From positions 1 to 64,000 of IMG/VR virus record IMGVR_UViG_3300021963_000080: a stretch of 64,000 bases of DNA. One strand, given 5' to 3'. A program made the position numbers and the translations under genes. This DNA comes from a virus. Within the stretch, counting starts at the first letter, position 1. Every line of letters starts with the position of its first letter. The notes beneath the pieces were generated by a model. That model did no database searches. It saw only the letters and a program-made list of their open reading frames with translations, and was not told where the DNA came from. Of this stretch, positions 1 through 64,000 are shown piece after piece.

Positions 1-99
1 GAAGAAAATTCCGATACTATGGCCGTTTGGGATCTTGAAAAGAGTGCGTGGAGATCTTTCCGCCTAGATAGTGTATCAGCTATTCAATTTGATTTGTGA
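1..99 (+). CDS. 3' end of conserved T4-like SH3/Sm-like beta-barrel protein (partial)
   Basis: Frame 1 reads EENSDTMAVWDLEKSAWRSFRLDSVSAIQFDL*; the VWDLEK-x-x-WRSFR-x-DSV motif is typical of this T4-like family. Confidence 0.6.
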   Translation, partial: EENSDTMAVWDLEKSAWRSFRLDSVSAIQFDL

Positions 100-105
100 G
101 ATAAT

Positions 106-1068
106 ATGCCAATCGCGACAGATGAACTAAGTAAAAACGCAATGGGTGGTACTGAGATGATGAAGTACGGTTTGCAAGACCGTATCGATCCTCAACTACT
201 CGACCACTTCCACATTACCGCTAGCCGCTTCCGCGGAACTAGCCCTGGTAAGCTGGAACTATACTGGCTACACGACCTTCCTGGTGATCCAGAATCCCAA
301 CACCTCGCTAATGGTGGATGGAATAAGTTTGAGAAACTAATCTTTGTCTCTAACTGGCAATTCCAACAATACCAACAACACTATGGACTTCCTTGGTATA
401 AGGCAGTTGTATTGCAAAATGCAATCGAACCAATCTATACAAAAGATAAGTCTAAAGACAAAATCAAAATTATCTACAACACTACTCCACATCGTGGATT
501 GGAGATTCTCGTTCCTGTGTTTGATAAGTTGTGCGAACGATATGACAACATTGAACTAGACGTATTCTCTTCGTTTAAAGCGTATGGATGGGCTGACCGA
601 GATGAGCCATACAAAGACCTATTCAAATTCTGTGAAGAGCATCCTAAGATCAATTATCACGGTTATCAACCGAATGATGTTGTAAGGGCTGCATTAGCGG
701 AAGCACATATCCAAGCATATCCTTCTATTTGGCTAGAGACATCGTGCATGGCATTGATGGAAGCAATGAGTGCTGGTTGTTTGTGTATTCATCCTAACTA
801 CGGGGCATTATACGAGACAGCAGCAAACTGGACTTGGATGTACCAATGGACACAAGACAAACGTGATCATGCAGTTACATTGATCAACCACTTAGCAATG
901 GCTATTGAAAATTATTGGACGGATGCTGTACAAACACGACTCGCTGGACAAAAATCATATGCTGATGTATTTTACAGCTGGCAATACCGCACACACCAAT
1001 GGAATGCACTACTTAGTGGAATATTAGAAGACCATAATATTAAGTTACCTGAAAAAACTGTTGACTAA
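106..1068 (+). CDS. Glycosyltransferase, GT-B fold (GT4-like)
   Basis: MGGTE N-terminal motif, YNTTPHRGL, YPSIWLETSCMALMEAM (E-x7-E motif). Confidence 0.85.
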   Translation: MPIATDELSKNAMGGTEMMKYGLQDRIDPQLLDHFHITASRFRGTSPGKLELYWLHDLPGDPESQHLANGGWNKFEKLIFVSNWQFQQYQQHYGLPWYKAVVLQNAIEPIYTKDKSKDKIKIIYNTTPHRGLEILVPVFDKLCERYDNIELDVFSSFKAYGWADRDEPYKDLFKFCEEHPKINYHGYQPNDVVRAALAEAHIQAYPSIWLETSCMALMEAMSAGCLCIHPNYGALYETAANWTWMYQWTQDKRDHAVTLINHLAMAIENYWTDAVQTRLAGQKSYADVFYSWQYRTHQWNALLSGILEDHNIKLPEKTVD

Positions 1069-1089
1069 TTAGCGTAATTTAATTACAAT
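1061..1089 (+). promoter_or_regulatory. sigma70-type promoter upstream of rnh
   Basis: TTGACT-17 nt-TACAAT. Confidence 0.6.
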
Positions 1090-1095
1090 AACCGA

Positions 1096-1956
1096 ATGAT
1101 TATCATAGACATCAACCAAGTGATGATCGCCAATATTATGGCTCAGCTTGGTAATCACACTAATACTGTGATTGAAGAGGATATATTCAGACATATGGTG
1201 CTGAATAGCATTCGTTCGTTCCGTAAAAACTTTGCTGATTATGGTGAGATTATTATTGCCTGTGATGATAAAAAGTACTGGCGTAAGCAAGTATTTCCAT
1301 ACTATAAAGCTAACCGTAAAAAGGCACGAGAACAGTCGGAAATTGACTGGAATCAAATCTTTAATTGTCTAAATAAGATTAGGGATGAGTTGAAACAATA
1401 CTCACCATACAGGGTGTTGCAAGTCGAAGGTGCTGAAGCAGACGACATTATAGCAACACTATGTATTGAGTATGGAACCATCCTACAGTCAAGTGAAAGA
1501 ATATTAATCTTATCAGGTGATAAAGATTTTGTACAATTACAAGTGTATGGAAACGTTGAGCAGTATAACCCTGTTCTTAAAAAGCAAATTAAGAACGCTA
1601 ACCCTCACAAATACTTACGTGAGCACATTCTCAAAGGTGATAGAGGGGATGGCATTCCTAACATCATGTCATCCGATACATGCATCATCGAAGGTGAACG
1701 TCAAAAGCCTTTGCCAGCAAAGCGAATCGAGCATCTCACTAACATCGCCGATTTGTCTAAAGTACTCCCACAAGATCAACTGAACAACTTTAAACGAAAC
1801 GAGCGTTTAATTGACCTCCACATGATTCCTGAAGAACTAAAGAATTCTATTTTAGAGAAGTATCATAGCGAAGCTAATAAATCGAAAGACAAGTTGGCTG
1901 AGTATTTTAAGAAGTTCAAACTCAAAACCTTGACTGAAAATATTGGTGAATTTTAA
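1096..1956 (+). CDS. rnh: T4-like RNase H / 5'-3' exonuclease
   Basis: IIIDINQ, YWRK..FPYYKANR, EADDIIA, LSGDKDFVQL, KGDRGDGIPN motifs. Confidence 0.93.
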   Translation: MIIIDINQVMIANIMAQLGNHTNTVIEEDIFRHMVLNSIRSFRKNFADYGEIIIACDDKKYWRKQVFPYYKANRKKAREQSEIDWNQIFNCLNKIRDELKQYSPYRVLQVEGAEADDIIATLCIEYGTILQSSERILILSGDKDFVQLQVYGNVEQYNPVLKKQIKNANPHKYLREHILKGDRGDGIPNIMSSDTCIIEGERQKPLPAKRIEHLTNIADLSKVLPQDQLNNFKRNERLIDLHMIPEELKNSILEKYHSEANKSKDKLAEYFKKFKLKTLTENIGEF

Positions 1957-1957
1957 T

Positions 1958-2404
1958 ATGAGATTAGGTATATTTCAAATACTAGAGCAAGCATCAGCTC
2001 TCAAATCGACGGAAGATAAAATTAACTTTCTCCGTCAAAATCAAAACCCAGCGTTGCATACGATTCTGCGATATGCATATGACCCAACAATTGTATGGGA
2101 TCTTCCAGAAGGTGCTCCACCATTCAAGGAATGCCCATACCCTGCCCAAGAGCTACGCTTAATGTCGGAGGTACGTCGTTTGTATCTCTTTGTTAAGGGT
2201 GGCAATCCTAACCTTACTAAGTTGCGTAGAGAAGCTCTTTACATAGAACTATTAGAATCAATACATCCAAGTGATGCAGCGATCCTTGTTGCTATTAAGG
2301 ACAAGAAGATTCCATACAAAGGAATCACAGCTAAACTAGTTAAGGAAGCATTCCCAGGTCTTATCGCGGAGCAGAGTAACGATGAAGAGCGAACAACTTC
2401 ATAA
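1958..2404 (+). CDS. Conserved T4-like hypothetical protein following rnh
   Basis: LPEGAPPFK, RREALYIELLESIHPSDA, KLVKEAFPGLI motifs; ATG at 1958 just after the rnh stop. Confidence 0.7.
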   Translation: MRLGIFQILEQASALKSTEDKINFLRQNQNPALHTILRYAYDPTIVWDLPEGAPPFKECPYPAQELRLMSEVRRLYLFVKGGNPNLTKLRREALYIELLESIHPSDAAILVAIKDKKIPYKGITAKLVKEAFPGLIAEQSNDEERTTS

Positions 2405-2561
2405 AACGAAAAAAACACACAGATCTTTTAAAGACTTCGGAGACGATAGTCACCATTTGTCTAAGAAAGCAAAAACGCAGCAATTAGCGAAAGCTAACAA
2501 CGCCATAGATAAAGCTATAAGGCGTAAAGATTGGAAAGTCATCATGGATGACAATTATTAA
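2382..2561 (+). CDS. Small basic hypothetical protein (59 aa, not in ORF track)
   Basis: ATG 2382 to TAA 2561 (MKSEQLHKTKK...VIMDDNY); fills the gap between flanking genes. Confidence 0.55.
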   Translation: MKSEQLHKTKKTHRSFKDFGDDSHHLSKKAKTQQLAKANNAIDKAIRRKDWKVIMDDNY

Positions 2562-2575
2562 TAAGGAGACTTAAA

Positions 2576-2803
2576 ATGGAACTAATTGTAATTTTAGCAA
2601 TCGTAGCAGGAATTGGATTTCTTGTATACAAATCATTTTCACCAAAGGTAGCTGAAGTTCTAACACCGGAACCAACACCTGAGCCAGCCCCAGCACCAGT
2701 AGTCGAAGCCGCCAAGAAACCAGCTGCTAAGAAAACTGTTGCTAAGAAAGCTGCACCAGCAAAGACTACTACAGCACGTAAACCACGTACAACTAAGAAG
2801 TAA
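2576..2803 (+). CDS. Membrane-anchored protein with Pro/Ala/Lys-rich tail
   Basis: AAGGAG RBS; N-terminal TM helix followed by PEPTPEP and AAKK repeats. Confidence 0.75.
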   Translation: MELIVILAIVAGIGFLVYKSFSPKVAEVLTPEPTPEPAPAPVVEAAKKPAAKKTVAKKAAPAKTTTARKPRTTKK

Positions 2804-3100
2804 ATGCCAATCTATTGTTTCCGTGACACAAAGACTGATGAAGTATTTGATATTATGATGCGCATCAGCGAACTAGACAAGTATAAAGAAGCAAACCCCG
2901 ACCACATAAGAGTGATCGAGGCGCCTAACATTGTCTCAGGTGTGTCTATTACCGGAAAGTTGGATAGTGGATTCAAAGACGTATTATCTAAAATCTCTGA
3001 AGCACATCCAAGTTCTCCGTTAGCAGAAACTCACGGAAAGAGATCGATTAAGCAAGTGCAGACCGAGAGAGCAATCCGTAAATGGAGGAGCTCTGAATAA
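2804..3100 (+). CDS. FmdB-like (degenerate zinc ribbon) protein
   Basis: MPIYCFRDTKTDEVF start and GFKDVLSKI motif; usual position upstream of phoH. Confidence 0.6.
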   Translation: MPIYCFRDTKTDEVFDIMMRISELDKYKEANPDHIRVIEAPNIVSGVSITGKLDSGFKDVLSKISEAHPSSPLAETHGKRSIKQVQTERAIRKWRSSE

Positions 3101-3130
3101 CAACAACTAACCCAAATCGGTAGGAGAAAA

Positions 3131-3895
3131 ATGGCTAGCAAACGCTCAAGTGCATTGCACGTAGTAAACACATCAGACACACAACAAACTGAGCAACCAT
3201 CAAAACAACATTTGCCATTGAAAATAAAGTTGGACCACATGAAAACGTTTGGTCCGCTAACTGATAACCAAAAGAAGTTTTATGATGCATATAAGCGCGG
3301 CGACTATTTTATAGCGTTGCATGGTGTAGCAGGAACGGGAAAGAGCTTTATAGCACTTTATAAAGCACTAGAAGAGGTATTAGATAAGGGTAATCCTTTC
3401 GATAAAGTTATTATTGTTAGATCTGCTGTACAAGGCAGAGAAATTGGTCACCTTCCAGGCGACATAGAAGGTAAGTTAGAGATTTACAGACAGCCGTATA
3501 TGCAGATTTGCGATACATTGTTTGGTAGAAGAGATGCATATCAAAGATTAGAAGAGCAGCATCATATTGAATTCATATCGACCTCGTTTATTCGCGGTAT
3601 GACATTTGATGATGCTATTATTATTGTCGACGAGATGCAGAACATGACATATGAAGAAATTGATACAGTTATGACTCGTGTTGGTCATCGCTCAAAGATC
3701 ATATGGTGTGGGGATTATAGACAGTGTGATTTGAAAAAGAGAGATGATAAATCCGGTTTGCTCAAGTTTTTTGAAGTCGCTGCTTTAATGTCAGCGTTCA
3801 CGCGAATCGAGTTTACAACTAATGATATTGTTCGTAGTAGTTTAGTGAAAGATTATATCCTTGCAAAGATTCAACTCGAAGACTCAAAACCGTAA
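3131..3895 (+). CDS. phoH: PhoH-family ATPase
   Basis: GVAGTGKS Walker A, IGHLPG, FIRGMTF, IIVDEMQN, GDYRQCD. Confidence 0.93.
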   Translation: MASKRSSALHVVNTSDTQQTEQPSKQHLPLKIKLDHMKTFGPLTDNQKKFYDAYKRGDYFIALHGVAGTGKSFIALYKALEEVLDKGNPFDKVIIVRSAVQGREIGHLPGDIEGKLEIYRQPYMQICDTLFGRRDAYQRLEEQHHIEFISTSFIRGMTFDDAIIIVDEMQNMTYEEIDTVMTRVGHRSKIIWCGDYRQCDLKKRDDKSGLLKFFEVAALMSAFTRIEFTTNDIVRSSLVKDYILAKIQLEDSKP

Positions 3896-4625
3896 ATTGT
3901 TTGAGCGTCAAGATCTACCACAAATAGATCTTGAATCAACCACGATCGACGGGAAGCGCTACTACTGGACACCAGATGGCGCTCTCTATCCATCCGTAAC
4001 ATCTGTCCTTAGTAGTAACGAAGAAAAGAAAGCCGGACTTCAACGTTGGCGTAATAAGGTCGGTGAAGCAGAAGCAAATAGGATTTCTCGTAGAGCATCA
4101 GGTCGCGGAACTGAACTGCACAACATCTGTGAAGACTATCTGTTAAACAAAAACACATACCTCCAAAAGAGGATGCCTCTTAGTGTTGAGTTGTTCAAGA
4201 ACATCCAACCCGTTCTAGACGAACACGTTGATGTAATATATGGTAACGAACTAGCGTTATTCTCTCATACGCTAAAGACAGCCGGCCGTACAGATATGTT
4301 CTGTCGGTTCATGGGTGTCAATACAATTGTCGACTTTAAGTCAGCAACGACAAATAAGAGAGAAGATTGGATTGAGGACTACTTCTTACAATCAACAGCA
4401 TATGCAATTATGCTAGAAGAAGTGTACAAAGATCTCAGACCAATTGTAATTCCACAAATTGCTATCGTAATTGCTGTGGAAGAAGGAGAGAGCAAGTATC
4501 AGTTGTTCCTCAAACAAACTTCAGAGTACAGAGAAAAGGTCAAGTATACTTTTGGACAGTACGCTGAAAACAATCCCCTCCCCAAAGGTGTAAGGACAGA
4601 CGATCTGTTCGAAAAAGCACTTTAA
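3861..4625 (+). CDS. PD-(D/E)XK exonuclease (T4-like phage type)
   Basis: YPSVTSVL, RGTELHNICE, AGRTD, IVDFKS, YFLQSTAYA motifs. Confidence 0.85.
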   Translation: MQRFNSKTQNRKLFERQDLPQIDLESTTIDGKRYYWTPDGALYPSVTSVLSSNEEKKAGLQRWRNKVGEAEANRISRRASGRGTELHNICEDYLLNKNTYLQKRMPLSVELFKNIQPVLDEHVDVIYGNELALFSHTLKTAGRTDMFCRFMGVNTIVDFKSATTNKREDWIEDYFLQSTAYAIMLEEVYKDLRPIVIPQIAIVIAVEEGESKYQLFLKQTSEYREKVKYTFGQYAENNPLPKGVRTDDLFEKAL

Positions 4626-4645
4626 AATTAACTAGTTATAGCCTG

Positions 4646-4674
4646 TTGACATTTGCTCAAAGGTTGTGTAAAAT
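4646..4674 (+). promoter_or_regulatory. sigma70-type promoter
   Basis: TTGACA-17 nt-TAAAAT, then GAGGA RBS and ATG 4708. Confidence 0.75.
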
Positions 4675-4707
4675 AGACTCTACCTTATCTGATAGAGGAT
4701 TTACCGA

Positions 4708-5196
4708 ATGGTTAATATTCAAAGTGTGTTCAAGAAGTACGATATCAATCCGAATGGCTCCATCAACCGAGCAATCCAGAATGTTAGTTTGGCTATCTCT
4801 GAAGCACCCGATCCATTTGTCACGTCCAATCAGATTATTAGTGCGTTAGGTTGTAAGCCTATACGTGATAGTATCGATGCACAAATCATTGCAAAATGTC
4901 TAATTGAGCAAGCAATACTACAACGTGAGGAGTATATACCGGAGTTTGCCCTTACCAAGGCAAATGAGAAGCTCGCTAATATGAAGGTAAACCATCCCTA
5001 TTGTTTTGTTATGAAGGAGAGTACTGTGGAAGCAACTGCAACGTCTAAACGTGGTGGCGATAAGAAAGCCAAAGCCTTGGAGATTTTTGAGGCTAACCGT
5101 GATAAGAAGCCTAGCGATGTCGCTAAGCTGATTCAGATGGAACTTGGCATTACGTTTGCCAACGCTTATTACTACGTATCGCGCGTATTTAAGTAA
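4708..5196 (+). CDS. Hypothetical protein with putative C-terminal helix-turn-helix
   Basis: Own promoter and RBS; C-terminus resembles that of ORF 24467-24919. Confidence 0.65.
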   Translation: MVNIQSVFKKYDINPNGSINRAIQNVSLAISEAPDPFVTSNQIISALGCKPIRDSIDAQIIAKCLIEQAILQREEYIPEFALTKANEKLANMKVNHPYCFVMKESTVEATATSKRGGDKKAKALEIFEANRDKKPSDVAKLIQMELGITFANAYYYVSRVFK

Positions 5197-5225
5197 GCAT
5201 TTTCCTATGGCCCTTTTGTTAGGGG

Positions 5226-5428
5226 TTATAGGTCTGTTAATTGGAAAAATCCTGTGTCCACTTGGATAATGCACTGTCAATGACGTCCCTGGTTCGAAAC
5301 ACACGTAATACAGTTGTACTAAACGGAAAGCAAGGTTAGCATCGGCCGGTGTCCTTGTATAAAGTTTAGACGATAAAAGCAAACGGCAGTAGGGTGATTG
5401 CTGTCCATAACAATTAACAGACCTATAA
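5226..5428 (+). ncRNA. Candidate structured ncRNA closed by a perfect 18-bp inverted repeat
   Basis: TTATAGGTCTGTTAATTG (5226-5243) is the exact reverse complement of CAATTAACAGACCTATAA (5411-5428); internal nested stems with G.U pairs; no credible ORF. Confidence 0.6.
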
Positions 5429-5453
5429 TGTGTTAAATATTTAAAGGATCAAT

Positions 5454-5807
5454 ATGAGTATCATATATTTAAGTACACGTTCGAAAAAGACTCGCAAGCA
5501 AAAGCAGAAGCAGAAAGATGCTTGGGAGTTGTATAAAGAGAAGTATGGCCTTAATGAAAATAGAGGTCGTACTCAACAAATCGTTAAGACATGGGCCGAA
5601 CCAAAGCTAATGTCTCTACGACCTGGTGCGCTTGATCATAAACAACACAAATCATTGAACAGTGGTGCTGCTGTGGCAACGAAGACTGCGCGTCCAGTAT
5701 ATACCGGCGATCAGATGATTGGAATTGCAGCAATGCATAAGTCCAATCTCGTTCCTATCTTTAGTAGCGAATCTGCTCACGATGTTTCAAAAATGCGGAG
5801 AGGATAA
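5454..5807 (+). CDS. Conserved T4-like hypothetical protein
   Basis: YTGDQMIGIAAMHKSNLVPIF and SKMRRG C-terminal motifs; AAGGA RBS. Confidence 0.75.
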   Translation: MSIIYLSTRSKKTRKQKQKQKDAWELYKEKYGLNENRGRTQQIVKTWAEPKLMSLRPGALDHKQHKSLNSGAAVATKTARPVYTGDQMIGIAAMHKSNLVPIFSSESAHDVSKMRRG

Positions 5808-5808
5808 T

Positions 5809-6015
5809 ATGATTTTAGAAGTTCATGCTAAACCAAAAAGACATTTTGATGTCAGCTCGAGAAACGACTTGAAGATTGCAAAGAACTTTTTTCAAACTTG
5901 GTCGTGGGGTGGTAATGGGTGTCCGTTTGTTTTAGAACAACCCCATACATCTATTCCCGAGATGATGAGAGAAAAGATCATCAACAAGATGTTTAAAATT
6001 ACAATTGCAGAATAA
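5809..6015 (+). CDS. Hypothetical protein
   Basis: GAGGA RBS; WGGNGCPFVLE motif. Confidence 0.6.
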   Translation: MILEVHAKPKRHFDVSSRNDLKIAKNFFQTWSWGGNGCPFVLEQPHTSIPEMMREKIINKMFKITIAE

Positions 6016-6017
6016 AA

Positions 6018-6377
6018 ATGAAAGTAGCAATAAACAGATGTTTTGGTGGTTTTGGTTTATCGGATGAAGGGTTCGAAGAACTACTAAAGCGTAAGGGTAT
6101 TTTATTCGAGTTTGTGAAAAACGAATCGAGGTTCATGGGCAATACGTATTACCGGGCTGGCCATGTTGGAGAAGAAGAACACTATCTGTCTCCGGAGGAG
6201 TTCACCAAGGACCGTAATGATTATGATCTGATTACCGTATTGGAAGAGATGGGCAACAGAGCATGGGGCTTTGCGGCTGAGATTGCAATCATACATATAC
6301 CAGACGATGTTCAGTGGCATATTTCGGAGTATGATGGTCTGGAGCATGTCGCAGAAGATCATAGGATATGGCAATGA
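6018..6377 (+). CDS. Conserved phage hypothetical protein
   Basis: KVAINRCFGGFGLS start and WHISEYDGLEHV..HRIW end, common in large phages. Confidence 0.75.
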   Translation: MKVAINRCFGGFGLSDEGFEELLKRKGILFEFVKNESRFMGNTYYRAGHVGEEEHYLSPEEFTKDRNDYDLITVLEEMGNRAWGFAAEIAIIHIPDDVQWHISEYDGLEHVAEDHRIWQ

Positions 6378-6543
6378 AAGCATTAAGAGATCAATTGATT
6401 GATAGAATCGCTTCTATTGGCGGAGAAGAGCGAGAATTCTATGAGGATTACTCCGATTACGACCTTTTGGAAGATTATGAAAGCCTGCTAAGAGCGAACA
6501 TTGAAGAAGAGTTTGCAAATGAAAAAAAAGCGAGCGGTGATCA

Positions 6544-7704
6544 GTGTCAGATATAGTAAAGTATGTTAATAAAGCCCTTGCTAGTATTCTAAGTGAAGGA
6601 CGAATCCCTCGCCCCACTAGATCGTATAGAAGCCTTCGTCGTAGAAGACGATCAAAGCAATTTTTAAAATCATGGACGTGGCAGGAAGAACCGATGTCAT
6701 CTAACACAAACGAATTTTTTCTAGCATCATCAGATGTATCCGATCACATCACTACCAAACTTATGTTTGAACGTGTTGGCAAGAACACATTGATGGAAGA
6801 AGTAACTCTTCTTGCAACTAAACAACAATGGATGGAGTTCGTCAAGGATACATTCGGAGACGAAAAAAGCTATCAGATTACACACTACTCTTCAAGCGGT
6901 ATGCTTGTGATTGGTCGTGGAACAAAATCTTGGATGTCTTGCGAGCTTAACGCTAACGCTATCTCGATTAAAGTATATGGCACTCGCGAAGAGATTGATA
7001 CTTTCGTTGGATACTGTGCTGAAAAGTTTGAGATTGCAGAGTCTTATATTGAATGGATGTACTCATCAGATGGCTCCTCTGTAAACGTACCGTTACGTAC
7101 TGATAGAGTTCCGACGTCGGAGATGTATCCTTTCCTTGGAGAAGAGTCTATTGAAGACTACTACGATCGTTATCTAAACTCTGATGCTTCTATCTTACTG
7201 TTGATCGGACCACCCGGTACTGGTAAGACTACATTCATTCGTGGTTTGTTACAACACACCAAGTCAAGCGCAGTCGTTACATACGATGCTACAATTTTGG
7301 AAAAGGATTATGTATTCGCACAATTCATTGAAGGTGAAGCAAACGTAATGGTAATGGAAGATGCTGATACATTCTTGAAAGCTCGTAGTGATGGTAACTC
7401 CATGATGCATCGCTTCCTTAACGTAGGAGACGGACTTGTCACTACGAAGGGTAAGAAGTTGGTATTCTCTACTAACCTACCATCGATCCGTGATGTTGAT
7501 TCTGCATTAGTGAGACCTGGTCGTTGTTTTGATATCTTGCATTTTGATAACCTCACTAAGGATCAAGCTGTTACATTGGCGAAGAAAGTTAATATTGATC
7601 CCACTAAGCTGACAAAAGAAACTTATTCTATTGCTGAGATCTTCAATGGCGAAGTTCAACAACACACAAACAAAACAATCTCTAGAAAAGTCGGGTTTCT
7701 ATGA
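6544..7704 (+). CDS. AAA+ ATPase
   Basis: GPPGTGKT Walker A, VMEDAD Walker B, FSTN sensor 1, DSALVRPGRCFD arginine finger; true start may be ATG 6694. Confidence 0.9.
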   Translation: MSDIVKYVNKALASILSEGRIPRPTRSYRSLRRRRRSKQFLKSWTWQEEPMSSNTNEFFLASSDVSDHITTKLMFERVGKNTLMEEVTLLATKQQWMEFVKDTFGDEKSYQITHYSSSGMLVIGRGTKSWMSCELNANAISIKVYGTREEIDTFVGYCAEKFEIAESYIEWMYSSDGSSVNVPLRTDRVPTSEMYPFLGEESIEDYYDRYLNSDASILLLIGPPGTGKTTFIRGLLQHTKSSAVVTYDATILEKDYVFAQFIEGEANVMVMEDADTFLKARSDGNSMMHRFLNVGDGLVTTKGKKLVFSTNLPSIRDVDSALVRPGRCFDILHFDNLTKDQAVTLAKKVNIDPTKLTKETYSIAEIFNGEVQQHTNKTISRKVGFL

Positions 7705-7913
7705 GATGGATAAAGATCGCAGGATCCTTCATCATATTTGGTGGGGCATATATGCTTATGGTTTTTATCCTTGTTTTTACTTTAACCGCTGCTGTTGACT
7801 CTGACAACAGAGGTGGTGTATACTATAACTGTACATGGGCTGAGATTAGTCCTGACATGCCACCAAAGGTGAGAGAAGAATGCCGAAAATTAATCCGACG
7901 AAACACAACATGA
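7701..7913 (+). CDS. Small membrane protein
   Basis: N-terminal TM helix then YNCTWAEISPDMPPKVREECRK. Confidence 0.65.
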   Translation: MRWIKIAGSFIIFGGAYMLMVFILVFTLTAAVDSDNRGGVYYNCTWAEISPDMPPKVREECRKLIRRNTT

Positions 7914-8158
7914 CCGCTGAGCACGAGCTCCTGCAACTATTGCAAGAAGAGTGTGCTGAAGTAATTCAAGCCGCAAGTAAATGCATTCGGTTTGGAGAGA
8001 AAGATAACCACTTTCATTTGGAAAAGGAAATTGGGGATCTATTTTGTATTCTTGATATTATGCATCAGTTCGATATGTTCTCGCTGACTAAGGCTGAGAG
8101 CTATTATGAAGAAAAGTATCAAAAGCTAAAGAAGTATACTAACTTGGATTTGGAATGA
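7910..8158 (+). CDS. MazG-like NTP pyrophosphohydrolase
   Basis: LQEECAEVIQAASKCIRFG and LEKEIGDL motifs. Confidence 0.75.
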   Translation: MTAEHELLQLLQEECAEVIQAASKCIRFGEKDNHFHLEKEIGDLFCILDIMHQFDMFSLTKAESYYEEKYQKLKKYTNLDLE

Positions 8159-8291
8159 AAAGAATTGTAACTTATATCTGTTTGGTAATTGCATTGCCAA
8201 TTGTTATATTAGGTGCATTGTGGGTGTTTATAAAAGACGCTTTCAGAGCTGGCAAGCAAGTCGGTACCGCATTTCTTGATTATTTGGAGAC

Positions 8292-8792
8292 ATGATGTCA
8301 TTACTTAAAGTTACCCCATTAGAGAAGAAAAGTATCTCCTATAAAGTCGAGATGTATCGCGAAAACGATGATGGCACGACGAGCACATTTACTGTCGATG
8401 ATGGGTATCGTTGGGGTCAGGGGTGGCTAGATGAGTATGAAGACTCTATTCCCTATAAAGAAGATAATACAGTCCATTGCTCACCATCAACGGGATGGGG
8501 TAGTGACTTAGACGATCAATGTTCTTGTTGGTTCGAATTCAGTGATGATATTAGCGAAGAAGAACAGGAAGAGATCAAGAAGTGCTATCTAGAAGGCGAT
8601 GAGGATAACCGATGCGGAATGGGTTGGTTATTCGAAGGTGATCACAAGTGGCAAGTCGAAGAGGATTATATTGAAATCCTTGGTCCATACAGAGTAGATC
8701 GTTGTGATAGTGATGGCAACGTTATTGAAGAAAACATTGAATTGAAACCACGTCCTGATCCTTCAACTGTTTGGCCATTCTCTCCGAAATGA
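8292..8792 (+). CDS. Highly acidic hypothetical protein
   Basis: GGAG RBS; very D/E-rich 166-aa ORF. Confidence 0.7.
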   Translation: MMSLLKVTPLEKKSISYKVEMYRENDDGTTSTFTVDDGYRWGQGWLDEYEDSIPYKEDNTVHCSPSTGWGSDLDDQCSCWFEFSDDISEEEQEEIKKCYLEGDEDNRCGMGWLFEGDHKWQVEEDYIEILGPYRVDRCDSDGNVIEENIELKPRPDPSTVWPFSPK

Positions 8793-8977
8793 ACCCAATT
8801 ACATTCCTAACATCCAACGTATCAGACCTTTGGTTATGGACTTACAGCATCATTGCTGGTTGGGGTACGACTGTTACATTGTTAGTAGTAGCAATCGGTT
8901 ATCTGCTGATTAGAGTAATCAGACTAGAGCAGAAAATCAAAACGATTGATAATAGACTTGTAGCAGAAACGAGAGAC

Positions 8978-9529
8978 CTAAGTCTCCGTATCAACAAGCA
9001 AACGAATACGCTTGGCTGAATTGATATAGTCTTTAAACTCAGGACTTCTTCCCCATCTAAACCCTGCTGGTTTTTGTTCTTCGAAGCAACGTAACTCTTT
9101 CCCTGTCTCGGGATGGTGACACCAACGTTGTCCTTTTTTGATATTGGATTTGCCAAATCGGCTAGATGCGATCATAATCTTTGTAATTTGATTATGACGT
9201 CTTCCTTCGAAGTTTGATTTGCCTTTCATAGTCGCAGAGACTTTGGCATTTGATTCTAGTGGTCTAGGCTTACCAATCCTAGCTTCGATACATTTACGGC
9301 GAATCTCTTCCGTAAAATATTTCCATCCCCAACGTTTGAGTTCTTTGTAGTCTCTTACTACGTCTTGGGCTTTATAATCCTTCGCTAAACGCTCGATCAC
9401 CTTCTCGAGGTTATCATACTCAGCAACTGATTGGATAAGCTCGTATTGGCCGGGATACTTCTGTCTAAACTCTTTTTCTGTCGACTCAACGACGATCAGT
9501 CTCTTAGACTGAAGAAATATCCTGTACAT
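8978..9529 (-). CDS. NUMOD3-like DNA-binding module protein with no recognisable nuclease
   Basis: KVSATMKGKSNFEGRRH and W..PETGKE...P.GFRWGR motifs as in homing-endonuclease DNA-binding tails. Confidence 0.6.
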   Translation of the reverse strand: MYRIFLQSKRLIVVESTEKEFRQKYPGQYELIQSVAEYDNLEKVIERLAKDYKAQDVVRDYKELKRWGWKYFTEEIRRKCIEARIGKPRPLESNAKVSATMKGKSNFEGRRHNQITKIMIASSRFGKSNIKKGQRWCHHPETGKELRCFEEQKPAGFRWGRSPEFKDYINSAKRIRLLVDTET

Positions 9530-9532
9530 ACA

Positions 9533-11215
9533 TTATTTTTTAGGAGCTGGGGGAGTAGGGGTTTGACCTAGTAACTTCTCAGCACGTGCGCGCGATGCTG
9601 CAGACTTTTCTTGCTCTCTTTGGAATGCACGTTGTAGTTTTAAAGCAGCACTCATACGCGCTTCCTTTACTGTGCAGCTGTGCTTCTCACCCTTGGCCAT
9701 CCATCCGTCGCAATTGTCACATCTTACTTTGCGACCGATCATCTCTTTTAGTTGTTTAAGTGTTTTCATTTTTTGTCCTGGAGTATCTTTACTATATGTT
9801 TGAGCTAGACTAGCAGTGCCTTCAAGTCTGTTTGAAGAATTATTGCCTTCGCTGACTGACTTCCAACCACCACCTTTTGACTTATACCACTTTGCAGCCC
9901 AGCCATTTGCATATGCGGAAGGATATACATCAAATTTAGATCGAGCAAGCGATTTAGCTTTTGACCACAATTCAGGATTAGTTGGTTTATTACTTTCACC
10001 CAAACTAGTTTGTTCGTTTTTTGGTTTTTTGCCAGCTTTTTTCATTGCTATAGCTATAGCTGCTTGTTGTTTAAAGTTTTTGGCTTCTGAGTGCATATTA
10101 ATAAAAAAGTTAGCTTGTTTTTTATCCAACGTTGTAGCGCTGGCTTTATTTTTTAATGCTTTTACTTTAGCCAAAGTGATTGGTCCATCAATCTTTGCCT
10201 TAAGGGTACCAGGTGCACCTCTTTTGCTATGACTTTGTTTGATTAATTCAGATGTTTGTTTTTCTTCTGTTGCAACGTTGATTGGTTTATTTCCTTTACC
10301 AGCTCTATCTGCAACTGGATCTTCTCTACGCTTGCGTCTTGCAGCTGCAGCACGATCTTGTTTATTCATCGACTGGGCTTTTGATTGAGGTAAACATTTT
10401 GGTTTGCCCTCTCCTGGCTCTCTTGCACAATCCCCTTTAATGTTTCCTTTTGTATCCATACGGACCCATTTTTCTTTGAACCATTTACGAAGATCTTCAT
10501 TAAGAGCAGGACACTTACCACCAAACTTAGGGGGAACGTGGGTTGTTCCGCATCTTCCACACTTTGTTGCTTTTGCTTCTTGTACAACAACCTCTTCACT
10601 GAACATATGAGTATTGCGTTGGCCATACTCTCTCATCATAACCCCGGCCAATGCATTTGCTTCGTTCTCATATGGAGAACCAGTATCACCAGCATCTTCT
10701 GGTAATGGCTCTAGTGTTCCTTGACGGTAATGAACGAGTTCGTGAGCGAGTGTGCGAAGAATATCCATTGTATGTCTACCAGCAACGTTTAATTCGATGC
10801 GTTGTTCTTCCGGATAGTATCCACCGAATGCGCCAAACTTCTCTGCCGCCTCTAAATCATAGTTGAGATCAATCTGCGGAAGCGTATCTAAATTGAGAGT
10901 ACCTTTTGCAAACTGCACAAAGTCTTCTACAGCATCTGCAACTTTTTTCTTCTCCAACAACACTTCCTCTTTGATCCATTCTCTAAACCCAGCTGTCCGA
11001 CCCCACTTATTTCCTCTAGGAAGATTGGCGCCAGGTTTTACGCGAGTTTCTTTCCCTGTCTCTTTATCAACAGCCCACTTATGATCCTTAGCGTTTTTAT
11101 GACCTTCTTGAGAAAAAGCAATAGCAATCTTAGAAGCATGCGTGTGTCTATGCCCTTCAAAATTGGATTTTCCCTTCATTGCACGGGATATTTTTTTGCG
11201 AGTTTGTATGTCCAT
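9533..11215 (-). CDS. Modular late protein: NUMOD3-like module, HExxH zincin domain and short basic modules
   Basis: LRTLAHELVHYRQ plus ENEANA metalloprotease motif; LRKWFKEKWV and KFDVYPSAYANGW modules; late-type CATAAATA 6 nt upstream. Confidence 0.75.
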   Translation of the reverse strand: MDIQTRKKISRAMKGKSNFEGHRHTHASKIAIAFSQEGHKNAKDHKWAVDKETGKETRVKPGANLPRGNKWGRTAGFREWIKEEVLLEKKKVADAVEDFVQFAKGTLNLDTLPQIDLNYDLEAAEKFGAFGGYYPEEQRIELNVAGRHTMDILRTLAHELVHYRQGTLEPLPEDAGDTGSPYENEANALAGVMMREYGQRNTHMFSEEVVVQEAKATKCGRCGTTHVPPKFGGKCPALNEDLRKWFKEKWVRMDTKGNIKGDCAREPGEGKPKCLPQSKAQSMNKQDRAAAARRKRREDPVADRAGKGNKPINVATEEKQTSELIKQSHSKRGAPGTLKAKIDGPITLAKVKALKNKASATTLDKKQANFFINMHSEAKNFKQQAAIAIAMKKAGKKPKNEQTSLGESNKPTNPELWSKAKSLARSKFDVYPSAYANGWAAKWYKSKGGGWKSVSEGNNSSNRLEGTASLAQTYSKDTPGQKMKTLKQLKEMIGRKVRCDNCDGWMAKGEKHSCTVKEARMSAALKLQRAFQREQEKSAASRARAEKLLGQTPTPPAPKK

Positions 11216-11235
11216 GGTGTTATTTATGATAATTA

Positions 11236-11335
11236 GTGCCCCACTTATGTCCTCGCTAATGGCGTTAAGCGATGTAGTTGGCAGGGGCCTCCATTATACA
11301 CACCGTAAAAGATTAACGGTCCTAAGGTGTGTTCT
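11236..11335 (-). ncRNA. Candidate structured RNA between two late genes
   Basis: Stems ACACACC/GGTGTGT, ACCGT/ACGGT, GCCCC/GGGGC and TCGCT/AGCGA in a non-coding gap; strand inferred from flanking genes. Confidence 0.4.
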
Positions 11336-11353
11336 TAGTTGTTTATTGATCTG

Positions 11354-12520
11354 TCAATTTATCTTTACAGGCGAAACTGTTAATACAACCGATGCAGTGC
11401 CGGGAATGTATGGAGAGGATCCGCTTACCGCATTCTGAGCTGGTAGTGTAGGTATGGTAATGTGGACTTCATCGGGCGTAAACCACATAAACTCAAAATA
11501 CTCATTAGGGGTTGTCGTGTTGATATAAAAATTCCAACCTATTAATGAAGAACCTGGATTTCCACCATGTGAAGATGGAACGTCAATTCTACCAGCCGAT
11601 CCTGCAACATCTACACCGTTTTGACGTAGCCATATAAAAACCGTATCGATTTGGGTACCAGAATTTGTTAACTGTACACTGAATTGAGCGTTATACAATC
11701 CAGGATGTTCAATAACAACCTGACTGTTATTAGCAATTGTAACTCCATAAGAAAAATCAACTTGATTATATGTTAAAGCGGTTGCTGTAGACGGATTGCA
11801 TGTTTGAGTTAAAGTGCTTTCAAAAGCTCCATAAAAAGCATTCTGATGGCCATGATCAAATATAAACTTTTTAGTTGGTGCATTGTATCTCAGATATAAA
11901 CCATCAGAAATAGTTTCTCTTGCAACATCATCTAAGTATCTAAGATTAACTTCACCGCCACCTGGTCCAGCCATTGATATCTTACTAACCCAACCCTCCA
12001 ACAATTTTAATTTTTGTTGAATGTCTTTAATATCCCTACTAACCACTGGAGGATCAGGCTGAACAAACATTGATGGGGGAGCTTCTGCCTTAATTTGTTT
12101 AGCAGCAACAGCAGCAAGCGAAGGAGTCTCAGCAGGAGCAAGGATCGCTGATTTCTCAACAACAACTTCTTCTATTACTTGTTCTGGCTCTACAACAGGC
12201 TCTGCTTCAAGGATTGCTTCCGGTTGTGTTTCTTTTATCTCATCTATTCGATTGAGCACAGTAGCAAACCGATCGAGGAGTTGCTGTTCTTCTTCAGTCT
12301 TTTTCTTCTCATCTGCTAATAACTTGCCGATGTCCTTAGAAAGGTCAGCGAACATTGATTGAAATGCATTTTTACGAGACTCACTAACAGCCTGTTCAGC
12401 AAGCTGTTGCTGCTCAATTTTTTGCTCCTCGATTGCTATTCGTCCTAAAAGGTCTTCGTCCTCAATACCTTGAGCAGCTTGCATTCTAGCGAGTAATTTC
12501 AATTCTTTTAGAGTATTCAT
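11354..12520 (-). CDS. Probable virion protein: coiled-coil N-terminus, C-terminal beta-sandwich (C1q/TNF-like)
   Basis: GGGEVNLRYLDDV fibre-type motif, YGAF...PGLYNAQFSVQL domain; GATAAATA late-type box at 12526-12533 (minus). Confidence 0.6.
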   Translation of the reverse strand: MNTLKELKLLARMQAAQGIEDEDLLGRIAIEEQKIEQQQLAEQAVSESRKNAFQSMFADLSKDIGKLLADEKKKTEEEQQLLDRFATVLNRIDEIKETQPEAILEAEPVVEPEQVIEEVVVEKSAILAPAETPSLAAVAAKQIKAEAPPSMFVQPDPPVVSRDIKDIQQKLKLLEGWVSKISMAGPGGGEVNLRYLDDVARETISDGLYLRYNAPTKKFIFDHGHQNAFYGAFESTLTQTCNPSTATALTYNQVDFSYGVTIANNSQVVIEHPGLYNAQFSVQLTNSGTQIDTVFIWLRQNGVDVAGSAGRIDVPSSHGGNPGSSLIGWNFYINTTTPNEYFEFMWFTPDEVHITIPTLPAQNAVSGSSPYIPGTASVVLTVSPVKIN

Positions 12521-12537
12521 GCTACTATTTATCAGTG

Positions 12538-12566
12538 TTGATTTTATTGTATTTGTTGTGTATAAT
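12538..12566 (+). promoter_or_regulatory. sigma70-type promoter, divergent from the late cassette
   Basis: TTGATT-17 nt-TATAAT followed by AAGGAG RBS and ATG 12587. Confidence 0.7.
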
Positions 12567-13031
12567 TGTACGAAAAGGAGAGTTTTATGACCGATAATGA
12601 GTTAATGGTAATTACACGGGAGATGGACGATATTTTAGCGGCGTTTTCGATTAAGCATCAAATATCCCCCTTATCTCTTGCTGCTATTATTAATGCTCGT
12701 TTGATTTGGGCATGTAGGGACACTGGTATGGAAGATGATTATCACAAACTGCTAAGTACGATACAGACCAAACAATACGACACACAACCAATATATTCAC
12801 ACTGATATGGTAAAAGAACTAACAATCCCGTTTGAAGTTGCTGATGGTATTACAAAAGCAAATCTGATCGAATCTCGTAGATACCTTCAATCAGAATTAG
12901 ATCAGTGGGAAGCCAATCCAAGGGATGACAATAATCCTACTGGGTACTGGTTGCATCCGGAAGATGTGGTCCTCAATAAGAAGCTGATTAAAGCAATGGA
13001 CCTATTGATTAATAATTATTATGGAGGGTAA

Positions 13032-13604
13032 ATGAATAAAGATTTAGATAAACTTCTATGTGAGAAGTATCCTAAGATGATGATCAACCGCAATAAGCCG
13101 ATGACTGAGACTGCTATGTGCTGGGGATTCGATTGTGGAGATGGTTGGTTCAACATCTTAGATCAATTGATGGGCAACATCCAACATCATATCGATTGGA
13201 GAAACGGACAAAGAGAAAGAGCAATCTTACACAATCAAGCAATTATTGATGCTCAAAGGATTCCAGCTGACTGGACTAAGTTCAATCAAATATATCATAA
13301 CCAAAGTGCGTGGAACGATGAGCTCCGTCAAAAGATTATCGAACATAATGCTGAGTTGAGAGAAGTGCCTGATGAGTGTCCTCAAGTAACTCTCGATCAA
13401 GTGAAAGAAAAGTTTGGTACATTACGTTTCTACTACACCGGTGGAGACGAATACATTCACGGTATGGTATCATTAGCCGAATCAATGACTGGTGTTACTT
13501 GTGAGTCGTGTGGTAACGTAGGTCAGCGTAGAGGTGGGGGTTGGGTTCATACTTATTGTCAACCATGTGAGGATAGAAGGAATGCGTCAATTAACGAACG
13601 ATGA
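13032..13604 (+). CDS. Conserved phage protein with C-terminal Cys4 zinc ribbon
   Basis: GFDCGDGWF, QVKEKFGTLRFYY, TCESCG...YCQPC. Confidence 0.75.
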   Translation: MNKDLDKLLCEKYPKMMINRNKPMTETAMCWGFDCGDGWFNILDQLMGNIQHHIDWRNGQRERAILHNQAIIDAQRIPADWTKFNQIYHNQSAWNDELRQKIIEHNAELREVPDECPQVTLDQVKEKFGTLRFYYTGGDEYIHGMVSLAESMTGVTCESCGNVGQRRGGGWVHTYCQPCEDRRNASINER

Positions 13605-14775
13605 AATGAATATAGTTAAAGAGTGCATCAAGATCATTGTATGTAAAAAGGATCCAATGTATCCTGGCGTAAGGACTACATTTGATTTAGCACAAGCCCA
13701 GCACGTGGAGCAACAGATCGCTATTCACGTCGCTAAACATTTTGGTATAGAAGAAAGGTTTGATCATGTTTAAGGTAATTGCAATCATTGCACTTGTCAT
13801 TGCTGTTGTAGCATTCGGTCCGTTCGTGTGGATCTGGTGTATCAACACATTATTCCCAATAGCAAACATTCAGTATACATTCGATACGTGGTTGGCAGCA
13901 TTGCTAATTGGAGGATCGTTTGGTGGTGTAGGCTTTGCCCGTAAATCAAAATAAGTTTTGGAAGGAACGGTTATGAGCGAAAAAGATAGTATGGCAATTA
14001 GGTTTGATAAGGTCGCGGAAGATAAATCGTTCCTTCCTGTTACACGTTTATTGGCAATTGATATTATAAAGAATCCGTACCTTGTAGTAGGAGACTTTAT
14101 GAGAGAGCTTTCAGATCAAGATATCGAACTTCTACTTGACATTGCTGATGATGAAGACAATTGTCATTTTGAAGAGCTGATTCTAATATCAGAAATGTTA
14201 GCAGCAGCTGAAGGTATACCCAGTGAGTATGAAAACGAGCTCGAGTTAGTTGCAGTTGCTAGAGCTCGTATCAGTATGTTGTTAATGTATCTAACGATGG
14301 AGTCTCTTGCAAGAAAGAACTTAATCATTCTCCATAGAGAGAATATGACATTCGGCGATGATACTGGAGATAGAGTCGTTGCTGAGAGGATGCCGTGACC
14401 GATAGGCAAGTAGAGTTGTTATATGATGCTATGTTAGAGCAGTGGCCTATTCTTCCAAGTTGGGAGCATGAGCCACGTCGTTTCCAATATTACGTTAATA
14501 TGTTTAAGCATTGTCATAGGGAGAAGTGGGACGAGATCGTAAATGATAAGTAAATGAGGATCCCACGGATCTGTGAGTAGTATAACTGTATCTCAACAGG
14601 AGGCGTTTATGTCAGCAGAAGAGCATAAGTTGAAACATTCAACACGCATACACAAGTCACTATCAAAAAAATTGTATGAAAAGAAGAATGACATTAAGCA
14701 TTCACATCATACAGACAATCCCAGAAAACTTCTAAAAGAACAAACGATCCAAGAAAAGCGAAACAAATTTAGAAC

Positions 14776-15138
14776 ATGAGAGACTATCAGCGAAGTAAGT
14801 TGTACAAGTGGGAAAGGATTGAGTATGAGTGGGATGATACAATCCTTACCCTCAATCAATGCCAACAACTTGCTTCCAGTATAGTTCCGAACGTTGAAGT
14901 GACAGACGGAAGAGCAAGAAGGTCACCATGTGCAAAGTATTCTACTAAACAGATCTGTATGCCAAAGTTTAGTAGAACAAAATGGAGTGTAATACATGAA
15001 TGTGCACACTTTATTGAGAGAGATAAACACGGACCCAGGTTTGTGAGTGCTTACATTAAGCTGCTTTCCGAGCATTACTGTCGGGATATTGACCAGCTAA
15101 AAGACAGTGCTAGTGAGTTTGGATTAGATTTTTCCTAG
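14776..15138 (+). CDS. Small HExxH (SprT-like) metalloprotease
   Basis: VIHECAHF followed by HGPRF. Confidence 0.65.
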   Translation: MRDYQRSKLYKWERIEYEWDDTILTLNQCQQLASSIVPNVEVTDGRARRSPCAKYSTKQICMPKFSRTKWSVIHECAHFIERDKHGPRFVSAYIKLLSEHYCRDIDQLKDSASEFGLDFS

Positions 15139-15343
15139 TATAATACTATAGTATCTAACCTTCTTCCAGCGGAAGACAAAATTATGTAGTATATCTCGGA
15201 TTTTGAGATATAGAATAGCTAGTTGTGATTATATTATTTGTGAGGGATAATGTAGACATGAGAGATCTTGTTGAATATTTCGTAATTGTGCTAATGCTTA
15301 TGGCATTGGTATTTCACTTAACTAGTAATAATGTGACTGTAAT

Positions 15344-15685
15344 ATGAGTTTAGATGTTGATTTAATGATAACGCAACCCACTTCCGTGTACAGTGCTAAC
15401 ATCACGCACAATCTTGGTGCTATGGCTAAAGAAGTAGATGTGGGTGAGGGAAGAACACTATATGATATTCTCTGGCGACCAGATGAGTATGGGTATGTTT
15501 ATGCACGAGATATCGTCGAGTGTTTGCATACGGGGTGGAGAGTTCTGATATCCGATCCCGATCATTTCAATCAATTCAATCCAGCAAATGGATGGGGCCA
15601 CTACCAGGGGCTTGTTAAGTTCGTCCACCAATACTACAATGCTTGTAAAGATAATCCCAATGCAGAGCTGAGGGTATCGAGATGA
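15344..15685 (+). CDS. Conserved phage hypothetical protein
   Basis: MSLDVDL, NITHNLGAMA, LWRP, NPANGWGHYQGL motifs. Confidence 0.7.
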   Translation: MSLDVDLMITQPTSVYSANITHNLGAMAKEVDVGEGRTLYDILWRPDEYGYVYARDIVECLHTGWRVLISDPDHFNQFNPANGWGHYQGLVKFVHQYYNACKDNPNAELRVSR

Positions 15686-16367
15686 TGGATATTAGTTGGT
15701 TAGTCAAAATAGTAGAAGACCATTTGTGGTATCCGATATCGCTATTGTATATTTCGTTAGTCGCGTTTGCGTTCGGAATGTTGATTGGATACTTGTTATG
15801 ATAACATCATTCAAATGGGTATTGATTGCAGTATTAATCGATCCTGCAACCGGATCAGCAGTAGATTACACTTTCCTCGATTACTTCCATTCAAGAAGAG
15901 AATGTTATACTGAGAGAAACGTTCAGCCTTTTATTCCCAATGTCAAATATGCTTGTATGAAGAGAGATTTTACATGAACGAATTTATAGATAAAGTTTTT
16001 AAGTATACAGTCAACGTTTTTAAGTATACAGCGATTGCGATCGCAGGCTTGTTGTGGTTTTTATTGTTAATCTCTATAATCTACCACATGATTAAGTTTA
16101 TAGGAACGTTGATATGATTGGTGAATTTAAATTAGCCTCACACGAAGCTCAGCAAGAGTTTGATCGCAAACGCAATTACATCTACACCAATTGCCTACCA
16201 GGAGAGAGTATGGAAACGTTACAGCAAAGAGAAACTAAAGCAATCCTAGCGATGGGTGAAGCAATTAAAGTATTGTCACAACAACTAGATGATGCTAATC
16301 GCTGCTTACGAGCAGCAAATGAGCGTATTGCTCAATTGGAAGCTCAGGTATACGGTGGCCCAACGAA

Positions 16368-16616
16368 ATGAATAGAAGAGGATTCCTGAAGACTTCAGGG
16401 TTTATTATTGCAGCTCCAGCAATCGTTAGAGCTGAGAATATAATGAAGATATGGACTCCTCCTAAAGATGATCTTATCGTTTATATCAATGGTGTGTATC
16501 AGAGTCCTACTGAGTATACTCAGTTGTTTGATGGTGCATTACGTTTCGATCATAAGAATGTTGAGTATCAAATTTATAATGTTACAAAGCAAACGTGGAT
16601 GAGGATAAATTGCTGA
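16368..16616 (+). CDS. Small protein with twin-arginine-like N-terminus
   Basis: MNRRGFLK...IIAAPAIVRAENIM. Confidence 0.6.
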   Translation: MNRRGFLKTSGFIIAAPAIVRAENIMKIWTPPKDDLIVYINGVYQSPTEYTQLFDGALRFDHKNVEYQIYNVTKQTWMRINC

Positions 16617-17663
16617 TGGCCAATCTTGATGTTAATAAACTAGAACAATTCTACCGTAATGCTCCGGTCGTTGATAAGGATCAAATCATTATCAGCCTAA
16701 TCGAGAAGAACAAAGCACTCATTGAACAATTAGAGATTGTAGAGGATAATCTCAGACGAGGACTCAGCAAGTCGTTGCAGAAGTTCCAAGCAAGATGTAT
16801 TAGAGAAGTGATTGAAGAAAATGAAACATCTATTTAAGAAAACTAAAGTAGTATTCGATGCTCATTTGAAGCAGTATGAAGTATACTACAAGAATTGGTT
16901 CGTCTGGCAATTCGATTCTTATTACAGGTATGATGAGCGGGACAGTAGAGGATACTTGACGTCGCCTATGCATTATTGCGACAAAGGGCAAGCAGAGGAA
17001 CGAGCAATTATTCGAGCACAAGCAATGATTGATACAGTTGAAGTATGGAGAAGCAAATGAATAGAATTAGTTACAGAACGCCAAGGACAATTGCTGTATT
17101 CTCAGCACCATCCTTTGTGATGTGTGCTTTGCCACATTATCTTGGAATCACAACAATCAAACCTGAGTTTGAAATATTCAGATCGATCTTTGATGGATCA
17201 GTCACTGGTCTATTCGTTGGGTCGATTGTATACTTGTTATATGCTTTTATTCACAATATTAGAGTAGAGACTTTAAATGAAGCGAATTGATGGTGATGTA
17301 TTAAAGCAAGCATTCGAAGAGATTGCAAGCGAAAACCTACTAGAAGAACTTCGTGAGTGGTTTGTTATGACAGCTCCGTTGTCTGCTAATAGAATATATG
17401 GTCGCTATGTTGAGTTGACCGAGCAGAAGGAACAAGATGAAAAAACTATTGAATGATCCGTTTACATACTTCCTATTGTATGTTGCGATGGTTCCGTTTA
17501 CGTTTGGCCACGCATACAATAACTTTCCCAACACATACAAAGCGTCTTGGACTATACAAGAAGTCTATGTTGAGTATGGTATATTAGAAAAGTCGATTGG
17601 TTCTCTTTTTGCTAGTGTTGCGTGGCCTTTCTATTGGTCAGCACAATCATGGAAGAAAGACAA

Positions 17664-17927
17664 ATGAAGTATTTTGTAATATTACTTGCGCTACTGCTAA
17701 CTGCCTGCGATCATAATACTGTTGGCGTACCGCCAGATAAAGTTGTTGTGACTGATCAATGCTTGCGTAGAGAAACATTTAATGAATGTATGAAGAATCT
17801 TCCTGCTGGTCCTGTTGCAACGAAGTATAATGATTGGGATGAGGTTATATCAGAATGTCGAACAACATCGTACTACTTGTCCCAACGACCACGTGGTACT
17901 ATTGATGAAAAGTGTAGAGGGAATTAA
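17664..17927 (+). CDS. Putative lipoprotein
   Basis: MKYFVILLALLLTAC lipobox. Confidence 0.6.
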   Translation: MKYFVILLALLLTACDHNTVGVPPDKVVVTDQCLRRETFNECMKNLPAGPVATKYNDWDEVISECRTTSYYLSQRPRGTIDEKCRGN

Positions 17928-17930
17928 TAA

Positions 17931-18443
17931 ATGACATTACTATCACATGCAATGGCAGAATTAGATCGTATCGGGATGACGGAAGACTCACCTGATGAGA
18001 TGAATGTAATGATGCGTAAGCACATTCTCCATATGATGCAAGAGTTTGCTAACGAAGGACATTCGGGGTTCTCTGCTTCGTATGCAATTAATATTCTAAC
18101 TAAGCTGTTAGACTTTAAACCGTTAACTCCTCTTACTGGTGAAGACTCAGAATGGAATGAAGTGTCTGAGCGAGCTGGTTATAGATGTTGGCAGAACAAT
18201 CGTCGCTCATCTGTATTCAAAAACGAGGATGGTGAATGTTATGATATCGATGGCAAAGTGTTCTGGGAATGGGCAATGCCATATGAAGATGGCGAGAAGC
18301 CGTACAAGTCATATTACACTTGCCGTGACTCTCGTGTCCCGGTGACGTTTCCATATACTGTTCCAGATAAGCCAATCTATCAGTATCGTCACTCAGACGC
18401 AGCTCCACAACAGCCACCTCAAAACGAGCAAGGGTTTTTGTGA
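17931..18443 (+). CDS. Conserved phage hypothetical protein
   Basis: FANEGHSGFSA, KPLTPLTGEDSEW, QNNRRSSVFK, VPVTFPY motifs. Confidence 0.75.
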   Translation: MTLLSHAMAELDRIGMTEDSPDEMNVMMRKHILHMMQEFANEGHSGFSASYAINILTKLLDFKPLTPLTGEDSEWNEVSERAGYRCWQNNRRSSVFKNEDGECYDIDGKVFWEWAMPYEDGEKPYKSYYTCRDSRVPVTFPYTVPDKPIYQYRHSDAAPQQPPQNEQGFL

Positions 18444-18670
18444 ATCAAAAGATTAAGCAATTAGCTGATCAAGCAAAGGATAGTATTCCGCAAGGAACGC
18501 TATCTGTTGAGCAATGGATTGAGCAGTATAACAATCTATTTGCCAAGCTAATCATAGACGAATCCGCATTAGTAGCGGATAGAGATGAGAAGAATCCAGC
18601 TGGTTGTGGATGGATAACAAAGACGGTTGGTGATAGGATTAGAGAGCATTTTGGAGTCAGTGATGAATGA
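18440..18670 (+). CDS. MNE(K/R)I..L...FAELI...HFGV family paralog
   Basis: MNQKIKQLADQA...FAKLIIDE...IREHFGV. Confidence 0.7.
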   Translation: MNQKIKQLADQAKDSIPQGTLSVEQWIEQYNNLFAKLIIDESALVADRDEKNPAGCGWITKTVGDRIREHFGVSDE

Positions 18671-18875
18671 AAAGATCAAACAATTAGTTGATAAGGCGTG
18701 GAAAGAGCGTGATTTGATTACGGAATCGAGATCTTTGGATGAGGCGTTTACTAGTAAGTTTGCTGAGTTGATTATTAGAGACTTAGCTCAGTTTTGTTAT
18801 GATAGTACAGAACTTAGGGTAGAGCAAGCATACAATCTCCGTAAAGAGATCTTTAACCGGTATGATATCAAATGA
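18663..18875 (+). CDS. MNE(K/R)I..L...FAELI family paralog
   Basis: MNEKIKQLVDKA...KFAELIIRD. Confidence 0.65.
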   Translation: MNEKIKQLVDKAWKERDLITESRSLDEAFTSKFAELIIRDLAQFCYDSTELRVEQAYNLRKEIFNRYDIK

Positions 18876-19393
18876 TCAGCGATGAACAATTAAAATGGAA
18901 GTATACTTTCTTTGCAATGACATTGATCGCAATGATGGCAGTCTATACAGCAATAGTTGGATGGGCATTGTATGATTTAGGGTTCAATGATGCGAGAGCA
19001 GAGTTTTCACAACCAATAAAGTATAGATGCCATGAACAAGTTGTATACCGCTCAACGCAGGGGTATTGGGAAAAGACTGGCCAGCAATGTAAGACGTTAG
19101 AGGAGATCAAGTGAAATACCATACAATTTACAAAGAAGTAGAAATTGACGTTGAATTATCCGATTTCGAAGATGATGAATTGATTCAAGAGTTGGAAGAT
19201 AGAGGCGTGATGTATGAAGACTTTGGTGATAGTAAGCTATTGCTAGAATCAATCTGGCAGAAGCGTAGGATTGGTGAAGACTATCAACGAGAGCTTGAGA
19301 AGTTAATTTACATGGCGTTGGGTAAGGTTGTATGAGCTGTGGCCACTTGCTAATTGCAATCGGTGTTTGTTTTGTTATTACAGGGTTGTTGAT

Positions 19394-19591
19394 ATGAATC
19401 CGTTAGTGAAAAGTCTATTAGCGCGAGCACATTTGGATGCACCCGATATCAAAGATACTAATTGGATTGCAGAAAGGTTTGCTCAATTGATTCTCTTGGA
19501 ATGCAACATGGCACTACAGCCTTATTTGCGTGATATGATTAGTCGTGGCAAAGCGTGTGACTTGATCAATGATCATTTCGGAGTTGAATGA
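19394..19591 (+). CDS. MNE(K/R)I..L...FAELI...HFGV family paralog
   Basis: MNPLVKSLLARA...ERFAQLILLEC...INDHFGVE. Confidence 0.65.
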   Translation: MNPLVKSLLARAHLDAPDIKDTNWIAERFAQLILLECNMALQPYLRDMISRGKACDLINDHFGVE

Positions 19592-20286
19592 TGGCATTTG
19601 ATAATCTACCTATCACTAAGAGTCAAGTAGAAGCGATCGTCAATGAGGCAATCAAGCCAATCTATGCTCAATTAGAGCAGCTCAAGATGGTCAAAGCGCA
19701 GATGCAATCGATTGACTTTAAACAACCAGTTAAGTTCAAGATTTATAAGCCCGTCGAACATGATCCGATAAGAGGGAATATCAATAGTGCTTTGCTGCCA
19801 TGGGTATATGATCAGGATAGACGTTCCGGGTTTAGTGCTAGTATGTGGGTGACGCCAGTTGATACATTACCTAATTTTGAATTGTCTGGTGATGTGAACA
19901 ATGTCAATATCCATAAGGAAAGAGATAGTCAGCGTGAGAGTGCTAAGAGTAAAATCATGGGATGCTTGAGATCTCATCCACATGAGAATATGGATAAAGA
20001 GTGTGAGATTTTGACAGAGATTGCAAGGCTTAATGCAGAATTGAGAGCGTTGCGTCGTGAATAAGTCTAGCGAAGCTCTGAAATTAGGATATATTTTGTT
20101 CAGAGTGAACGGTAAGTATTTTGTAGATTATCAGCGAGCAAGGGATTATAGAGTGACAATCACGGAAGGTCCTCTTGCGTTTGAAGGGTTCAACATCAAA
20201 AGAGGTTGGACCGGATTTTATTATAGAGTAGCAATGAACGGATATCCAATGCACAGAGCACCAGATTTAGATGTAAGGGTTGTGGA

Positions 20287-20514
20287 ATGAACGAGAGAAT
20301 TCAACAGTTGGCTGATAAAGTTGCCGACATGATCCCTGCTGGTGTATACACTATACACTATGAAAGTGGTCAAAGTGGCGTTGAGTTTACTGAAGATGCA
20401 CTAGAAAAGTTCGCCGAGTTGATTGTTCAAGAATGTGTTGATATTGCCGATGAATACGATGGTGTAGGTTCTACTATTGTTAGTAGGATTAAAAAACATT
20501 TCGGAGTAGAATAA
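20287..20514 (+). CDS. MNE(K/R)I..L...FAELI...HFGV family paralog
   Basis: MNERIQQLADKV...EKFAELIVQEC...IKKHFGVE. Confidence 0.7.
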   Translation: MNERIQQLADKVADMIPAGVYTIHYESGQSGVEFTEDALEKFAELIVQECVDIADEYDGVGSTIVSRIKKHFGVE

Positions 20515-21003
20515 TGAATGACCCAATAACCAATGGTTTAACGATCTTTGTAATAGTACTAGCATTCGTATTTGGATGGATATATGCACATAATACGATA
20601 GCAACAGAATGCGAAAAGCTCCAATCATTCTATGTTGGAAGCCATGTATATCAATGTAATGTAAAGAAATGAAAAAGTACTTAGACCGTGATTTCATAGA
20701 ACAAGCACTGATCTTTCTAGTAATACGGCCAGCAATATTGATATTTGCTATAGTAGTATTCGTATCAGGATTCTTCCAATGATCTATAAAGTAATCTATC
20801 TACTAGAGAGAATAGAGAATAACCAAACAATCTATAATAAAGCAGAAAGAGTATTCACCCATAAGCAAGACGCTAATAGCTTTATAGAGACATTGGGAAG
20901 AAGATTCATTATGATTAAACATATAGAGAATTGTTGTATACATTGATGTATTACTCGTTGTAGTCATAGATGTATCCGCAAATGTATAGAATATCGACCC
21001 CGT

Positions 21004-21078
21004 CTTAAACTTATATGTGCATGGTATAGAATAGGGGATAATAAGCACGAAAACCCGGCGTTAACTTAAACTTATATG
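21004..21078. repeat. 14-bp direct repeat at the left edge of the early module
   Basis: CTTAAACTTATATG at 21004-21017 and 21065-21078. Confidence 0.65.
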
Positions 21079-21344
21079 CGGTAAGGTAGCGGATTAGATG
21101 TGGCCTTATACAGCTCAGTTAAGCCTCTACGCTGTGATCCTGCTGCAGGACACGATGCCACTCCAGTTAGTACAACGGTCGCTATAAACGGCTGTATTCC
21201 CGTGCTAGACGGATCCAGTATTTTCCAGATTTTCTGCTGCGACTCACTGAGACTCCGCTGCACCCAGCTGCACTGCTACTACGCTGCTCCACTGCCGTTC
21301 TGCTGGCAGTCTGCCAATCAACTAGTGGCTATTACTACCCATGG

Positions 21345-21440
21345 CTACACACCGCAGAACACGTGGTGCTCTCGTCCTTGAATCCCCTGATAGACTGTGG
21401 TGTTCAGCACTACTACTACACGATGGCGGGAATTAGCCAT
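21345..21440 (-). CDS. 31-aa leftward mini-ORF (not in ORF track)
   Basis: GGAGGT SD, then MANSRHRVVVVLNTTVYQGIQGREHHVFCGV*, directly behind the minus-strand promoter at 21480-21508. Confidence 0.55.
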   Translation of the reverse strand: MANSRHRVVVVLNTTVYQGIQGREHHVFCGV

Positions 21441-21479
21441 AGCACCTCCCTCTCCAGCGAAGGAGATACTTAACCGTCC

Positions 21480-21508
21480 ATTATCGCAAATTCCAAAAAT
21501 TAAGTCAA
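21480..21508 (-). promoter_or_regulatory. Leftward early promoter (G-12 class)
   Basis: Minus strand TTGACT-17 nt-GATAAT. Confidence 0.7.
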
Positions 21509-21590
21509 CACCGCACAACTACGCGCACCTGGAAACGCAGTCCGCTCTCGCCGTCCACCCCCAGTCGTTGCTGTTCGAACCAATGAGTCT

Positions 21591-21619
21591 ATTATCGTTT
21601 TTTTCAGAAAATAAGTCAA
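21591..21619 (-). promoter_or_regulatory. Leftward early promoter (G-12 class)
   Basis: Minus strand TTGACT-17 nt-GATAAT. Confidence 0.7.
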
Positions 21620-21649
21620 CTACTAAAGAAACCGCATGAAACCAGGCTG

Positions 21650-21678
21650 TTGACCTTTTTACAAATTAAAAGGACAAT
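21650..21678 (+). promoter_or_regulatory. Early promoter, repeat family copy 1
   Basis: TTGACC-17 nt-GACAAT, AAAGGA RBS, ATG 21704. Confidence 0.85.
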
Positions 21679-21703
21679 GGATTCATAATTTGAAAGGAAT
21701 GAT

Positions 21704-21880
21704 ATGTTTTCGAATCTAATGAGTGAAGTTGAGTATTTGAAGAGCACTGGCCAGGTGCCTGGTATCCTGGAGGGGATTGAATACATTCTCGATAATGAAG
21801 ATCAATATCCTTCGGAAGTTCGCAGGGAATTAATGGAATTCATGCGTCAGGGTCGTCAACTGTTTAGGGAGGCTGTATAA
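21704..21880 (+). CDS. Small early protein (58 aa, not in track)
   Basis: MFSNLMSEVEYLKSTG...QLFREAV* behind promoter and RBS. Confidence 0.7.
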   Translation: MFSNLMSEVEYLKSTGQVPGILEGIEYILDNEDQYPSEVRRELMEFMRQGRQLFREAV

Positions 21881-22056
21881 TGAATGCAAGAGCAATTGGT
21901 GGAATGGAAGTTCGCGATAGAGCTTTGGAGCTTGTCGAATGCGGACTTATTGATGCAAAAACGATGCTGACTGCATGCTTGGTTTATATGTCCCAAGACG
22001 ATGTGCAAGATATGCTGTGGGTTAACCAATTTGAGGAAGTATATGATGAAGAGTGA
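21880..22056 (+). CDS. Small early protein (58 aa, not in track)
   Basis: GGAGG RBS, TAATG overlap; MNARAIGG...YMSQDDVQDML...YDEE*. Confidence 0.7.
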   Translation: MNARAIGGMEVRDRALELVECGLIDAKTMLTACLVYMSQDDVQDMLWVNQFEEVYDEE

Positions 22057-22069
22057 TATCAGATACAGA

Positions 22070-22339
22070 ATGAAGAACAAGACGTATGTCTTCCATTCAG
22101 ATCCCGGCCATGGCTGGTTGGCTGTTAAGAAGTCTGAATTGACTGAATTGCAGATCATGCAAGCGATTACTGGGTATTCTTATATGAAGGGTGAGACTGT
22201 CTATCTCGAGGAAGATTGCGACATGACTACGTTCTGCCGGAGGTTTGAGCAGATCCTTGGCCAGAAGCCGAAATTCCGGGAATCCTATTTGGAGAGAACT
22301 CCGATCCGTCACTACCCGCAATTTAAGGTCGTTTTGTGA
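22070..22339 (+). CDS. Conserved phage hypothetical protein
   Basis: FHSDPGHGWLAV and YLEEDCD motifs; start uncertain. Confidence 0.7.
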   Translation: MKNKTYVFHSDPGHGWLAVKKSELTELQIMQAITGYSYMKGETVYLEEDCDMTTFCRRFEQILGQKPKFRESYLERTPIRHYPQFKVVL

Positions 22340-22343
22340 TCTG

Positions 22344-22372
22344 TTGACCTTTTTATTAAAAAAAGGGATACT
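22344..22372 (+). promoter_or_regulatory. Early promoter copy 2
   Basis: TTGACC-17 nt-GATACT. Confidence 0.8.
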
Positions 22373-22400
22373 GGACGTATATTAAATCAGAAAGGGAATT

Positions 22401-22676
22401 ATGAACAGAGCTCAAATGAAATCCTGCTGTGCTGCAGCGATTCGTCAACTATTTAAGTATGAAGGAATCGAATCAGCATTGATCTTCAATAACATCTACT
22501 ATACCGGAACTCGCACTATTAAAGTGTATCAGGTCAGTCTCAAGCGCAGCGACGTTGATGTTCCAAAGCTGAAAGACAGAATTATGGATGTTGCTGAAGC
22601 ATTCAACTTCGACGTCAAATTCAAAACAACTCCAGGCAATATGTGGGGTGGTCCTGCATTCATCGTTAAACTGTAA
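22401..22676 (+). CDS. Early hypothetical protein
   Basis: AAAGGGA RBS behind promoter. Confidence 0.7.
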   Translation: MNRAQMKSCCAAAIRQLFKYEGIESALIFNNIYYTGTRTIKVYQVSLKRSDVDVPKLKDRIMDVAEAFNFDVKFKTTPGNMWGGPAFIVKL

Positions 22677-22684
22677 GGAATAAT

Positions 22685-22987
22685 ATGCTGACTCAAATCG
22701 ACGAGCAAATCGAAAAGCTGATGTGGGATTTCATCCACAACGATTGCAAAGTAGGCGATCGCGAGAAGACTGGTTTGGATCCACGTGCGTTCATAGGGAC
22801 GTTCTGGTATAATTATGATGCAATCATTATCGTGAAGGGTAATGAGCGAGTGCTTAATTATTATGGTGGTTTTGAATATATTGATGCTGATTATATTCGC
22901 GAGTATGGAAACTACGTCGTTTATTCAGCAGAAGCTGATCGTGTGCAAGAAGTGTTGGAAAATTTGATGGAGACGGAAGATGCCTAA
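22685..22987 (+). CDS. Early hypothetical protein
   Basis: AAGGA RBS; LNYYGGFEYID motif. Confidence 0.7.
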   Translation: MLTQIDEQIEKLMWDFIHNDCKVGDREKTGLDPRAFIGTFWYNYDAIIIVKGNERVLNYYGGFEYIDADYIREYGNYVVYSAEADRVQEVLENLMETEDA

Positions 22988-23477
22988 TTGGTGTATGAAT
23001 TCATTGCAGATCTCGGGGTCTGTAGAGCAGATTAAGGAAATCAACGAAAAGCTGGAAGCCTGCAAGGGTGAAGACTTTTTCGATATCTTCATCAAGAACG
23101 CAAAAGAAGCGGGTAGGGATGAAGACTGGTATTCATACAATCACGAGCACTATGGTTGCAAATGGAACTGTACTGCTGCGAGCTGGGATGTAGACGGAGA
23201 CGGAACAACAATCACTATCGCATTTGATAGTCCGTGGGCTCCTCCAATGCAAGTATTTGAAACGATTCAGAATACTCCAGGCCTCTCTGTATGCGCTCAA
23301 TACTACGAACCAGGAATGGGATTCGTTGGAGAATATAATGATGGCAGTGACGACTACTATGATTATGGTGGTTGCACATCAGAAGACATCTATGACAACG
23401 TCCCTGCAGAGCTAGTCGATAGCTGGGGAATCTATGAGCAGATGGTAGAGTACGAACAAGAAAATAGCGAAGAATAG
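22980..23477 (+). CDS. YubB/DUF1281-like ferredoxin-fold acidic protein
   Basis: MPNWCMN start, YGCKWN, FDSPWAPP, YYEPGMGFVG motifs. Confidence 0.75.
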   Translation: MPNWCMNSLQISGSVEQIKEINEKLEACKGEDFFDIFIKNAKEAGRDEDWYSYNHEHYGCKWNCTAASWDVDGDGTTITIAFDSPWAPPMQVFETIQNTPGLSVCAQYYEPGMGFVGEYNDGSDDYYDYGGCTSEDIYDNVPAELVDSWGIYEQMVEYEQENSEE

Positions 23478-23482
23478 CCTAG

Positions 23483-23511
23483 TTGACCTTTTATTCGAAA
23501 TAAAGGACAAT
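23483..23511 (+). promoter_or_regulatory. Early promoter copy 3
   Basis: TTGACC-17 nt-GACAAT. Confidence 0.85.
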
Positions 23512-23542
23512 GGATCCATAAGTTGAGAAAAGAAAGGGAAAT

Positions 23543-24409
23543 ATGGAAATTCGTTATGAGGGCGATCAGTTCGTCGCGGTTAATAATGGTGTTGTTGTAG
23601 CAAGCTCTAAGAACAAAGACTATCTCAAGCGCAAAGTTGCTGCGATGGTTGAGTCTATGCCTGCTAAGCCTAAGGCTGTCGAGCAGTTCGCAATCAATGA
23701 TCGGTTCACATTCACTGATCAGTTGGTTAAGATGGTTGCTAAGGGGCAGACTGCGTCTTGTGTTATCACGGGCGAAGGCGGCCTTGGCAAATCATTCACT
23801 GTGATGAAGGCCTTGCGCGATGCTGGATTGAAAGATGTATCTGAGCTGCCAATTGGCGAAGTGATTCCTCCTCGTGGCTGCTTCCGTGTGGTTAAGGGGT
23901 TCTCTACAGCGAAGGGCCTGTATCGAATCCTATTTGAGAACCAGAATTCTATTATTGTATTCGATGATTGTGACTCTATTCTCAAAGATCCAGATGCATT
24001 GAACTTGCTGAAGGGTGCGTTGGATTCATATGACAAGCGTTACATCACATGGAATACTAGTATTAATGATGATGGGCTGCCTCGTAGCTTTGAATTCAAG
24101 GGTGGAGTCGTGTTTGTATCGAATATGAGCTCGGATAAGATCAGCCAAGCTATACGTTCACGTGCGATGAATGTCGATTTGTCTATGACTACCGACCAGA
24201 AGATCGAGCGTATGGAGACGATTATGCGTTCAGATGAGTTTATGTACGATGTTCCAATGCCTTTCAAGATTGAGAGCTTGGATTTGATTCGTCAAAACAA
24301 GGATACTGCATCGGAAATCTCGTTGAGAACGTTGATTAATGTGACGAAGATCCGCAATTCTGGCAACAGTAACTGGGCTTCCCTCGCAAAATACATGCTG
24401 GTTAACTGA
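23543..24409 (+). CDS. Early P-loop/AAA+ ATPase
   Basis: ITGEGGLGKS Walker A, IIVFDDCD Walker B, LNLLKGALD, AIRSR. Confidence 0.85.
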   Translation: MEIRYEGDQFVAVNNGVVVASSKNKDYLKRKVAAMVESMPAKPKAVEQFAINDRFTFTDQLVKMVAKGQTASCVITGEGGLGKSFTVMKALRDAGLKDVSELPIGEVIPPRGCFRVVKGFSTAKGLYRILFENQNSIIVFDDCDSILKDPDALNLLKGALDSYDKRYITWNTSINDDGLPRSFEFKGGVVFVSNMSSDKISQAIRSRAMNVDLSMTTDQKIERMETIMRSDEFMYDVPMPFKIESLDLIRQNKDTASEISLRTLINVTKIRNSGNSNWASLAKYMLVN

Positions 24410-24412
24410 TTG

Positions 24413-24441
24413 TTGACCTTTTGTTCGAAATAATGGACAAT
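24413..24441 (+). promoter_or_regulatory. Early promoter copy 4
   Basis: TTGACC-17 nt-GACAAT. Confidence 0.85.
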
Positions 24442-24466
24442 GGGTCATAGTGAAAAAGGAATTATT

Positions 24467-24919
24467 ATGAAAACATATTCGAAAAGAACGGTTGTAAACG
24501 AGCGAGATGCCCGTAACACCGAGCTGACTGACCGTCTCAACCACTATAATGACTGGTTGATGGACGAAAAACGTGAATTTCCTTCCGTTTATCCTGGATA
24601 CCCCGGCGATAAAGGGAAGAAACCAACTACCGTGGTGGTAGAAAAGCCGAAATCGGCTCCTGTAAAACGTGAAAAAGGACGTAAATCTGTTATGAGTATT
24701 CAAACTGTAGGTATCAAAGTCGCTCGTTCGACTGTAAACAAGGCCCCTAAGGCCGGAACTAAGCAAGCTAAGGCGATTGAGATCGTTCGTAAGCTCGGTG
24801 TTGAGCAAAAAGCTCAGGCAATCGATGCTATTATGAGCGAATTGTCGATGTCTAAGGCTGGTGCGACGACTTATTTCCACAATAGCCGTCACACAATCGC
24901 GCGCGAAGCTTCTAAATGA
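24467..24919 (+). CDS. Basic early protein with putative C-terminal HTH
   Basis: GTKQAKAIEIV...ELSMSKAGATTYFHN; AAAGGA RBS. Confidence 0.7.
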   Translation: MKTYSKRTVVNERDARNTELTDRLNHYNDWLMDEKREFPSVYPGYPGDKGKKPTTVVVEKPKSAPVKREKGRKSVMSIQTVGIKVARSTVNKAPKAGTKQAKAIEIVRKLGVEQKAQAIDAIMSELSMSKAGATTYFHNSRHTIAREASK

Positions 24920-25131
24920 AGTACTGGCTGCTGATTGCCCTGTTCGATTATCAGGGGAATTTCGTCGGGAAGGTCCAGCAAGGACCATTCCCCGACAAGC
25001 CAGCGTGCATTGCTGCGTCTAAAATGACGGCTCCCGTGCTAGGCGATCCCCCTGCAAAGTCTCGCTGCTTCTCTGACGACCATGTCAAAGGGAAATCAAT
25101 CGACAAAGGCCCCCCATTCTTGCAAGACTAA
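24916..25131 (+). CDS. Small hypothetical protein
   Basis: ATGA overlap with the upstream gene. Confidence 0.6.
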   Translation: MKYWLLIALFDYQGNFVGKVQQGPFPDKPACIAASKMTAPVLGDPPAKSRCFSDDHVKGKSIDKGPPFLQD

Positions 25132-25147
25132 CATTAAGGACATTATA

Positions 25148-25420
25148 ATGTATACAGTATATAAATTGACAAACCAGAAAAACCGATCACAGACGTATAT
25201 CGGAACGACTGGCAACGTTGAAAAGCGAATGGAGTTGCACCAATCGCGAGCTCGAGGTGGTTTCGGATCGAATCTTCCAATCTCCAAAGCAATTAGCCGT
25301 GTGGGATTCAACAACTTCAAACTGACTTTGCTCGCCGAATTCCGCTCGCAGCACCAAGCACGTGCGCACGAGCGAGAGTTGATTGACACTTTAGAGCCCA
25401 CACTCAACGTAAACGCTTGA
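25148..25420 (+). CDS. Stand-alone minimal GIY-YIG nuclease
   Basis: VYKLTN...YIGTT..VEKRMELH, catalytic Glu in AHERELI, C-terminal PTLN. Confidence 0.8.
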   Translation: MYTVYKLTNQKNRSQTYIGTTGNVEKRMELHQSRARGGFGSNLPISKAISRVGFNNFKLTLLAEFRSQHQARAHERELIDTLEPTLNVNA

Positions 25421-25443
25421 TTTCCCAGGGTTTTATAAACCTG

Positions 25444-25472
25444 TTGACCTTTTTACAAAATAAAAGGACAAT
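25444..25472 (+). promoter_or_regulatory. Early promoter copy 5
   Basis: TTGACC-17 nt-GACAAT. Confidence 0.85.
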
Positions 25473-25502
25473 GGGGGTATGTTAAATGAGAAAGGGAATG
25501 AA

Positions 25503-26258
25503 ATGACGGAATTCGAAAGCAAGTGCTACGGTATCTCTGAAGCCACCATCCGCAAGGAATACATGAACTCTTTCACTGGTCGGATGACTGGTGTGGAAAT
25601 GGTTGCAATGGGTGTTTTGTCAGATGCTCAAGAGCTGATGACGTTTGGTCACGATCAAGCGCTTGATCAAGCTCGTAAGAATATTAACATCGCTAAGTTC
25701 ATTCTTTCTGAAATGATGGATGATCGCTTGGCTGCTGATAATTCTAAGAAGATTCACAAGGTGGCCGCATGAGCGGTTGGAGGAAAAGACAAATTATGAG
25801 TAAAATGTCAGAACTAGCAATCGAGATCGAGGAAGGTATCGAGCAAGGCCAATCAATCGACGAATTGGTTGATGGTATTGTTGGATTCGGTCTCTCGAGA
25901 TCGTATGCATTGAAGTTGGTTAATAACGTTGTTGATTTGTACTGCAAAGAAAAGGACGGCTATGAAATTCAGTAAAGATGCGTTGGTTAATGGAACGAGC
26001 TTTAAGGGTGACTTCTATGCTTACTACCACGAGATCGTAGAGGTCTTTGGTGAGCCAGATCATGGCCCGAACAATTTTGAACATGATAAGGTCACATGCG
26101 AGTGGGATCTTGAATTCGAAGACGGCACGGTTGCTACGATCTATGATTGGAAGGAACCAGAAACGCCAATGGGTCGCTATTTGTGGCACATAGGTGGTAA
26201 GTCGTACGAGGCCGTAGATCGTGTGCTGGAAACAATGGGCCGGTCTATTGCGGTGTAA
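25503..26258 (+). other. Three small early ORFs (25503-25772, ~25769-25975, 25962-26258)
   Basis: Overlapping ORFs; the last carries VFGEP...KVTCEW...ATIYDWK...WHIGG, a common phage motif set. Confidence 0.7.
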
Positions 26259-26263
26259 AGCAG

Positions 26264-26292
26264 TTGACCTTTTTTCAAATAAACGGGATAAT
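26264..26292 (+). promoter_or_regulatory. Early promoter copy 6
   Basis: TTGACC-17 nt-GATAAT. Confidence 0.85.
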
Positions 26293-26322
26293 GGATTCAT
26301 AATTTGAAAAAGGGGAACGAAG

Positions 26323-26496
26323 ATGGTTTTTGATGAGATAACGATTGAAGAAGATCCACAGTACGAAGCATATCAGCTTCAGCTGGAATATCAGCAGTAC
26401 TTGGAGTCAGATGAGTTCATTGATGAGATAAACGCAGAGTTGCAAATTATCTCTCAACAAGAAAAAGAACTCAACTCTGTTGACTTCATTGTTTAA
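26323..26496 (+). CDS. Very acidic 57-aa early protein (not in track)
   Basis: MVFDEITIEEDPQYEAYQLQLEYQQYLESDEFIDEINAELQIISQQEKELNSVDFIV*; AAGGGG RBS. Confidence 0.7.
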   Translation: MVFDEITIEEDPQYEAYQLQLEYQQYLESDEFIDEINAELQIISQQEKELNSVDFIV

Positions 26497-26508
26497 TTCA
26501 GGGATAAT
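26480..26508 (+). promoter_or_regulatory. Early promoter copy 7 (variant)
   Basis: TTGACT-17 nt-GATAAT. Confidence 0.75.
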
Positions 26509-26531
26509 CAACTTGTTGGAAAGGAAATAGT

Positions 26532-26681
26532 ATGCGATTCGAAGATATCGTTAAAGTGTTGATGGGCGAAGCCCAAGCGGTTGTGGATGCAGTGGAAGCT
26601 GCGCTGCAGTCTGATGTGACACAGTCACGCGTCTATAATAAGGGCGTGTTGGCTATGCAGGTTGAGTTCCAACCAAAATGA
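26532..26681 (+). CDS. 49-aa early protein (not in track)
   Basis: AAAGGA RBS; MRFEDIVKVLMGEAQ...VEFQPK*. Confidence 0.65.
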   Translation: MRFEDIVKVLMGEAQAVVDAVEAALQSDVTQSRVYNKGVLAMQVEFQPK

Positions 26682-26684
26682 CGT

Positions 26685-27085
26685 AGAGCGAGCTCGTCAA
26701 CTCGCAAAGCCTTAGCCTATCGGGAGATACGCGACAGGCACTATATTGAAGTGCTCTTGTAAAGCTAGATGCGTGCGCGCATATGTGGAGAGTATTTCAA
26801 TATGGGTTACCAACTCCAGTAGGGAGTATGCTAGGTACAATGTGATCGACGGATCGCGCCTGAGCGTACTTCATGAAGCCACCCGACGGTGCTGGAACAA
26901 GTTGGCGCGTAATGTGGACCAAACCTAATCGCAAGACGATTGCGTGAGAAGCTGGATGGAGTTCCAGAACGGTTAGGCCACCCCGTATTGATTAATCCGC
27001 AAGGAGAGACCGGGATATCCGGCACCAGTGGGCAGACTGGTGAATTTACCACTTTTTCCCCCGCCTTGATTTGTCAAGGCCTTCT
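26685..27085 (+). ncRNA. Large highly structured ncRNA candidate
   Basis: At least ten stems visible by eye, many with G.U pairs on the plus strand; no RBS-led ORF; ends at a terminator. Confidence 0.7.
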
Positions 27086-27087
27086 CA

Positions 27088-27115
27088 GCCCCCGCATTCG
27101 CGGGGGTCTTTTTTT
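27088..27115 (+). terminator. Rho-independent terminator
   Basis: GCCCCCGC-ATTC-GCGGGGGT followed by C and T7. Confidence 0.85.
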
Positions 27116-27118
27116 GTG

Positions 27119-27147
27119 TTGACCTTTTATCGGAAATAAAGGACAAT
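27119..27147 (+). promoter_or_regulatory. Early promoter copy 8
   Basis: TTGACC-17 nt-GACAAT. Confidence 0.85.
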
Positions 27148-27178
27148 GGGGTCATAGTTTGAAAAAAGGGAGAAAATT

Positions 27179-27950
27179 ATGATGTTGGTTATTCGCACAC
27201 AATTGATGGAAAACTACGGTGCTCACGACTGGGACGGTGAAGGCGAGTGCCCTCAGTACTGGAAGATGAAGGGTGGTTCAGAATTCAAGATCGCCAATGT
27301 TCCATTAAACATCGACCATGCAGTCGTTGTTGAGATGGCTGGTGTGGAGGAGTCCAACGATCACTATCGTGTCTCAATCATCGATTGGTCTATCGAATCT
27401 AATGACTATCTCTCTTGGTTTGAGCAATCACAGCTTGACTACGAAGGATTCATTCAATGTAAAGAGCCCCGAATTGAATATTCGGAATTGCAAGCAAAGT
27501 ACGCGGAGGCAGTATGAGTTATTTTAAGATGGATCACGGCAGTCCATTTGATCGTGGCAATGCAGACAGTTACTACGGAAGACCAAAGGATCCTCACAAG
27601 GGTGGCGTTGGTGGAGACTCTGGCCCTAGGGTAGTAGATCTCACTGCACAAGAGCTTTGGCAATACAATGCTGGGTACGATTACAACGAACTGTTTGGAG
27701 ATAGAAAATCATGGGATTGAATGACATTCAAATCGAGGGACTTAGTCCCGTGCAAATGGAGATCGCGGACGTCCTATGGAAGTTCGATACACTCGATCAG
27801 ATTGACTCGTGGATTGCCAAGATTCCTACCCGCAGAGGCCGTATTGACGCTCGCGTAGTGCAAAACATGATGGTCGCAGCGGTCCTAGATCAGCAAGATC
27901 CGGACGTAGAAGAAGCCGGCCACTATTTGCGGGCGATCCAAGGCCGTTGA
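27179..27950 (+). other. Three small early ORFs (27179-27517, 27514-27720, 27711-27950)
   Basis: ENYGAHDWDGEGECPQYWK and HGSPFDRGNADSYYGR conserved phage motifs. Confidence 0.75.
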
Positions 27951-27975
27951 CCTTTTTGTCAGAAAAGGGGATAAT
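27947..27975 (+). promoter_or_regulatory. Early promoter copy 9
   Basis: TTGACC-17 nt-GATAAT. Confidence 0.85.
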
Positions 27976-28004
27976 GGGATATATTAATTCGAAAGGGAAA
28001 GAAA

Positions 28005-28602
28005 ATGGATTACGTAGATTTCAGCAAAGACCGTAAATTGGACAAGATTCAAGAGTTCGGTTTTAAGGCAGTTGGTTATGTGTTGGCGTTTGGTGCCGGC
28101 TTTGTGTTTTGCATGTTGGCTTTTGGAGTTTAATTATGAATATCTCAAATTTGGAACAATACGTCGAGCGTAAGAATTCATGGGGTCGTATTTTCAACAG
28201 CAAGCAGTTGTCTTTGTTGAATGCGAAGGATCGTCAGTCAATCGCAAATTCAATCGATGCGGACATGAGTCCTGAGAATTTGACATGCGATGGTGAGTTG
28301 CCTCGCAACCAAGTTCGTGCACGTGTCAAGTTCCTCTCTCGCTGTGCTGAGGAGTTGCTGTCAATCGATCCAAACGTCACTTTTTCTGAGATGGGAGTTT
28401 AATTATGTACAACGTCGTTGAAAATCCGATTCCCCGCAGTGGTTTGTTTGCAACTCCGACTCTGGATCAGATCGCAAACCAGATCGAGGGATTCCCTCCC
28501 GAGCAAAAAGCTCAGCTGTATTTGGTGATGCAATTGACACTCAATGCATGTCACCAGCTCGTGGAAGACAAGATCCTGTCGAAGGAAATCTTCGCATGCT
28601 GA
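28005..28602 (+). other. Three small early ORFs (28005-28133 membrane peptide, 28136-28402, 28405-28602)
   Basis: RBS-led contiguous ORFs; MSPENLTCDGEL motif in the second. Confidence 0.7.
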
Positions 28603-28895
28603 TGTTGGCTGAGCAGACTCAGTGGACTGACGGTCTTAAGAACGGCGTCTATTTGACAGACGATTCGAAGTCCAAGATGCTGGGGTTTGCAAAGCACGGG
28701 AGTTCTGAATTCAAGATGTTCAAACACCCGATTCGGTTTGACATCAGGGGACGCAAGTTCCTCGAGCTGATGAGAGTGCCTGATGAACAAGAGGGCAGAA
28801 AAGTCGAGGGTTCTAAGGGGGCCGTATATTATGTGCTAGACAATAAGTGCACGTGCCCGGGTTTTAAATACAGAGGAGAATGCAAGCATGTTTAA
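28596..28895 (+). CDS. SWIM zinc-finger protein
   Basis: VEGSKG..YYV...CTCPGFKYRGECKH. Confidence 0.8.
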   Translation: MLMLAEQTQWTDGLKNGVYLTDDSKSKMLGFAKHGSSEFKMFKHPIRFDIRGRKFLELMRVPDEQEGRKVEGSKGAVYYVLDNKCTCPGFKYRGECKHV

Positions 28896-29151
28896 TACAC
28901 AATCAACATCAAAGGCTAGACTGAAGAACGACACTCTCGGAGAAGACGCTCTGACAGGACTCTATGATGCATTCGTCAAGATGCCCGATGCGGAGTTCGA
29001 AGCTCTCTGCGTCTCAGTCGTACAGGCTGGCGGTGGCAAGCAACCACGCAAGGATGAGATCATCGCTGCGATCTACGCTACGAACTCTAAGAGCAGTAAG
29101 CTGAAGAAGGCACAGGACTTCATCCTAGCAGGGATGGGACTAGGCGTCTGA
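28888..29151 (+). CDS. Hypothetical protein
   Basis: GAGGAG RBS; last ORF of the early module. Confidence 0.65.
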   Translation: MFNTQSTSKARLKNDTLGEDALTGLYDAFVKMPDAEFEALCVSVVQAGGGKQPRKDEIIAAIYATNSKSSKLKKAQDFILAGMGLGV

Positions 29152-29270
29152 CGCTGGGGGCGAAAGCCCCATGGGGGGGTATTTTAGTTTCCGGATTTAT
29201 ATAACGGCCGTACGTATAATCAACGACCCCCCATTTCATTCCAAATCCGGTTTCTAACTAAATCGCAGTC

Positions 29271-29345
29271 TGAAATTTTTTTGCGGGGGGGCTGGTTCCA
29301 AATTGCGTTTTATATAAAAGCGCCGGTTGAAATTTTTTTGCGGGG
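29271..29345. repeat. 18-bp direct repeat flanking an AT palindrome
   Basis: TGAAATTTTTTTGCGGGG at 29271-29288 and 29328-29345, with TTTTATATAAAA between them. Confidence 0.75.
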
Positions 29346-29415
29346 AAAACCACGCAAAGTTGCCTTTTATAATGTTTTGCTGTATTGTGAGTAAATTAAC
29401 TAAGGAGAGTGTGTT

Positions 29416-29787
29416 ATGGGGATGTATGTCTACAGAGTAACAAAGGACCGTGTTGTGATTGATGGTAGGAAATGTCAGATCGCTATATTTGCCTACAAAC
29501 CTACTTACAGTGGATCTATGATCGGGGACAAGTATTTGTCTGCTGAACAGATTAATACAAAGTGGGCATTTAGGTCTGGGTGTATGGCTAAGACTAATAT
29601 TACTACAGATTACATTGCTATTATGTCTAATGATAAAGTACACTGTACTGTATACGGGAATCCTAATAGGCTAAGGACATTCTATGATGATGTTACAATG
29701 GGAACCGACAAAATGCCGTATATTGCAAGTTATGAGCTAAGGGAAGGCGTGTATCACTGTTCTGAGCCGGAGTTACAATATGCTTGA
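29416..29787 (+). CDS. Hypothetical protein
   Basis: AAGGAG RBS. Confidence 0.7.
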   Translation: MGMYVYRVTKDRVVIDGRKCQIAIFAYKPTYSGSMIGDKYLSAEQINTKWAFRSGCMAKTNITTDYIAIMSNDKVHCTVYGNPNRLRTFYDDVTMGTDKMPYIASYELREGVYHCSEPELQYA

Positions 29788-30178
29788 TTGCCTAATACTA
29801 GGAGATAGTATTGCAGCTGGGACGCTGAAAGCAAGGCCTGAATGTGTAGGATATGTTCAAAGCGGTATTAATAGCCATAATTGGTTGAATAAGTTTGTAT
29901 CTGATTCTCCGTATGTTGCTGGAACTGTTATTATTAGCTTAGGGTCTAATGATTATAAAGATATTAAGACCGAGAGTGAATTGAGAGCTATCAGACAATT
30001 GACAAAGGGAAATAGGGTATACTGGATTGTTCCTGCAAATAAGCAGAACATCAAAGATATTGTTTTCAAAATTGCAAACGACTACCATGACCGTGTTGTC
30101 AAGATTGCAGATCTCTCTACAGACGGTGTCCATCCTACTGCAAAAGGATATAAGATGATTGCGGAGCAAACGAAATGA
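29780..30178 (+). CDS. SGNH/GDSL hydrolase
   Basis: ILGDSIA, ISLGSND and DGVHP motifs. Confidence 0.85.
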   Translation: MLDCLILGDSIAAGTLKARPECVGYVQSGINSHNWLNKFVSDSPYVAGTVIISLGSNDYKDIKTESELRAIRQLTKGNRVYWIVPANKQNIKDIVFKIANDYHDRVVKIADLSTDGVHPTAKGYKMIAEQTK

Positions 30179-30586
30179 CATGGGAACAATATAAAGAAAA
30201 TTGTACTACTGAGAATTTAGTACAAATAGCGAAAGAAGCTGGATTTGTTTGCCACTACGATCCGTTGCATAAATTCCACTCGATTATCGGAAACGATGAT
30301 GACCTTCGTCGGTTCTATCAACTAACAGCAGGACAGATCATCCTTGAGCAAATCGCGCAAGACGCACAGCGTTTAGGACTATACGAATGAGCAGCCGGAT
30401 GCGAGACCAATTCATTGCGTCTGTCCATGTACTAAAAAATCGGCCTCCTTTGCTGAAGGAGTGCTTGAAGGCAGCGGAAGTGTGGAAAAAAATCGGGGAT
30501 TTAACAGCAGAGGAATACGACCTTATTATTGCCGCTACTAAAACACCCGCGGTTTTACAGGGCGTGAAATAATTATCAGAAAACTG

Positions 30587-30615
30587 TTGCCTTTTTATTA
30601 AAATAACGTTATAAT
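30587..30615 (+). promoter_or_regulatory. sigma70-type promoter
   Basis: TTGCCT-17 nt-TATAAT. Confidence 0.75.
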
Positions 30616-30670
30616 AGAGTCATGGTGAGAAAAACACCTAATCTTATTAACTTGATGAAGGATATTTAAA

Positions 30671-31621
30671 ATGGCTCATATGATCGAAACTATTGCATAC
30701 GCTGGCGAAGTTCCTTGGCACGGTCTTGGCACTAAAGTACCGGCTGATTTGTCCCCTGCGCAGATGCTTGAGAAAGCAGGACTTGATTGGACAGTCGAGA
30801 AAACTCCCGCTTTTGCTAATATTGATGGCAAACAAGTATCAGTCGGCTGGTCCGCTCTGACACGTAGTTCTGATAATTCGATTCTCTCTGTTGTATCAAA
30901 TGACTGGAATCCAGTCCAGAATCACGAAGCATTCGAATTCTTCGACGAGTATTGTCGCGTTGGTGATATGGAAATGCATACAGCTGGAAGTTTAAAGGAC
31001 GGACAGATTGTATGGGGGTTGGCTAAAGTGAAAGACTCATTCGATCTGTTCAAAGGTGACCAAGTAGATTCATACTTGCTGTTTACTAACCCGCATAAGT
31101 TCGGACAGTGTATTGACGTTCGTTTCACTCCTATCCGCGTTGTCTGCAACAACACTCTGACACTTTCGCTTTCACAGAAATCTGACCGCGTTGTAAAGAA
31201 AAACCACCGGACAGAATTCAATGCGGCTGAAGTAAAACAAACTCTTGGTATCGCTACCGAGAAGCTCGCTAAGTATAAAGAGATGGCTGCATTCTTGGGT
31301 AGCAAGCGCTATACTGAAGAAACTGCTAAACAATACTTCAACGCCGTGTTCCCTGTTATTGCATACAACAAGGAAAAAGGACCACAACGCAAAGAGTTGT
31401 CCAAGTCTGCTACCCGTGCTTTGGAAGTACTCGGCACTCAACCCGGCGCTCGCTTTGCTGAGGGTTCGTGGTGGCAAGCATTCAACGCTGTGACATATTT
31501 GACCGACCACGAAATCGGTCGCTCACAAGATACTCGTCTACAGTCTGCTTGGTTTGGTGCTAATAAGAACCTAAAACTGAAAGCGCTCGAGACTGCAGTA
31601 GAGTTTGCTGAAGCAGCATAA
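30671..31621 (+). CDS. DUF932-family phage/plasmid protein
   Basis: VPWHGLG, PVQNHEAF, TAGSL, TPIRVVCNNTL, WQAFNAVTYLTDH motifs. Confidence 0.85.
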   Translation: MAHMIETIAYAGEVPWHGLGTKVPADLSPAQMLEKAGLDWTVEKTPAFANIDGKQVSVGWSALTRSSDNSILSVVSNDWNPVQNHEAFEFFDEYCRVGDMEMHTAGSLKDGQIVWGLAKVKDSFDLFKGDQVDSYLLFTNPHKFGQCIDVRFTPIRVVCNNTLTLSLSQKSDRVVKKNHRTEFNAAEVKQTLGIATEKLAKYKEMAAFLGSKRYTEETAKQYFNAVFPVIAYNKEKGPQRKELSKSATRALEVLGTQPGARFAEGSWWQAFNAVTYLTDHEIGRSQDTRLQSAWFGANKNLKLKALETAVEFAEAA

Positions 31622-31636
31622 CTCAAACAAACGGTC

Positions 31637-31676
31637 AAGAGGGGGCGTTGCCCCCTTTTCGTTTTTGTGGTATCAT
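31637..31676 (+). terminator. Terminator overlapping a probable tmRNA promoter
   Basis: GGGGGC-GTT-GCCCCC-TTTT hairpin; TTGCCC(31648)-17 nt-TATCAT(31671); GATAAATA at 31681. Confidence 0.65.
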
Positions 31677-31689
31677 ACTGGATAAATAA

Positions 31690-32008
31690 AGATATTGTTG
31701 TAATCCCTTCAAAGCGAAGGAATTCTGGACGTGGGTTCGACTCCCACCAGGTCCACCAGAAAGAGTATTATAGTGGGTTCGCAAGTATGAGTCGCATTCT
31801 AAAGAGTGCCCTTGAACTGGATATAGTATTCTTCCTAATGGGCCTGCCATGGTTTCGACAGGGTTAGATAGCAGAGACGGCAACACGGTAGGCGATGACC
31901 GTAAATCAAGCAAAATTAATAACTGCAAACGATGAGTTATTCCTAGCAGCTGCTTAATTGCACTGCATGAGTTTTGCTAGTTGAACTTGGAAACAGAATC
32001 AACTAGCC
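31690..32008 (+). ncRNA. ssrA: Circularly permuted two-piece tmRNA
   Basis: T-arm GTGGGTTCGACTCCCAC plus CAGGTCCACCA (CCA end 31758) precedes the 5' piece GGGCCTG...GGTTTCGAC (from 31840); acceptor stem has G3.U; tag ANDELFLAAA* at 31925-31957; outer ends approximate. Confidence 0.92.
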
Positions 32009-32039
32009 ATTATGTTTAATAACAAAAAAGGTATTTTTT

Positions 32040-32492
32040 ATGAAATTGAAATTAGCATTAGTTATTGCCTTGCTTACTACATCCGGCATTGCATCAGCAA
32101 TCGAAGTAGGTATCAACGCAGGCCGCTCATTCACTGGTACTGATCGTAACAACACCGGTATCACAATTGGCCAAAAGACTGGCGCAGTTGGAATTGAAGC
32201 TGGGTTTGATGCATTCCGTAGTGGTGTAGATCAAAACCGTTGGTCATTGATCGGCTCCTATGATGTTACTAAAGTTGCTGGCACAACCGTTGCTGTTAAA
32301 GCCGGCGGTGCATGGCTAGACAACAAAGGTACGACAAGTGATGGCTACACCGCTCTTGTTGGTGCTGGTGCATCATACCCACTATCTAAACAATTAGCAT
32401 TGACTGCTGACTATAAATATCAGATAGGTCAAAAGCGAGTAGATCAATTCAACGGTAGCAACGTTACTGCTGGCTTGAAGTATTCGTTCTAA
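32040..32492 (+). CDS. Outer-membrane beta-barrel protein (OmpA/Ail/Lom-like)
   Basis: Signal peptide (ASA), alternating beta-strands, C-terminal GLKYSF. Confidence 0.85.
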   Translation: MKLKLALVIALLTTSGIASAIEVGINAGRSFTGTDRNNTGITIGQKTGAVGIEAGFDAFRSGVDQNRWSLIGSYDVTKVAGTTVAVKAGGAWLDNKGTTSDGYTALVGAGASYPLSKQLALTADYKYQIGQKRVDQFNGSNVTAGLKYSF

Positions 32493-32496
32493 ATAC

Positions 32497-32530
32497 ATTG
32501 AGGAGTTGATGGATCTCAATAAAACCATCA
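32497..32530 (+). promoter_or_regulatory. Predicted H-type pseudoknot in a 5' leader
   Basis: ATTGAG/CTCAAT interleaved with TGATGG/CCATCA. Confidence 0.55.
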
Positions 32531-32562
32531 TTTTATAAACACACACAAAAAGGAGACACACA

Positions 32563-32778
32563 ATGTCTAAAACTCCATACGAGATTCGTCTCGATCTAAT
32601 TAAGATGGCTCAAGACCAACTTAACCAAAGGTACTACAATCAGTTCGAAGTGGCAAGACACAACGCACAGATTGCTAGCGCACCCTTGAACGAAGTGCCT
32701 GATTTTCCAAGCACTGAACAATTGTTACTAGAGGCTGAAAAGCTGAAACAATTCGTAGATAAAGCTGACAAAAGCTAA
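32563..32778 (+). CDS. Conserved small T4-like phage protein
   Basis: MSKTPYEIRLDLIKMA...FPSTEQ...AEKLKQFV; AAGGAG RBS. Confidence 0.75.
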   Translation: MSKTPYEIRLDLIKMAQDQLNQRYYNQFEVARHNAQIASAPLNEVPDFPSTEQLLLEAEKLKQFVDKADKS

Positions 32779-32781
32779 ATC

Positions 32782-32811
32782 GGGGGGCGTCAAGCCCCTT
32801 TTGTATAAATA
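32782..32811 (+). promoter_or_regulatory. Terminator followed by a T4 late promoter
   Basis: GGGGC-GTCAA-GCCCC-TTTT, then exact TATAAATA at 32804-32811. Confidence 0.75.
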
Positions 32812-32816
32812 ACCTT

Positions 32817-33440
32817 ATGTTTACTGTAAATAAGCAAACAAAGGTATACGAAAATCCAACTTGTAGTAGGGCAATAGACGAACACAAGGTGTTCACCAAA
32901 AGCTCTCACTACTTTGATAAAGACGGATTTGAATTAACACACGTAGAAAGAGAATTCTACTACGTTAATGGGTATACAATAACGGACATACTCAACCACA
33001 CATGCTGTCAACAACCATGGATGACAGTTAAGTCCGATAATTTTTTATTGGACCATTGCATCATACTCCATAGATGCAATTTCGAGGGAGCAGCAAAAGA
33101 GCAGCTTCTTTTTTACAAACACCAAGTCCCAACACTAAGCCAGTTGCTACAGTGTAAACAAAAATGGGGTTTGGATCTTGCACTCGACTACTTCGATGGA
33201 GAAGATATGTACGAAGTACTACACGTCGAACAAGATTTCAATACTTTACAGGAGTGTACTGCCTATAAGGAAAACATCGAGAAGTTTGTCTTTGCCATTG
33301 ATTGGGAAGACGCAGCAAAGCGATTGATTGCAAGGAAGGACGAATGGTCTTCTTTAATCGGATTTGCGCAGAACGATTGGAAAGCTAGATTTTTTGGCTT
33401 CCCTAAAGCAGAACTAACCCACAAAGCTCTAGTGTACTAA
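32817..33440 (+). CDS. Hypothetical late protein
   Basis: 207-aa ORF starting 5 nt after TATAAATA. Confidence 0.7.
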   Translation: MFTVNKQTKVYENPTCSRAIDEHKVFTKSSHYFDKDGFELTHVEREFYYVNGYTITDILNHTCCQQPWMTVKSDNFLLDHCIILHRCNFEGAAKEQLLFYKHQVPTLSQLLQCKQKWGLDLALDYFDGEDMYEVLHVEQDFNTLQECTAYKENIEKFVFAIDWEDAAKRLIARKDEWSSLIGFAQNDWKARFFGFPKAELTHKALVY

Positions 33441-33554
33441 CAGTACCAAACAAATTCCAAGTACATAGACACATACTAGGCAGAACATCTGCCAGTAGAC
33501 TTTTGTGCCGTTTAATGGTACAATGATTGGAGCTTTTAAAATTAAGGAGGTATT

Positions 33555-34127
33555 ATGAATAGGACATCTTATGCGCCTATGCTTAAAAACTTCGAACTTA
33601 TGTTCAAAGGATTTTTCTTCATCGTAGGTCTTTTAGTAGTCGCTATGTTACTTAACACAGCAGTCAACGTCAGAATGGACAACTACACTAAAATGACAGG
33701 CCTACCAGCTCATATGTCCGTCAAGGAGAAAGAGCAACAAATGCAATGCCTGACGCAGAACATTTATTGGGAAGCAGCATCAGAGCCTTTTGAAGGCAAG
33801 GTCGCTGTGGCACAAGTCACTATGAATAGAATGAATAGTGGCAAATTTCCAGAAACTGTTTGCGGTGTGGTACAACAACGAAATATATTCTACGATAAAG
33901 TCGTTTGCCAGTTTTCGTGGTTTTGTGAATCGACATATAAGACAAGACCAGTTCATCCTAAAATGTGGGATGAGAGTGAGGCTGTAGCAAAGAAAGTATT
34001 GTTCGAGGGGTTTAGACTCGATGGTTTGAAAGAGGCTCTATACTACCATGCGGATTACGTCAATCCAAAATGGAACAAAGAGCGAGTTACTAAAATAGGT
34101 CAACATATTTTTTATAAGGATAGATAA
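33555..34127 (+). CDS. SleB-like cell wall hydrolase (Hydrolase_2) with N-terminal TM anchor
   Basis: CLTQNIYWEA, AVAQVTMNR, CQFSW, YYHADYVNPKW, IGQHIFY. Confidence 0.9.
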   Translation: MNRTSYAPMLKNFELMFKGFFFIVGLLVVAMLLNTAVNVRMDNYTKMTGLPAHMSVKEKEQQMQCLTQNIYWEAASEPFEGKVAVAQVTMNRMNSGKFPETVCGVVQQRNIFYDKVVCQFSWFCESTYKTRPVHPKMWDESEAVAKKVLFEGFRLDGLKEALYYHADYVNPKWNKERVTKIGQHIFYKDR

Positions 34128-34439
34128 ATGGAAAAGTTCGATTTAATTCTAATGGCGTGTAAGAAGTTCGTAGCTGAAAAGTTCTCACATCTGTCATCGG
34201 AAGCTGTCGGGTGGCTAGCAATAGTGTTTATTCATTGTGCTACAATTCCATCGATCCTTTCACTAATAATTGGTCTATCAGATAAGCTGCCATCTCTTGA
34301 TGTTGTTATGTTTGCATGGGGTGGCTTGTTGTTGATGTTTATCAAATCTTTGATACAACGCGACATGCTTAATATTATTACAATTGGCGTTGGATTTTTT
34401 ATCCAAGCGTTCTTACTAGCACTGGTCGTGTTTAAATGA
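34128..34439 (+). CDS. Small multi-pass membrane protein (possible holin)
   Basis: Three hydrophobic segments; abuts the hydrolase gene. Confidence 0.55.
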   Translation: MEKFDLILMACKKFVAEKFSHLSSEAVGWLAIVFIHCATIPSILSLIIGLSDKLPSLDVVMFAWGGLLLMFIKSLIQRDMLNIITIGVGFFIQAFLLALVVFK

Positions 34440-34678
34440 TTGAAGATCAAATTAATGAAATTATAAACGTTCAAGACTTTCTCGTCACGATTGAAAAAAT
34501 CGCTGAGGAAAAACGAATGGAATATCTTGACGCAGTATTATATTACTGTAGTCAGACTGGACTTGAGATTGAAACAGCAGCCGACTTGATAAGACGTAAT
34601 GCGAAGATGAAAGCGCGGGTACGTCTTGATGCTGAGGGTCTTGGGTATTTTCCTAAAACTGCAAAACTACCTATATGA
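34436..34678 (+). CDS. gp33: Late promoter transcription coactivator gp33
   Basis: IEKIAEEKRMEYLDAVLYYC...LEIETAADLI pattern; synteny with gp59 and gp32. Confidence 0.85.
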   Translation: MIEDQINEIINVQDFLVTIEKIAEEKRMEYLDAVLYYCSQTGLEIETAADLIRRNAKMKARVRLDAEGLGYFPKTAKLPI

Positions 34679-35130
34679 AACCTTTTACACCAAAGCCCGT
34701 AGTTGGGTTTACGTGTGGAGCTTTTGATCTTTTTCATGCTGGCCATGTGCTAATGCTGGAAGAAGCAAAGCAACACTGTGATTATTTAATTGTCGGATTG
34801 CAATCTGATCCTTCTATTGATAGAGCATCTAAGAATAAACCAGTACAGAGCATTGTCGAGAGACAAGTTCAGGTTAAAGGATGCCGTCATGTAGACGAAG
34901 TTGTAATTTACGATACTGAGAAAGACTTAGAAGACCTATTCAAAACATTGCCGATCGATGTTCGTGTGATTGGTTCTGATTATAAGGATAGAGAATTCAC
35001 TGCAAAAGATTATTGCATTGACAATAATATTCAAATAGTGTATAATAAACGAACTCACTCATTCTCCACAACGGACTTGAGACAAAGAGTGTTCCTAGCG
35101 GAATCCATTAAACAACACTTAGAGCGATAA
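34675..35130 (+). CDS. Cytidylyltransferase (TagD-like)
   Basis: GAFDLFHAGH (HxGH) and RTHSFSTTDLR motifs. Confidence 0.88.
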   Translation: MKPFTPKPVVGFTCGAFDLFHAGHVLMLEEAKQHCDYLIVGLQSDPSIDRASKNKPVQSIVERQVQVKGCRHVDEVVIYDTEKDLEDLFKTLPIDVRVIGSDYKDREFTAKDYCIDNNIQIVYNKRTHSFSTTDLRQRVFLAESIKQHLER

Positions 35131-35131
35131 T

Positions 35132-35719
35132 ATGACTGGTTATGAGGCATACAAACTGTATGTCGCTTTGAAGAATCATTTTAATTCAGACACATACGAT
35201 TACTTTCGTTATGGAGGAAAGACAAGGGCTAATGCCAAGTCTTTTGAAATGCGCCATGACAAATACTTCTTCAATAAACTAGCAAAGCACAAGGACACCG
35301 AAAGGTTTGTCCTTGCTAATATTGTTGAAGATAATCCTAATGTTTGGGTTGGTGATTTAGCAAACGAACAGCAAGCTGAGAACAATTACAAGACGTGGTT
35401 GAAGCGTCAGGAATCGTTGTCCTATGTGTTCACAAATGATCTTGACAATCTCAGCCCGAGTTACAACGATAACCTTGTAGTGGAAGGATCCAACCATCCT
35501 TTACTGCTTAAGTTATTGATGCAGAAAAAAGTGTCATTGGAAACTATTGTTATCCTTAATGACCTTTGTGGTTTCTTTAGACATTGGAACAAGAAAATCG
35601 AAGAAGATGTTATTTGGCCAATGGTGTACAAGAAGTGCAAGAAGTACAGACCATTCCTTAAATTTGATAAGGATAAACTAAAACAAATTGTTGTTGACAA
35701 ATTCTCAACAATGAAGTAA
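35132..35719 (+). CDS. gp59: Helicase loader gp59
   Basis: YKLYVALKNHF..YDYFRYGGK, DKYFFNKLAK, SLETIVIL, KYRPFL. Confidence 0.88.
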   Translation: MTGYEAYKLYVALKNHFNSDTYDYFRYGGKTRANAKSFEMRHDKYFFNKLAKHKDTERFVLANIVEDNPNVWVGDLANEQQAENNYKTWLKRQESLSYVFTNDLDNLSPSYNDNLVVEGSNHPLLLKLLMQKKVSLETIVILNDLCGFFRHWNKKIEEDVIWPMVYKKCKKYRPFLKFDKDKLKQIVVDKFSTMK

Positions 35720-35797
35720 GATAAATACTTCTATATTATGCATAATGTGGATACGACGATTTAATACATTTTATACAACGCTTATACGGAGAAATAC

Positions 35798-36736
35798 ATG
35801 AGCTCATCATTTGCCTCACTCAAGAAAAACAGCAAGTCACAATTCGACAAGCTCGTTACAGAAGTTCAGAAACTGAACGCCCCCACCCAAGGTTCACAAG
35901 AAGATAATCGATTCTGGAAACCAGAAGTAGATAAAGCCGGTAATGGTTATGCCATCATCCGTTTCTTGCCTGCACCTGATGGTGAAGATAAACCATACGT
36001 ACGTATTTGGGATCATGGATTCCAAGGTCCTGGTGGCTGGTATATCGAAAAGTCTCTTACCACTCTCGGTGAGAAAGATCCAGTATCAGAATACAACTCT
36101 CAATTGTGGAACTCTGGTATTGAAGCGAACAAAGAATTGGTTCGCAAATACAAGCGCCGTCTCTCTTTCATCTCCAACATCTATGTTGTGAAAGATCCTG
36201 CCCATCCTGAAAACGAAGGCAAAGTAATGCTTTACAAGTATGGAAAGAAAATCTGGGACAAGATCGAACTCGCTATGAACCCAGAGTTTGAAGATGAACA
36301 GAAAATCAATCCATTTGACTTCTGGGAAGGTGCAAACTTCAAGTTGAAGATTCGTAATGTAGAAGGCTATCGCAATTACGATAAGTCTGAGTTTGAACCA
36401 GCAACAGCTCTATTCAATGACGATGAAGAGTTGGAAGCATTGTGGAAGCAAGAGCATTCGTTAGAATCTTTTGTTGCTCCTAAAGAGTTTAAGTCTTATG
36501 ATGAGTTGAAAGCTCGTCTAAACAAAGCTCTTGGATTAGATGGTAATCCAGCTGCTGCTCGTACAACTGCTGCACAAGCTACTACCCCACCATGGGATGA
36601 TGAGCCTGCAACAGCTGCTGCCCCTGTCGCTAAGACAATGGCACCAAAGCCTGCTCCTAAAAAGTCTCTAGATGAGTCGTTCGTAGAGGACGATGATAAT
36701 ATGGACTTCTTCAAGAAGCTCGCTGCTGAAGAGTAA
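35798..36736 (+). CDS. gp32: ssDNA-binding protein gp32
   Basis: RFWKPEVDKAGNGYAIIRFLP, YKYGKKIWDKI, NPFDFWEGANFKLK, acidic C-terminal tail. Confidence 0.96.
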   Translation: MSSSFASLKKNSKSQFDKLVTEVQKLNAPTQGSQEDNRFWKPEVDKAGNGYAIIRFLPAPDGEDKPYVRIWDHGFQGPGGWYIEKSLTTLGEKDPVSEYNSQLWNSGIEANKELVRKYKRRLSFISNIYVVKDPAHPENEGKVMLYKYGKKIWDKIELAMNPEFEDEQKINPFDFWEGANFKLKIRNVEGYRNYDKSEFEPATALFNDDEELEALWKQEHSLESFVAPKEFKSYDELKARLNKALGLDGNPAAARTTAAQATTPPWDDEPATAAAPVAKTMAPKPAPKKSLDESFVEDDDNMDFFKKLAAEE

Positions 36737-36763
36737 AAAGAAAGCCCCGAAAGGGGCTTTTTT
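36735..36763. terminator. Bidirectional terminator between convergent genes
   Basis: AAAGCCCC-GAAA-GGGGCTTT flanked by A and T runs. Confidence 0.85.
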
Positions 36764-36796
36764 ATTGGGAGATATGCTGGCTTAATACGACCTAGC

Positions 36797-37873
36797 CTAT
36801 GAAGGTCCATAGGCAACACAGAAAAAGTTTTGGCTTGGAATATTAGTGGTGCGATTTACCCAAGCCGTACCGTCAGTTGTAGTTGCTACTTTTATGGTGG
36901 CGTTAAATCCTACGCATACGACAGTTCCAGCACCAGCGGCAGACATATACCATGGTCCTCCGCCTGTTGAAGTTGATGCGCTAGTCCACGATGTCCCATT
37001 GGTGCTCCAGTAACCAAGATTTGATCCTGATAATGCTATCCACCGGTTATATGTAGGATTATAAACCATGTTAGCAATCACGTGACTGCTGAAAGGAGTC
37101 CCACTACCAGTAGTTGTCCAAGAACTTCCGTTACTACTGTAAGTTAACTTACCTTCACCACTTGGCGCACCTGAAACATAAAGACCACCATTAGCTGTTC
37201 CCCAAGCAACCTGATTCCACGAGCTGTTAGTCGGGGGAGTACTTGATTGTGTCCAAGTAACCCCAGTTGGGCTGGTGTAAGCAGCCGCTCTGCCCGAGTC
37301 TATCGCGACAAATTGACTTTGAGTGGCACTCCATACGACAGATGAGAAAGACGCACCGCCCGGAGGGTTATAACTGCTTGCTGTCCAATTGACACCATCG
37401 GTACTCGTTAATATGTTGTTGGTCGGACTTCCAGTAGCCAGGATAACCCAATAGCCGCCACCATAAGCCGCACATCGCCAGTTGTTAGAAACCGGTAAGG
37501 TTGCTGAAGTCCATGTTTGTCCGTCAGAGCTGTATGCAGCCTGAGTGGTATTTTGTTTTGCTGCAAAAAACTTACCAGTGGAACCCCCACCCCAAGCTAC
37601 AGCAAACCAGTTACCTGCACCGCCCGGAAGAGTTGTAGTATTCCAGTTAACTCCTGCATCTGTTGAATAGATGGCAGTGGCAGTACTGCCCAAAGCCACG
37701 AATACACTAAGACTACTCTTTCCATAACCATCACTCATTGATATAGCGCCACTACTTCTTCCGAATAGGGTACGAACGTTCGTATCGTTCATTGAGATTG
37801 TTGCTGTAGAAGATTGACCTAACTCAGTATTAACAGCGCTCAGACTTATTGCACCGGAAGATGGTAACGCCAT
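36797..37873 (-). CDS. Putative receptor-binding adhesin (gp38-like N-terminus plus propeller-like repeats)
   Basis: MALPSSGAISLSAVNTELG N-terminus; repeated SxDGxxWT BNR/Asp-box-like motifs. Confidence 0.7.
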   Translation of the reverse strand: MALPSSGAISLSAVNTELGQSSTATISMNDTNVRTLFGRSSGAISMSDGYGKSSLSVFVALGSTATAIYSTDAGVNWNTTTLPGGAGNWFAVAWGGGSTGKFFAAKQNTTQAAYSSDGQTWTSATLPVSNNWRCAAYGGGYWVILATGSPTNNILTSTDGVNWTASSYNPPGGASFSSVVWSATQSQFVAIDSGRAAAYTSPTGVTWTQSSTPPTNSSWNQVAWGTANGGLYVSGAPSGEGKLTYSSNGSSWTTTGSGTPFSSHVIANMVYNPTYNRWIALSGSNLGYWSTNGTSWTSASTSTGGGPWYMSAAGAGTVVCVGFNATIKVATTTDGTAWVNRTTNIPSQNFFCVAYGPS

Positions 37874-38913
37874 TAACTGCTCTTATTAGATTCTAGTTGT
37901 TCAATACGAGCTAGTAGTTGTTCGATGGCTCCAAAGGATAGTATGGCCAGCTTTCCATAATCAACGGCCAGGGATCCATCTGAACGAGTGCGTACCGCTT
38001 GTGGAAACACGCGTTTTACGTCTTGAGCAATAACGCCAAAGTCTGCTTTCTGTAGGAAGTATTCATCTTCCCCTCCATGCTCATCTATGTAAGCATCTGT
38101 CCAGTTAAACGTTTTACTACCGATAGCAGTCACTATACCAAGTGGATCTATTACTGATTGGACGTTCTCTTTAAAACGTTTATCGGAACTATAATAAGCA
38201 GTAATATTATTAGTAGCTCTAATCTCACCAGCAGTACCGGAAGGACTGGTTCCTACACCGAAGGATGTCGTTTGAACAGTGTTACTGAATGATGCTACAC
38301 CAGCGATTGTTAAACCAGCTCCACCTTGGATAGTGGACGTTACATTTGCAAATCCGGTAATAGTAGTATTACCAGCAGCCAACGTAGTAATGCCAGAAGC
38401 TGCACCAGCAATTGTTAGACTAGAACCCCCCTGGATCGTTGACGTGACATTAGCAAAGCCAGTAATAGTTGTGTTACCGACTCCTATTGTACGGGAAGAT
38501 GTACTACCGCTCGCTAATGTTGCATCTAAGGTAATTGTAGGAGAAGCTATTGTCGACCAATATAAATTACCACTTGCTCCTCCTGACATAAGAACTTGGG
38601 AAGCTGCTCCAACTGAACCGTTGGCAGTGATTGTATTAGATTGTACATTAGTTGCAGTTATTACACTTGCAGCAATAATGTTTCCTGTTAAAGAATTTGA
38701 TACTGTTATGTTCTGGAAAGATGCAATGCCAGTAAACTCAGGAGACGCAGTAAAGCTCGATACAATGTTGTTTAATATTTCAACATCTGTAGAAGAAGAG
38801 CCGGTTGGGGCTATTTCCTGACTTACTTGTATGGGTTCAGCAACTCCTCCTAGCTCACTAATACGGTCGCGGAGAGTTTGTCTGAAATTGGTAACGTTTT
38901 GTTGAACTGACAT
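37873..38913 (-). CDS. Tail fibre protein with C-terminal S74 intramolecular chaperone
   Basis: ITAYYSSDKRFKENV cleavage motif, GVIAQDV, LAVDYGKL. Confidence 0.85.
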   Translation of the reverse strand: MSVQQNVTNFRQTLRDRISELGGVAEPIQVSQEIAPTGSSSTDVEILNNIVSSFTASPEFTGIASFQNITVSNSLTGNIIAASVITATNVQSNTITANGSVGAASQVLMSGGASGNLYWSTIASPTITLDATLASGSTSSRTIGVGNTTITGFANVTSTIQGGSSLTIAGAASGITTLAAGNTTITGFANVTSTIQGGAGLTIAGVASFSNTVQTTSFGVGTSPSGTAGEIRATNNITAYYSSDKRFKENVQSVIDPLGIVTAIGSKTFNWTDAYIDEHGGEDEYFLQKADFGVIAQDVKRVFPQAVRTRSDGSLAVDYGKLAILSFGAIEQLLARIEQLESNKSS

Positions 38914-38925
38914 TATGGATATTGG

Positions 38926-41304
38926 CTAAGCTGCATAGTATGATTGGGGAGTATTGTTATAGTGCATCCACAAGAAATCTTTTTCTTTGGATTGCGTCTC
39001 AGCAGTTTTCTGTATTGGAGCTGGAGGCGCGCTTGGCTGAGTAGGAGCTCTACTTTGTTGAGCTTGATTCACCTTACCTATTGCATCAGCAATCATAGCT
39101 GATCCTCCACCCATTTCCTTCTGTAATGCGTTGAGCTTTGCAATCTGGTCCCCTGTCATAGTCTTCGATAGGTCAACGCCCATCCTTGAAGGATCGAATC
39201 CAAAAGCAGACGCAAACGTACTTCCTAAATCTCCTGATCCAGGGGCAGCGTTTTGAGTCCCACTAACATTGACCGCTCCTTTTCCTGGAATAGTTTTTAA
39301 ACTACCCTCCGGATTAGCTCCATTGTCGGTACCGCTGTAGGCTGGCAATCCCTGTATATAATCTCTTGGATTAACAAAGTCGCCAGCTTGGTTCTTCATT
39401 TCTATATGAAGATGGGGGCCTTCAGAAGCTCCTGTACTACCAACTTTTCCAATATTCTGACCTTTTTTAAGTTTGTCTCCTTGCTTAACATCAATTGACG
39501 ACATATGACCATATGTGCTGGTCATTCCGTTGGGATGTCTTATTGTAACAAACTTTCCTAGGCCACCCTTACCTTGATCTCCTGTAGCAATTACTTCGCC
39601 TTCCCCAGCCGTCAATATAGGAGCTCCCAGCTCTGCAGATAAATCAACTCCGCTATGCAAATGATCACTACGTTGCTCGCCAAATCTACCTTTCGATCTA
39701 GTGGCGCTTGGAAGAGGATTAGTAAAATCACTGCCAGCTGCTTGATTACCATTTGATTGATCTGCTGTTGCTCCTCCCTGATTGCCGCGGCCAGCTCCAG
39801 CTCCTGTTGCAGGGAGAGATCCGGCTGGCGTTTGAGCTGGTGTGGTTGTTGATGAAGATGGTGATGCATCGGCGGCTGGATTTTCTTCCAACTCTTTATC
39901 GAGATCGCTTAATAAACTATACAATTCGTATATTGTCAACCCGACAGTTAATGCTGTTGTAATAAACCCAACTGGTCCTGCAGCAAATCCTGCTGCTCCT
40001 ATTGCAGCCGCTGCAGCAAACCTTGCAGCAATGTATGCGGCGACGCGTTGCATGCCTATTTTTGCAACTAGCTTACGGAGTAATTGTAATGTCTTGGAGA
40101 AACTAGCCTTGGATTTTTCAAGTAATGTCTTATTCTTAGCCATCTCTCTGTTTTCCCCAACAGATCCAAATTGGGTTAGAGGTTTGCCCTCCATTACTTT
40201 GGGACTTGGGGGAGCAGAAGAAGGGGTGCCTGTAACCCCAGGAGCAGCTGTGGGAGTTACTGCAGCTGCCTTAGTATTTTTAATAACTTTAGAGATGCCA
40301 TATGCTGAAGCAGCTACTCCAGCTCCGACGCCAAGCTTTTGTAGAGTATCAATTGCCTCTTTATCGCCCGCTGCAGCTTTTCTTTGTAAGTCAGCTAGTT
40401 CTTCTCCTCCTAGCTCAACTCCTGTATATCCTGCAATTCCGCCAAGCGTTCCTCCAACTACCTTACCAAGAAGACCTCCCGGAGTATATCTAAGACCCGC
40501 ATACATTCCAGCGAGAGCGCCGACTGGTTTAGCAGCTTTGGTTACATTTGTCGTTACGCCAGCTGCGTTTCCTGCTTTTAAGTCCTCCCAGGCCATCTGG
40601 AGGTCTTTTTTCATGCTGTTGTATAAATTAGGTAACCCAGTAAGGATTGCATTTTTGATCGTATCACTAATCAACGTCGCTATACCTGATACAGCAGCTT
40701 TCGTTCCTTCTTTTAGAGCTTTAGTAAGCCCCGAGTCGTCCATGAAACGTTTTATGTCTTTTGCATTTGCAAGAGCTAGTAACCCCATCAAGCTACCTGC
40801 AATTAACGGATTGTTTCCAAGAAACCCTAACGCGCTACCAATCAATCCTTCTTTTTTATTAGGATCTTGTGTGCCGGATATGGACGCTCTTGATCCTTTT
40901 TGTTCTAAAGCACTTTCCGTACTAAGATAATCGGAACGATCCCCAAACTTCTTATTAAGGGTTGCGCGCTGCAAGTTTAGTTGAGCTAAAGATATTTTTC
41001 TAATATCGCTCATAATGGAAGTCAAAGCACTCAACTGACTAGCCATGTTCTTTTGGTTGACTACGTTTTCTTTTGCAAACCCAAGACTGGCTTTAGCACT
41101 TTTTGCATCCCCAGTACTGCCACCAGTATCTTGTCCATAAGACTGTACTGTATTACGAATAAACGGCCCGATACCCATTCCGAGGTTGTAGAATGATTTA
41201 GCGGAAGGAACATCACGTGTAGCACGTCGAGCTGTTCCTTTGGCTGCGTCAGCGGTAGTTTTACCCAGACCCTTGCCGATTGCGTTTATTAGTCGTTTTG
41301 CCAT
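38926..41304 (-). CDS. Tape-measure/baseplate-hub-like protein with M23 peptidase
   Basis: Long Ala/Gly-rich helical region with hydrophobic segments; HSGVD, YGHMS and GPHLH M23 motifs. Confidence 0.8.
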   Translation of the reverse strand: MAKRLINAIGKGLGKTTADAAKGTARRATRDVPSAKSFYNLGMGIGPFIRNTVQSYGQDTGGSTGDAKSAKASLGFAKENVVNQKNMASQLSALTSIMSDIRKISLAQLNLQRATLNKKFGDRSDYLSTESALEQKGSRASISGTQDPNKKEGLIGSALGFLGNNPLIAGSLMGLLALANAKDIKRFMDDSGLTKALKEGTKAAVSGIATLISDTIKNAILTGLPNLYNSMKKDLQMAWEDLKAGNAAGVTTNVTKAAKPVGALAGMYAGLRYTPGGLLGKVVGGTLGGIAGYTGVELGGEELADLQRKAAAGDKEAIDTLQKLGVGAGVAASAYGISKVIKNTKAAAVTPTAAPGVTGTPSSAPPSPKVMEGKPLTQFGSVGENREMAKNKTLLEKSKASFSKTLQLLRKLVAKIGMQRVAAYIAARFAAAAAIGAAGFAAGPVGFITTALTVGLTIYELYSLLSDLDKELEENPAADASPSSSTTTPAQTPAGSLPATGAGAGRGNQGGATADQSNGNQAAGSDFTNPLPSATRSKGRFGEQRSDHLHSGVDLSAELGAPILTAGEGEVIATGDQGKGGLGKFVTIRHPNGMTSTYGHMSSIDVKQGDKLKKGQNIGKVGSTGASEGPHLHIEMKNQAGDFVNPRDYIQGLPAYSGTDNGANPEGSLKTIPGKGAVNVSGTQNAAPGSGDLGSTFASAFGFDPSRMGVDLSKTMTGDQIAKLNALQKEMGGGSAMIADAIGKVNQAQQSRAPTQPSAPPAPIQKTAETQSKEKDFLWMHYNNTPQSYYAA

Positions 41305-41439
41305 TTATCGTTGCTGTTGTTTTTCTGATTCTTGTTCTAAGTAATTCTTTAGTAAGTCGATATAGATGTCTCTTTCGAAAGGTAACATATCTTCTATTTC
41401 ACTTATTGAGTAGTGGTGGTGCTGAGCCATACTGAACAT
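41305..41439 (-). CDS. gp51: gp51-like baseplate hub assembly protein (not in track; possibly a frameshift product)
   Basis: MFSMAQHHHYSISEIEDMLPFERDIYIDLLKNYLEQE; the frame stays open upstream to the T7 run at 41484-41490. Confidence 0.75.
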   Translation of the reverse strand: MFSMAQHHHYSISEIEDMLPFERDIYIDLLKNYLEQESEKQQQR

Positions 41440-41471
41440 TGTCTGGTAATAGTTTGATATACTATTATGAC

Positions 41472-42179
41472 TCAGCCCAACATAAAAAAATCGTTAAGAT
41501 TTTGTAACACCACCTTCTTCTCGTTTCCTAAACTGTTTGTATAAGTTGTCTCATACTTTAGTTTTGGCATAGTTTCTAAAAACTTTTGTACCTCTTTAAA
41601 CGATGATACGTCTAATGTAGCAAGGAATTCATCCAACTCTTCTTCTGTATAATCCCTTACATTGTATATGTTGTCAGCATCATATATTTTTTCAATGGAG
41701 TACTTAACAACTTCAAAATACAAATCTACCTCAGACTTAGCTTCGGCCAACTTATTCATCATATCCGTTCTTGGATAGCACAGAATCAATCCTAAGTTCT
41801 CATTAATCTTGACGTTGTTGTTGTGATCTGGATTTTTAGAGATCTCAATCAAATCTAGATCTACTTCTAACTTATACTGTTGTCCATCTTCATCATCTTT
41901 GTAGAACACATCAATTTTATTATTAACTGATTTTGCTCTTAGTTTAATAAACAAATACTCTAGATCAAACGTTGTTAATGTATTGACATCAACATTATCA
42001 ATAATACAATTATTAACCACTTGTGTAATTGATAATACAATATCTTGAGAATTGCCAGTTGTCTGAGCCATTAGAAGAATCTTTTCTTCTTTGACCAAGA
42101 ACGGGCGCATCTTAATTTTTTGACCCGTCGATGGGATCACTACATCAAATAGTGGATAATTAATTTTAGGAAGACTCAT
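41472..42179 (-). CDS. gp26: Baseplate hub assembly protein gp26
   Basis: MSLPKI, RPFLVKEEKILL, FDLEYLFIKLRAKSV, FLETMPKL, C-terminal LNDFF. Confidence 0.88.
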   Translation of the reverse strand: MSLPKINYPLFDVVIPSTGQKIKMRPFLVKEEKILLMAQTTGNSQDIVLSITQVVNNCIIDNVDVNTLTTFDLEYLFIKLRAKSVNNKIDVFYKDDEDGQQYKLEVDLDLIEISKNPDHNNNVKINENLGLILCYPRTDMMNKLAEAKSEVDLYFEVVKYSIEKIYDADNIYNVRDYTEEELDEFLATLDVSSFKEVQKFLETMPKLKYETTYTNSLGNEKKVVLQNLNDFFMLG

Positions 42180-42215
42180 TTCATTTCACCTTTCAGGATA
42201 TAAATTCAAATATAA

Positions 42216-43166
42216 TTATTCGCCGCTACCATAATACCAATTATTATAGTAATCGCTGTAACTATCCTCCACTTTCGGAGGAAATAATGTTTTCAACAAT
42301 GTTGTACCGCTATTGACAACGTTTAGAATATCATTGACATTTTGTGGTCTCTTTGTTGAAGAGATTGTTTGCAATACAGATGCATACTTCAATATAGATT
42401 GTCCTAATTGTAAGTTTTTGCTTGCTGTATTGTTGTTGTATGCTTTAGGATCTAGTGTACTTGGTATATCTTCATATTGCCAATTGCTGTAAGTAAATGT
42501 TACTGGAAATCTTACTAACTGGTTTGTATCATTCCAACCACGCTGCACGTCCCCTAGAAAAATTGGATAAGCATTGTGCAACTTTAATACGCCGACTTTA
42601 CTTTGCGCTTCATTGTACACGTATATGTCAATTGTTGTTTTGTACTGATCTTTATACTCAACCTCGAAAGGGAGCTTACCAAAAAGATCGTTAGAAGAGT
42701 TACCACGCGGCAACTCATCAAATCCAACAATGCCATTCATCCACAGATAAAAAAACTTATGGATCAAACCATCGCTATCATTAATGAAGGAAAATTGTTG
42801 ATCGGTGAATATAGGGAGATATGGCTTGCGCTCAATGGGCCCGATGCCGTATCTTTTTATTTCCGTTGTAGCCATACTCACGCCAGGCTGGGTAAATGTG
42901 TCAGCTCTATATGTTGCAAGAGATGCTATTTTTGCAGCTCCCGCCACCTTAAAAGAAGTACCAAAGATCTTTGGGGGCGTGAATACGATATGAGCCATCG
43001 AGGTTTTTTGTATTCCGTGCTTACGAATGTTTGCTCGAACGGAATCGGAAAAACTCTTATATTCTTGCTGACTGTAATTTAGTTCCTTCGGAGTACTTCT
43101 ATTAAGCACGCCAAGAAGGCTGGTGTATCCAATTACTTGTTGTAGGGTTTTATTGAAATCTGCCAT
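42216..43166 (-). CDS. Tail-tube-like baseplate junction protein (gp54/gp19 fold)
   Basis: LHNAYPIFLGDV...FPVTFTY tail-tube-fold motifs; position between gp2 and gp26. Confidence 0.65.
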   Translation of the reverse strand: MADFNKTLQQVIGYTSLLGVLNRSTPKELNYSQQEYKSFSDSVRANIRKHGIQKTSMAHIVFTPPKIFGTSFKVAGAAKIASLATYRADTFTQPGVSMATTEIKRYGIGPIERKPYLPIFTDQQFSFINDSDGLIHKFFYLWMNGIVGFDELPRGNSSNDLFGKLPFEVEYKDQYKTTIDIYVYNEAQSKVGVLKLHNAYPIFLGDVQRGWNDTNQLVRFPVTFTYSNWQYEDIPSTLDPKAYNNNTASKNLQLGQSILKYASVLQTISSTKRPQNVNDILNVVNSGTTLLKTLFPPKVEDSYSDYYNNWYYGSGE

Positions 43167-43168
43167 TT

Positions 43169-43762
43169 TTATCTTTGAATAATCGCCATTCGACTATCAG
43201 CATGAACTCGAGTTTTCGAGGCTTTAGTAAAACGCTCAAGCGGTAGGAATAATGCTATATCCCATAAACTCGCTGGCACCTGTGCCATATCTGTCTGTAC
43301 TTGACTATTTAGGTAGTGTTTAACGCATGGCTTGAAGAATCTTAGTTTCGATGCACTACTAAGCGTTTGATATGTCATTTTCAATCTAACGTTTTTGTCG
43401 TATTTGTTTTCTATCACATAATCATACAACCCGTCCATCAAAGCCGCTCTCATAGGCAAAGGCAAGTAATGCATGTTGATTCCATAAAAACCATCTGGGG
43501 TTTTGGCAAACGGAAATACTAAAGGGAATCTATCGTAGTATGGCAGTTTGTTGGCGTGCTTTGGTAAATAACCAAACAAAAACATTTTACCAATAGCAGA
43601 GTTGGAAGATGTAGATGGAGAATCTTGGATAATCGTTGCGGGATTGGCTCGTTTGACTGAAGAGGCTTCATTCCGAAACCATTGTTTCGCTTCTTCTGTC
43701 TTTGTGGATGTAATCCCTTGTTTAGCTGCTTTGTCTAACAAAGTAGCAAATATATTAGCCAT
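43169..43762 (-). CDS. gp2: DNA end protector gp2
   Basis: LPYYDRFPLV, GINMHYL, KPCVKHYL, LPLERF. Confidence 0.9.
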   Translation of the reverse strand: MANIFATLLDKAAKQGITSTKTEEAKQWFRNEASSVKRANPATIIQDSPSTSSNSAIGKMFLFGYLPKHANKLPYYDRFPLVFPFAKTPDGFYGINMHYLPLPMRAALMDGLYDYVIENKYDKNVRLKMTYQTLSSASKLRFFKPCVKHYLNSQVQTDMAQVPASLWDIALFLPLERFTKASKTRVHADSRMAIIQR

Positions 43763-44201
43763 TGAGTGATATTCCTAAATGATTTTCGGTAAATATGGCA
43801 AATTTCCAGTTCTTGCTTTCGCAGAACTTTTTAGCTGCTTGCCACTTAGCATTATTTACACCCCAAGTCATAACCTCATTGATATATTTTTTGGTTTTTC
43901 TTTTCTGAGGTTCTGGTGGCATTGTTTGCTTTTTGGGCTTTATTTCAACGACTACTGTTTCAATGGTACCGTCAGGTTTACGTTGTTTTAACCAAAAATC
44001 CGGAAAATAGCGATGCACCGCTCCGTCAACGGGAGAGCGGTATGGAATACAAAATTCCTCGCTGGACCAAGTAATGACGTCTTGGTGGGCGTCTAAATAG
44101 TTCATAAACTTCAATTCCCATGAAGACCTGAACACAATGTTTGACGCGTCACCTTTATACTTGTTCGGATGCTTGGGCTTAAAAAAACCTTTATAACTCA
44201 T
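43755..44201 (-). CDS. gp4: Head completion nuclease gp4
   Basis: YKGFFKPKHPNKYKGD, RSSWE, HRYFPDF, VEIKP, NNAKW; start ATG 44201. Confidence 0.92.
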   Translation of the reverse strand: MSYKGFFKPKHPNKYKGDASNIVFRSSWELKFMNYLDAHQDVITWSSEEFCIPYRSPVDGAVHRYFPDFWLKQRKPDGTIETVVVEIKPKKQTMPPEPQKRKTKKYINEVMTWGVNNAKWQAAKKFCESKNWKFAIFTENHLGISLNG

Positions 44202-44213
44202 ATCAATATTTAG

Positions 44214-45524
44214 ATGGCAAACAAATACGTTCAATATGGAGCAGTCGTTGCAACCGGTGTCGGTGTAGCTGCTGTGACAAAAGGCATTTCTACGGCTCTC
44301 TCAACGGGAGGAACGGTAGCTGGCGGTATTGATGCAGCTACATCTACAGCAACCGGAGCTGTCTCCAATCCAGCTTTCTTAACCGGAGTTGGCTTGGGAT
44401 TGGCTGCTGTGGCATTAGGTTCTGGATCCAAGCGACCATCGCTAAGTTTTCCTAACTTAGCAGCAACAGCGGCCGTAGCGTTAAATGTTTCCAATCTTAT
44501 CCAACAAGGTAAGGCTGCTGCTGCATCTCTTGCGCAAGGTAAGGCAGGTCAAGATATATCAAGTAAAATTGGACCTCCTGTAGCACTACGTTCTCCGTAT
44601 GTTGAAGATCCTAGTGTTATGACGTCTACTAAACGACAAGCAAGGCAAACGCATAGGCTTGTATATCCAGACGACCTTACTACAAATTATTATATTAGGT
44701 TTGGTCTCTATCGCTACGAGCGTCTGGATAAAGCTAACAAAACTCTTAGCCAATCATCTCCTCATACAACGATTCGGCTACCGCTCCCTGCAAATTTAAT
44801 TGATGCTATTAGTCTAGCATATCAAGATGTTGGGTTAGGCATGTTCGGGGGAGCAGCGTTTGAAAATTTGATGACTAGAATGGGTCCAGGGGGACAGCAA
44901 GCTTCTGGAAATGGCCAAGGAGAGATTATGAGACACGCAACTGCTGCGGTCGGAAGTCTCATTGACTTGACAAACGATCCTAATTTTATGACTGCTGTAG
45001 CAAGGCGTCTTGCAGCAAACGTAGATCCGGGTTTGGGAGCTGCTTTTGATTTAGCGACTGGTACTGCTCCTAATCCTCATATGACGGTATCTTTCCAAGG
45101 TGTGGCGTTGAAAAAATACCAATTCAATTGGAGACTATCGCCAAACAACGAAAAAGAAAGTAAAATCCTTGAACAAGTTGTCCGTAATTTACAAGCAAGC
45201 GCTTTACCAGAAAAAAATGGTAAGTTTTTGCTAACGTTCCCTGATGTTGTAAAAATTGAAATGATGCCTAGCAACTTGTTTATATTTAAACCAATGATGA
45301 TAGATAACGTATCTGTTAATTATGCTCCGTCCGGTTCTCCTTCTTTCTTTAGAGGAGGAGATGATTCATTTGATAGGTATCCAACTGAAATTGAGTTGAG
45401 CATATCATTACGAGAAATTGATATCCACACAGCATCAGATTCTGACTATCAGACTATTCGTAATCTTCAAAACTTTTCTGATCCTGCTAATCTACCTTCA
45501 ACTCAAGGCACAACAAACCGCTAA
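44214..45524 (+). CDS. gp48: Baseplate tail tube cap gp48
   Basis: IRLPLP, NPHMTVSFQGV, FNWRLSP, VSVNYAP, LSISLRE; synteny. Confidence 0.8.
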   Translation: MANKYVQYGAVVATGVGVAAVTKGISTALSTGGTVAGGIDAATSTATGAVSNPAFLTGVGLGLAAVALGSGSKRPSLSFPNLAATAAVALNVSNLIQQGKAAAASLAQGKAGQDISSKIGPPVALRSPYVEDPSVMTSTKRQARQTHRLVYPDDLTTNYYIRFGLYRYERLDKANKTLSQSSPHTTIRLPLPANLIDAISLAYQDVGLGMFGGAAFENLMTRMGPGGQQASGNGQGEIMRHATAAVGSLIDLTNDPNFMTAVARRLAANVDPGLGAAFDLATGTAPNPHMTVSFQGVALKKYQFNWRLSPNNEKESKILEQVVRNLQASALPEKNGKFLLTFPDVVKIEMMPSNLFIFKPMMIDNVSVNYAPSGSPSFFRGGDDSFDRYPTEIELSISLREIDIHTASDSDYQTIRNLQNFSDPANLPSTQGTTNR

Positions 45525-45527
45525 TAT

Positions 45528-46403
45528 ATGGCAAACTATTTTGAAACCTTTGCTCTTCAACAATATGGAGAGAATAAAGAAGTCAGTCGTACGTTGACTA
45601 CTCGCGCAAATATTGCGCAAAGTGTTTTAAAGCAATCAACTGCTTTCTATCCCTACACTCTGAAAGAAGGGGAAAGACCTGATACGCTATCGTTCTTGTA
45701 TTATTCGAAGCCGGAATTGGAGTGGCTTGTATTTTTTGCTAACGATATTATTGATCCTTATTATGATTGGTATCTGAGTAGCGAACAATTTAATAACTAC
45801 ATTACCAGCAAGTATGGTTCAATTGCTATAGCTCAAACTCGCACTCACCATTACGAAACCCTTTGGCTTGGAGACGATACACGAATCAGTCCTGATACGT
45901 ATAGTTTACTAACTGCTAATACTACTGTGAATTTAAAGAAGTATTGGGAGCCAATTGTTGATGAGTATGATAGAGCTATTTCGTATGGTCGTAAAAATTT
46001 ATCCTTAACCACAACAACAAACCAAGTAATTAGTTTAAAGATAAACAATACTAATGGTACGTTTACTGAAGGAGAAGACATATATCAACAAGACAATGGT
46101 ATTATAACATCTTCTGCTTCTTTGATAACGGCTAACTCTACTTACATGACGGCACAGCACGTTAGTGGCTCGTTTGTTACTACACGAAGCATTCTAGGCG
46201 CTGATTCAATTGCTAATACAACTCTTACTGATACCCCAATTGTATTAAAACAGAACATTCCAACAGAAGAGTTAATATACTGGCAGGCTGTGTCTTATTA
46301 TGATTATGAAAATCAAATAAACGAGAGCAAGAAACACGTTAAGTTGGTTGGGGCTGAGTATGCGCCGCTAGCAGAAAATAACCTAGCTGAGTTAATGGGA
46401 TAA
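45528..46403 (+). CDS. gp53: Baseplate wedge subunit gp53
   Basis: GERPDTLS..YY...WLV..N.IIDPYYDW; YDYENQINESKK. Confidence 0.88.
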   Translation: MANYFETFALQQYGENKEVSRTLTTRANIAQSVLKQSTAFYPYTLKEGERPDTLSFLYYSKPELEWLVFFANDIIDPYYDWYLSSEQFNNYITSKYGSIAIAQTRTHHYETLWLGDDTRISPDTYSLLTANTTVNLKKYWEPIVDEYDRAISYGRKNLSLTTTTNQVISLKINNTNGTFTEGEDIYQQDNGIITSSASLITANSTYMTAQHVSGSFVTTRSILGADSIANTTLTDTPIVLKQNIPTEELIYWQAVSYYDYENQINESKKHVKLVGAEYAPLAENNLAELMG

Positions 46404-46404
46404 T

Positions 46405-47706
46405 ATGGCGCTTAATGATTTTCCAGGCAAGGTTGTAATACAGCGCGCTGAAGTATACAACAGTCTTGGTACGAATTCAATTGTTAACAATCTATTATCA
46501 ATTGATATATTTGAAGACATATACACACCTTATGTGTACTGTGAGTTGTTAATTATCGATTACAATAAACTGGCCTCTTCTTTGCCACTTGTAGGAGAAG
46601 AGTTTTTGTTAATAGATTTTAAAACTGAAGACGGTCAGATTATTAGTTATCAGTTTTATTTGTACCAGCAAGATAATGGCGCAATTATAACTAATAATAA
46701 GTCGCAAGGATACTCGTTGCACGGAGTAACGCTCGAGCGAGCTTTTGATACAGCTAAAACTGTTTCGAGGTCCTACAAAGGAACATATGCTAGCATTGCT
46801 GGCCAAATTTACGACGACTTTATTAAAAAAGATACAGGAAAAGAATTCAACTACGAAGGGTCAAAGAGTGTAGCTCGATATATTGTACCTCAGATATCTC
46901 CTTTAAAAGCTATAGAGTATTGCAAGAAAAGAGCTGTGCCAGCCGGTAACGTTTTTAGCCCGTATACGTTCTTTAGAAATTCTCGTGGATATAATTTTAT
47001 ATCATTTAACAGTTTATTTCAGCTAGCAGGCAACTCAAGCGAAAATGTTATCCACACGTTTGGTTCTCCTTCACCCAATCCCACTGCTGATGATAATGAT
47101 ACTGTTGGGGGTAGAAATATTCGCAATGATATAATATCATTCGAGCCTCAAAATAAGTACAACTCTGTTAATAAAATTGATAGAGGAACGTACAGCACAA
47201 CGAGTTATAGTTTTGATTTGACTACAAAACAATTCACATTAAGAAAACAATTCAACCTGAGTGAAAATAAATCAAAATTTCAATTAGGAAGTGTTGGGGA
47301 GTTTAACACAGATGGGTTTTTGCAAGACTTCAATAATAGTCGTTGTTATGTAGAATACAGGCCAACTGATTTCAGTGTAGAATTAGAAGGTACTCAAACA
47401 GATTTCTTACCGGATGCTGTTGGAGAGATGAATGCTTACTTGGGATTATTTGGACAACAAGAAGTGCGGATGTTGTTGTATGGGGATTCTAATTTAACGT
47501 CCGGTCAAACATTAACCGTGACAATATATAAGCCTACGGATGAGATGAAGATACCTGAGGTAGACAATACACTTTCAGGAACATATTTAATATCGCGTAT
47601 AAGACATAATATTATATTCGGAACGCAGAATACGTACCAATGCCATATTACAGGCATTAAAGGTGCTATGAATGATACATTGAGAGGGTTGCAAAAAAAT
47701 GGCTGA
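46405..47706 (+). CDS. Baseplate hub protein (gp27-like)
   Basis: IDIFEDIY, LPLVGEE, LSGTYLISRIRH; position between gp53 and gp5. Confidence 0.65.
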   Translation: MALNDFPGKVVIQRAEVYNSLGTNSIVNNLLSIDIFEDIYTPYVYCELLIIDYNKLASSLPLVGEEFLLIDFKTEDGQIISYQFYLYQQDNGAIITNNKSQGYSLHGVTLERAFDTAKTVSRSYKGTYASIAGQIYDDFIKKDTGKEFNYEGSKSVARYIVPQISPLKAIEYCKKRAVPAGNVFSPYTFFRNSRGYNFISFNSLFQLAGNSSENVIHTFGSPSPNPTADDNDTVGGRNIRNDIISFEPQNKYNSVNKIDRGTYSTTSYSFDLTTKQFTLRKQFNLSENKSKFQLGSVGEFNTDGFLQDFNNSRCYVEYRPTDFSVELEGTQTDFLPDAVGEMNAYLGLFGQQEVRMLLYGDSNLTSGQTLTVTIYKPTDEMKIPEVDNTLSGTYLISRIRHNIIFGTQNTYQCHITGIKGAMNDTLRGLQKNG

Positions 47707-48610
47707 AATGGGTAAACAAGGTTTTGTTTGGTTTTTTGGTATTGTAGAGGATGTTATGGACCCCCTACAAGTAGGACGTGTCCGAGTTAGATGTCATAAC
47801 TTTCACAATATAAGCGATACGGTTTTGCCTACAAATGAACTGCCGTGGGCCCATGTTGTTCTTCCTACAACATCTGCTAGTTATCAGGGAAAAGGAATAT
47901 CTCCTACATTCATGCGAGAAGGAACGACTGTTGTGGGTTTCTTTGCTGATGGGGAAAGTGCTCAAATGCCAGTTGTGTTTGGTACGCTGCCAGGAATTCC
48001 ACAACCTAGTCCTGATTTTGTGGATTCGGAAAATATATCTCTTGAAAGTCACGATGTTAATAAATTGGCTCGAGGAATAAACAAGCTATCCCAAGCTAAA
48101 TTAGAAGTAGGGATTGACGAGAACGTAGAGGCTCCTCCAGGGGCTTTCTTTGGAGCTCAATATCCATTCAATAAAGTATTTGAGTCGGAGCGCGGCCATG
48201 TAATTGAAGTTGATGATACGCCAGGAGCGGAGAGAATACACATTTACCATAATGCTGGTCATTATACGGAAATGGTTCCAGGATTAAGAACAGATAAAGT
48301 TAATGGAGATCATATTGAGATTTCTATGCAAGCTCGATACATTAAGGTTCGAGGAGATATGGCAATTATCGTTGACGGCACCACTAGTATTTTATCCGAT
48401 GGGGCTATTACGATGGAGTCTAAAAAGCAAATAACAATGTCTGCCCCCTTGATAAATATATCAGGAACATTGGGAACAACAATAAACGGGGGATTGGTTA
48501 CTATTTCTGGAACTACTACCACCACAATCTCTGGTTTGTTGGGATTATATCTCAATCCTGGATCTTCGAGTAGTTCTGTTGACGTGGCCACAGCTGGTGG
48601 TAATCTCTAA
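47699..48610 (+). CDS. gp5: Baseplate central spike gp5 without lysozyme domain
   Basis: GIVEDVMDPLQVGRVRVR OB fold, LPWAH, YPFNKV.ES..GHVIEVDDTPGAERIH; only 303 aa. Confidence 0.9.
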   Translation: MAEMGKQGFVWFFGIVEDVMDPLQVGRVRVRCHNFHNISDTVLPTNELPWAHVVLPTTSASYQGKGISPTFMREGTTVVGFFADGESAQMPVVFGTLPGIPQPSPDFVDSENISLESHDVNKLARGINKLSQAKLEVGIDENVEAPPGAFFGAQYPFNKVFESERGHVIEVDDTPGAERIHIYHNAGHYTEMVPGLRTDKVNGDHIEISMQARYIKVRGDMAIIVDGTTSILSDGAITMESKKQITMSAPLINISGTLGTTINGGLVTISGTTTTTISGLLGLYLNPGSSSSSVDVATAGGNL

Positions 48611-48619
48611 GGACAATAT

Positions 48620-48886
48620 ATGCCAAAAAGTGTAGGCCGTGTAGGATTAGATACAGCAGGGGGGTTATTGAATACTCCTTTAGTTCCTAATGTATTTGTG
48701 AATGGATTACCCATTGCTGTGGTTGGAACAATTGTAGCTTATCATGGCAAAACTCCTCACGATGCTGTCAAGATGGCTATAGGTAGTGGTAATGTATTTG
48801 CAGGAGGATTGCCTGTATGTGGAGCTGGAGATGCTGCTACGTGCGGCCACCTACTTGTTTCAACTTCTAACGTATTTGTAAATTAA
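48620..48886 (+). CDS. PAAR spike-tip protein (gp5.4-like)
   Basis: NVFVNGLPIA, GDAATCGH, SNVFVN. Confidence 0.88.
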   Translation: MPKSVGRVGLDTAGGLLNTPLVPNVFVNGLPIAVVGTIVAYHGKTPHDAVKMAIGSGNVFAGGLPVCGAGDAATCGHLLVSTSNVFVN

Positions 48887-49315
48887 ATGACCACAATAAC
48901 CACAGCTGAAAAATACACTACTACCTCTTTAAAAGCAGAGCTGTATAGTGACTTTTTTGTTGGATTGGATATCCATCCTGGTAAGAAAGATTTGGCGCGG
49001 GCCACAAACGAAGTTGCTATTAAAAGAGCTATAACTAACTTACTTCTCACTGATTTTGACGAGCGCTTATATCAACCAAACTTAGGGGCTAATTTAAAAT
49101 ACTTGCTGTTTGAACCAGCTGACGGGGAAACGTTGTCTATCATGCGTGAGCATATAGAGAATTGTCTTACAAAGTTCGAACCAAGGATCAGAATATTATC
49201 TTTGAATATAGGAGCCTCAGCTGATGAGCAGCGTATTAATGTTACGTTGATTTTCTCAACTGTTAACATACCCAAACCAATAACAATTAACCTAATTCTT
49301 AATAGAGTTCGATAA
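48887..49315 (+). CDS. gp25: Baseplate wedge subunit gp25
   Basis: AIKRAITNLLLT...ER..QP.LG...LLFEP, FEPRI. Confidence 0.92.
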   Translation: MTTITTAEKYTTTSLKAELYSDFFVGLDIHPGKKDLARATNEVAIKRAITNLLLTDFDERLYQPNLGANLKYLLFEPADGETLSIMREHIENCLTKFEPRIRILSLNIGASADEQRINVTLIFSTVNIPKPITINLILNRVR

Positions 49316-51111
49316 TGGCAAACGAATCAATCAACTTAGTAAATTTAGACTTTAATGCATTAAAGTCATCTCTTAAAACTCATCTCTCAGGCCAAGCTGC
49401 TTTTCAAGATTATGATTTTGATGGTTCGAACATGGCCGTGTTGTTGGATCTATTGGCTTACAACACATACATCAATTCTTTCTATCTCAATATGGTAGCA
49501 AGTGAGATGTTTTTAGATTCAGCTCAGTTAAGAGATAGCGTTATATCCCATGCCAAGACATTAAACTATACTCCTCGCTCTTTCAGATCAGCTACAGCTA
49601 GAATTAACATTGCGGTCACGCCTTCTGTTTCTTCCAACACAACGACGGTGACAATTCCACGTGGCACATCGTTCACGTCTAAGGTTGGTTCAAACACATA
49701 TACATTCACATTACCAGACAACCACGTTATAACTGGATCGAGTAATGGTGTGTTTAGCGTATCAAACGTTGAAATAAAAGAAGGCGTATTGATGACTGAT
49801 ACGTTCATATACAACCAAACAAGCAGCGATCAGCGTTTTATTATTTCTAATCCAACTGTTGATACAACCACGCTGAGAGTATATGTTACAGAAAATAATG
49901 GCTCTAACGTTTTATCTTATACACAAGCCAATTCATATTTAAACATTGATTCAACTTCTCAAGTATTCTTCTTACAATCAGCAGAGAACGATTTGTATGA
50001 AGTTGTTTTTGGTAACGGTACACAAGGACGTCCTCCTTCTCATGGCGCCGCAGTTTCTGTTGTATATGGAGTAGGTAACGGAGAGCTTCCAAACGGATGT
50101 GCTCTGTTTAGTTCCGATGATGCAATTGATGGCCACAATAATGTTGCTATTACAACTGTCTCCGTGGCTACTGGCGGTCTCGTACATGAAACAACACAAT
50201 CGATTCGTAAGAACGCGCCTCGCTATTTTCAAACCCAAGAGCGTGCAGTTAATGCAGCTGATTACAAAACGTTATTACAATTAGCTTACCCAGAAATTAA
50301 TGCCATTCACGTTTATGGGGGTGAGGAAGAAGATCCACCTCGCTACGGCAAAGTCGTTGTCTCTTTAGATATTGTAGACTCAGATGGAGTTTCAGAAAGC
50401 AATAAAACTGTATATCAGAAATTTCTAAAAGAGCGTTGCCCGCTTACCATCGATCCGGTATTCATCGATCCGGAATACTTAAACTTAGAAGTGTATAGTG
50501 TTGTAACTTATAACATTAACACAATAACTGTTTCCGAAAACGATCTATTATCCACGGTTAAATCTAAAGTACGTGTTTTCAACGAACAAAATTTAAACGA
50601 CTTCAATACTACATTCAGATATTCCAAATTAGTGGAAAGCATTGATAGTGTTAGTACTAGTGTTTTAAGTAATGGCACAGAGGTAGTACCATATAAAGCT
50701 CTCAATCCTGTATTGAATAGCCCTTCACCATTTACCGTACGGTTCAATAATAAACTAAAGATCTTGAACTCTGCTTACATTCATCCGTACGTGTCTAACC
50801 ACGCCGTGACCTCTACATACTTTACATATAATGGGGTTTTATGTAGAATGGAAGATGATGGTAATGGAGTAATGCGTCTTGTTTCATTAGAAACCCAAGA
50901 CGGTCAGCATGTCACTGTAATTAATATCGGTACTGTAGATTATGATACCGGTACAGTATTCATTAACGGTTTAAATATATCTTCCTATGAGGGACCATAT
51001 ATTAAAATGAGAGCCGTAACTGATTTGCATGATATTGATGCTATGTTAAATAACATTATCCGAATAAAAGATGAGGATATTTTTGTAACGGCTAATGGTA
51101 TAAGACGATGA
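49315..51111 (+). CDS. gp6: Baseplate wedge subunit gp6
   Basis: LDFNALK, DYDFDGS, LAYNT, FLDSAQLR, QERAV..DY, YGGEE. Confidence 0.93.
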   Translation: MANESINLVNLDFNALKSSLKTHLSGQAAFQDYDFDGSNMAVLLDLLAYNTYINSFYLNMVASEMFLDSAQLRDSVISHAKTLNYTPRSFRSATARINIAVTPSVSSNTTTVTIPRGTSFTSKVGSNTYTFTLPDNHVITGSSNGVFSVSNVEIKEGVLMTDTFIYNQTSSDQRFIISNPTVDTTTLRVYVTENNGSNVLSYTQANSYLNIDSTSQVFFLQSAENDLYEVVFGNGTQGRPPSHGAAVSVVYGVGNGELPNGCALFSSDDAIDGHNNVAITTVSVATGGLVHETTQSIRKNAPRYFQTQERAVNAADYKTLLQLAYPEINAIHVYGGEEEDPPRYGKVVVSLDIVDSDGVSESNKTVYQKFLKERCPLTIDPVFIDPEYLNLEVYSVVTYNINTITVSENDLLSTVKSKVRVFNEQNLNDFNTTFRYSKLVESIDSVSTSVLSNGTEVVPYKALNPVLNSPSPFTVRFNNKLKILNSAYIHPYVSNHAVTSTYFTYNGVLCRMEDDGNGVMRLVSLETQDGQHVTVINIGTVDYDTGTVFINGLNISSYEGPYIKMRAVTDLHDIDAMLNNIIRIKDEDIFVTANGIRR

Positions 51112-54100
51112 AGTACACGTATGGAAAAATTTCTCCTTTAGTAGAAACACAGTTTCCTGCTTTCTATAGAGAAGAAGGTCCTCTATTTGTATCGTTTGTA
51201 AAAGCCTACTATGAATGGCTAGAATCAAGCGGGAACCCTCTTTATTACTCAAGAAACCTTTTATCGTTTAAGGATATAGACACAACCCTTGATCAATTTC
51301 TTCCTCATTTCCAAACAATGTATTTGGATGGAGTGTCTCTTACTGGTGTAGAACAAAAACGCGATGTTATAAAACACGCATTAGATATTCACAGAACAAA
51401 AGGAACGATTCAAGCTCTACGTCTTGTATTTCGTTTGCTTTTTGATGAAGCGGTAAACGTTTATTATCCTGGTAATGATATTCTGAGAACATCAGACGGC
51501 AAATGGACTGTACCAATTTATTTGGAATTGTCTATCAGCAGTAAGACAGTTGGGTTTGTAGGAAAAGATATAACCGGTACTGTATCGGGAGCAAGAGCTT
51601 TTGTAGAAAGTGTGGTACGACGCAATCACAACGGTAACGTCATTGATGTTGCATATCTATCTAATGTTCGCGGTCAATTTATTACCGATGAATTAGTGAG
51701 TAGCGATAATGTCGTTGAAGGCAGTCCTAGAATCGTAGGATCATTAACGTCAATAGAAGTAACAACAGCTGGTAGCGATTTTGAAATCGGTCAAATATTG
51801 AATGTTACGTCAGATCGAACAGGCCGTTTAGGAAAAGTCCGCGTTACAGACGTTGGTGTTAGAACTGGTGAAGTTAACTACAGACTTCAAGATGGTGGAT
51901 TTGGATATACTCTGAATGCTAATGTGTTCGGCGACACTCAGAAAGTATATGTGTCAGCAAACGTTCTTTCAATAACCTCGTTCACAACCAGTAACACTTC
52001 TATAACAAACTACAGTGAATTTAGTACCGTAAGACAGCCCCTCGTAAACGTAGCTTTCTCAAGTGCTAACGTTACTTTTGCCAATGGTAGTTTAGTGTAT
52101 GGAGTCAATTCCACAGGGGGCTACGTTGCTGGGGGATTCATTCTTGGGGCAAACCAAGTAACGACAACAGGCTGGTTGCTGATATCTCCACATAGTGTTG
52201 CTAATGTCGGTTTAGATACAATAACGAGCGCAAACACTTTATCTGGATCATTCGTTGTAGGCGAGATGGTATATCAAGCAAATGCTTCAGGTAATGCTGC
52301 TGTCGGTGTTGTGGTATATGCTAACAGCTCTGCTGCAACACTAGACCAACGCTTTGGTCCTTTTACTACCAATACTTTGCTAGTTGGCAAAACGTCACAT
52401 TGTACTGCTAACGTCACTACTGTTAGTACTCTAGCATTTGATAATACAAACTTCAGTAATGCGTCTATCACAAAAATATATGCAAACGCCACAACAAACG
52501 GAGCTGTCAAATCTACAGCTACGGATATAACAGCAGTTGGTACTGTTGTTGGAAGTAATTCCCAAGCAGTAGGCGTTTACAGCATCACAAATGCGTTTGT
52601 TGCTGATGCTTCAAACCGCAATTACATCTACGATACATCGACAGGAGCACAAGCAGTTGTTACCATCATAAGTTCTGGTAGCCCTGGCGGATTTAAAATT
52701 GGTGGTATTTCAAATACAGAAATTGTTTTCATAGGAGCAGATAGGCTTAACGGAAATAATAGCGGTAACGTATCTTTTATGTCCATTAATTTGAATGCTA
52801 ATAATTCTAATGCTGCGTCAAATACTGGCTATGGGTTTGCCCGCCTTCCTGCTGCAAATAGTTCTTCCGTAATAGGAACAGCTCTTACTAAAATACCATT
52901 AACAATCGGTTCTATTATTTCATTGACAGAACGTAATCCTGGTAACGATAATACAGCTCAGCCTTTTGTTGTGGAAATAGAGAAAGCGATTGCTGCTTAT
53001 GGCAAGCGAGAAATAATTAATTTAAACATTACCAATCAAACGGCTGGATTTAGAGACGGAGAACTCGCAACTCAATCAATCATAAGTCCAGGAATTTCTG
53101 CAAACGTTGGTAGTGTTTCTGGTACGTTCGATACTGCTGGTAGAGAAGTTGTCACTCAAGTTCGCTCCGATGGTAATACAGTCTATGGTGAGATTTACTC
53201 CGCTGCTGTAATTGGAGCGAATGGATCTTTACGTATCCTCGTATCAAATACAGCAAATACGTTCGATGTATCCAATACCATTGTGGGAACATATTCGGGA
53301 GCAGTTGCTACGCCAAATGCAATTGTGGCAAACAATCTTACTATTAGTGCTAAAGGTATAATTGAATCTTCAAACAGCAGTTTAGTTACACTACGAAGAA
53401 TATCGTTTGTTAATTTCATTACAGGAACAGTTCTTGTTGGAGCGGAATCTGGCTCGACGGCCAATGTTGTTTATATTACGGAAGATGCGTCAGCAAATGT
53501 TCTTGGCAATAATGCTGTCGTAGAAGCCGCGGCCGGTATTACAAACGGAACACTCCGATCTGTAGAAGTAGTCGATTCGGGATTCTCTTATCAGAGCGGC
53601 GAATACATCACACTATATGCCGACAATAATCCAATCGAGGGTGCTGGATTGGTTACTCTTGGTACGCAAGGTTCAAGCGAAGGGTATTGGAAGGGTCAGG
53701 ACGGCTTCTTGGACAGCAATAAGTATATCCAGGACAATCATTACTACCAAGAATACTCATATGAGATTCAATCTGGTATCGATCAGAATAAATATAATGA
53801 TTTTGTTAAAAACACTGTGCACGTTGCTGGCACAAGGATGTTTGGATCATTCTATAAAGATTTAGTAGGACAAAACGCTCCGGTACGTGTAGAGGCCACA
53901 TACCCAAAAATCACTACGCTAAGTTTAGGTAGTATTGTGGGAGACTTTACTGCAGGAGAATTGGTCAATCAATCCAACGGTACATCAAATACAGCAAACG
54001 GTTATGTATTATCGTTTAGTAACACCCTAAATACCTTACAACTTATAAACACTGTAGGGACATTTGTAACGTCCAACGTTGTTACAGGAGCAAACTCTTC

Positions 54101-54143
54101 TGCTCAAGGTAACACAACAACCATAGAGATTACTATTTCTTAA
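51108..54143 (+). CDS. gp7: Baseplate wedge initiator gp7-like
   Basis: QFPAFYREEGPLFVSFVKAYYEWLE; IQDNHYYQEYSYEI...HVAGT. Confidence 0.8.
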   Translation: MKYTYGKISPLVETQFPAFYREEGPLFVSFVKAYYEWLESSGNPLYYSRNLLSFKDIDTTLDQFLPHFQTMYLDGVSLTGVEQKRDVIKHALDIHRTKGTIQALRLVFRLLFDEAVNVYYPGNDILRTSDGKWTVPIYLELSISSKTVGFVGKDITGTVSGARAFVESVVRRNHNGNVIDVAYLSNVRGQFITDELVSSDNVVEGSPRIVGSLTSIEVTTAGSDFEIGQILNVTSDRTGRLGKVRVTDVGVRTGEVNYRLQDGGFGYTLNANVFGDTQKVYVSANVLSITSFTTSNTSITNYSEFSTVRQPLVNVAFSSANVTFANGSLVYGVNSTGGYVAGGFILGANQVTTTGWLLISPHSVANVGLDTITSANTLSGSFVVGEMVYQANASGNAAVGVVVYANSSAATLDQRFGPFTTNTLLVGKTSHCTANVTTVSTLAFDNTNFSNASITKIYANATTNGAVKSTATDITAVGTVVGSNSQAVGVYSITNAFVADASNRNYIYDTSTGAQAVVTIISSGSPGGFKIGGISNTEIVFIGADRLNGNNSGNVSFMSINLNANNSNAASNTGYGFARLPAANSSSVIGTALTKIPLTIGSIISLTERNPGNDNTAQPFVVEIEKAIAAYGKREIINLNITNQTAGFRDGELATQSIISPGISANVGSVSGTFDTAGREVVTQVRSDGNTVYGEIYSAAVIGANGSLRILVSNTANTFDVSNTIVGTYSGAVATPNAIVANNLTISAKGIIESSNSSLVTLRRISFVNFITGTVLVGAESGSTANVVYITEDASANVLGNNAVVEAAAGITNGTLRSVEVVDSGFSYQSGEYITLYADNNPIEGAGLVTLGTQGSSEGYWKGQDGFLDSNKYIQDNHYYQEYSYEIQSGIDQNKYNDFVKNTVHVAGTRMFGSFYKDLVGQNAPVRVEATYPKITTLSLGSIVGDFTAGELVNQSNGTSNTANGYVLSFSNTLNTLQLINTVGTFVTSNVVTGANSSAQGNTTTIEITIS

Positions 54144-54144
54144 T

Positions 54145-55914
54145 ATGTCAAAGATTTTCACGAATCGTTTTAAAATTAATGCAATTAATGCATTAGTTGC
54201 ATCTCAGCCTGCGTATTTTATTTTTGTTGGCCGTCATACGCCTTATGATAACGAATCTATACCTCCTACCCTCGTCGATAACATTCAGACAACATACGTT
54301 GACGTCTACGACCAAATGCTCTTTGCTAAAGCCGTCGAACAAACGGATGTATCATTCATGGTACCGAGAGTAGATTGGACATACGGTACCGTTTATAACC
54401 AATATGACCACCAATCGACTGCTCTATATGATACATCGTTTTATGTAAGCGTTGACTCTGGTAGTGGATATGATGTATTCAAATGTTTGAGTAATGCAGG
54501 AGGGATTCCTTCTACTATTGCTCCTGATTTGGCCCAAACGTCTGCTAGCGATGACATATACGAAACATCGGACGGGTACCAATGGAAGTATATGTACTCT
54601 ATTACTAATGCCCAGTTTGATAAATTTGCCACAGCAGATTTTATTCCTGTTATAACTAATGCAAACGTTGTAGCAAATGCTGTACATGGTTCTATAGATT
54701 ATATTGATGTGTCATATGAGGGATCTAACTATGATTCGTACACTAATGGAGCTTTCCAGTCTGTCACAGTAGCTGGTAATACTCAAGTTTTTTATATTCA
54801 ATCAACCGCTTCTGCTAATTCTAATTTTTATAACGGATGTGCAATCAAAGTAACGTCGGGAACAGGGACCGGTCAGCAGCGTACTGTAGAAAGCTACACA
54901 GTAAGTGGTTCGACAAGACAGATTGTTATCAATACAGCTTTTGATGTCAATCCTACTACTTCCTCAACGTATGAAATAACTCCAAATGCAGTCGTTGTAG
55001 GAGATGGTTCTGGCTTTATTGGAAGAGCAATAGTAAACTCTACATCTAACTCAATATATAAAGTTGAGATTACTGATCGGGGTACAGACTATACATTTGG
55101 ATCGCTAACATTTACAGGAAATACAGGTGGCATTTCCAACACAGCAGTTGGTAGAGTTATTATCAGTCCTCCCGGAGGACATGGTAGCGATGCTACAGAA
55201 GAGCTTGGGGCTCATTATATGGGGCTAAGCGTTAAGTTCGATACATCTGAAGCAATCGCAAATGGTAAAGTATTTGATGTTAATGATTTTAGAGTGATAG
55301 GGGTTCTAAGTAGTCCTCTACTCGCAAACTTAGAGCTTACATACACTGGGTCAATTGGAACGTTTGAAGTTGGTGAGCAAATAACTCAATCAAACACAGG
55401 CGCGAGTGGATATGTTACATTTGCAAACACTACAGTATTGAGAATGGCAAATGTTAGCTCTAGCAATAACTGGTTTGTACCGGGAAATTCAATATACGGA
55501 GTAATAACTGGGGGAAACACCGCCACGACTGCTCAGGTAGTTTCGGTTAGAAACAACGGTAGTGCCAATCTATCAGCAAACCTTGCTTACATCAACCAAA
55601 CAACAACTTTAAATGTATCCGCTGTGACGGGGACATTTACTGAAGATGAAATTGTTACTGGAACAGGAAATACAGCAACATCGAATGCTGTATTATATAA
55701 AGCCAATAGTTCCGTAATACACATTACAAACGTTAAGGGTACTTTCGGGGGTACATTAACAGGCGCCGATAGCGGTGCAACTGCAACAATAACAACAACT
55801 CGTCCCGGAGACTTTGTTGTTGGTAGCGGAGATGTTGTCTATATAGAGAATATTACCGCGATAAATAAAAATGCAGGCCAAACAGAAAAAATTAAAGCAG
55901 TTATCGAGTTCTAA
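54145..55914 (+). CDS. gp8: Baseplate wedge subunit gp8
   Basis: PRVDWTYGTVY, VFKCLSN, DGYQWKYMY, SPPGGHG, QTEKIKAVIEF. Confidence 0.85.
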   Translation: MSKIFTNRFKINAINALVASQPAYFIFVGRHTPYDNESIPPTLVDNIQTTYVDVYDQMLFAKAVEQTDVSFMVPRVDWTYGTVYNQYDHQSTALYDTSFYVSVDSGSGYDVFKCLSNAGGIPSTIAPDLAQTSASDDIYETSDGYQWKYMYSITNAQFDKFATADFIPVITNANVVANAVHGSIDYIDVSYEGSNYDSYTNGAFQSVTVAGNTQVFYIQSTASANSNFYNGCAIKVTSGTGTGQQRTVESYTVSGSTRQIVINTAFDVNPTTSSTYEITPNAVVVGDGSGFIGRAIVNSTSNSIYKVEITDRGTDYTFGSLTFTGNTGGISNTAVGRVIISPPGGHGSDATEELGAHYMGLSVKFDTSEAIANGKVFDVNDFRVIGVLSSPLLANLELTYTGSIGTFEVGEQITQSNTGASGYVTFANTTVLRMANVSSSNNWFVPGNSIYGVITGGNTATTAQVVSVRNNGSANLSANLAYINQTTTLNVSAVTGTFTEDEIVTGTGNTATSNAVLYKANSSVIHITNVKGTFGGTLTGADSGATATITTTRPGDFVVGSGDVVYIENITAINKNAGQTEKIKAVIEF

Positions 55915-55923
55915 GAGGAAGTC

Positions 55924-58900
55924 ATGCCACTTGACAAGCAAACAACAACATTAGCCCAGACACCATACTTTGACGATTATGATGAGACGAAGAACTATCA
56001 CAGAGTTCTTTTCAAACCTTCCGTCGCCGTACAAGCACGTGAGCTAACTCAACTTCAAACAATATTACAAAACCAGATTGAAAGATTTGGGGATAATATT
56101 TTTAGAACTGGTACCATTATTAAAGGTTGTTCTTTAACGACTGATGATCAATATTACTATGTTAAATTGTTTGATACTCAAATCAACGGCAATTCATATA
56201 CTCTATCTGCACTTACTAATACCTACGTAACAGAATCGTCTTCTAACCTAACCGCTGTATCAGTAAATTATAAAACTGGCGGACAGCAAACGGATCCTGA
56301 TTTAAATACACTGTATATTAAGTATTTGAATACCGGTACTGGTGGCCAGAAAGCTTTCAGTAATGGTGCAACATTAACAATATACAATCGTAATTACCGC
56401 GTCGAGACTATTGCTATCAATAGTGGCGGTACCCTATACTCAAACAGTGACACTATTGCATTCAGTGGTGGCGGTGGTGCTGGCGCAGTTGCTGGTGTTA
56501 CTACTTACGCTAACGGTACGCTTAAGTCAATTGAGATTACAGATAATGGTAGTGGATATACTACTTCTCCAACAGTCACAGTAACAACAAGCACAGGCTC
56601 TGGGGCTAATTTAACATCGTTCAACTATCTCGCTCAGATCGCTGTTGCTAATAGCCTGTACACAGCACCAACAGGACGTGGTTATGCAGTTAAAACGTCC
56701 GAGGGGGTTATCTATCAAAAGGGCCACTTTATTCGTGTTGGCTCGCATGAGGAAGTTGTATCCAAGTATAACACATCACCAAATAACGTCGTAATTGGCT
56801 TCCATACAACAGAGGCAGTTGTTAACAGCAACTCCGATCAGACATTGCTGGATAATGCTAATAACTCTACTAACTACACAGCTCCTGGTGCTGATCGTCT
56901 AAAACTTACTGCTAACCTAGTTGTTCTTTCGACTGCTAACGCTGCATCTAATAATGACTTCCTTGCATTGTATGAGTTTGAAAACGGAAGAATTATTAAG
57001 GACAGAACCACTACACAATTTAATTCGATCAACAAAGAACTCTCTAAGAGAACATTTGAAGAGTCAGGTAATTATGTTGTGGATCCGATTCCGATGTACA
57101 CTGAATCGATTAGCGGAAACACAACCCATTTGAATTTGGTGATTGGTGCTGGTTTAGCATACGTGGAAGGCAATCGCGTTCAAATTTACAATAATACTAA
57201 GATTCCTCTACGTAAGTCAACTAATACGATTACTAACGATGCGCAAACAATATCTACCAACTATGGTGGCTACGTTTATGTTAAAGAATTGCTTGGTAAC
57301 TTTGATATTAAGTTAGGAACGACTGTCACGCTACGTAGTACAGCAGGAACAGACTTATCAGATAATGCCGGAGGCTCTCCTACGACTCCTGGTACCCAGA
57401 TTGGTACAGCTCAAGTACGTTCATTGGTATTTGATGCCGGCACTCCAGGTACTCCTGATTGCCAATATAGACTTTACATTTATGATGTGAAGATGAGCTC
57501 AGGGTTCTCGTTCAAAGATGTAAGATCTATTGCAGTTGCTGGCGTCGGTGTCGCGGACGTTGTATTGAACGCTGATAATTTAGCTGTAATAAACGACATC
57601 CAGTATGATTCGTTGATTTTTAATACTGGTACGTTTGGTGTTCAAACTCTTACAAACGAAACGTTCATTAGTAGATCACAGACTAACGCTGCATTTGCGG
57701 TTGGGGGAACCTTAAGCACATCATTCTCTGGTGGTAATACTCTTCCATATTCTGCTGGATCGACATTGAATAGCGTACAAGAACGCGACTTCATTGTTAT
57801 CCCTCAGACAACTCTTGTTTCTTCAACAAACAAGACTGGAACTGTTGCTACAACAAGCGGTGCAAATACTGTAACTGGTACAAGTACATTATTCACTTCC
57901 GAATATTCTGTTGGTCAGTTTATTAAAGTTGGTACACAAGATCCATTACGTATTGTTAAGATTTCAAGCAATACATCTATTCAAGTGGCTAACAACTTTG
58001 CTGCTTCTTTGTCTGCAAACGTTCATACTATTGCTTATCCAGCAAACGTTCCAATCGATTTCCAGAACCAAGCAGGAAAATCAATTGCTATTGATGGAAC
58101 ACAAACAACACTGACGTTGAATCTTGGCCACGGTCTAACAGGAACTGGTACAGTTTCTATCTACCATGATATTCAAAATGAAAGCCCAGCTGTTAAAGTT
58201 AAGACAGTTAAAAGCCCAGTGTTTGTTAAGCTGTCCACAGCTGCTACAACAACATCTACAACCGGACCATGGTGCTTAGGTATTCCTGATGCATATGAAG
58301 TAACTGGAGTATACGTCGGCTCTGCTAACACATATAGCAACACAACAACAAACTACGTAAACGAATTCTTCTTAGATAGCGGTCAGAACGACAACTATTA
58401 TGGTTTGTCATATTTGAAGAAGCGTCCAGGCTCAACGCTAGCAATTGCTAATACAAACTGCTTGTTAGTATCGTTGAAAGCATTCACACATGGTGTTGGC
58501 AAATACATCTCTACAGAATCATACGCTTCAGCGATCGATGATGCTACAGAGCCATTACCATCTAATAAGATTCGTACGCAAGACGTTCCTGTTTACACAT
58601 CTCCAAAAACTGGTAAAGCATATGACTTGCGTGATGTAATTGACTTTAGACCTATTTGCTCTAATACGGCAAACGTAAATGCAACTGCAGTTGCAGGAGC
58701 TACAATCGATCCATCTACGACAATTACATTTGCTTCCGCAGAGAAATATTTTCCTTCTCCTACAAGAGAATTTACCGCTAGCGTAAACTCATATCTGGCA
58801 AGACAAGATAGAGTAGTAATTGACACATACGGTGGTATTACTGTAACAGAAGGCATTCCTGCAAACAACCCTTCTGGTCCTTCAGAGCCTAAAGGCACAA

Positions 58901-61900
58901 TGACAATTGGTATGGTCAATGTAGCACCGTATCCTAGCTTATCTGCTAAAGATGCAGCTGATTCGAGCCGTACTGATCTCGGTGTTTATATTAACCCGAT
59001 GCAAAACAAACGCTATACGATGAAGGATATTTCCGACATCGAGCGTCGTATTAATAGACTAGAGTATTATGCTCTACTGAATACTCTAGAGCAAAATACT
59101 AAGCAACTTGTGTTGCCTGGAGAAGCAAATAGCTCAATCGAAAGATTTAAAAACGGCTTCTTTGTTGATCCATTGACAGATTACAACGTATCCAATCTTA
59201 ACGATGCTGAGTATAGTGTTATTATTGACACAAACAAAGGAGTTGCTAGACCAAACTTCAGCGATGTAAAAATTGATTTAGTTTACGATTCGGCTAATAG
59301 CACAAATACTACCAAGACGGGAGATATTGTAACGCTAAGTTTTACAGAGAAAAATCTCGTACAACAACCGATAGCAAATAAGATTCGTACTCTTGTTGAT
59401 CAGTTCTGGAAGTATAAAGCAAACGTTAGTTTGTATCCTCCTTATGACAACTACTATGATATTACACGCAAGGGTGTATCTATTACTGTTGATATTGCCA
59501 CTCCGTTGAATGCATTGGCTAGAGCAACAAGTAGTGCGCTTTCCCAACTTAACGTGTCTACCAACTTAGACAGCGTGGCTAACGTTGGTAATGCAATATT
59601 TGTTGGTATGAATGGTACGAACCGTGTATTTGAGCAAGACGTTCTTAAAACGTTTACAGATACAAAAGTCAAAATCAATCCTGGTCAAGAGTTAATTACT
59701 CAACAGAACCTCGGGGATTATGTTACTGACTTTACGTTGAGACCTTACATACGGGAACAAAGAATATACTTCTTTACAGCTGGATTACGTCCAGGAGCAA
59801 CCCACTACGTGTTCTTCGATAACGTCAACGTATCGAGCTACGTCACACCAGCCAGCATAACTGTCTTTACAAATGTTACGGAAAATTCATTTACTGTAAC
59901 TGGAGCGAAGGGGGCTGCATTAGTAGCGGGCGATAATGGTCAGTTAGCTGGTTATATCGACCTTCCTGGCGGTACATTCTTTGTTGGTGAGCGTAATGTT
60001 GTTATTATGGACGTCGATGCTACAGCTTCGGAGACATCAGCTACATCTAAAGCCGTTGGTTCATTTGTAGCGTACGCTTATGGTGTTAACAAAACAAACC
60101 TATCACTCTCTACGAAGACTATTGATGTAACGTATGATAATTCGTTTGGAGTAGCTAACTATACAAACACCTATGTTGTTTCTGATAAAGTAAGATTTGA
60201 ACGTCCGGACCCTCTATCACAAACGTTTAGAGTGCAACGTCAATTGGCTGATACTGATGGCGTATTCATTACTGGCATTGATGTATTCTTTAGGGCGAAG
60301 GATGCAACGCAAGGCGTTACCTTAGAATTACGCGAAACAAATAATGGTGTACCTTCACATATTATTGTTCCTTTCTCTCGTACACGACTGTCCCCTGCAA
60401 ACGTTAGCGTAAGCGAGACAGCTTCAAATGCAACTTCATTTACGTTTGCTTCTCCTGTATATCTGAAAACAGAAACGGACTATGCAATCGTCATTTACCC
60501 TGATGCTAACTCTCCTGAATATACGATTTGGACGGCTGAGACAGGCGTTAAAGACGTAGCCAACACTTCGTTGATCAGTAACCAGAACTGGGGACTGGGA
60601 ACGATGTTCTATTCAACTTCTGGTACAGCTTGGACGCCAGTACAAGACGAGGACTTGAAGTTTACAGTCAAGCGCGCTCTGTTTAATAATCTAAGTGGTA
60701 CAGCAAAAGTACACAACGGAGATTATGAGTTCCTAACACTAGCAAATACAGAAGGATACTTTACTGGGGGCGAAACTGTTGCGCAATTAAGTAACACATA
60801 TTTGAGTGGTACTTTTACGACTAATGTAGCGAACGTTGTTGTAGGTACAAGCTCAAGTCAAGCGGCTGCTCTATCAGTTGGCGATAATGTATTGTTTGTG
60901 TATTCTAATAATGCTGCTATAGGTACTGGTAATGTTAATGTAACGACTGTTACTGTTTCTAATGGCGGCGGTCAAACAACAGACTTCGTTACAGAATATT
61001 CCGCTGGGGATTTCATCCGCATTGGTAGCGATATCAGACAAGTTGTTGCTGTCACTAACTCAACATCGATAACAATTGACTCTGCGTTGAGCACTAGTGC
61101 TTCTAACTCAACTCATTACCGTATGGATCCTGTGTTTGATGTTAGCCGCGTAACTGCAGCCAACTCTTCCACAATTACTATTAATAAGGTACCTAAGTTA
61201 ACAAGCAATGCTTCTATTATTGTTAATGGTCAAAAAGTAGTTCGTGGTGTTGTGAGTGCTTACGATTATGGTAATACAAAGATCTATATCAGTTCTTCAA
61301 CGTCTGCTAATGATACGTTCAAGATTCAAACATCTAACTCTGCTTATAGAGGTACGATCGTTGGAGATACAAGTCAAGCGCTTGGTGTTGTAAGTACAGT
61401 CGATAACATAAAAGCTAATATCTTTAGACCATTAATTAATACATTACAAATACCTGGTACAACTGTTTCGTTGGTTGGAACACTAACAACCAATGCTGGT
61501 TCTACAGACACTAAATCTTACTTCTTAACTGCTTCAAGCAGATTGGATCTGGGAGATGATGCTATCATTAAGAGTAAGTCTAATGAGATTGTAGGATCTA
61601 CAATTACAAAATCATTCACTGCTGACTTGCAAATGTCAGGAGCAACTACTGACATATCTCCATTAGTGGATATGAACCCATCAAGTGTTGTTCTGACAAG
61701 AAACTTAGTCAATAACGATTATACTAATGAGACCGGTCGTTTTGGTAGTGCTACATCTAAGTATGTCTCCAAGCGTATTGCGCTAGCTGACGGTTTAGAT
61801 GCGGAGGATGCTAAAATATTCATTACAGCATATAAGCCAAGCGGTACTACAATTCAAGTGTATGCTAAGATCCTTAACTTCACGGATGGAGAGGCATTTG

Positions 61901-62421
61901 AGGATAAAGACTGGACATTGATGGATCAAGTGACATCTGGTGCCATATACAGTGATTCATTGAATGAGGAAGACTATAGAGAATATGAGTACACATTCCC
62001 TAAAACTCCTCCATCAACATTATTGTCTGGGGTCGTTACAACATACTCGAACACTACTATTACAGGCGTAGATACTACATTCTCTACAACAGTTGTTGCT
62101 GGGGATTTGGTCAAGATTGTTAAATCCAACACATTAACAGACTATGATTTGTTCCCTGTTGTATCTGTAGCGAATAATACGTCACTACAAGTAACATCTA
62201 ACACATCGTTTACTGGGACTGGTAACACGATTGAGCTTGTAACCCAGAAGAAGGCTGCGTTCAAATATACACGTAACAATTATATTACTCGCTACCACGA
62301 TTCAAACAATGCTGCATTTGATACATACAAATACATGGCAGTAAAGATTGTATTGTTATCTCCATACAATTACTTGGTGCCAACATTGAATGATGTTCGA
62401 GTGTTAGCGGTATCAGTATAA
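55924..62421 (+). CDS. Large virion structural protein (VrlC/DUF4815-like)
   Basis: PYFDDYD..KNYHRVLFKP..AVQARELTQLQ, PGADRLK, RYTMKDI, RFKNGFFVD, DPLSQTF. Confidence 0.85.
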   Translation: MPLDKQTTTLAQTPYFDDYDETKNYHRVLFKPSVAVQARELTQLQTILQNQIERFGDNIFRTGTIIKGCSLTTDDQYYYVKLFDTQINGNSYTLSALTNTYVTESSSNLTAVSVNYKTGGQQTDPDLNTLYIKYLNTGTGGQKAFSNGATLTIYNRNYRVETIAINSGGTLYSNSDTIAFSGGGGAGAVAGVTTYANGTLKSIEITDNGSGYTTSPTVTVTTSTGSGANLTSFNYLAQIAVANSLYTAPTGRGYAVKTSEGVIYQKGHFIRVGSHEEVVSKYNTSPNNVVIGFHTTEAVVNSNSDQTLLDNANNSTNYTAPGADRLKLTANLVVLSTANAASNNDFLALYEFENGRIIKDRTTTQFNSINKELSKRTFEESGNYVVDPIPMYTESISGNTTHLNLVIGAGLAYVEGNRVQIYNNTKIPLRKSTNTITNDAQTISTNYGGYVYVKELLGNFDIKLGTTVTLRSTAGTDLSDNAGGSPTTPGTQIGTAQVRSLVFDAGTPGTPDCQYRLYIYDVKMSSGFSFKDVRSIAVAGVGVADVVLNADNLAVINDIQYDSLIFNTGTFGVQTLTNETFISRSQTNAAFAVGGTLSTSFSGGNTLPYSAGSTLNSVQERDFIVIPQTTLVSSTNKTGTVATTSGANTVTGTSTLFTSEYSVGQFIKVGTQDPLRIVKISSNTSIQVANNFAASLSANVHTIAYPANVPIDFQNQAGKSIAIDGTQTTLTLNLGHGLTGTGTVSIYHDIQNESPAVKVKTVKSPVFVKLSTAATTTSTTGPWCLGIPDAYEVTGVYVGSANTYSNTTTNYVNEFFLDSGQNDNYYGLSYLKKRPGSTLAIANTNCLLVSLKAFTHGVGKYISTESYASAIDDATEPLPSNKIRTQDVPVYTSPKTGKAYDLRDVIDFRPICSNTANVNATAVAGATIDPSTTITFASAEKYFPSPTREFTASVNSYLARQDRVVIDTYGGITVTEGIPANNPSGPSEPKGTMTIGMVNVAPYPSLSAKDAADSSRTDLGVYINPMQNKRYTMKDISDIERRINRLEYYALLNTLEQNTKQLVLPGEANSSIERFKNGFFVDPLTDYNVSNLNDAEYSVIIDTNKGVARPNFSDVKIDLVYDSANSTNTTKTGDIVTLSFTEKNLVQQPIANKIRTLVDQFWKYKANVSLYPPYDNYYDITRKGVSITVDIATPLNALARATSSALSQLNVSTNLDSVANVGNAIFVGMNGTNRVFEQDVLKTFTDTKVKINPGQELITQQNLGDYVTDFTLRPYIREQRIYFFTAGLRPGATHYVFFDNVNVSSYVTPASITVFTNVTENSFTVTGAKGAALVAGDNGQLAGYIDLPGGTFFVGERNVVIMDVDATASETSATSKAVGSFVAYAYGVNKTNLSLSTKTIDVTYDNSFGVANYTNTYVVSDKVRFERPDPLSQTFRVQRQLADTDGVFITGIDVFFRAKDATQGVTLELRETNNGVPSHIIVPFSRTRLSPANVSVSETASNATSFTFASPVYLKTETDYAIVIYPDANSPEYTIWTAETGVKDVANTSLISNQNWGLGTMFYSTSGTAWTPVQDEDLKFTVKRALFNNLSGTAKVHNGDYEFLTLANTEGYFTGGETVAQLSNTYLSGTFTTNVANVVVGTSSSQAAALSVGDNVLFVYSNNAAIGTGNVNVTTVTVSNGGGQTTDFVTEYSAGDFIRIGSDIRQVVAVTNSTSITIDSALSTSASNSTHYRMDPVFDVSRVTAANSSTITINKVPKLTSNASIIVNGQKVVRGVVSAYDYGNTKIYISSSTSANDTFKIQTSNSAYRGTIVGDTSQALGVVSTVDNIKANIFRPLINTLQIPGTTVSLVGTLTTNAGSTDTKSYFLTASSRLDLGDDAIIKSKSNEIVGSTITKSFTADLQMSGATTDISPLVDMNPSSVVLTRNLVNNDYTNETGRFGSATSKYVSKRIALADGLDAEDAKIFITAYKPSGTTIQVYAKILNFTDGEAFEDKDWTLMDQVTSGAIYSDSLNEEDYREYEYTFPKTPPSTLLSGVVTTYSNTTITGVDTTFSTTVVAGDLVKIVKSNTLTDYDLFPVVSVANNTSLQVTSNTSFTGTGNTIELVTQKKAAFKYTRNNYITRYHDSNNAAFDTYKYMAVKIVLLSPYNYLVPTLNDVRVLAVSV

Positions 62422-62429
62422 GGTGAGGG

Positions 62430-62648
62430 ATGCTTATCAAAACAAACGACGCCAGTTTTATGCGCGATGAGGATACTACCGCGCTGATAAATACAAATAA
62501 GACAGCATATGATTTGTATAAACAGCAACGCAACACCATTGTAAGCAACCAAACATTAAAGGCTGAAGTTGATATGTTAAAACAAGACCTCAGCGATATT
62601 AAACAACTTTTAGGACAGATAGCACAAAATGTCGGTATCAATCGCTAA
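62430..62648 (+). CDS. Small conserved coiled-coil protein
   Basis: RDEDTTALINTN...LKQDLSDIKQLL, typical downstream neighbour of VrlC-like genes. Confidence 0.75.
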   Translation: MLIKTNDASFMRDEDTTALINTNKTAYDLYKQQRNTIVSNQTLKAEVDMLKQDLSDIKQLLGQIAQNVGINR

Positions 62649-64000
62649 CGTAAATTTATCTACAGATACATTCCAAAACTGGTTGGATAAAACCAATCAA
62701 GTATTGGATAAGGTATCTACCGTCGTTGTCACTACCGCTGCTAATACTGCTGGCGGGTTGACGGCTGGTAACGCAAGTGTTAATGGAATATTTTCTGCTA
62801 ACGTAATTGCTGTGGGGGAAAGTCTACGTGGCGGTACTGTAACAACCGCAGCCAACCTTGCAATTACATCTAACGTTGTATTCTCAGGAGCAAACGTTGG
62901 TGGATCTGTTACAAACTTCAACTTATCGTCTTCTAACGTTGTTATTGATTCTGCTGTTACAACAATTAGCGGTGGTACTCTTACTGTTACCTCAAATGCT
63001 AACTTCAAGAGCAATACAATCTTTATTAATACGGCAGGTCGTTTAGGGGTTAATACTGGATCGCCTGACGCAACATTGTCTGTAGTTGGTACTGCAAACG
63101 TTTCTGGTAATGCTAAGTTTTCTGGTGTTGTTACTCTTGGCGCTAACGTCAACATCCAAGCAAATACAACTCTAACTCTATCGAGTGTTCCCAATAGCGG
63201 TTATTTGTTCTTTGGTAATACAAACTTACGCTACCTCGGATACGATGCTTCCCAATATGTGTTTGCTGTTGCAAACGTTGCTGTACAAGGCACGTTAATA
63301 GCAAACGCAATTACTGCAGCTGCAAACGTTACACTAGGAGCCGGGGTGGGCAGTGGGGTTTATATTGTAGGGGACGTCACTGGCAATGCTAATACTTTAT
63401 CAAGATCAGTAACTGCTGGTTCGTATATGTCTGGTGGTGGAACATTATCGACAAACATCACATTGAATGCTAATGCTTCAGCAGCTGCCACAGCAAGCGT
63501 TCTTGTAGCACGAGATGCTAATGGTAGTTTCTCTGCTAACGTTGTAACTGTCAACAACATTACAATATCTTCTGGCACTCTAACATCAAACGTTAGTGGT
63601 ACAATTACTCAATCTAATAATATCTTATTTGGCGGAACTGCATATCCTGGAGCCCTAACTTCTATTGGAAGTACGGTAGCATTAAGAGATAGTAGTGGAA
63701 ATATTACTACCAACTTGTTTGTTGGTACAGCAACCGCAGCTCGATATGCTGACTTGGCTGAGATGTATTTGGCTGATCAAGATTATCCAGTAGGAACAGT
63801 TGTTAAAGTTGGCGGCTCAAAAGAAGTTACTGCATATACGGCTATTGACTACATTCGCGCTTTAGGTACAATATCTGATAAACCGGCTTATCTAATGAAT
63901 AAAGACTTAGAAGGTGGCGTTCCAGTTGCATTAAAAGGTCGTGTGCCTGTTCGTGTGCTTGGATTAGTTAAAAAAGGCCAAGGATTAGCTGCAAGTGCTA
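62629..64000 (+). CDS. Tail fibre protein with peptidase G2-like C-terminal chaperone (3' truncated, not in track)
   Basis: ATG 62629 MSVSIANVNLSTDTFQNWLDKTN; ends with ARYADLAEMY...PAYLMN...VALKGRVPVRV at the window edge. Confidence 0.8.
   Translation, partial: MSVSIANVNLSTDTFQNWLDKTNQVLDKVSTVVVTTAANTAGGLTAGNASVNGIFSANVIAVGESLRGGTVTTAANLAITSNVVFSGANVGGSVTNFNLSSSNVVIDSAVTTISGGTLTVTSNANFKSNTIFINTAGRLGVNTGSPDATLSVVGTANVSGNAKFSGVVTLGANVNIQANTTLTLSSVPNSGYLFFGNTNLRYLGYDASQYVFAVANVAVQGTLIANAITAAANVTLGAGVGSGVYIVGDVTGNANTLSRSVTAGSYMSGGGTLSTNITLNANASAAATASVLVARDANGSFSANVVTVNNITISSGTLTSNVSGTITQSNNILFGGTAYPGALTSIGSTVALRDSSGNITTNLFVGTATAARYADLAEMYLADQDYPVGTVVKVGGSKEVTAYTAIDYIRALGTISDKPAYLMNKDLEGGVPVALKGRVPVRVLGLVKKGQGLAASA

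What the first reader, a model, noticed from the sequence alone, without database searches (positions are those of the whole stretch)
26682..27115. ~430-nt densely structured non-coding RNA inside the early module
Seen in sequence: after a 49-aa ORF driven by the promoter at 26480, about 430 nt carry no RBS-led ORF yet pair extensively on the plus strand. Stems include GCGAG/CTCGC; a 16-bp TATATTGAAGTGCTCT/AGAGTATTTCAATATG (26742-57/26789-804); CCAACT/AGTTGG enclosing CCAG/CTGG, GAGTATGCT/AGCGTACTT and GTGATC/GATCGC; GTGG/CCAC enclosing CCTAATCG/CGGTTAGG with CGCAA/TTGCG and CTGGA/TCCAG; TCC-GCAA-GGA (GNRA loop); CCGG/CCGG; CACCAGT/ACTGGTG; GCCTTGA/TCAAGGC; then a strong terminator. The mismatches are mostly G.T on this strand, as expected for an RNA fold. 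I cannot match it to tRNA, RNase P, or group I/II intron cores. Inference: a large early phage ncRNA (decoy, anti-defence or scaffold RNA), possibly a new class.
Basis: partly seen in the sequence, partly recalled or inferred. Interest (0 to 1): 0.85.

Follow-up and report, generated by a model that had tools for sequence, protein, structure and literature searches.

The report
Composite phage RNA with tRNA-array core
The 430-base gap is a real, conserved, folded non-coding RNA of a T4-like water phage. Its central part belongs to a large uncatalogued RNA family that in other phages sits between tRNA genes, and what it does is still unknown.

Summary
Observation confirmed. Window 26682-27115 (+) folds far better than shuffles (z -4.95; minus strand -2.67), has 52% G+C against 41% for the window, has stops in every frame, and matches no Rfam 15 family.

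Fourteen metagenome contigs and one IMG/VR contig carry homologues. On 10 sequences, 23 of 104 predicted pairs show compensatory changes, against 1-2 in slid controls.

The RNA is composite:
- A 49-aa early gene, intact in 10 of 10 loci, comes first.
- A 5' module (P1, P2 and a 20-bp hairpin, P3) follows.
- Next is a ~190-nt core of two three-way junctions with invariant joining sequences.
- A variable 3' domain and a terminator close it.

The core is a family of its own. IMG/VR holds 101 loci, 98 of them inside tRNA arrays and 73 directly behind tRNA-Glu, each clamped by an ~18-20-bp stem. On 52 representatives, 39 of 62 pairs covary. P3 is a copy of that clamp stem. With P3's 5' strand removed, the core closes as it does in tRNA arrays.

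Best reading: a stable trans-acting RNA, here delivered on an early transcript and probably cut free at P3. The function is unknown.

Earlier notes of this scan found the tRNA-array form on other DNA. The early-transcript form is new.

The parts
26480..26508 (+). sigma-70-like promoter of the unit (TTGACT-17-GATAAT)
   Evidence: Consensus scan, 10 of 12 matches. The same promoter and leader can be read in the upstream 60 nt printed for the homologous loci; the L101 row is cut by the contig end and shows only part.
26532..26681 (+). 49-aa gene of unknown function, always directly 5' of the RNA
   Evidence: Intact in 10 of 10 loci and ends at the first base before the RNA. Variable columns by codon position are 15/13/30. 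7 protein clusters at 80-98% identity, none named. No Pfam or PHROG family. The short-form loci carry a 60-75-aa relative at 38-40% identity in MAFFT, although BLASTP gave no alignment.
26688..26705 (+). P1 hairpin (5 bp)
   Evidence: One pair changes on both sides (GC in 7, AU in 3 of 10).
26709..26739 (+). P2 hairpin with invariant GGGA tetraloop
   Evidence: On A1, 3 of 10 pairs change on both sides. With the short forms added (A2), pairs 37-48 and 38-47 change in 5 of 12 sequences.
26740..26807 (+). P3: 20-bp hairpin with a variable tip; a copy of the tRNA-array clamp stem
   Evidence: Invariant in the long forms but covaries against the short forms at 5 pairs. The 3' strand matches the clamp 3'-arm consensus at 15 of 17 positions and the 5' strand matches the 5' arm at 14 of 19.
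26810..26905 (+). Core domain P4: three-way junction with invariant strands and a variable, covarying arm P4a
   Evidence: The P4 base stems are invariant in 52 of 52 sequences. P4a has 8 of 9 and 6 of 6 pairs with changes on both sides.
26914..26981 (+). Core domain P5: three-way junction with two hairpins
   Evidence: Helices 9 and 10 of A6 have 4 of 6 and 4 of 5 pairs with changes on both sides. The window-type hairpins covary on A1.
26982..26991 (+). 3' strand of an alternative 10-bp closing helix; it pairs with 26797-26806, which is also the 3' strand of P3
   Evidence: Predicted on A4, where 4 of 8 pairs change on both sides between window-type and tRNA-array rows. It forms in the minimum-energy fold of 26787-27056. 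It is absent from the two class-D loci.
26992..27049 (+). Variable 3' domain (three small hairpins); replaced in class C, absent in class D
   Evidence: Alignment A1 and the fold.
27050..27061 (+). Conserved U-rich/C-rich single-stranded block before the terminal hairpins
   Evidence: The TTTTTCCCC part is invariant in 10 of 10. The short forms carry a related block.
27063..27115 (+). Hairpin plus intrinsic terminator with T tract
   Evidence: Terminator scan. Conserved in long and short forms. This is the only part with a sub-threshold Rfam match.

Best explanation
Shown: 26682-27115 is the non-coding 3' two-thirds of a ~600-nt unit (promoter 26480, 49-aa gene, RNA, terminator 27088-27115). 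The RNA has four parts: a 5' module (P1, P2 and the 20-bp hairpin P3), a ~190-nt core (P4 and P5), a dispensable 3' domain, and terminal hairpins. The core is a member of a large uncatalogued family of phage RNAs. Almost all other members lie inside tRNA arrays, start on the CCA end of a tRNA (mostly tRNA-Glu) and are closed by an ~18-20-bp clamp stem. Two members stand alone behind what read as their own promoters. P3 is a copy of that clamp stem. Its 3' strand can pair either with P3's 5' strand or with 26982-26991, which would close the core.

Inferred: the core is a stable RNA that acts in trans. In tRNA arrays it would be released when the flanking tRNAs and the clamp stem are processed. 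In this phage lineage it is instead made at once from an early promoter. The perfect 20-bp P3 duplex is the likely cutting site, by an enzyme of the RNase III type. The cut would leave the small mRNA with P1-P2 at its 3' end and free the core to close with the 10-bp helix.

Inferred, weakest step: the invariant junction strands of P4 form a binding surface for a protein or RNA of the translation or tRNA apparatus, or of a defence that targets it.
For: Structure and strand.

Homologues: 14 of 48 metagenome pattern hits are true homologues, plus L029.

Covariation:
- A1: 23 of 104 pairs change on both sides against 1-2 in slid controls; 97.5% of cells paired against 35-45%.
- 5' module including the short forms: 9 of 29 pairs.
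- Core across contexts: 23 of 45 pairs.
- 52 representatives: 39 of 62 pairs and 493 cells against 37-101 in slid controls; 94.1% paired against 33-38%.

Not coding.

Core as an independent module:
- 117 IMG/VR loci hold the motif and 101 also hold the second block.
- 98 of the 101 lie in tRNA arrays.
- 82 of the 101 have a tRNA ending 14-15 nt upstream, 73 of them tRNA-Glu.
- 95 of 96 evaluable cores have a closing stem with at least 15 of 18 positions paired.
- L278 and L288 carry the core with no tRNA within 2 kb and behind promoter-like hexamers that I read by eye.

P3 as the clamp stem. Closing helix after removal of P3's 5' strand.

RNA-library contigs of 3 of 4 metatranscriptomic runs (2 studies) lie on 26667-26969. 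This is weak evidence, because DNA in such libraries cannot be excluded.

Against: - No RNA ends, no processing and no stability were observed. The runs laid are assembled contigs and cannot show starts or ends.
- P3 (20 bp) is far more stable than the 10-bp closing helix, and it is what the full-length fold predicts.
- The two class-D loci lack the closing helix's 3' strand yet keep the core, so that helix is not required.
- The P4 base stems never vary, so they are supported by conservation and context only, not by covariation.
- No RNase III site rule was tested.
- The 49-aa gene and the 5' module always travel with this form, which a purely trans-acting reading does not explain.
- No tRNA gene, TROVE or RtcB gene lies in the 86.5-kb record. 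CheckV rates that record only 51% complete.
Confidence: 0.6

Rival explanations
1. The whole RNA is a cis-acting 3' untranslated region that stabilises or regulates the mRNA of the 49-aa gene and has no life of its own.
For: The gene and the 5' module are linked in 10 of 10 long-form loci and, with a diverged gene, in the short-form loci. The RNA starts at the first base after the stop codon. P1-P2-P3 is the part shared by long and short forms.
Against: The core occurs without the gene in 101 IMG/VR loci: 98 in tRNA arrays, and two stand-alone (L278, L288) behind promoter-like hexamers read by eye. A 3' stabiliser does not need about 190 nt with invariant junction strands. The pre-terminator block does not covary with the ribosome-binding site between long and short forms (read by eye).
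Confidence: 0.2
2. The core is a self-processing or ligand-sensing RNA, that is, a new ribozyme or riboswitch-like aptamer. The P3/closing-helix alternative would be its switch.
For: Two three-way junctions have invariant joining strands amid covarying stems. There are two mutually exclusive helices for 26797-26806. The junction strands hold an AGUA block opposite a GAA block, read from the alignment. That this resembles a loop-E motif is recalled, not tested.
Against: No Rfam ribozyme or riboswitch matches even at E<=10. No gene lies under its control, because a terminator and then a separate promoter follow. In tRNA arrays the flanking tRNAs already provide processing sites. The two class-D loci lack one of the two alternative helices.
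Confidence: 0.1
3. A DNA-level element, such as an origin, a recombination or packaging site, or a mobile inverted-repeat cassette. On this reading the RNA fold is incidental.
For: The region is dense in inverted repeats. The core appears in different genomic contexts, as a mobile cassette would. A GIY-YIG homing-endonuclease-like gene lies 1.3 kb upstream.
Against: The fold is strand-asymmetric. G-U pairs act as intermediates in covarying pairs. Compensatory changes keep pairing inside hairpins where a DNA site would have no such need. The element is single-copy in the record. There are no tandem repeats. It sits inside a promoter-to-terminator unit.
Confidence: 0.03
4. A decayed or unusually coded protein gene.
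For: Two 60-aa ORFs can be drawn (26746-26928 and 26940-27122).
Against: Variable columns by position mod 3 are 48/44/46, against 15/13/30 in the neighbouring real gene. At least 3 stops lie in every frame of all 10 homologues, and the ORFs are not conserved between classes.
Confidence: 0.01

Closest known systems
[quoted passage not shown]
   Same: They are phage-encoded small RNAs made from the tRNA gene region of a T4-type phage, with unknown biological roles (PMC3014915, passage; PMC9697503, passages). Most members of the core family sit in the same kind of place.
   Different: There is no detectable sequence similarity. blastn of the window RNA and of two tRNA-array members against 50,697 phage records found nothing. 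The window copy is not in a tRNA region at all but behind a small early gene. Lengths of about 120-140 nt for the T4 RNAs are recalled or taken from earlier notes of this scan. The core here is about 190-250 nt.
GOLLD and ROOL (large ornate bacterial and phage RNAs)
   Same: They are large, intricately folded RNAs of unknown function. That they are often phage-borne and near tRNA genes is recalled. Their existence and oligomeric cryo-EM structures come from the abstract of PMC12286853 seen in a search listing.
   Different: No match to any Rfam 15 model, whether in the window, in 5 window-type loci at E<=1 or on the cores of 7 tRNA-array loci at E<=0.1. I take those models to include GOLLD and ROOL but did not check this. 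This RNA is much smaller. Nothing here bears on oligomerisation.
Stem-clamped RNA cassettes of phage tRNA arrays
   Same: The conserved blocks, the P4/P5 architecture and the clamp stem are the same.
   Different: The window copy has lost the tRNA context. It is fused to a 5' module and a protein gene and ends in a terminator. Its clamp is split into a full hairpin (P3) plus a 10-bp remnant.
RNase III processing hairpins between phage T7 early genes and in rRNA operons
   Same: A long, regular duplex lies between a coding part and another functional RNA within one early transcript. That this is the pattern of the T7 and rRNA cases is established knowledge, recalled.
   Different: No cleavage is shown here. 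P3 is a perfect 20-bp helix rather than the internal-loop type recalled for T7. Its sequence is conserved well beyond what pairing needs.

Membership tests
tRNA-array clamp-stem RNA behind tRNA-Glu (uncatalogued; defined here by alignment A6) | Conserved sequence blocks: GGUUACCAA-N1-2-CCAGUAGG, GCUGG, UAAUGUG and a GACG loop | tested here: met
   All blocks are present in the window row and invariant across 52 sequences.
tRNA-array clamp-stem RNA behind tRNA-Glu (uncatalogued; defined here by alignment A6) | Two-domain fold (P4 and P5 junctions) kept by compensatory changes | tested here: met
   39 of 62 pairs change on both sides, with the window row included. 23 of 45 pairs do so on A4.
tRNA-array clamp-stem RNA behind tRNA-Glu (uncatalogued; defined here by alignment A6) | Lies in a tRNA array, 14-15 nt behind a tRNA 3' end | tested here: not met
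   No tRNA gene lies in the window or in the rest of the 86.5-kb record, nor in L143, L101 or L125. By contrast, 98 of 101 IMG/VR members are in arrays. The record is only 51% complete, but the RNA's own neighbours are protein genes.
tRNA-array clamp-stem RNA behind tRNA-Glu (uncatalogued; defined here by alignment A6) | An 18-20-bp closing stem around the core | tested here: inconclusive
   Only a 10-bp helix is possible (26797-26806 with 26982-91). It competes with P3 and forms only when P3's 5' strand is left out. P3 itself is a full clamp-stem copy.
Any Rfam 15 family (4227 models; taken to include group I/II introns, RNase P, 6S, tmRNA, GOLLD, ROOL; YrlA RF02553 was seen listed) | Covariance-model score at or above the gathering threshold | tested here: not met
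   window; 5 homologous loci; 7 tRNA-array loci. Only sub-threshold matches to the terminator hairpins were found.
T4 RNAC/RNAD | Sequence similarity to the T4 genes | tested here: not met
   No blastn match in 50,697 phage records. No covariance model of RNAC or RNAD was available.
Riboswitch or leader | Lies 5' of the gene it controls, with an expression platform | tested here: not met
   It lies 3' of its gene. The terminator is followed by a separate promoter at 27119, and the downstream gene differs between loci.
Type III toxin-antitoxin RNA (ToxI-like) | Tandem repeats of a short unit next to an endoribonuclease gene | tested here: not met
   No tandem repeat at score 30 or above in 26400-27250. 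The neighbours have no nuclease family except a GIY-YIG domain 1.3 kb upstream.
Y RNA / YrlA with Ro60 | Ro60 (TROVE) or RtcB gene in the genome, and a YrlA model match | tested here: not met
   No TROVE or RtcB in the record (the record is 51% complete). There is no YrlA match on the RNA. A sub-threshold YrlA match in L205 lies elsewhere in that array.

The most novel reading that the evidence does not exclude
The core is a new functional RNA class that acts on the tRNA or translation apparatus, for example as a decoy or inhibitor of a tRNA-directed host defence, or as a catalytic RNA. This phage lineage has rewired it from late co-release with tRNAs to immediate early delivery. The P3/closing-helix alternative would be a processing-dependent switch that activates the core only after it is cut from the mRNA.
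Probability: 0.15. Interest if true: 0.85.

Novelty: new variant of a known kind. Interest (0 to 1): 0.65.

Why it matters
T4-type phages have been known for decades to make small stable RNAs from their tRNA regions, and nobody knows what these do (PMC3014915, passage). Here is a family of that kind with more than a hundred members, a complex fold with invariant junction strands, and strong covariation. That is the profile of RNAs that bind a specific partner or catalyse a reaction.

The window adds a natural experiment. The same core has been taken out of the tRNA array and put behind an early promoter and a small gene, and in two other phages it sits behind what look like promoters of its own. 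This argues that the core works by itself and that its timing matters. It also gives three genetic contexts in which to test its function, and a 20-bp hairpin as a concrete candidate processing site.

Tried and rejected
- The neighbour-gene route gave only the short form. Of 145 IMG/VR relatives of the downstream 112-aa gene, 80 were kept. Only L029 (short form) and a weak P2-like hairpin in L081/L086 matched.
- Whole records of 50 of those relatives held nothing more, by DNA or by the model of the 5' module. The one exception was a weak match in G041. It proved to be a tRNA T-arm plus a long hairpin behind tRNA-Leu.
- The P2 hairpin pattern in IMG/VR (9 hits) brought mostly unrelated hairpins that hold a ribosome-binding site in front of start codons. 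These were dropped.
- The same pattern in 185,579 species genomes gave 28 hits, with no homology beyond the hairpin. Seven of them are a conserved stretch in Nitrospira genomes. I found no host copy of the 5' module.
- I looked for pairing between the conserved pre-terminator block and the ribosome-binding site of the 49-aa gene. The window has 8 of 10 positions, by eye. The short forms have a different leader and no matching change. Rejected.
- RNP with the 49-aa protein: the protein is acidic by eye and has no family. Atlas hits scored below 0.9 and mean nothing. No structure could be predicted. Left open, and thought unlikely.
- Y RNA idea: see the membership test.
- Depth and gaps in the metatranscriptome contigs were not used to rank the RNA against its neighbouring genes.
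- Literature searches turned up no description of this RNA. They search words, not sequences, and paper supplements were not opened.
- One search dropped gapped columns before the periodicity count. One search dropped 5 of 101 cores that lie too near contig ends. One search kept 49 representatives of 74 unique cores (cut at 92% identity).

Full report
**Setting.** The window is the first 64 kb of an 86.5-kb IMG/VR virus record that CheckV rates 51% complete. Baseplate and tail families mark it as a T4-type myovirus. It carries a two-piece tmRNA at 31651-32022. DNA runs that hold the stretch are labelled marine, estuary, freshwater and aquaculture metagenomes; I did not lay those runs.

- The plus strand folds at -162.9 kcal/mol, z -4.95, with 0 of 100 shuffles as good. 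The minus strand reaches only z -2.67.
- The stretch has 52.3% G+C in a 40.8% window.
- A sigma-70-like promoter (26480-26508), a 49-aa gene (26532-26681), the RNA, and a terminator (27088-27107 plus T tract) make one unit. The next promoter starts at 27119.
- No Rfam 15 family is matched at gathering scores. At E<=10 the best match is a sub-threshold one to the two terminal hairpins.

**Homologues.**
- The downstream 112-aa gene has 145 relatives in IMG/VR (80 kept). Only one locus, L029, has a related RNA, and it is a short form.
- A scan of metagenome contigs with the conserved P2 hairpin gave 48 hits, of which 14 are true homologues.
- Seven are full length: L144 at 96% identity, L135 at 76%, and five at about 67% with a larger 3' domain.
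- Two lack the 3' domain (L142, L106). Three are short forms (L120, L114, L139). Two are cut by contig ends.

**Covariation and coding test.**
- On 10 long-form sequences, 23 of 104 predicted pairs change on both sides. The count is 1-2 when the partners are slid by 1-3 columns. 97.5% of cells are paired, against 35-45%.
- With the short forms added, the 5' module P1-P2-P3 has 9 of 29 such pairs, five of them in P3.
- The structure was derived from the same alignments, which favours it somewhat, and the sequences fall into only four or five lineages. The margin is large all the same.
- The upstream gene varies mostly at third codon positions (15/13/30). The RNA shows no periodicity (48/44/46) and has at least 3 stops in every frame of every homologue.

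**The linked gene.** The 49-aa gene is intact and abuts the RNA in 10 of 10 long-form loci. The short-form loci carry a 60-75-aa gene in the same place. MAFFT aligns it at 38-40% identity with 13 invariant columns, although BLASTP reported no alignment. The gene has no Pfam or PHROG family. The gene downstream of the RNA differs between loci. So the conserved unit is gene plus RNA.

**The core is a family of its own.**
- Patterns taken from the invariant strands of the P4 domain found the same domain in IMG/VR contigs without P1-P3 and without the gene.
- The shortest pattern hit 117 loci, and 101 of them also hold the second conserved block.
- Of those 101, 98 lie in tRNA arrays. 82 have a tRNA ending exactly 14-15 nt upstream: 73 tRNA-Glu(UUC), 4 Gln, 3 Ile and 2 Ser.
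- In 95 of 96 evaluable cases an 18-nt arm that begins on the tRNA's CCA end pairs at 15 or more positions with an arm behind the core, giving RNAs of 209-252 nt.
- On the window, two window-type relatives and 49 representatives (92% identity cut), 39 of 62 pairs change on both sides, against 16-21 when slid. 493 cells change, against 37-101. 94.1% of cells are paired, against 33-38%.
- The base stems of P4 and the joining strands are invariant in all 52 sequences.
- These array phages share proteins with the window's phage at 28-61% identity.
- No Rfam family matches the array members. No GenBank phage record matches by blastn.
- Two loci of the 101 have no tRNA within 2 kb (L278, L288). There the core, with a different closing stem, follows promoter-like hexamers. 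I read this from the sequence and did not run the promoter scan on them.

**How the window copy is built.**
- P3 is a copy of the array clamp stem. Its 3' strand matches the clamp 3'-arm consensus at 15 of 17 positions, and its 5' strand matches the 5' arm at 14 of 19.
- The last ten bases of P3's 3' strand (26797-26806) can instead pair with 26982-26991, directly behind P5. That would close the core as in the arrays.
- This helix is predicted on the cross-context alignment, where 4 of 8 pairs change on both sides. It forms in the minimum-energy fold once P3's 5' strand is left out.
- In the full-length RNA, P3 wins. The two class-D loci lack the 3' strand of the alternative helix.

**Expression.** Assembled contigs from 3 of 4 metatranscriptomic runs (2 studies) lie on 26667-26969, two of them with 1-2 differences. 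Such libraries can hold DNA, and contigs show no ends, so this is only a weak sign of transcription.

**Reading.**
- Shown: a real, conserved, strand-specific structured RNA. It is composite. Its core is an independent module used in three genomic contexts.
- Inferred: the core is a stable trans-acting RNA. Here it is delivered early and detached from the small mRNA at P3, probably by an RNase III-type cut, after which it can re-close.
- Its function is unknown. Its home in tRNA arrays and its invariant junction point to a partner in tRNA or translation biology, or in a defence aimed at that biology.
- I put about 0.9 on the shown part, about 0.4 on processing at P3, and 0.2-0.3 on that area of function.

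**Earlier notes of this scan.** Other agents had already noted the tRNA-array form on other genomes, together with the idea of a shared clamp stem that holds varied inserts. These are unchecked AI notes. I tested the family and the clamp myself. What this window adds is the form outside a tRNA array.

Noticed in passing
window 5225-5430 (+): A second ORF-free stretch, between ORFs 4708-5196 and 5454-5807. It folds into a 19-bp closing stem around a multibranch domain (z -5.43, 0 of 200 shuffles as good). A large part of it aligns closely with a stretch inside the tRNA array of L181/L182, between tRNA-Glu and tRNA-Asp, with apparent compensatory changes (83% mean column identity over the whole three-row alignment). 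It has no Rfam match at gathering scores. It is probably another array-type RNA living outside an array.
   Followed up: partly
window 25082-25420 (+): A 112-aa GIY-YIG domain protein (Pfam E 3e-11; PHROG homing endonucleases). It is absent from the otherwise collinear locus L143, so it looks like a free-standing homing-endonuclease insertion.
   Followed up: partly
window 31651-32048 (+): A circularly permuted two-piece tmRNA with tag ANDELFLAAA (Rfam 145 and 142 bits; ARAGORN). The relative L029 has one with tag ANDEKFALAA. The Melnitz methylophage paper reports two-piece tmRNAs in related marine myophages (PMC9004378, passages).
   Followed up: partly
L176 1423-1580 (-), record G041: In the tRNA array of a 163-kb relative, a hairpin of about 80 nt with a 17-bp stem starts on the ACCA end of tRNA-Leu. 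It is followed by what looks like a tRNA that ARAGORN did not call.
   Followed up: partly
L179 6420-6600 (+); L178, L180 and L185 likewise: Directly behind the core lies a small hairpin ending in ACCA (not in L185), and then another long-stem-closed RNA of about 140 nt before the next tRNA. The arrays therefore hold several different clamped RNAs in a row.
   Followed up: no
L205 80-188 (-): A sub-threshold YrlA (Y RNA-like) match, 36.7 bits against a gathering score of 69, E 5e-5, inside a phage tRNA array and away from the core.
   Followed up: no
L081 3690-3990 (+): Upstream of the 112-aa gene homologue lie a P2-like hairpin with the identical GGGA loop stem, two tandem promoter-like sites and short hairpins between them. 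This may be a different small-RNA unit.
   Followed up: no
L146, L147, L148, L156, L158, L159, L170 (Nitrospira genomes): The P2 hairpin pattern recurs in a conserved stretch of seven Nitrospira contigs. It looks like a coincidence within a conserved gene or element and shows no further similarity to the RNA.
   Followed up: partly
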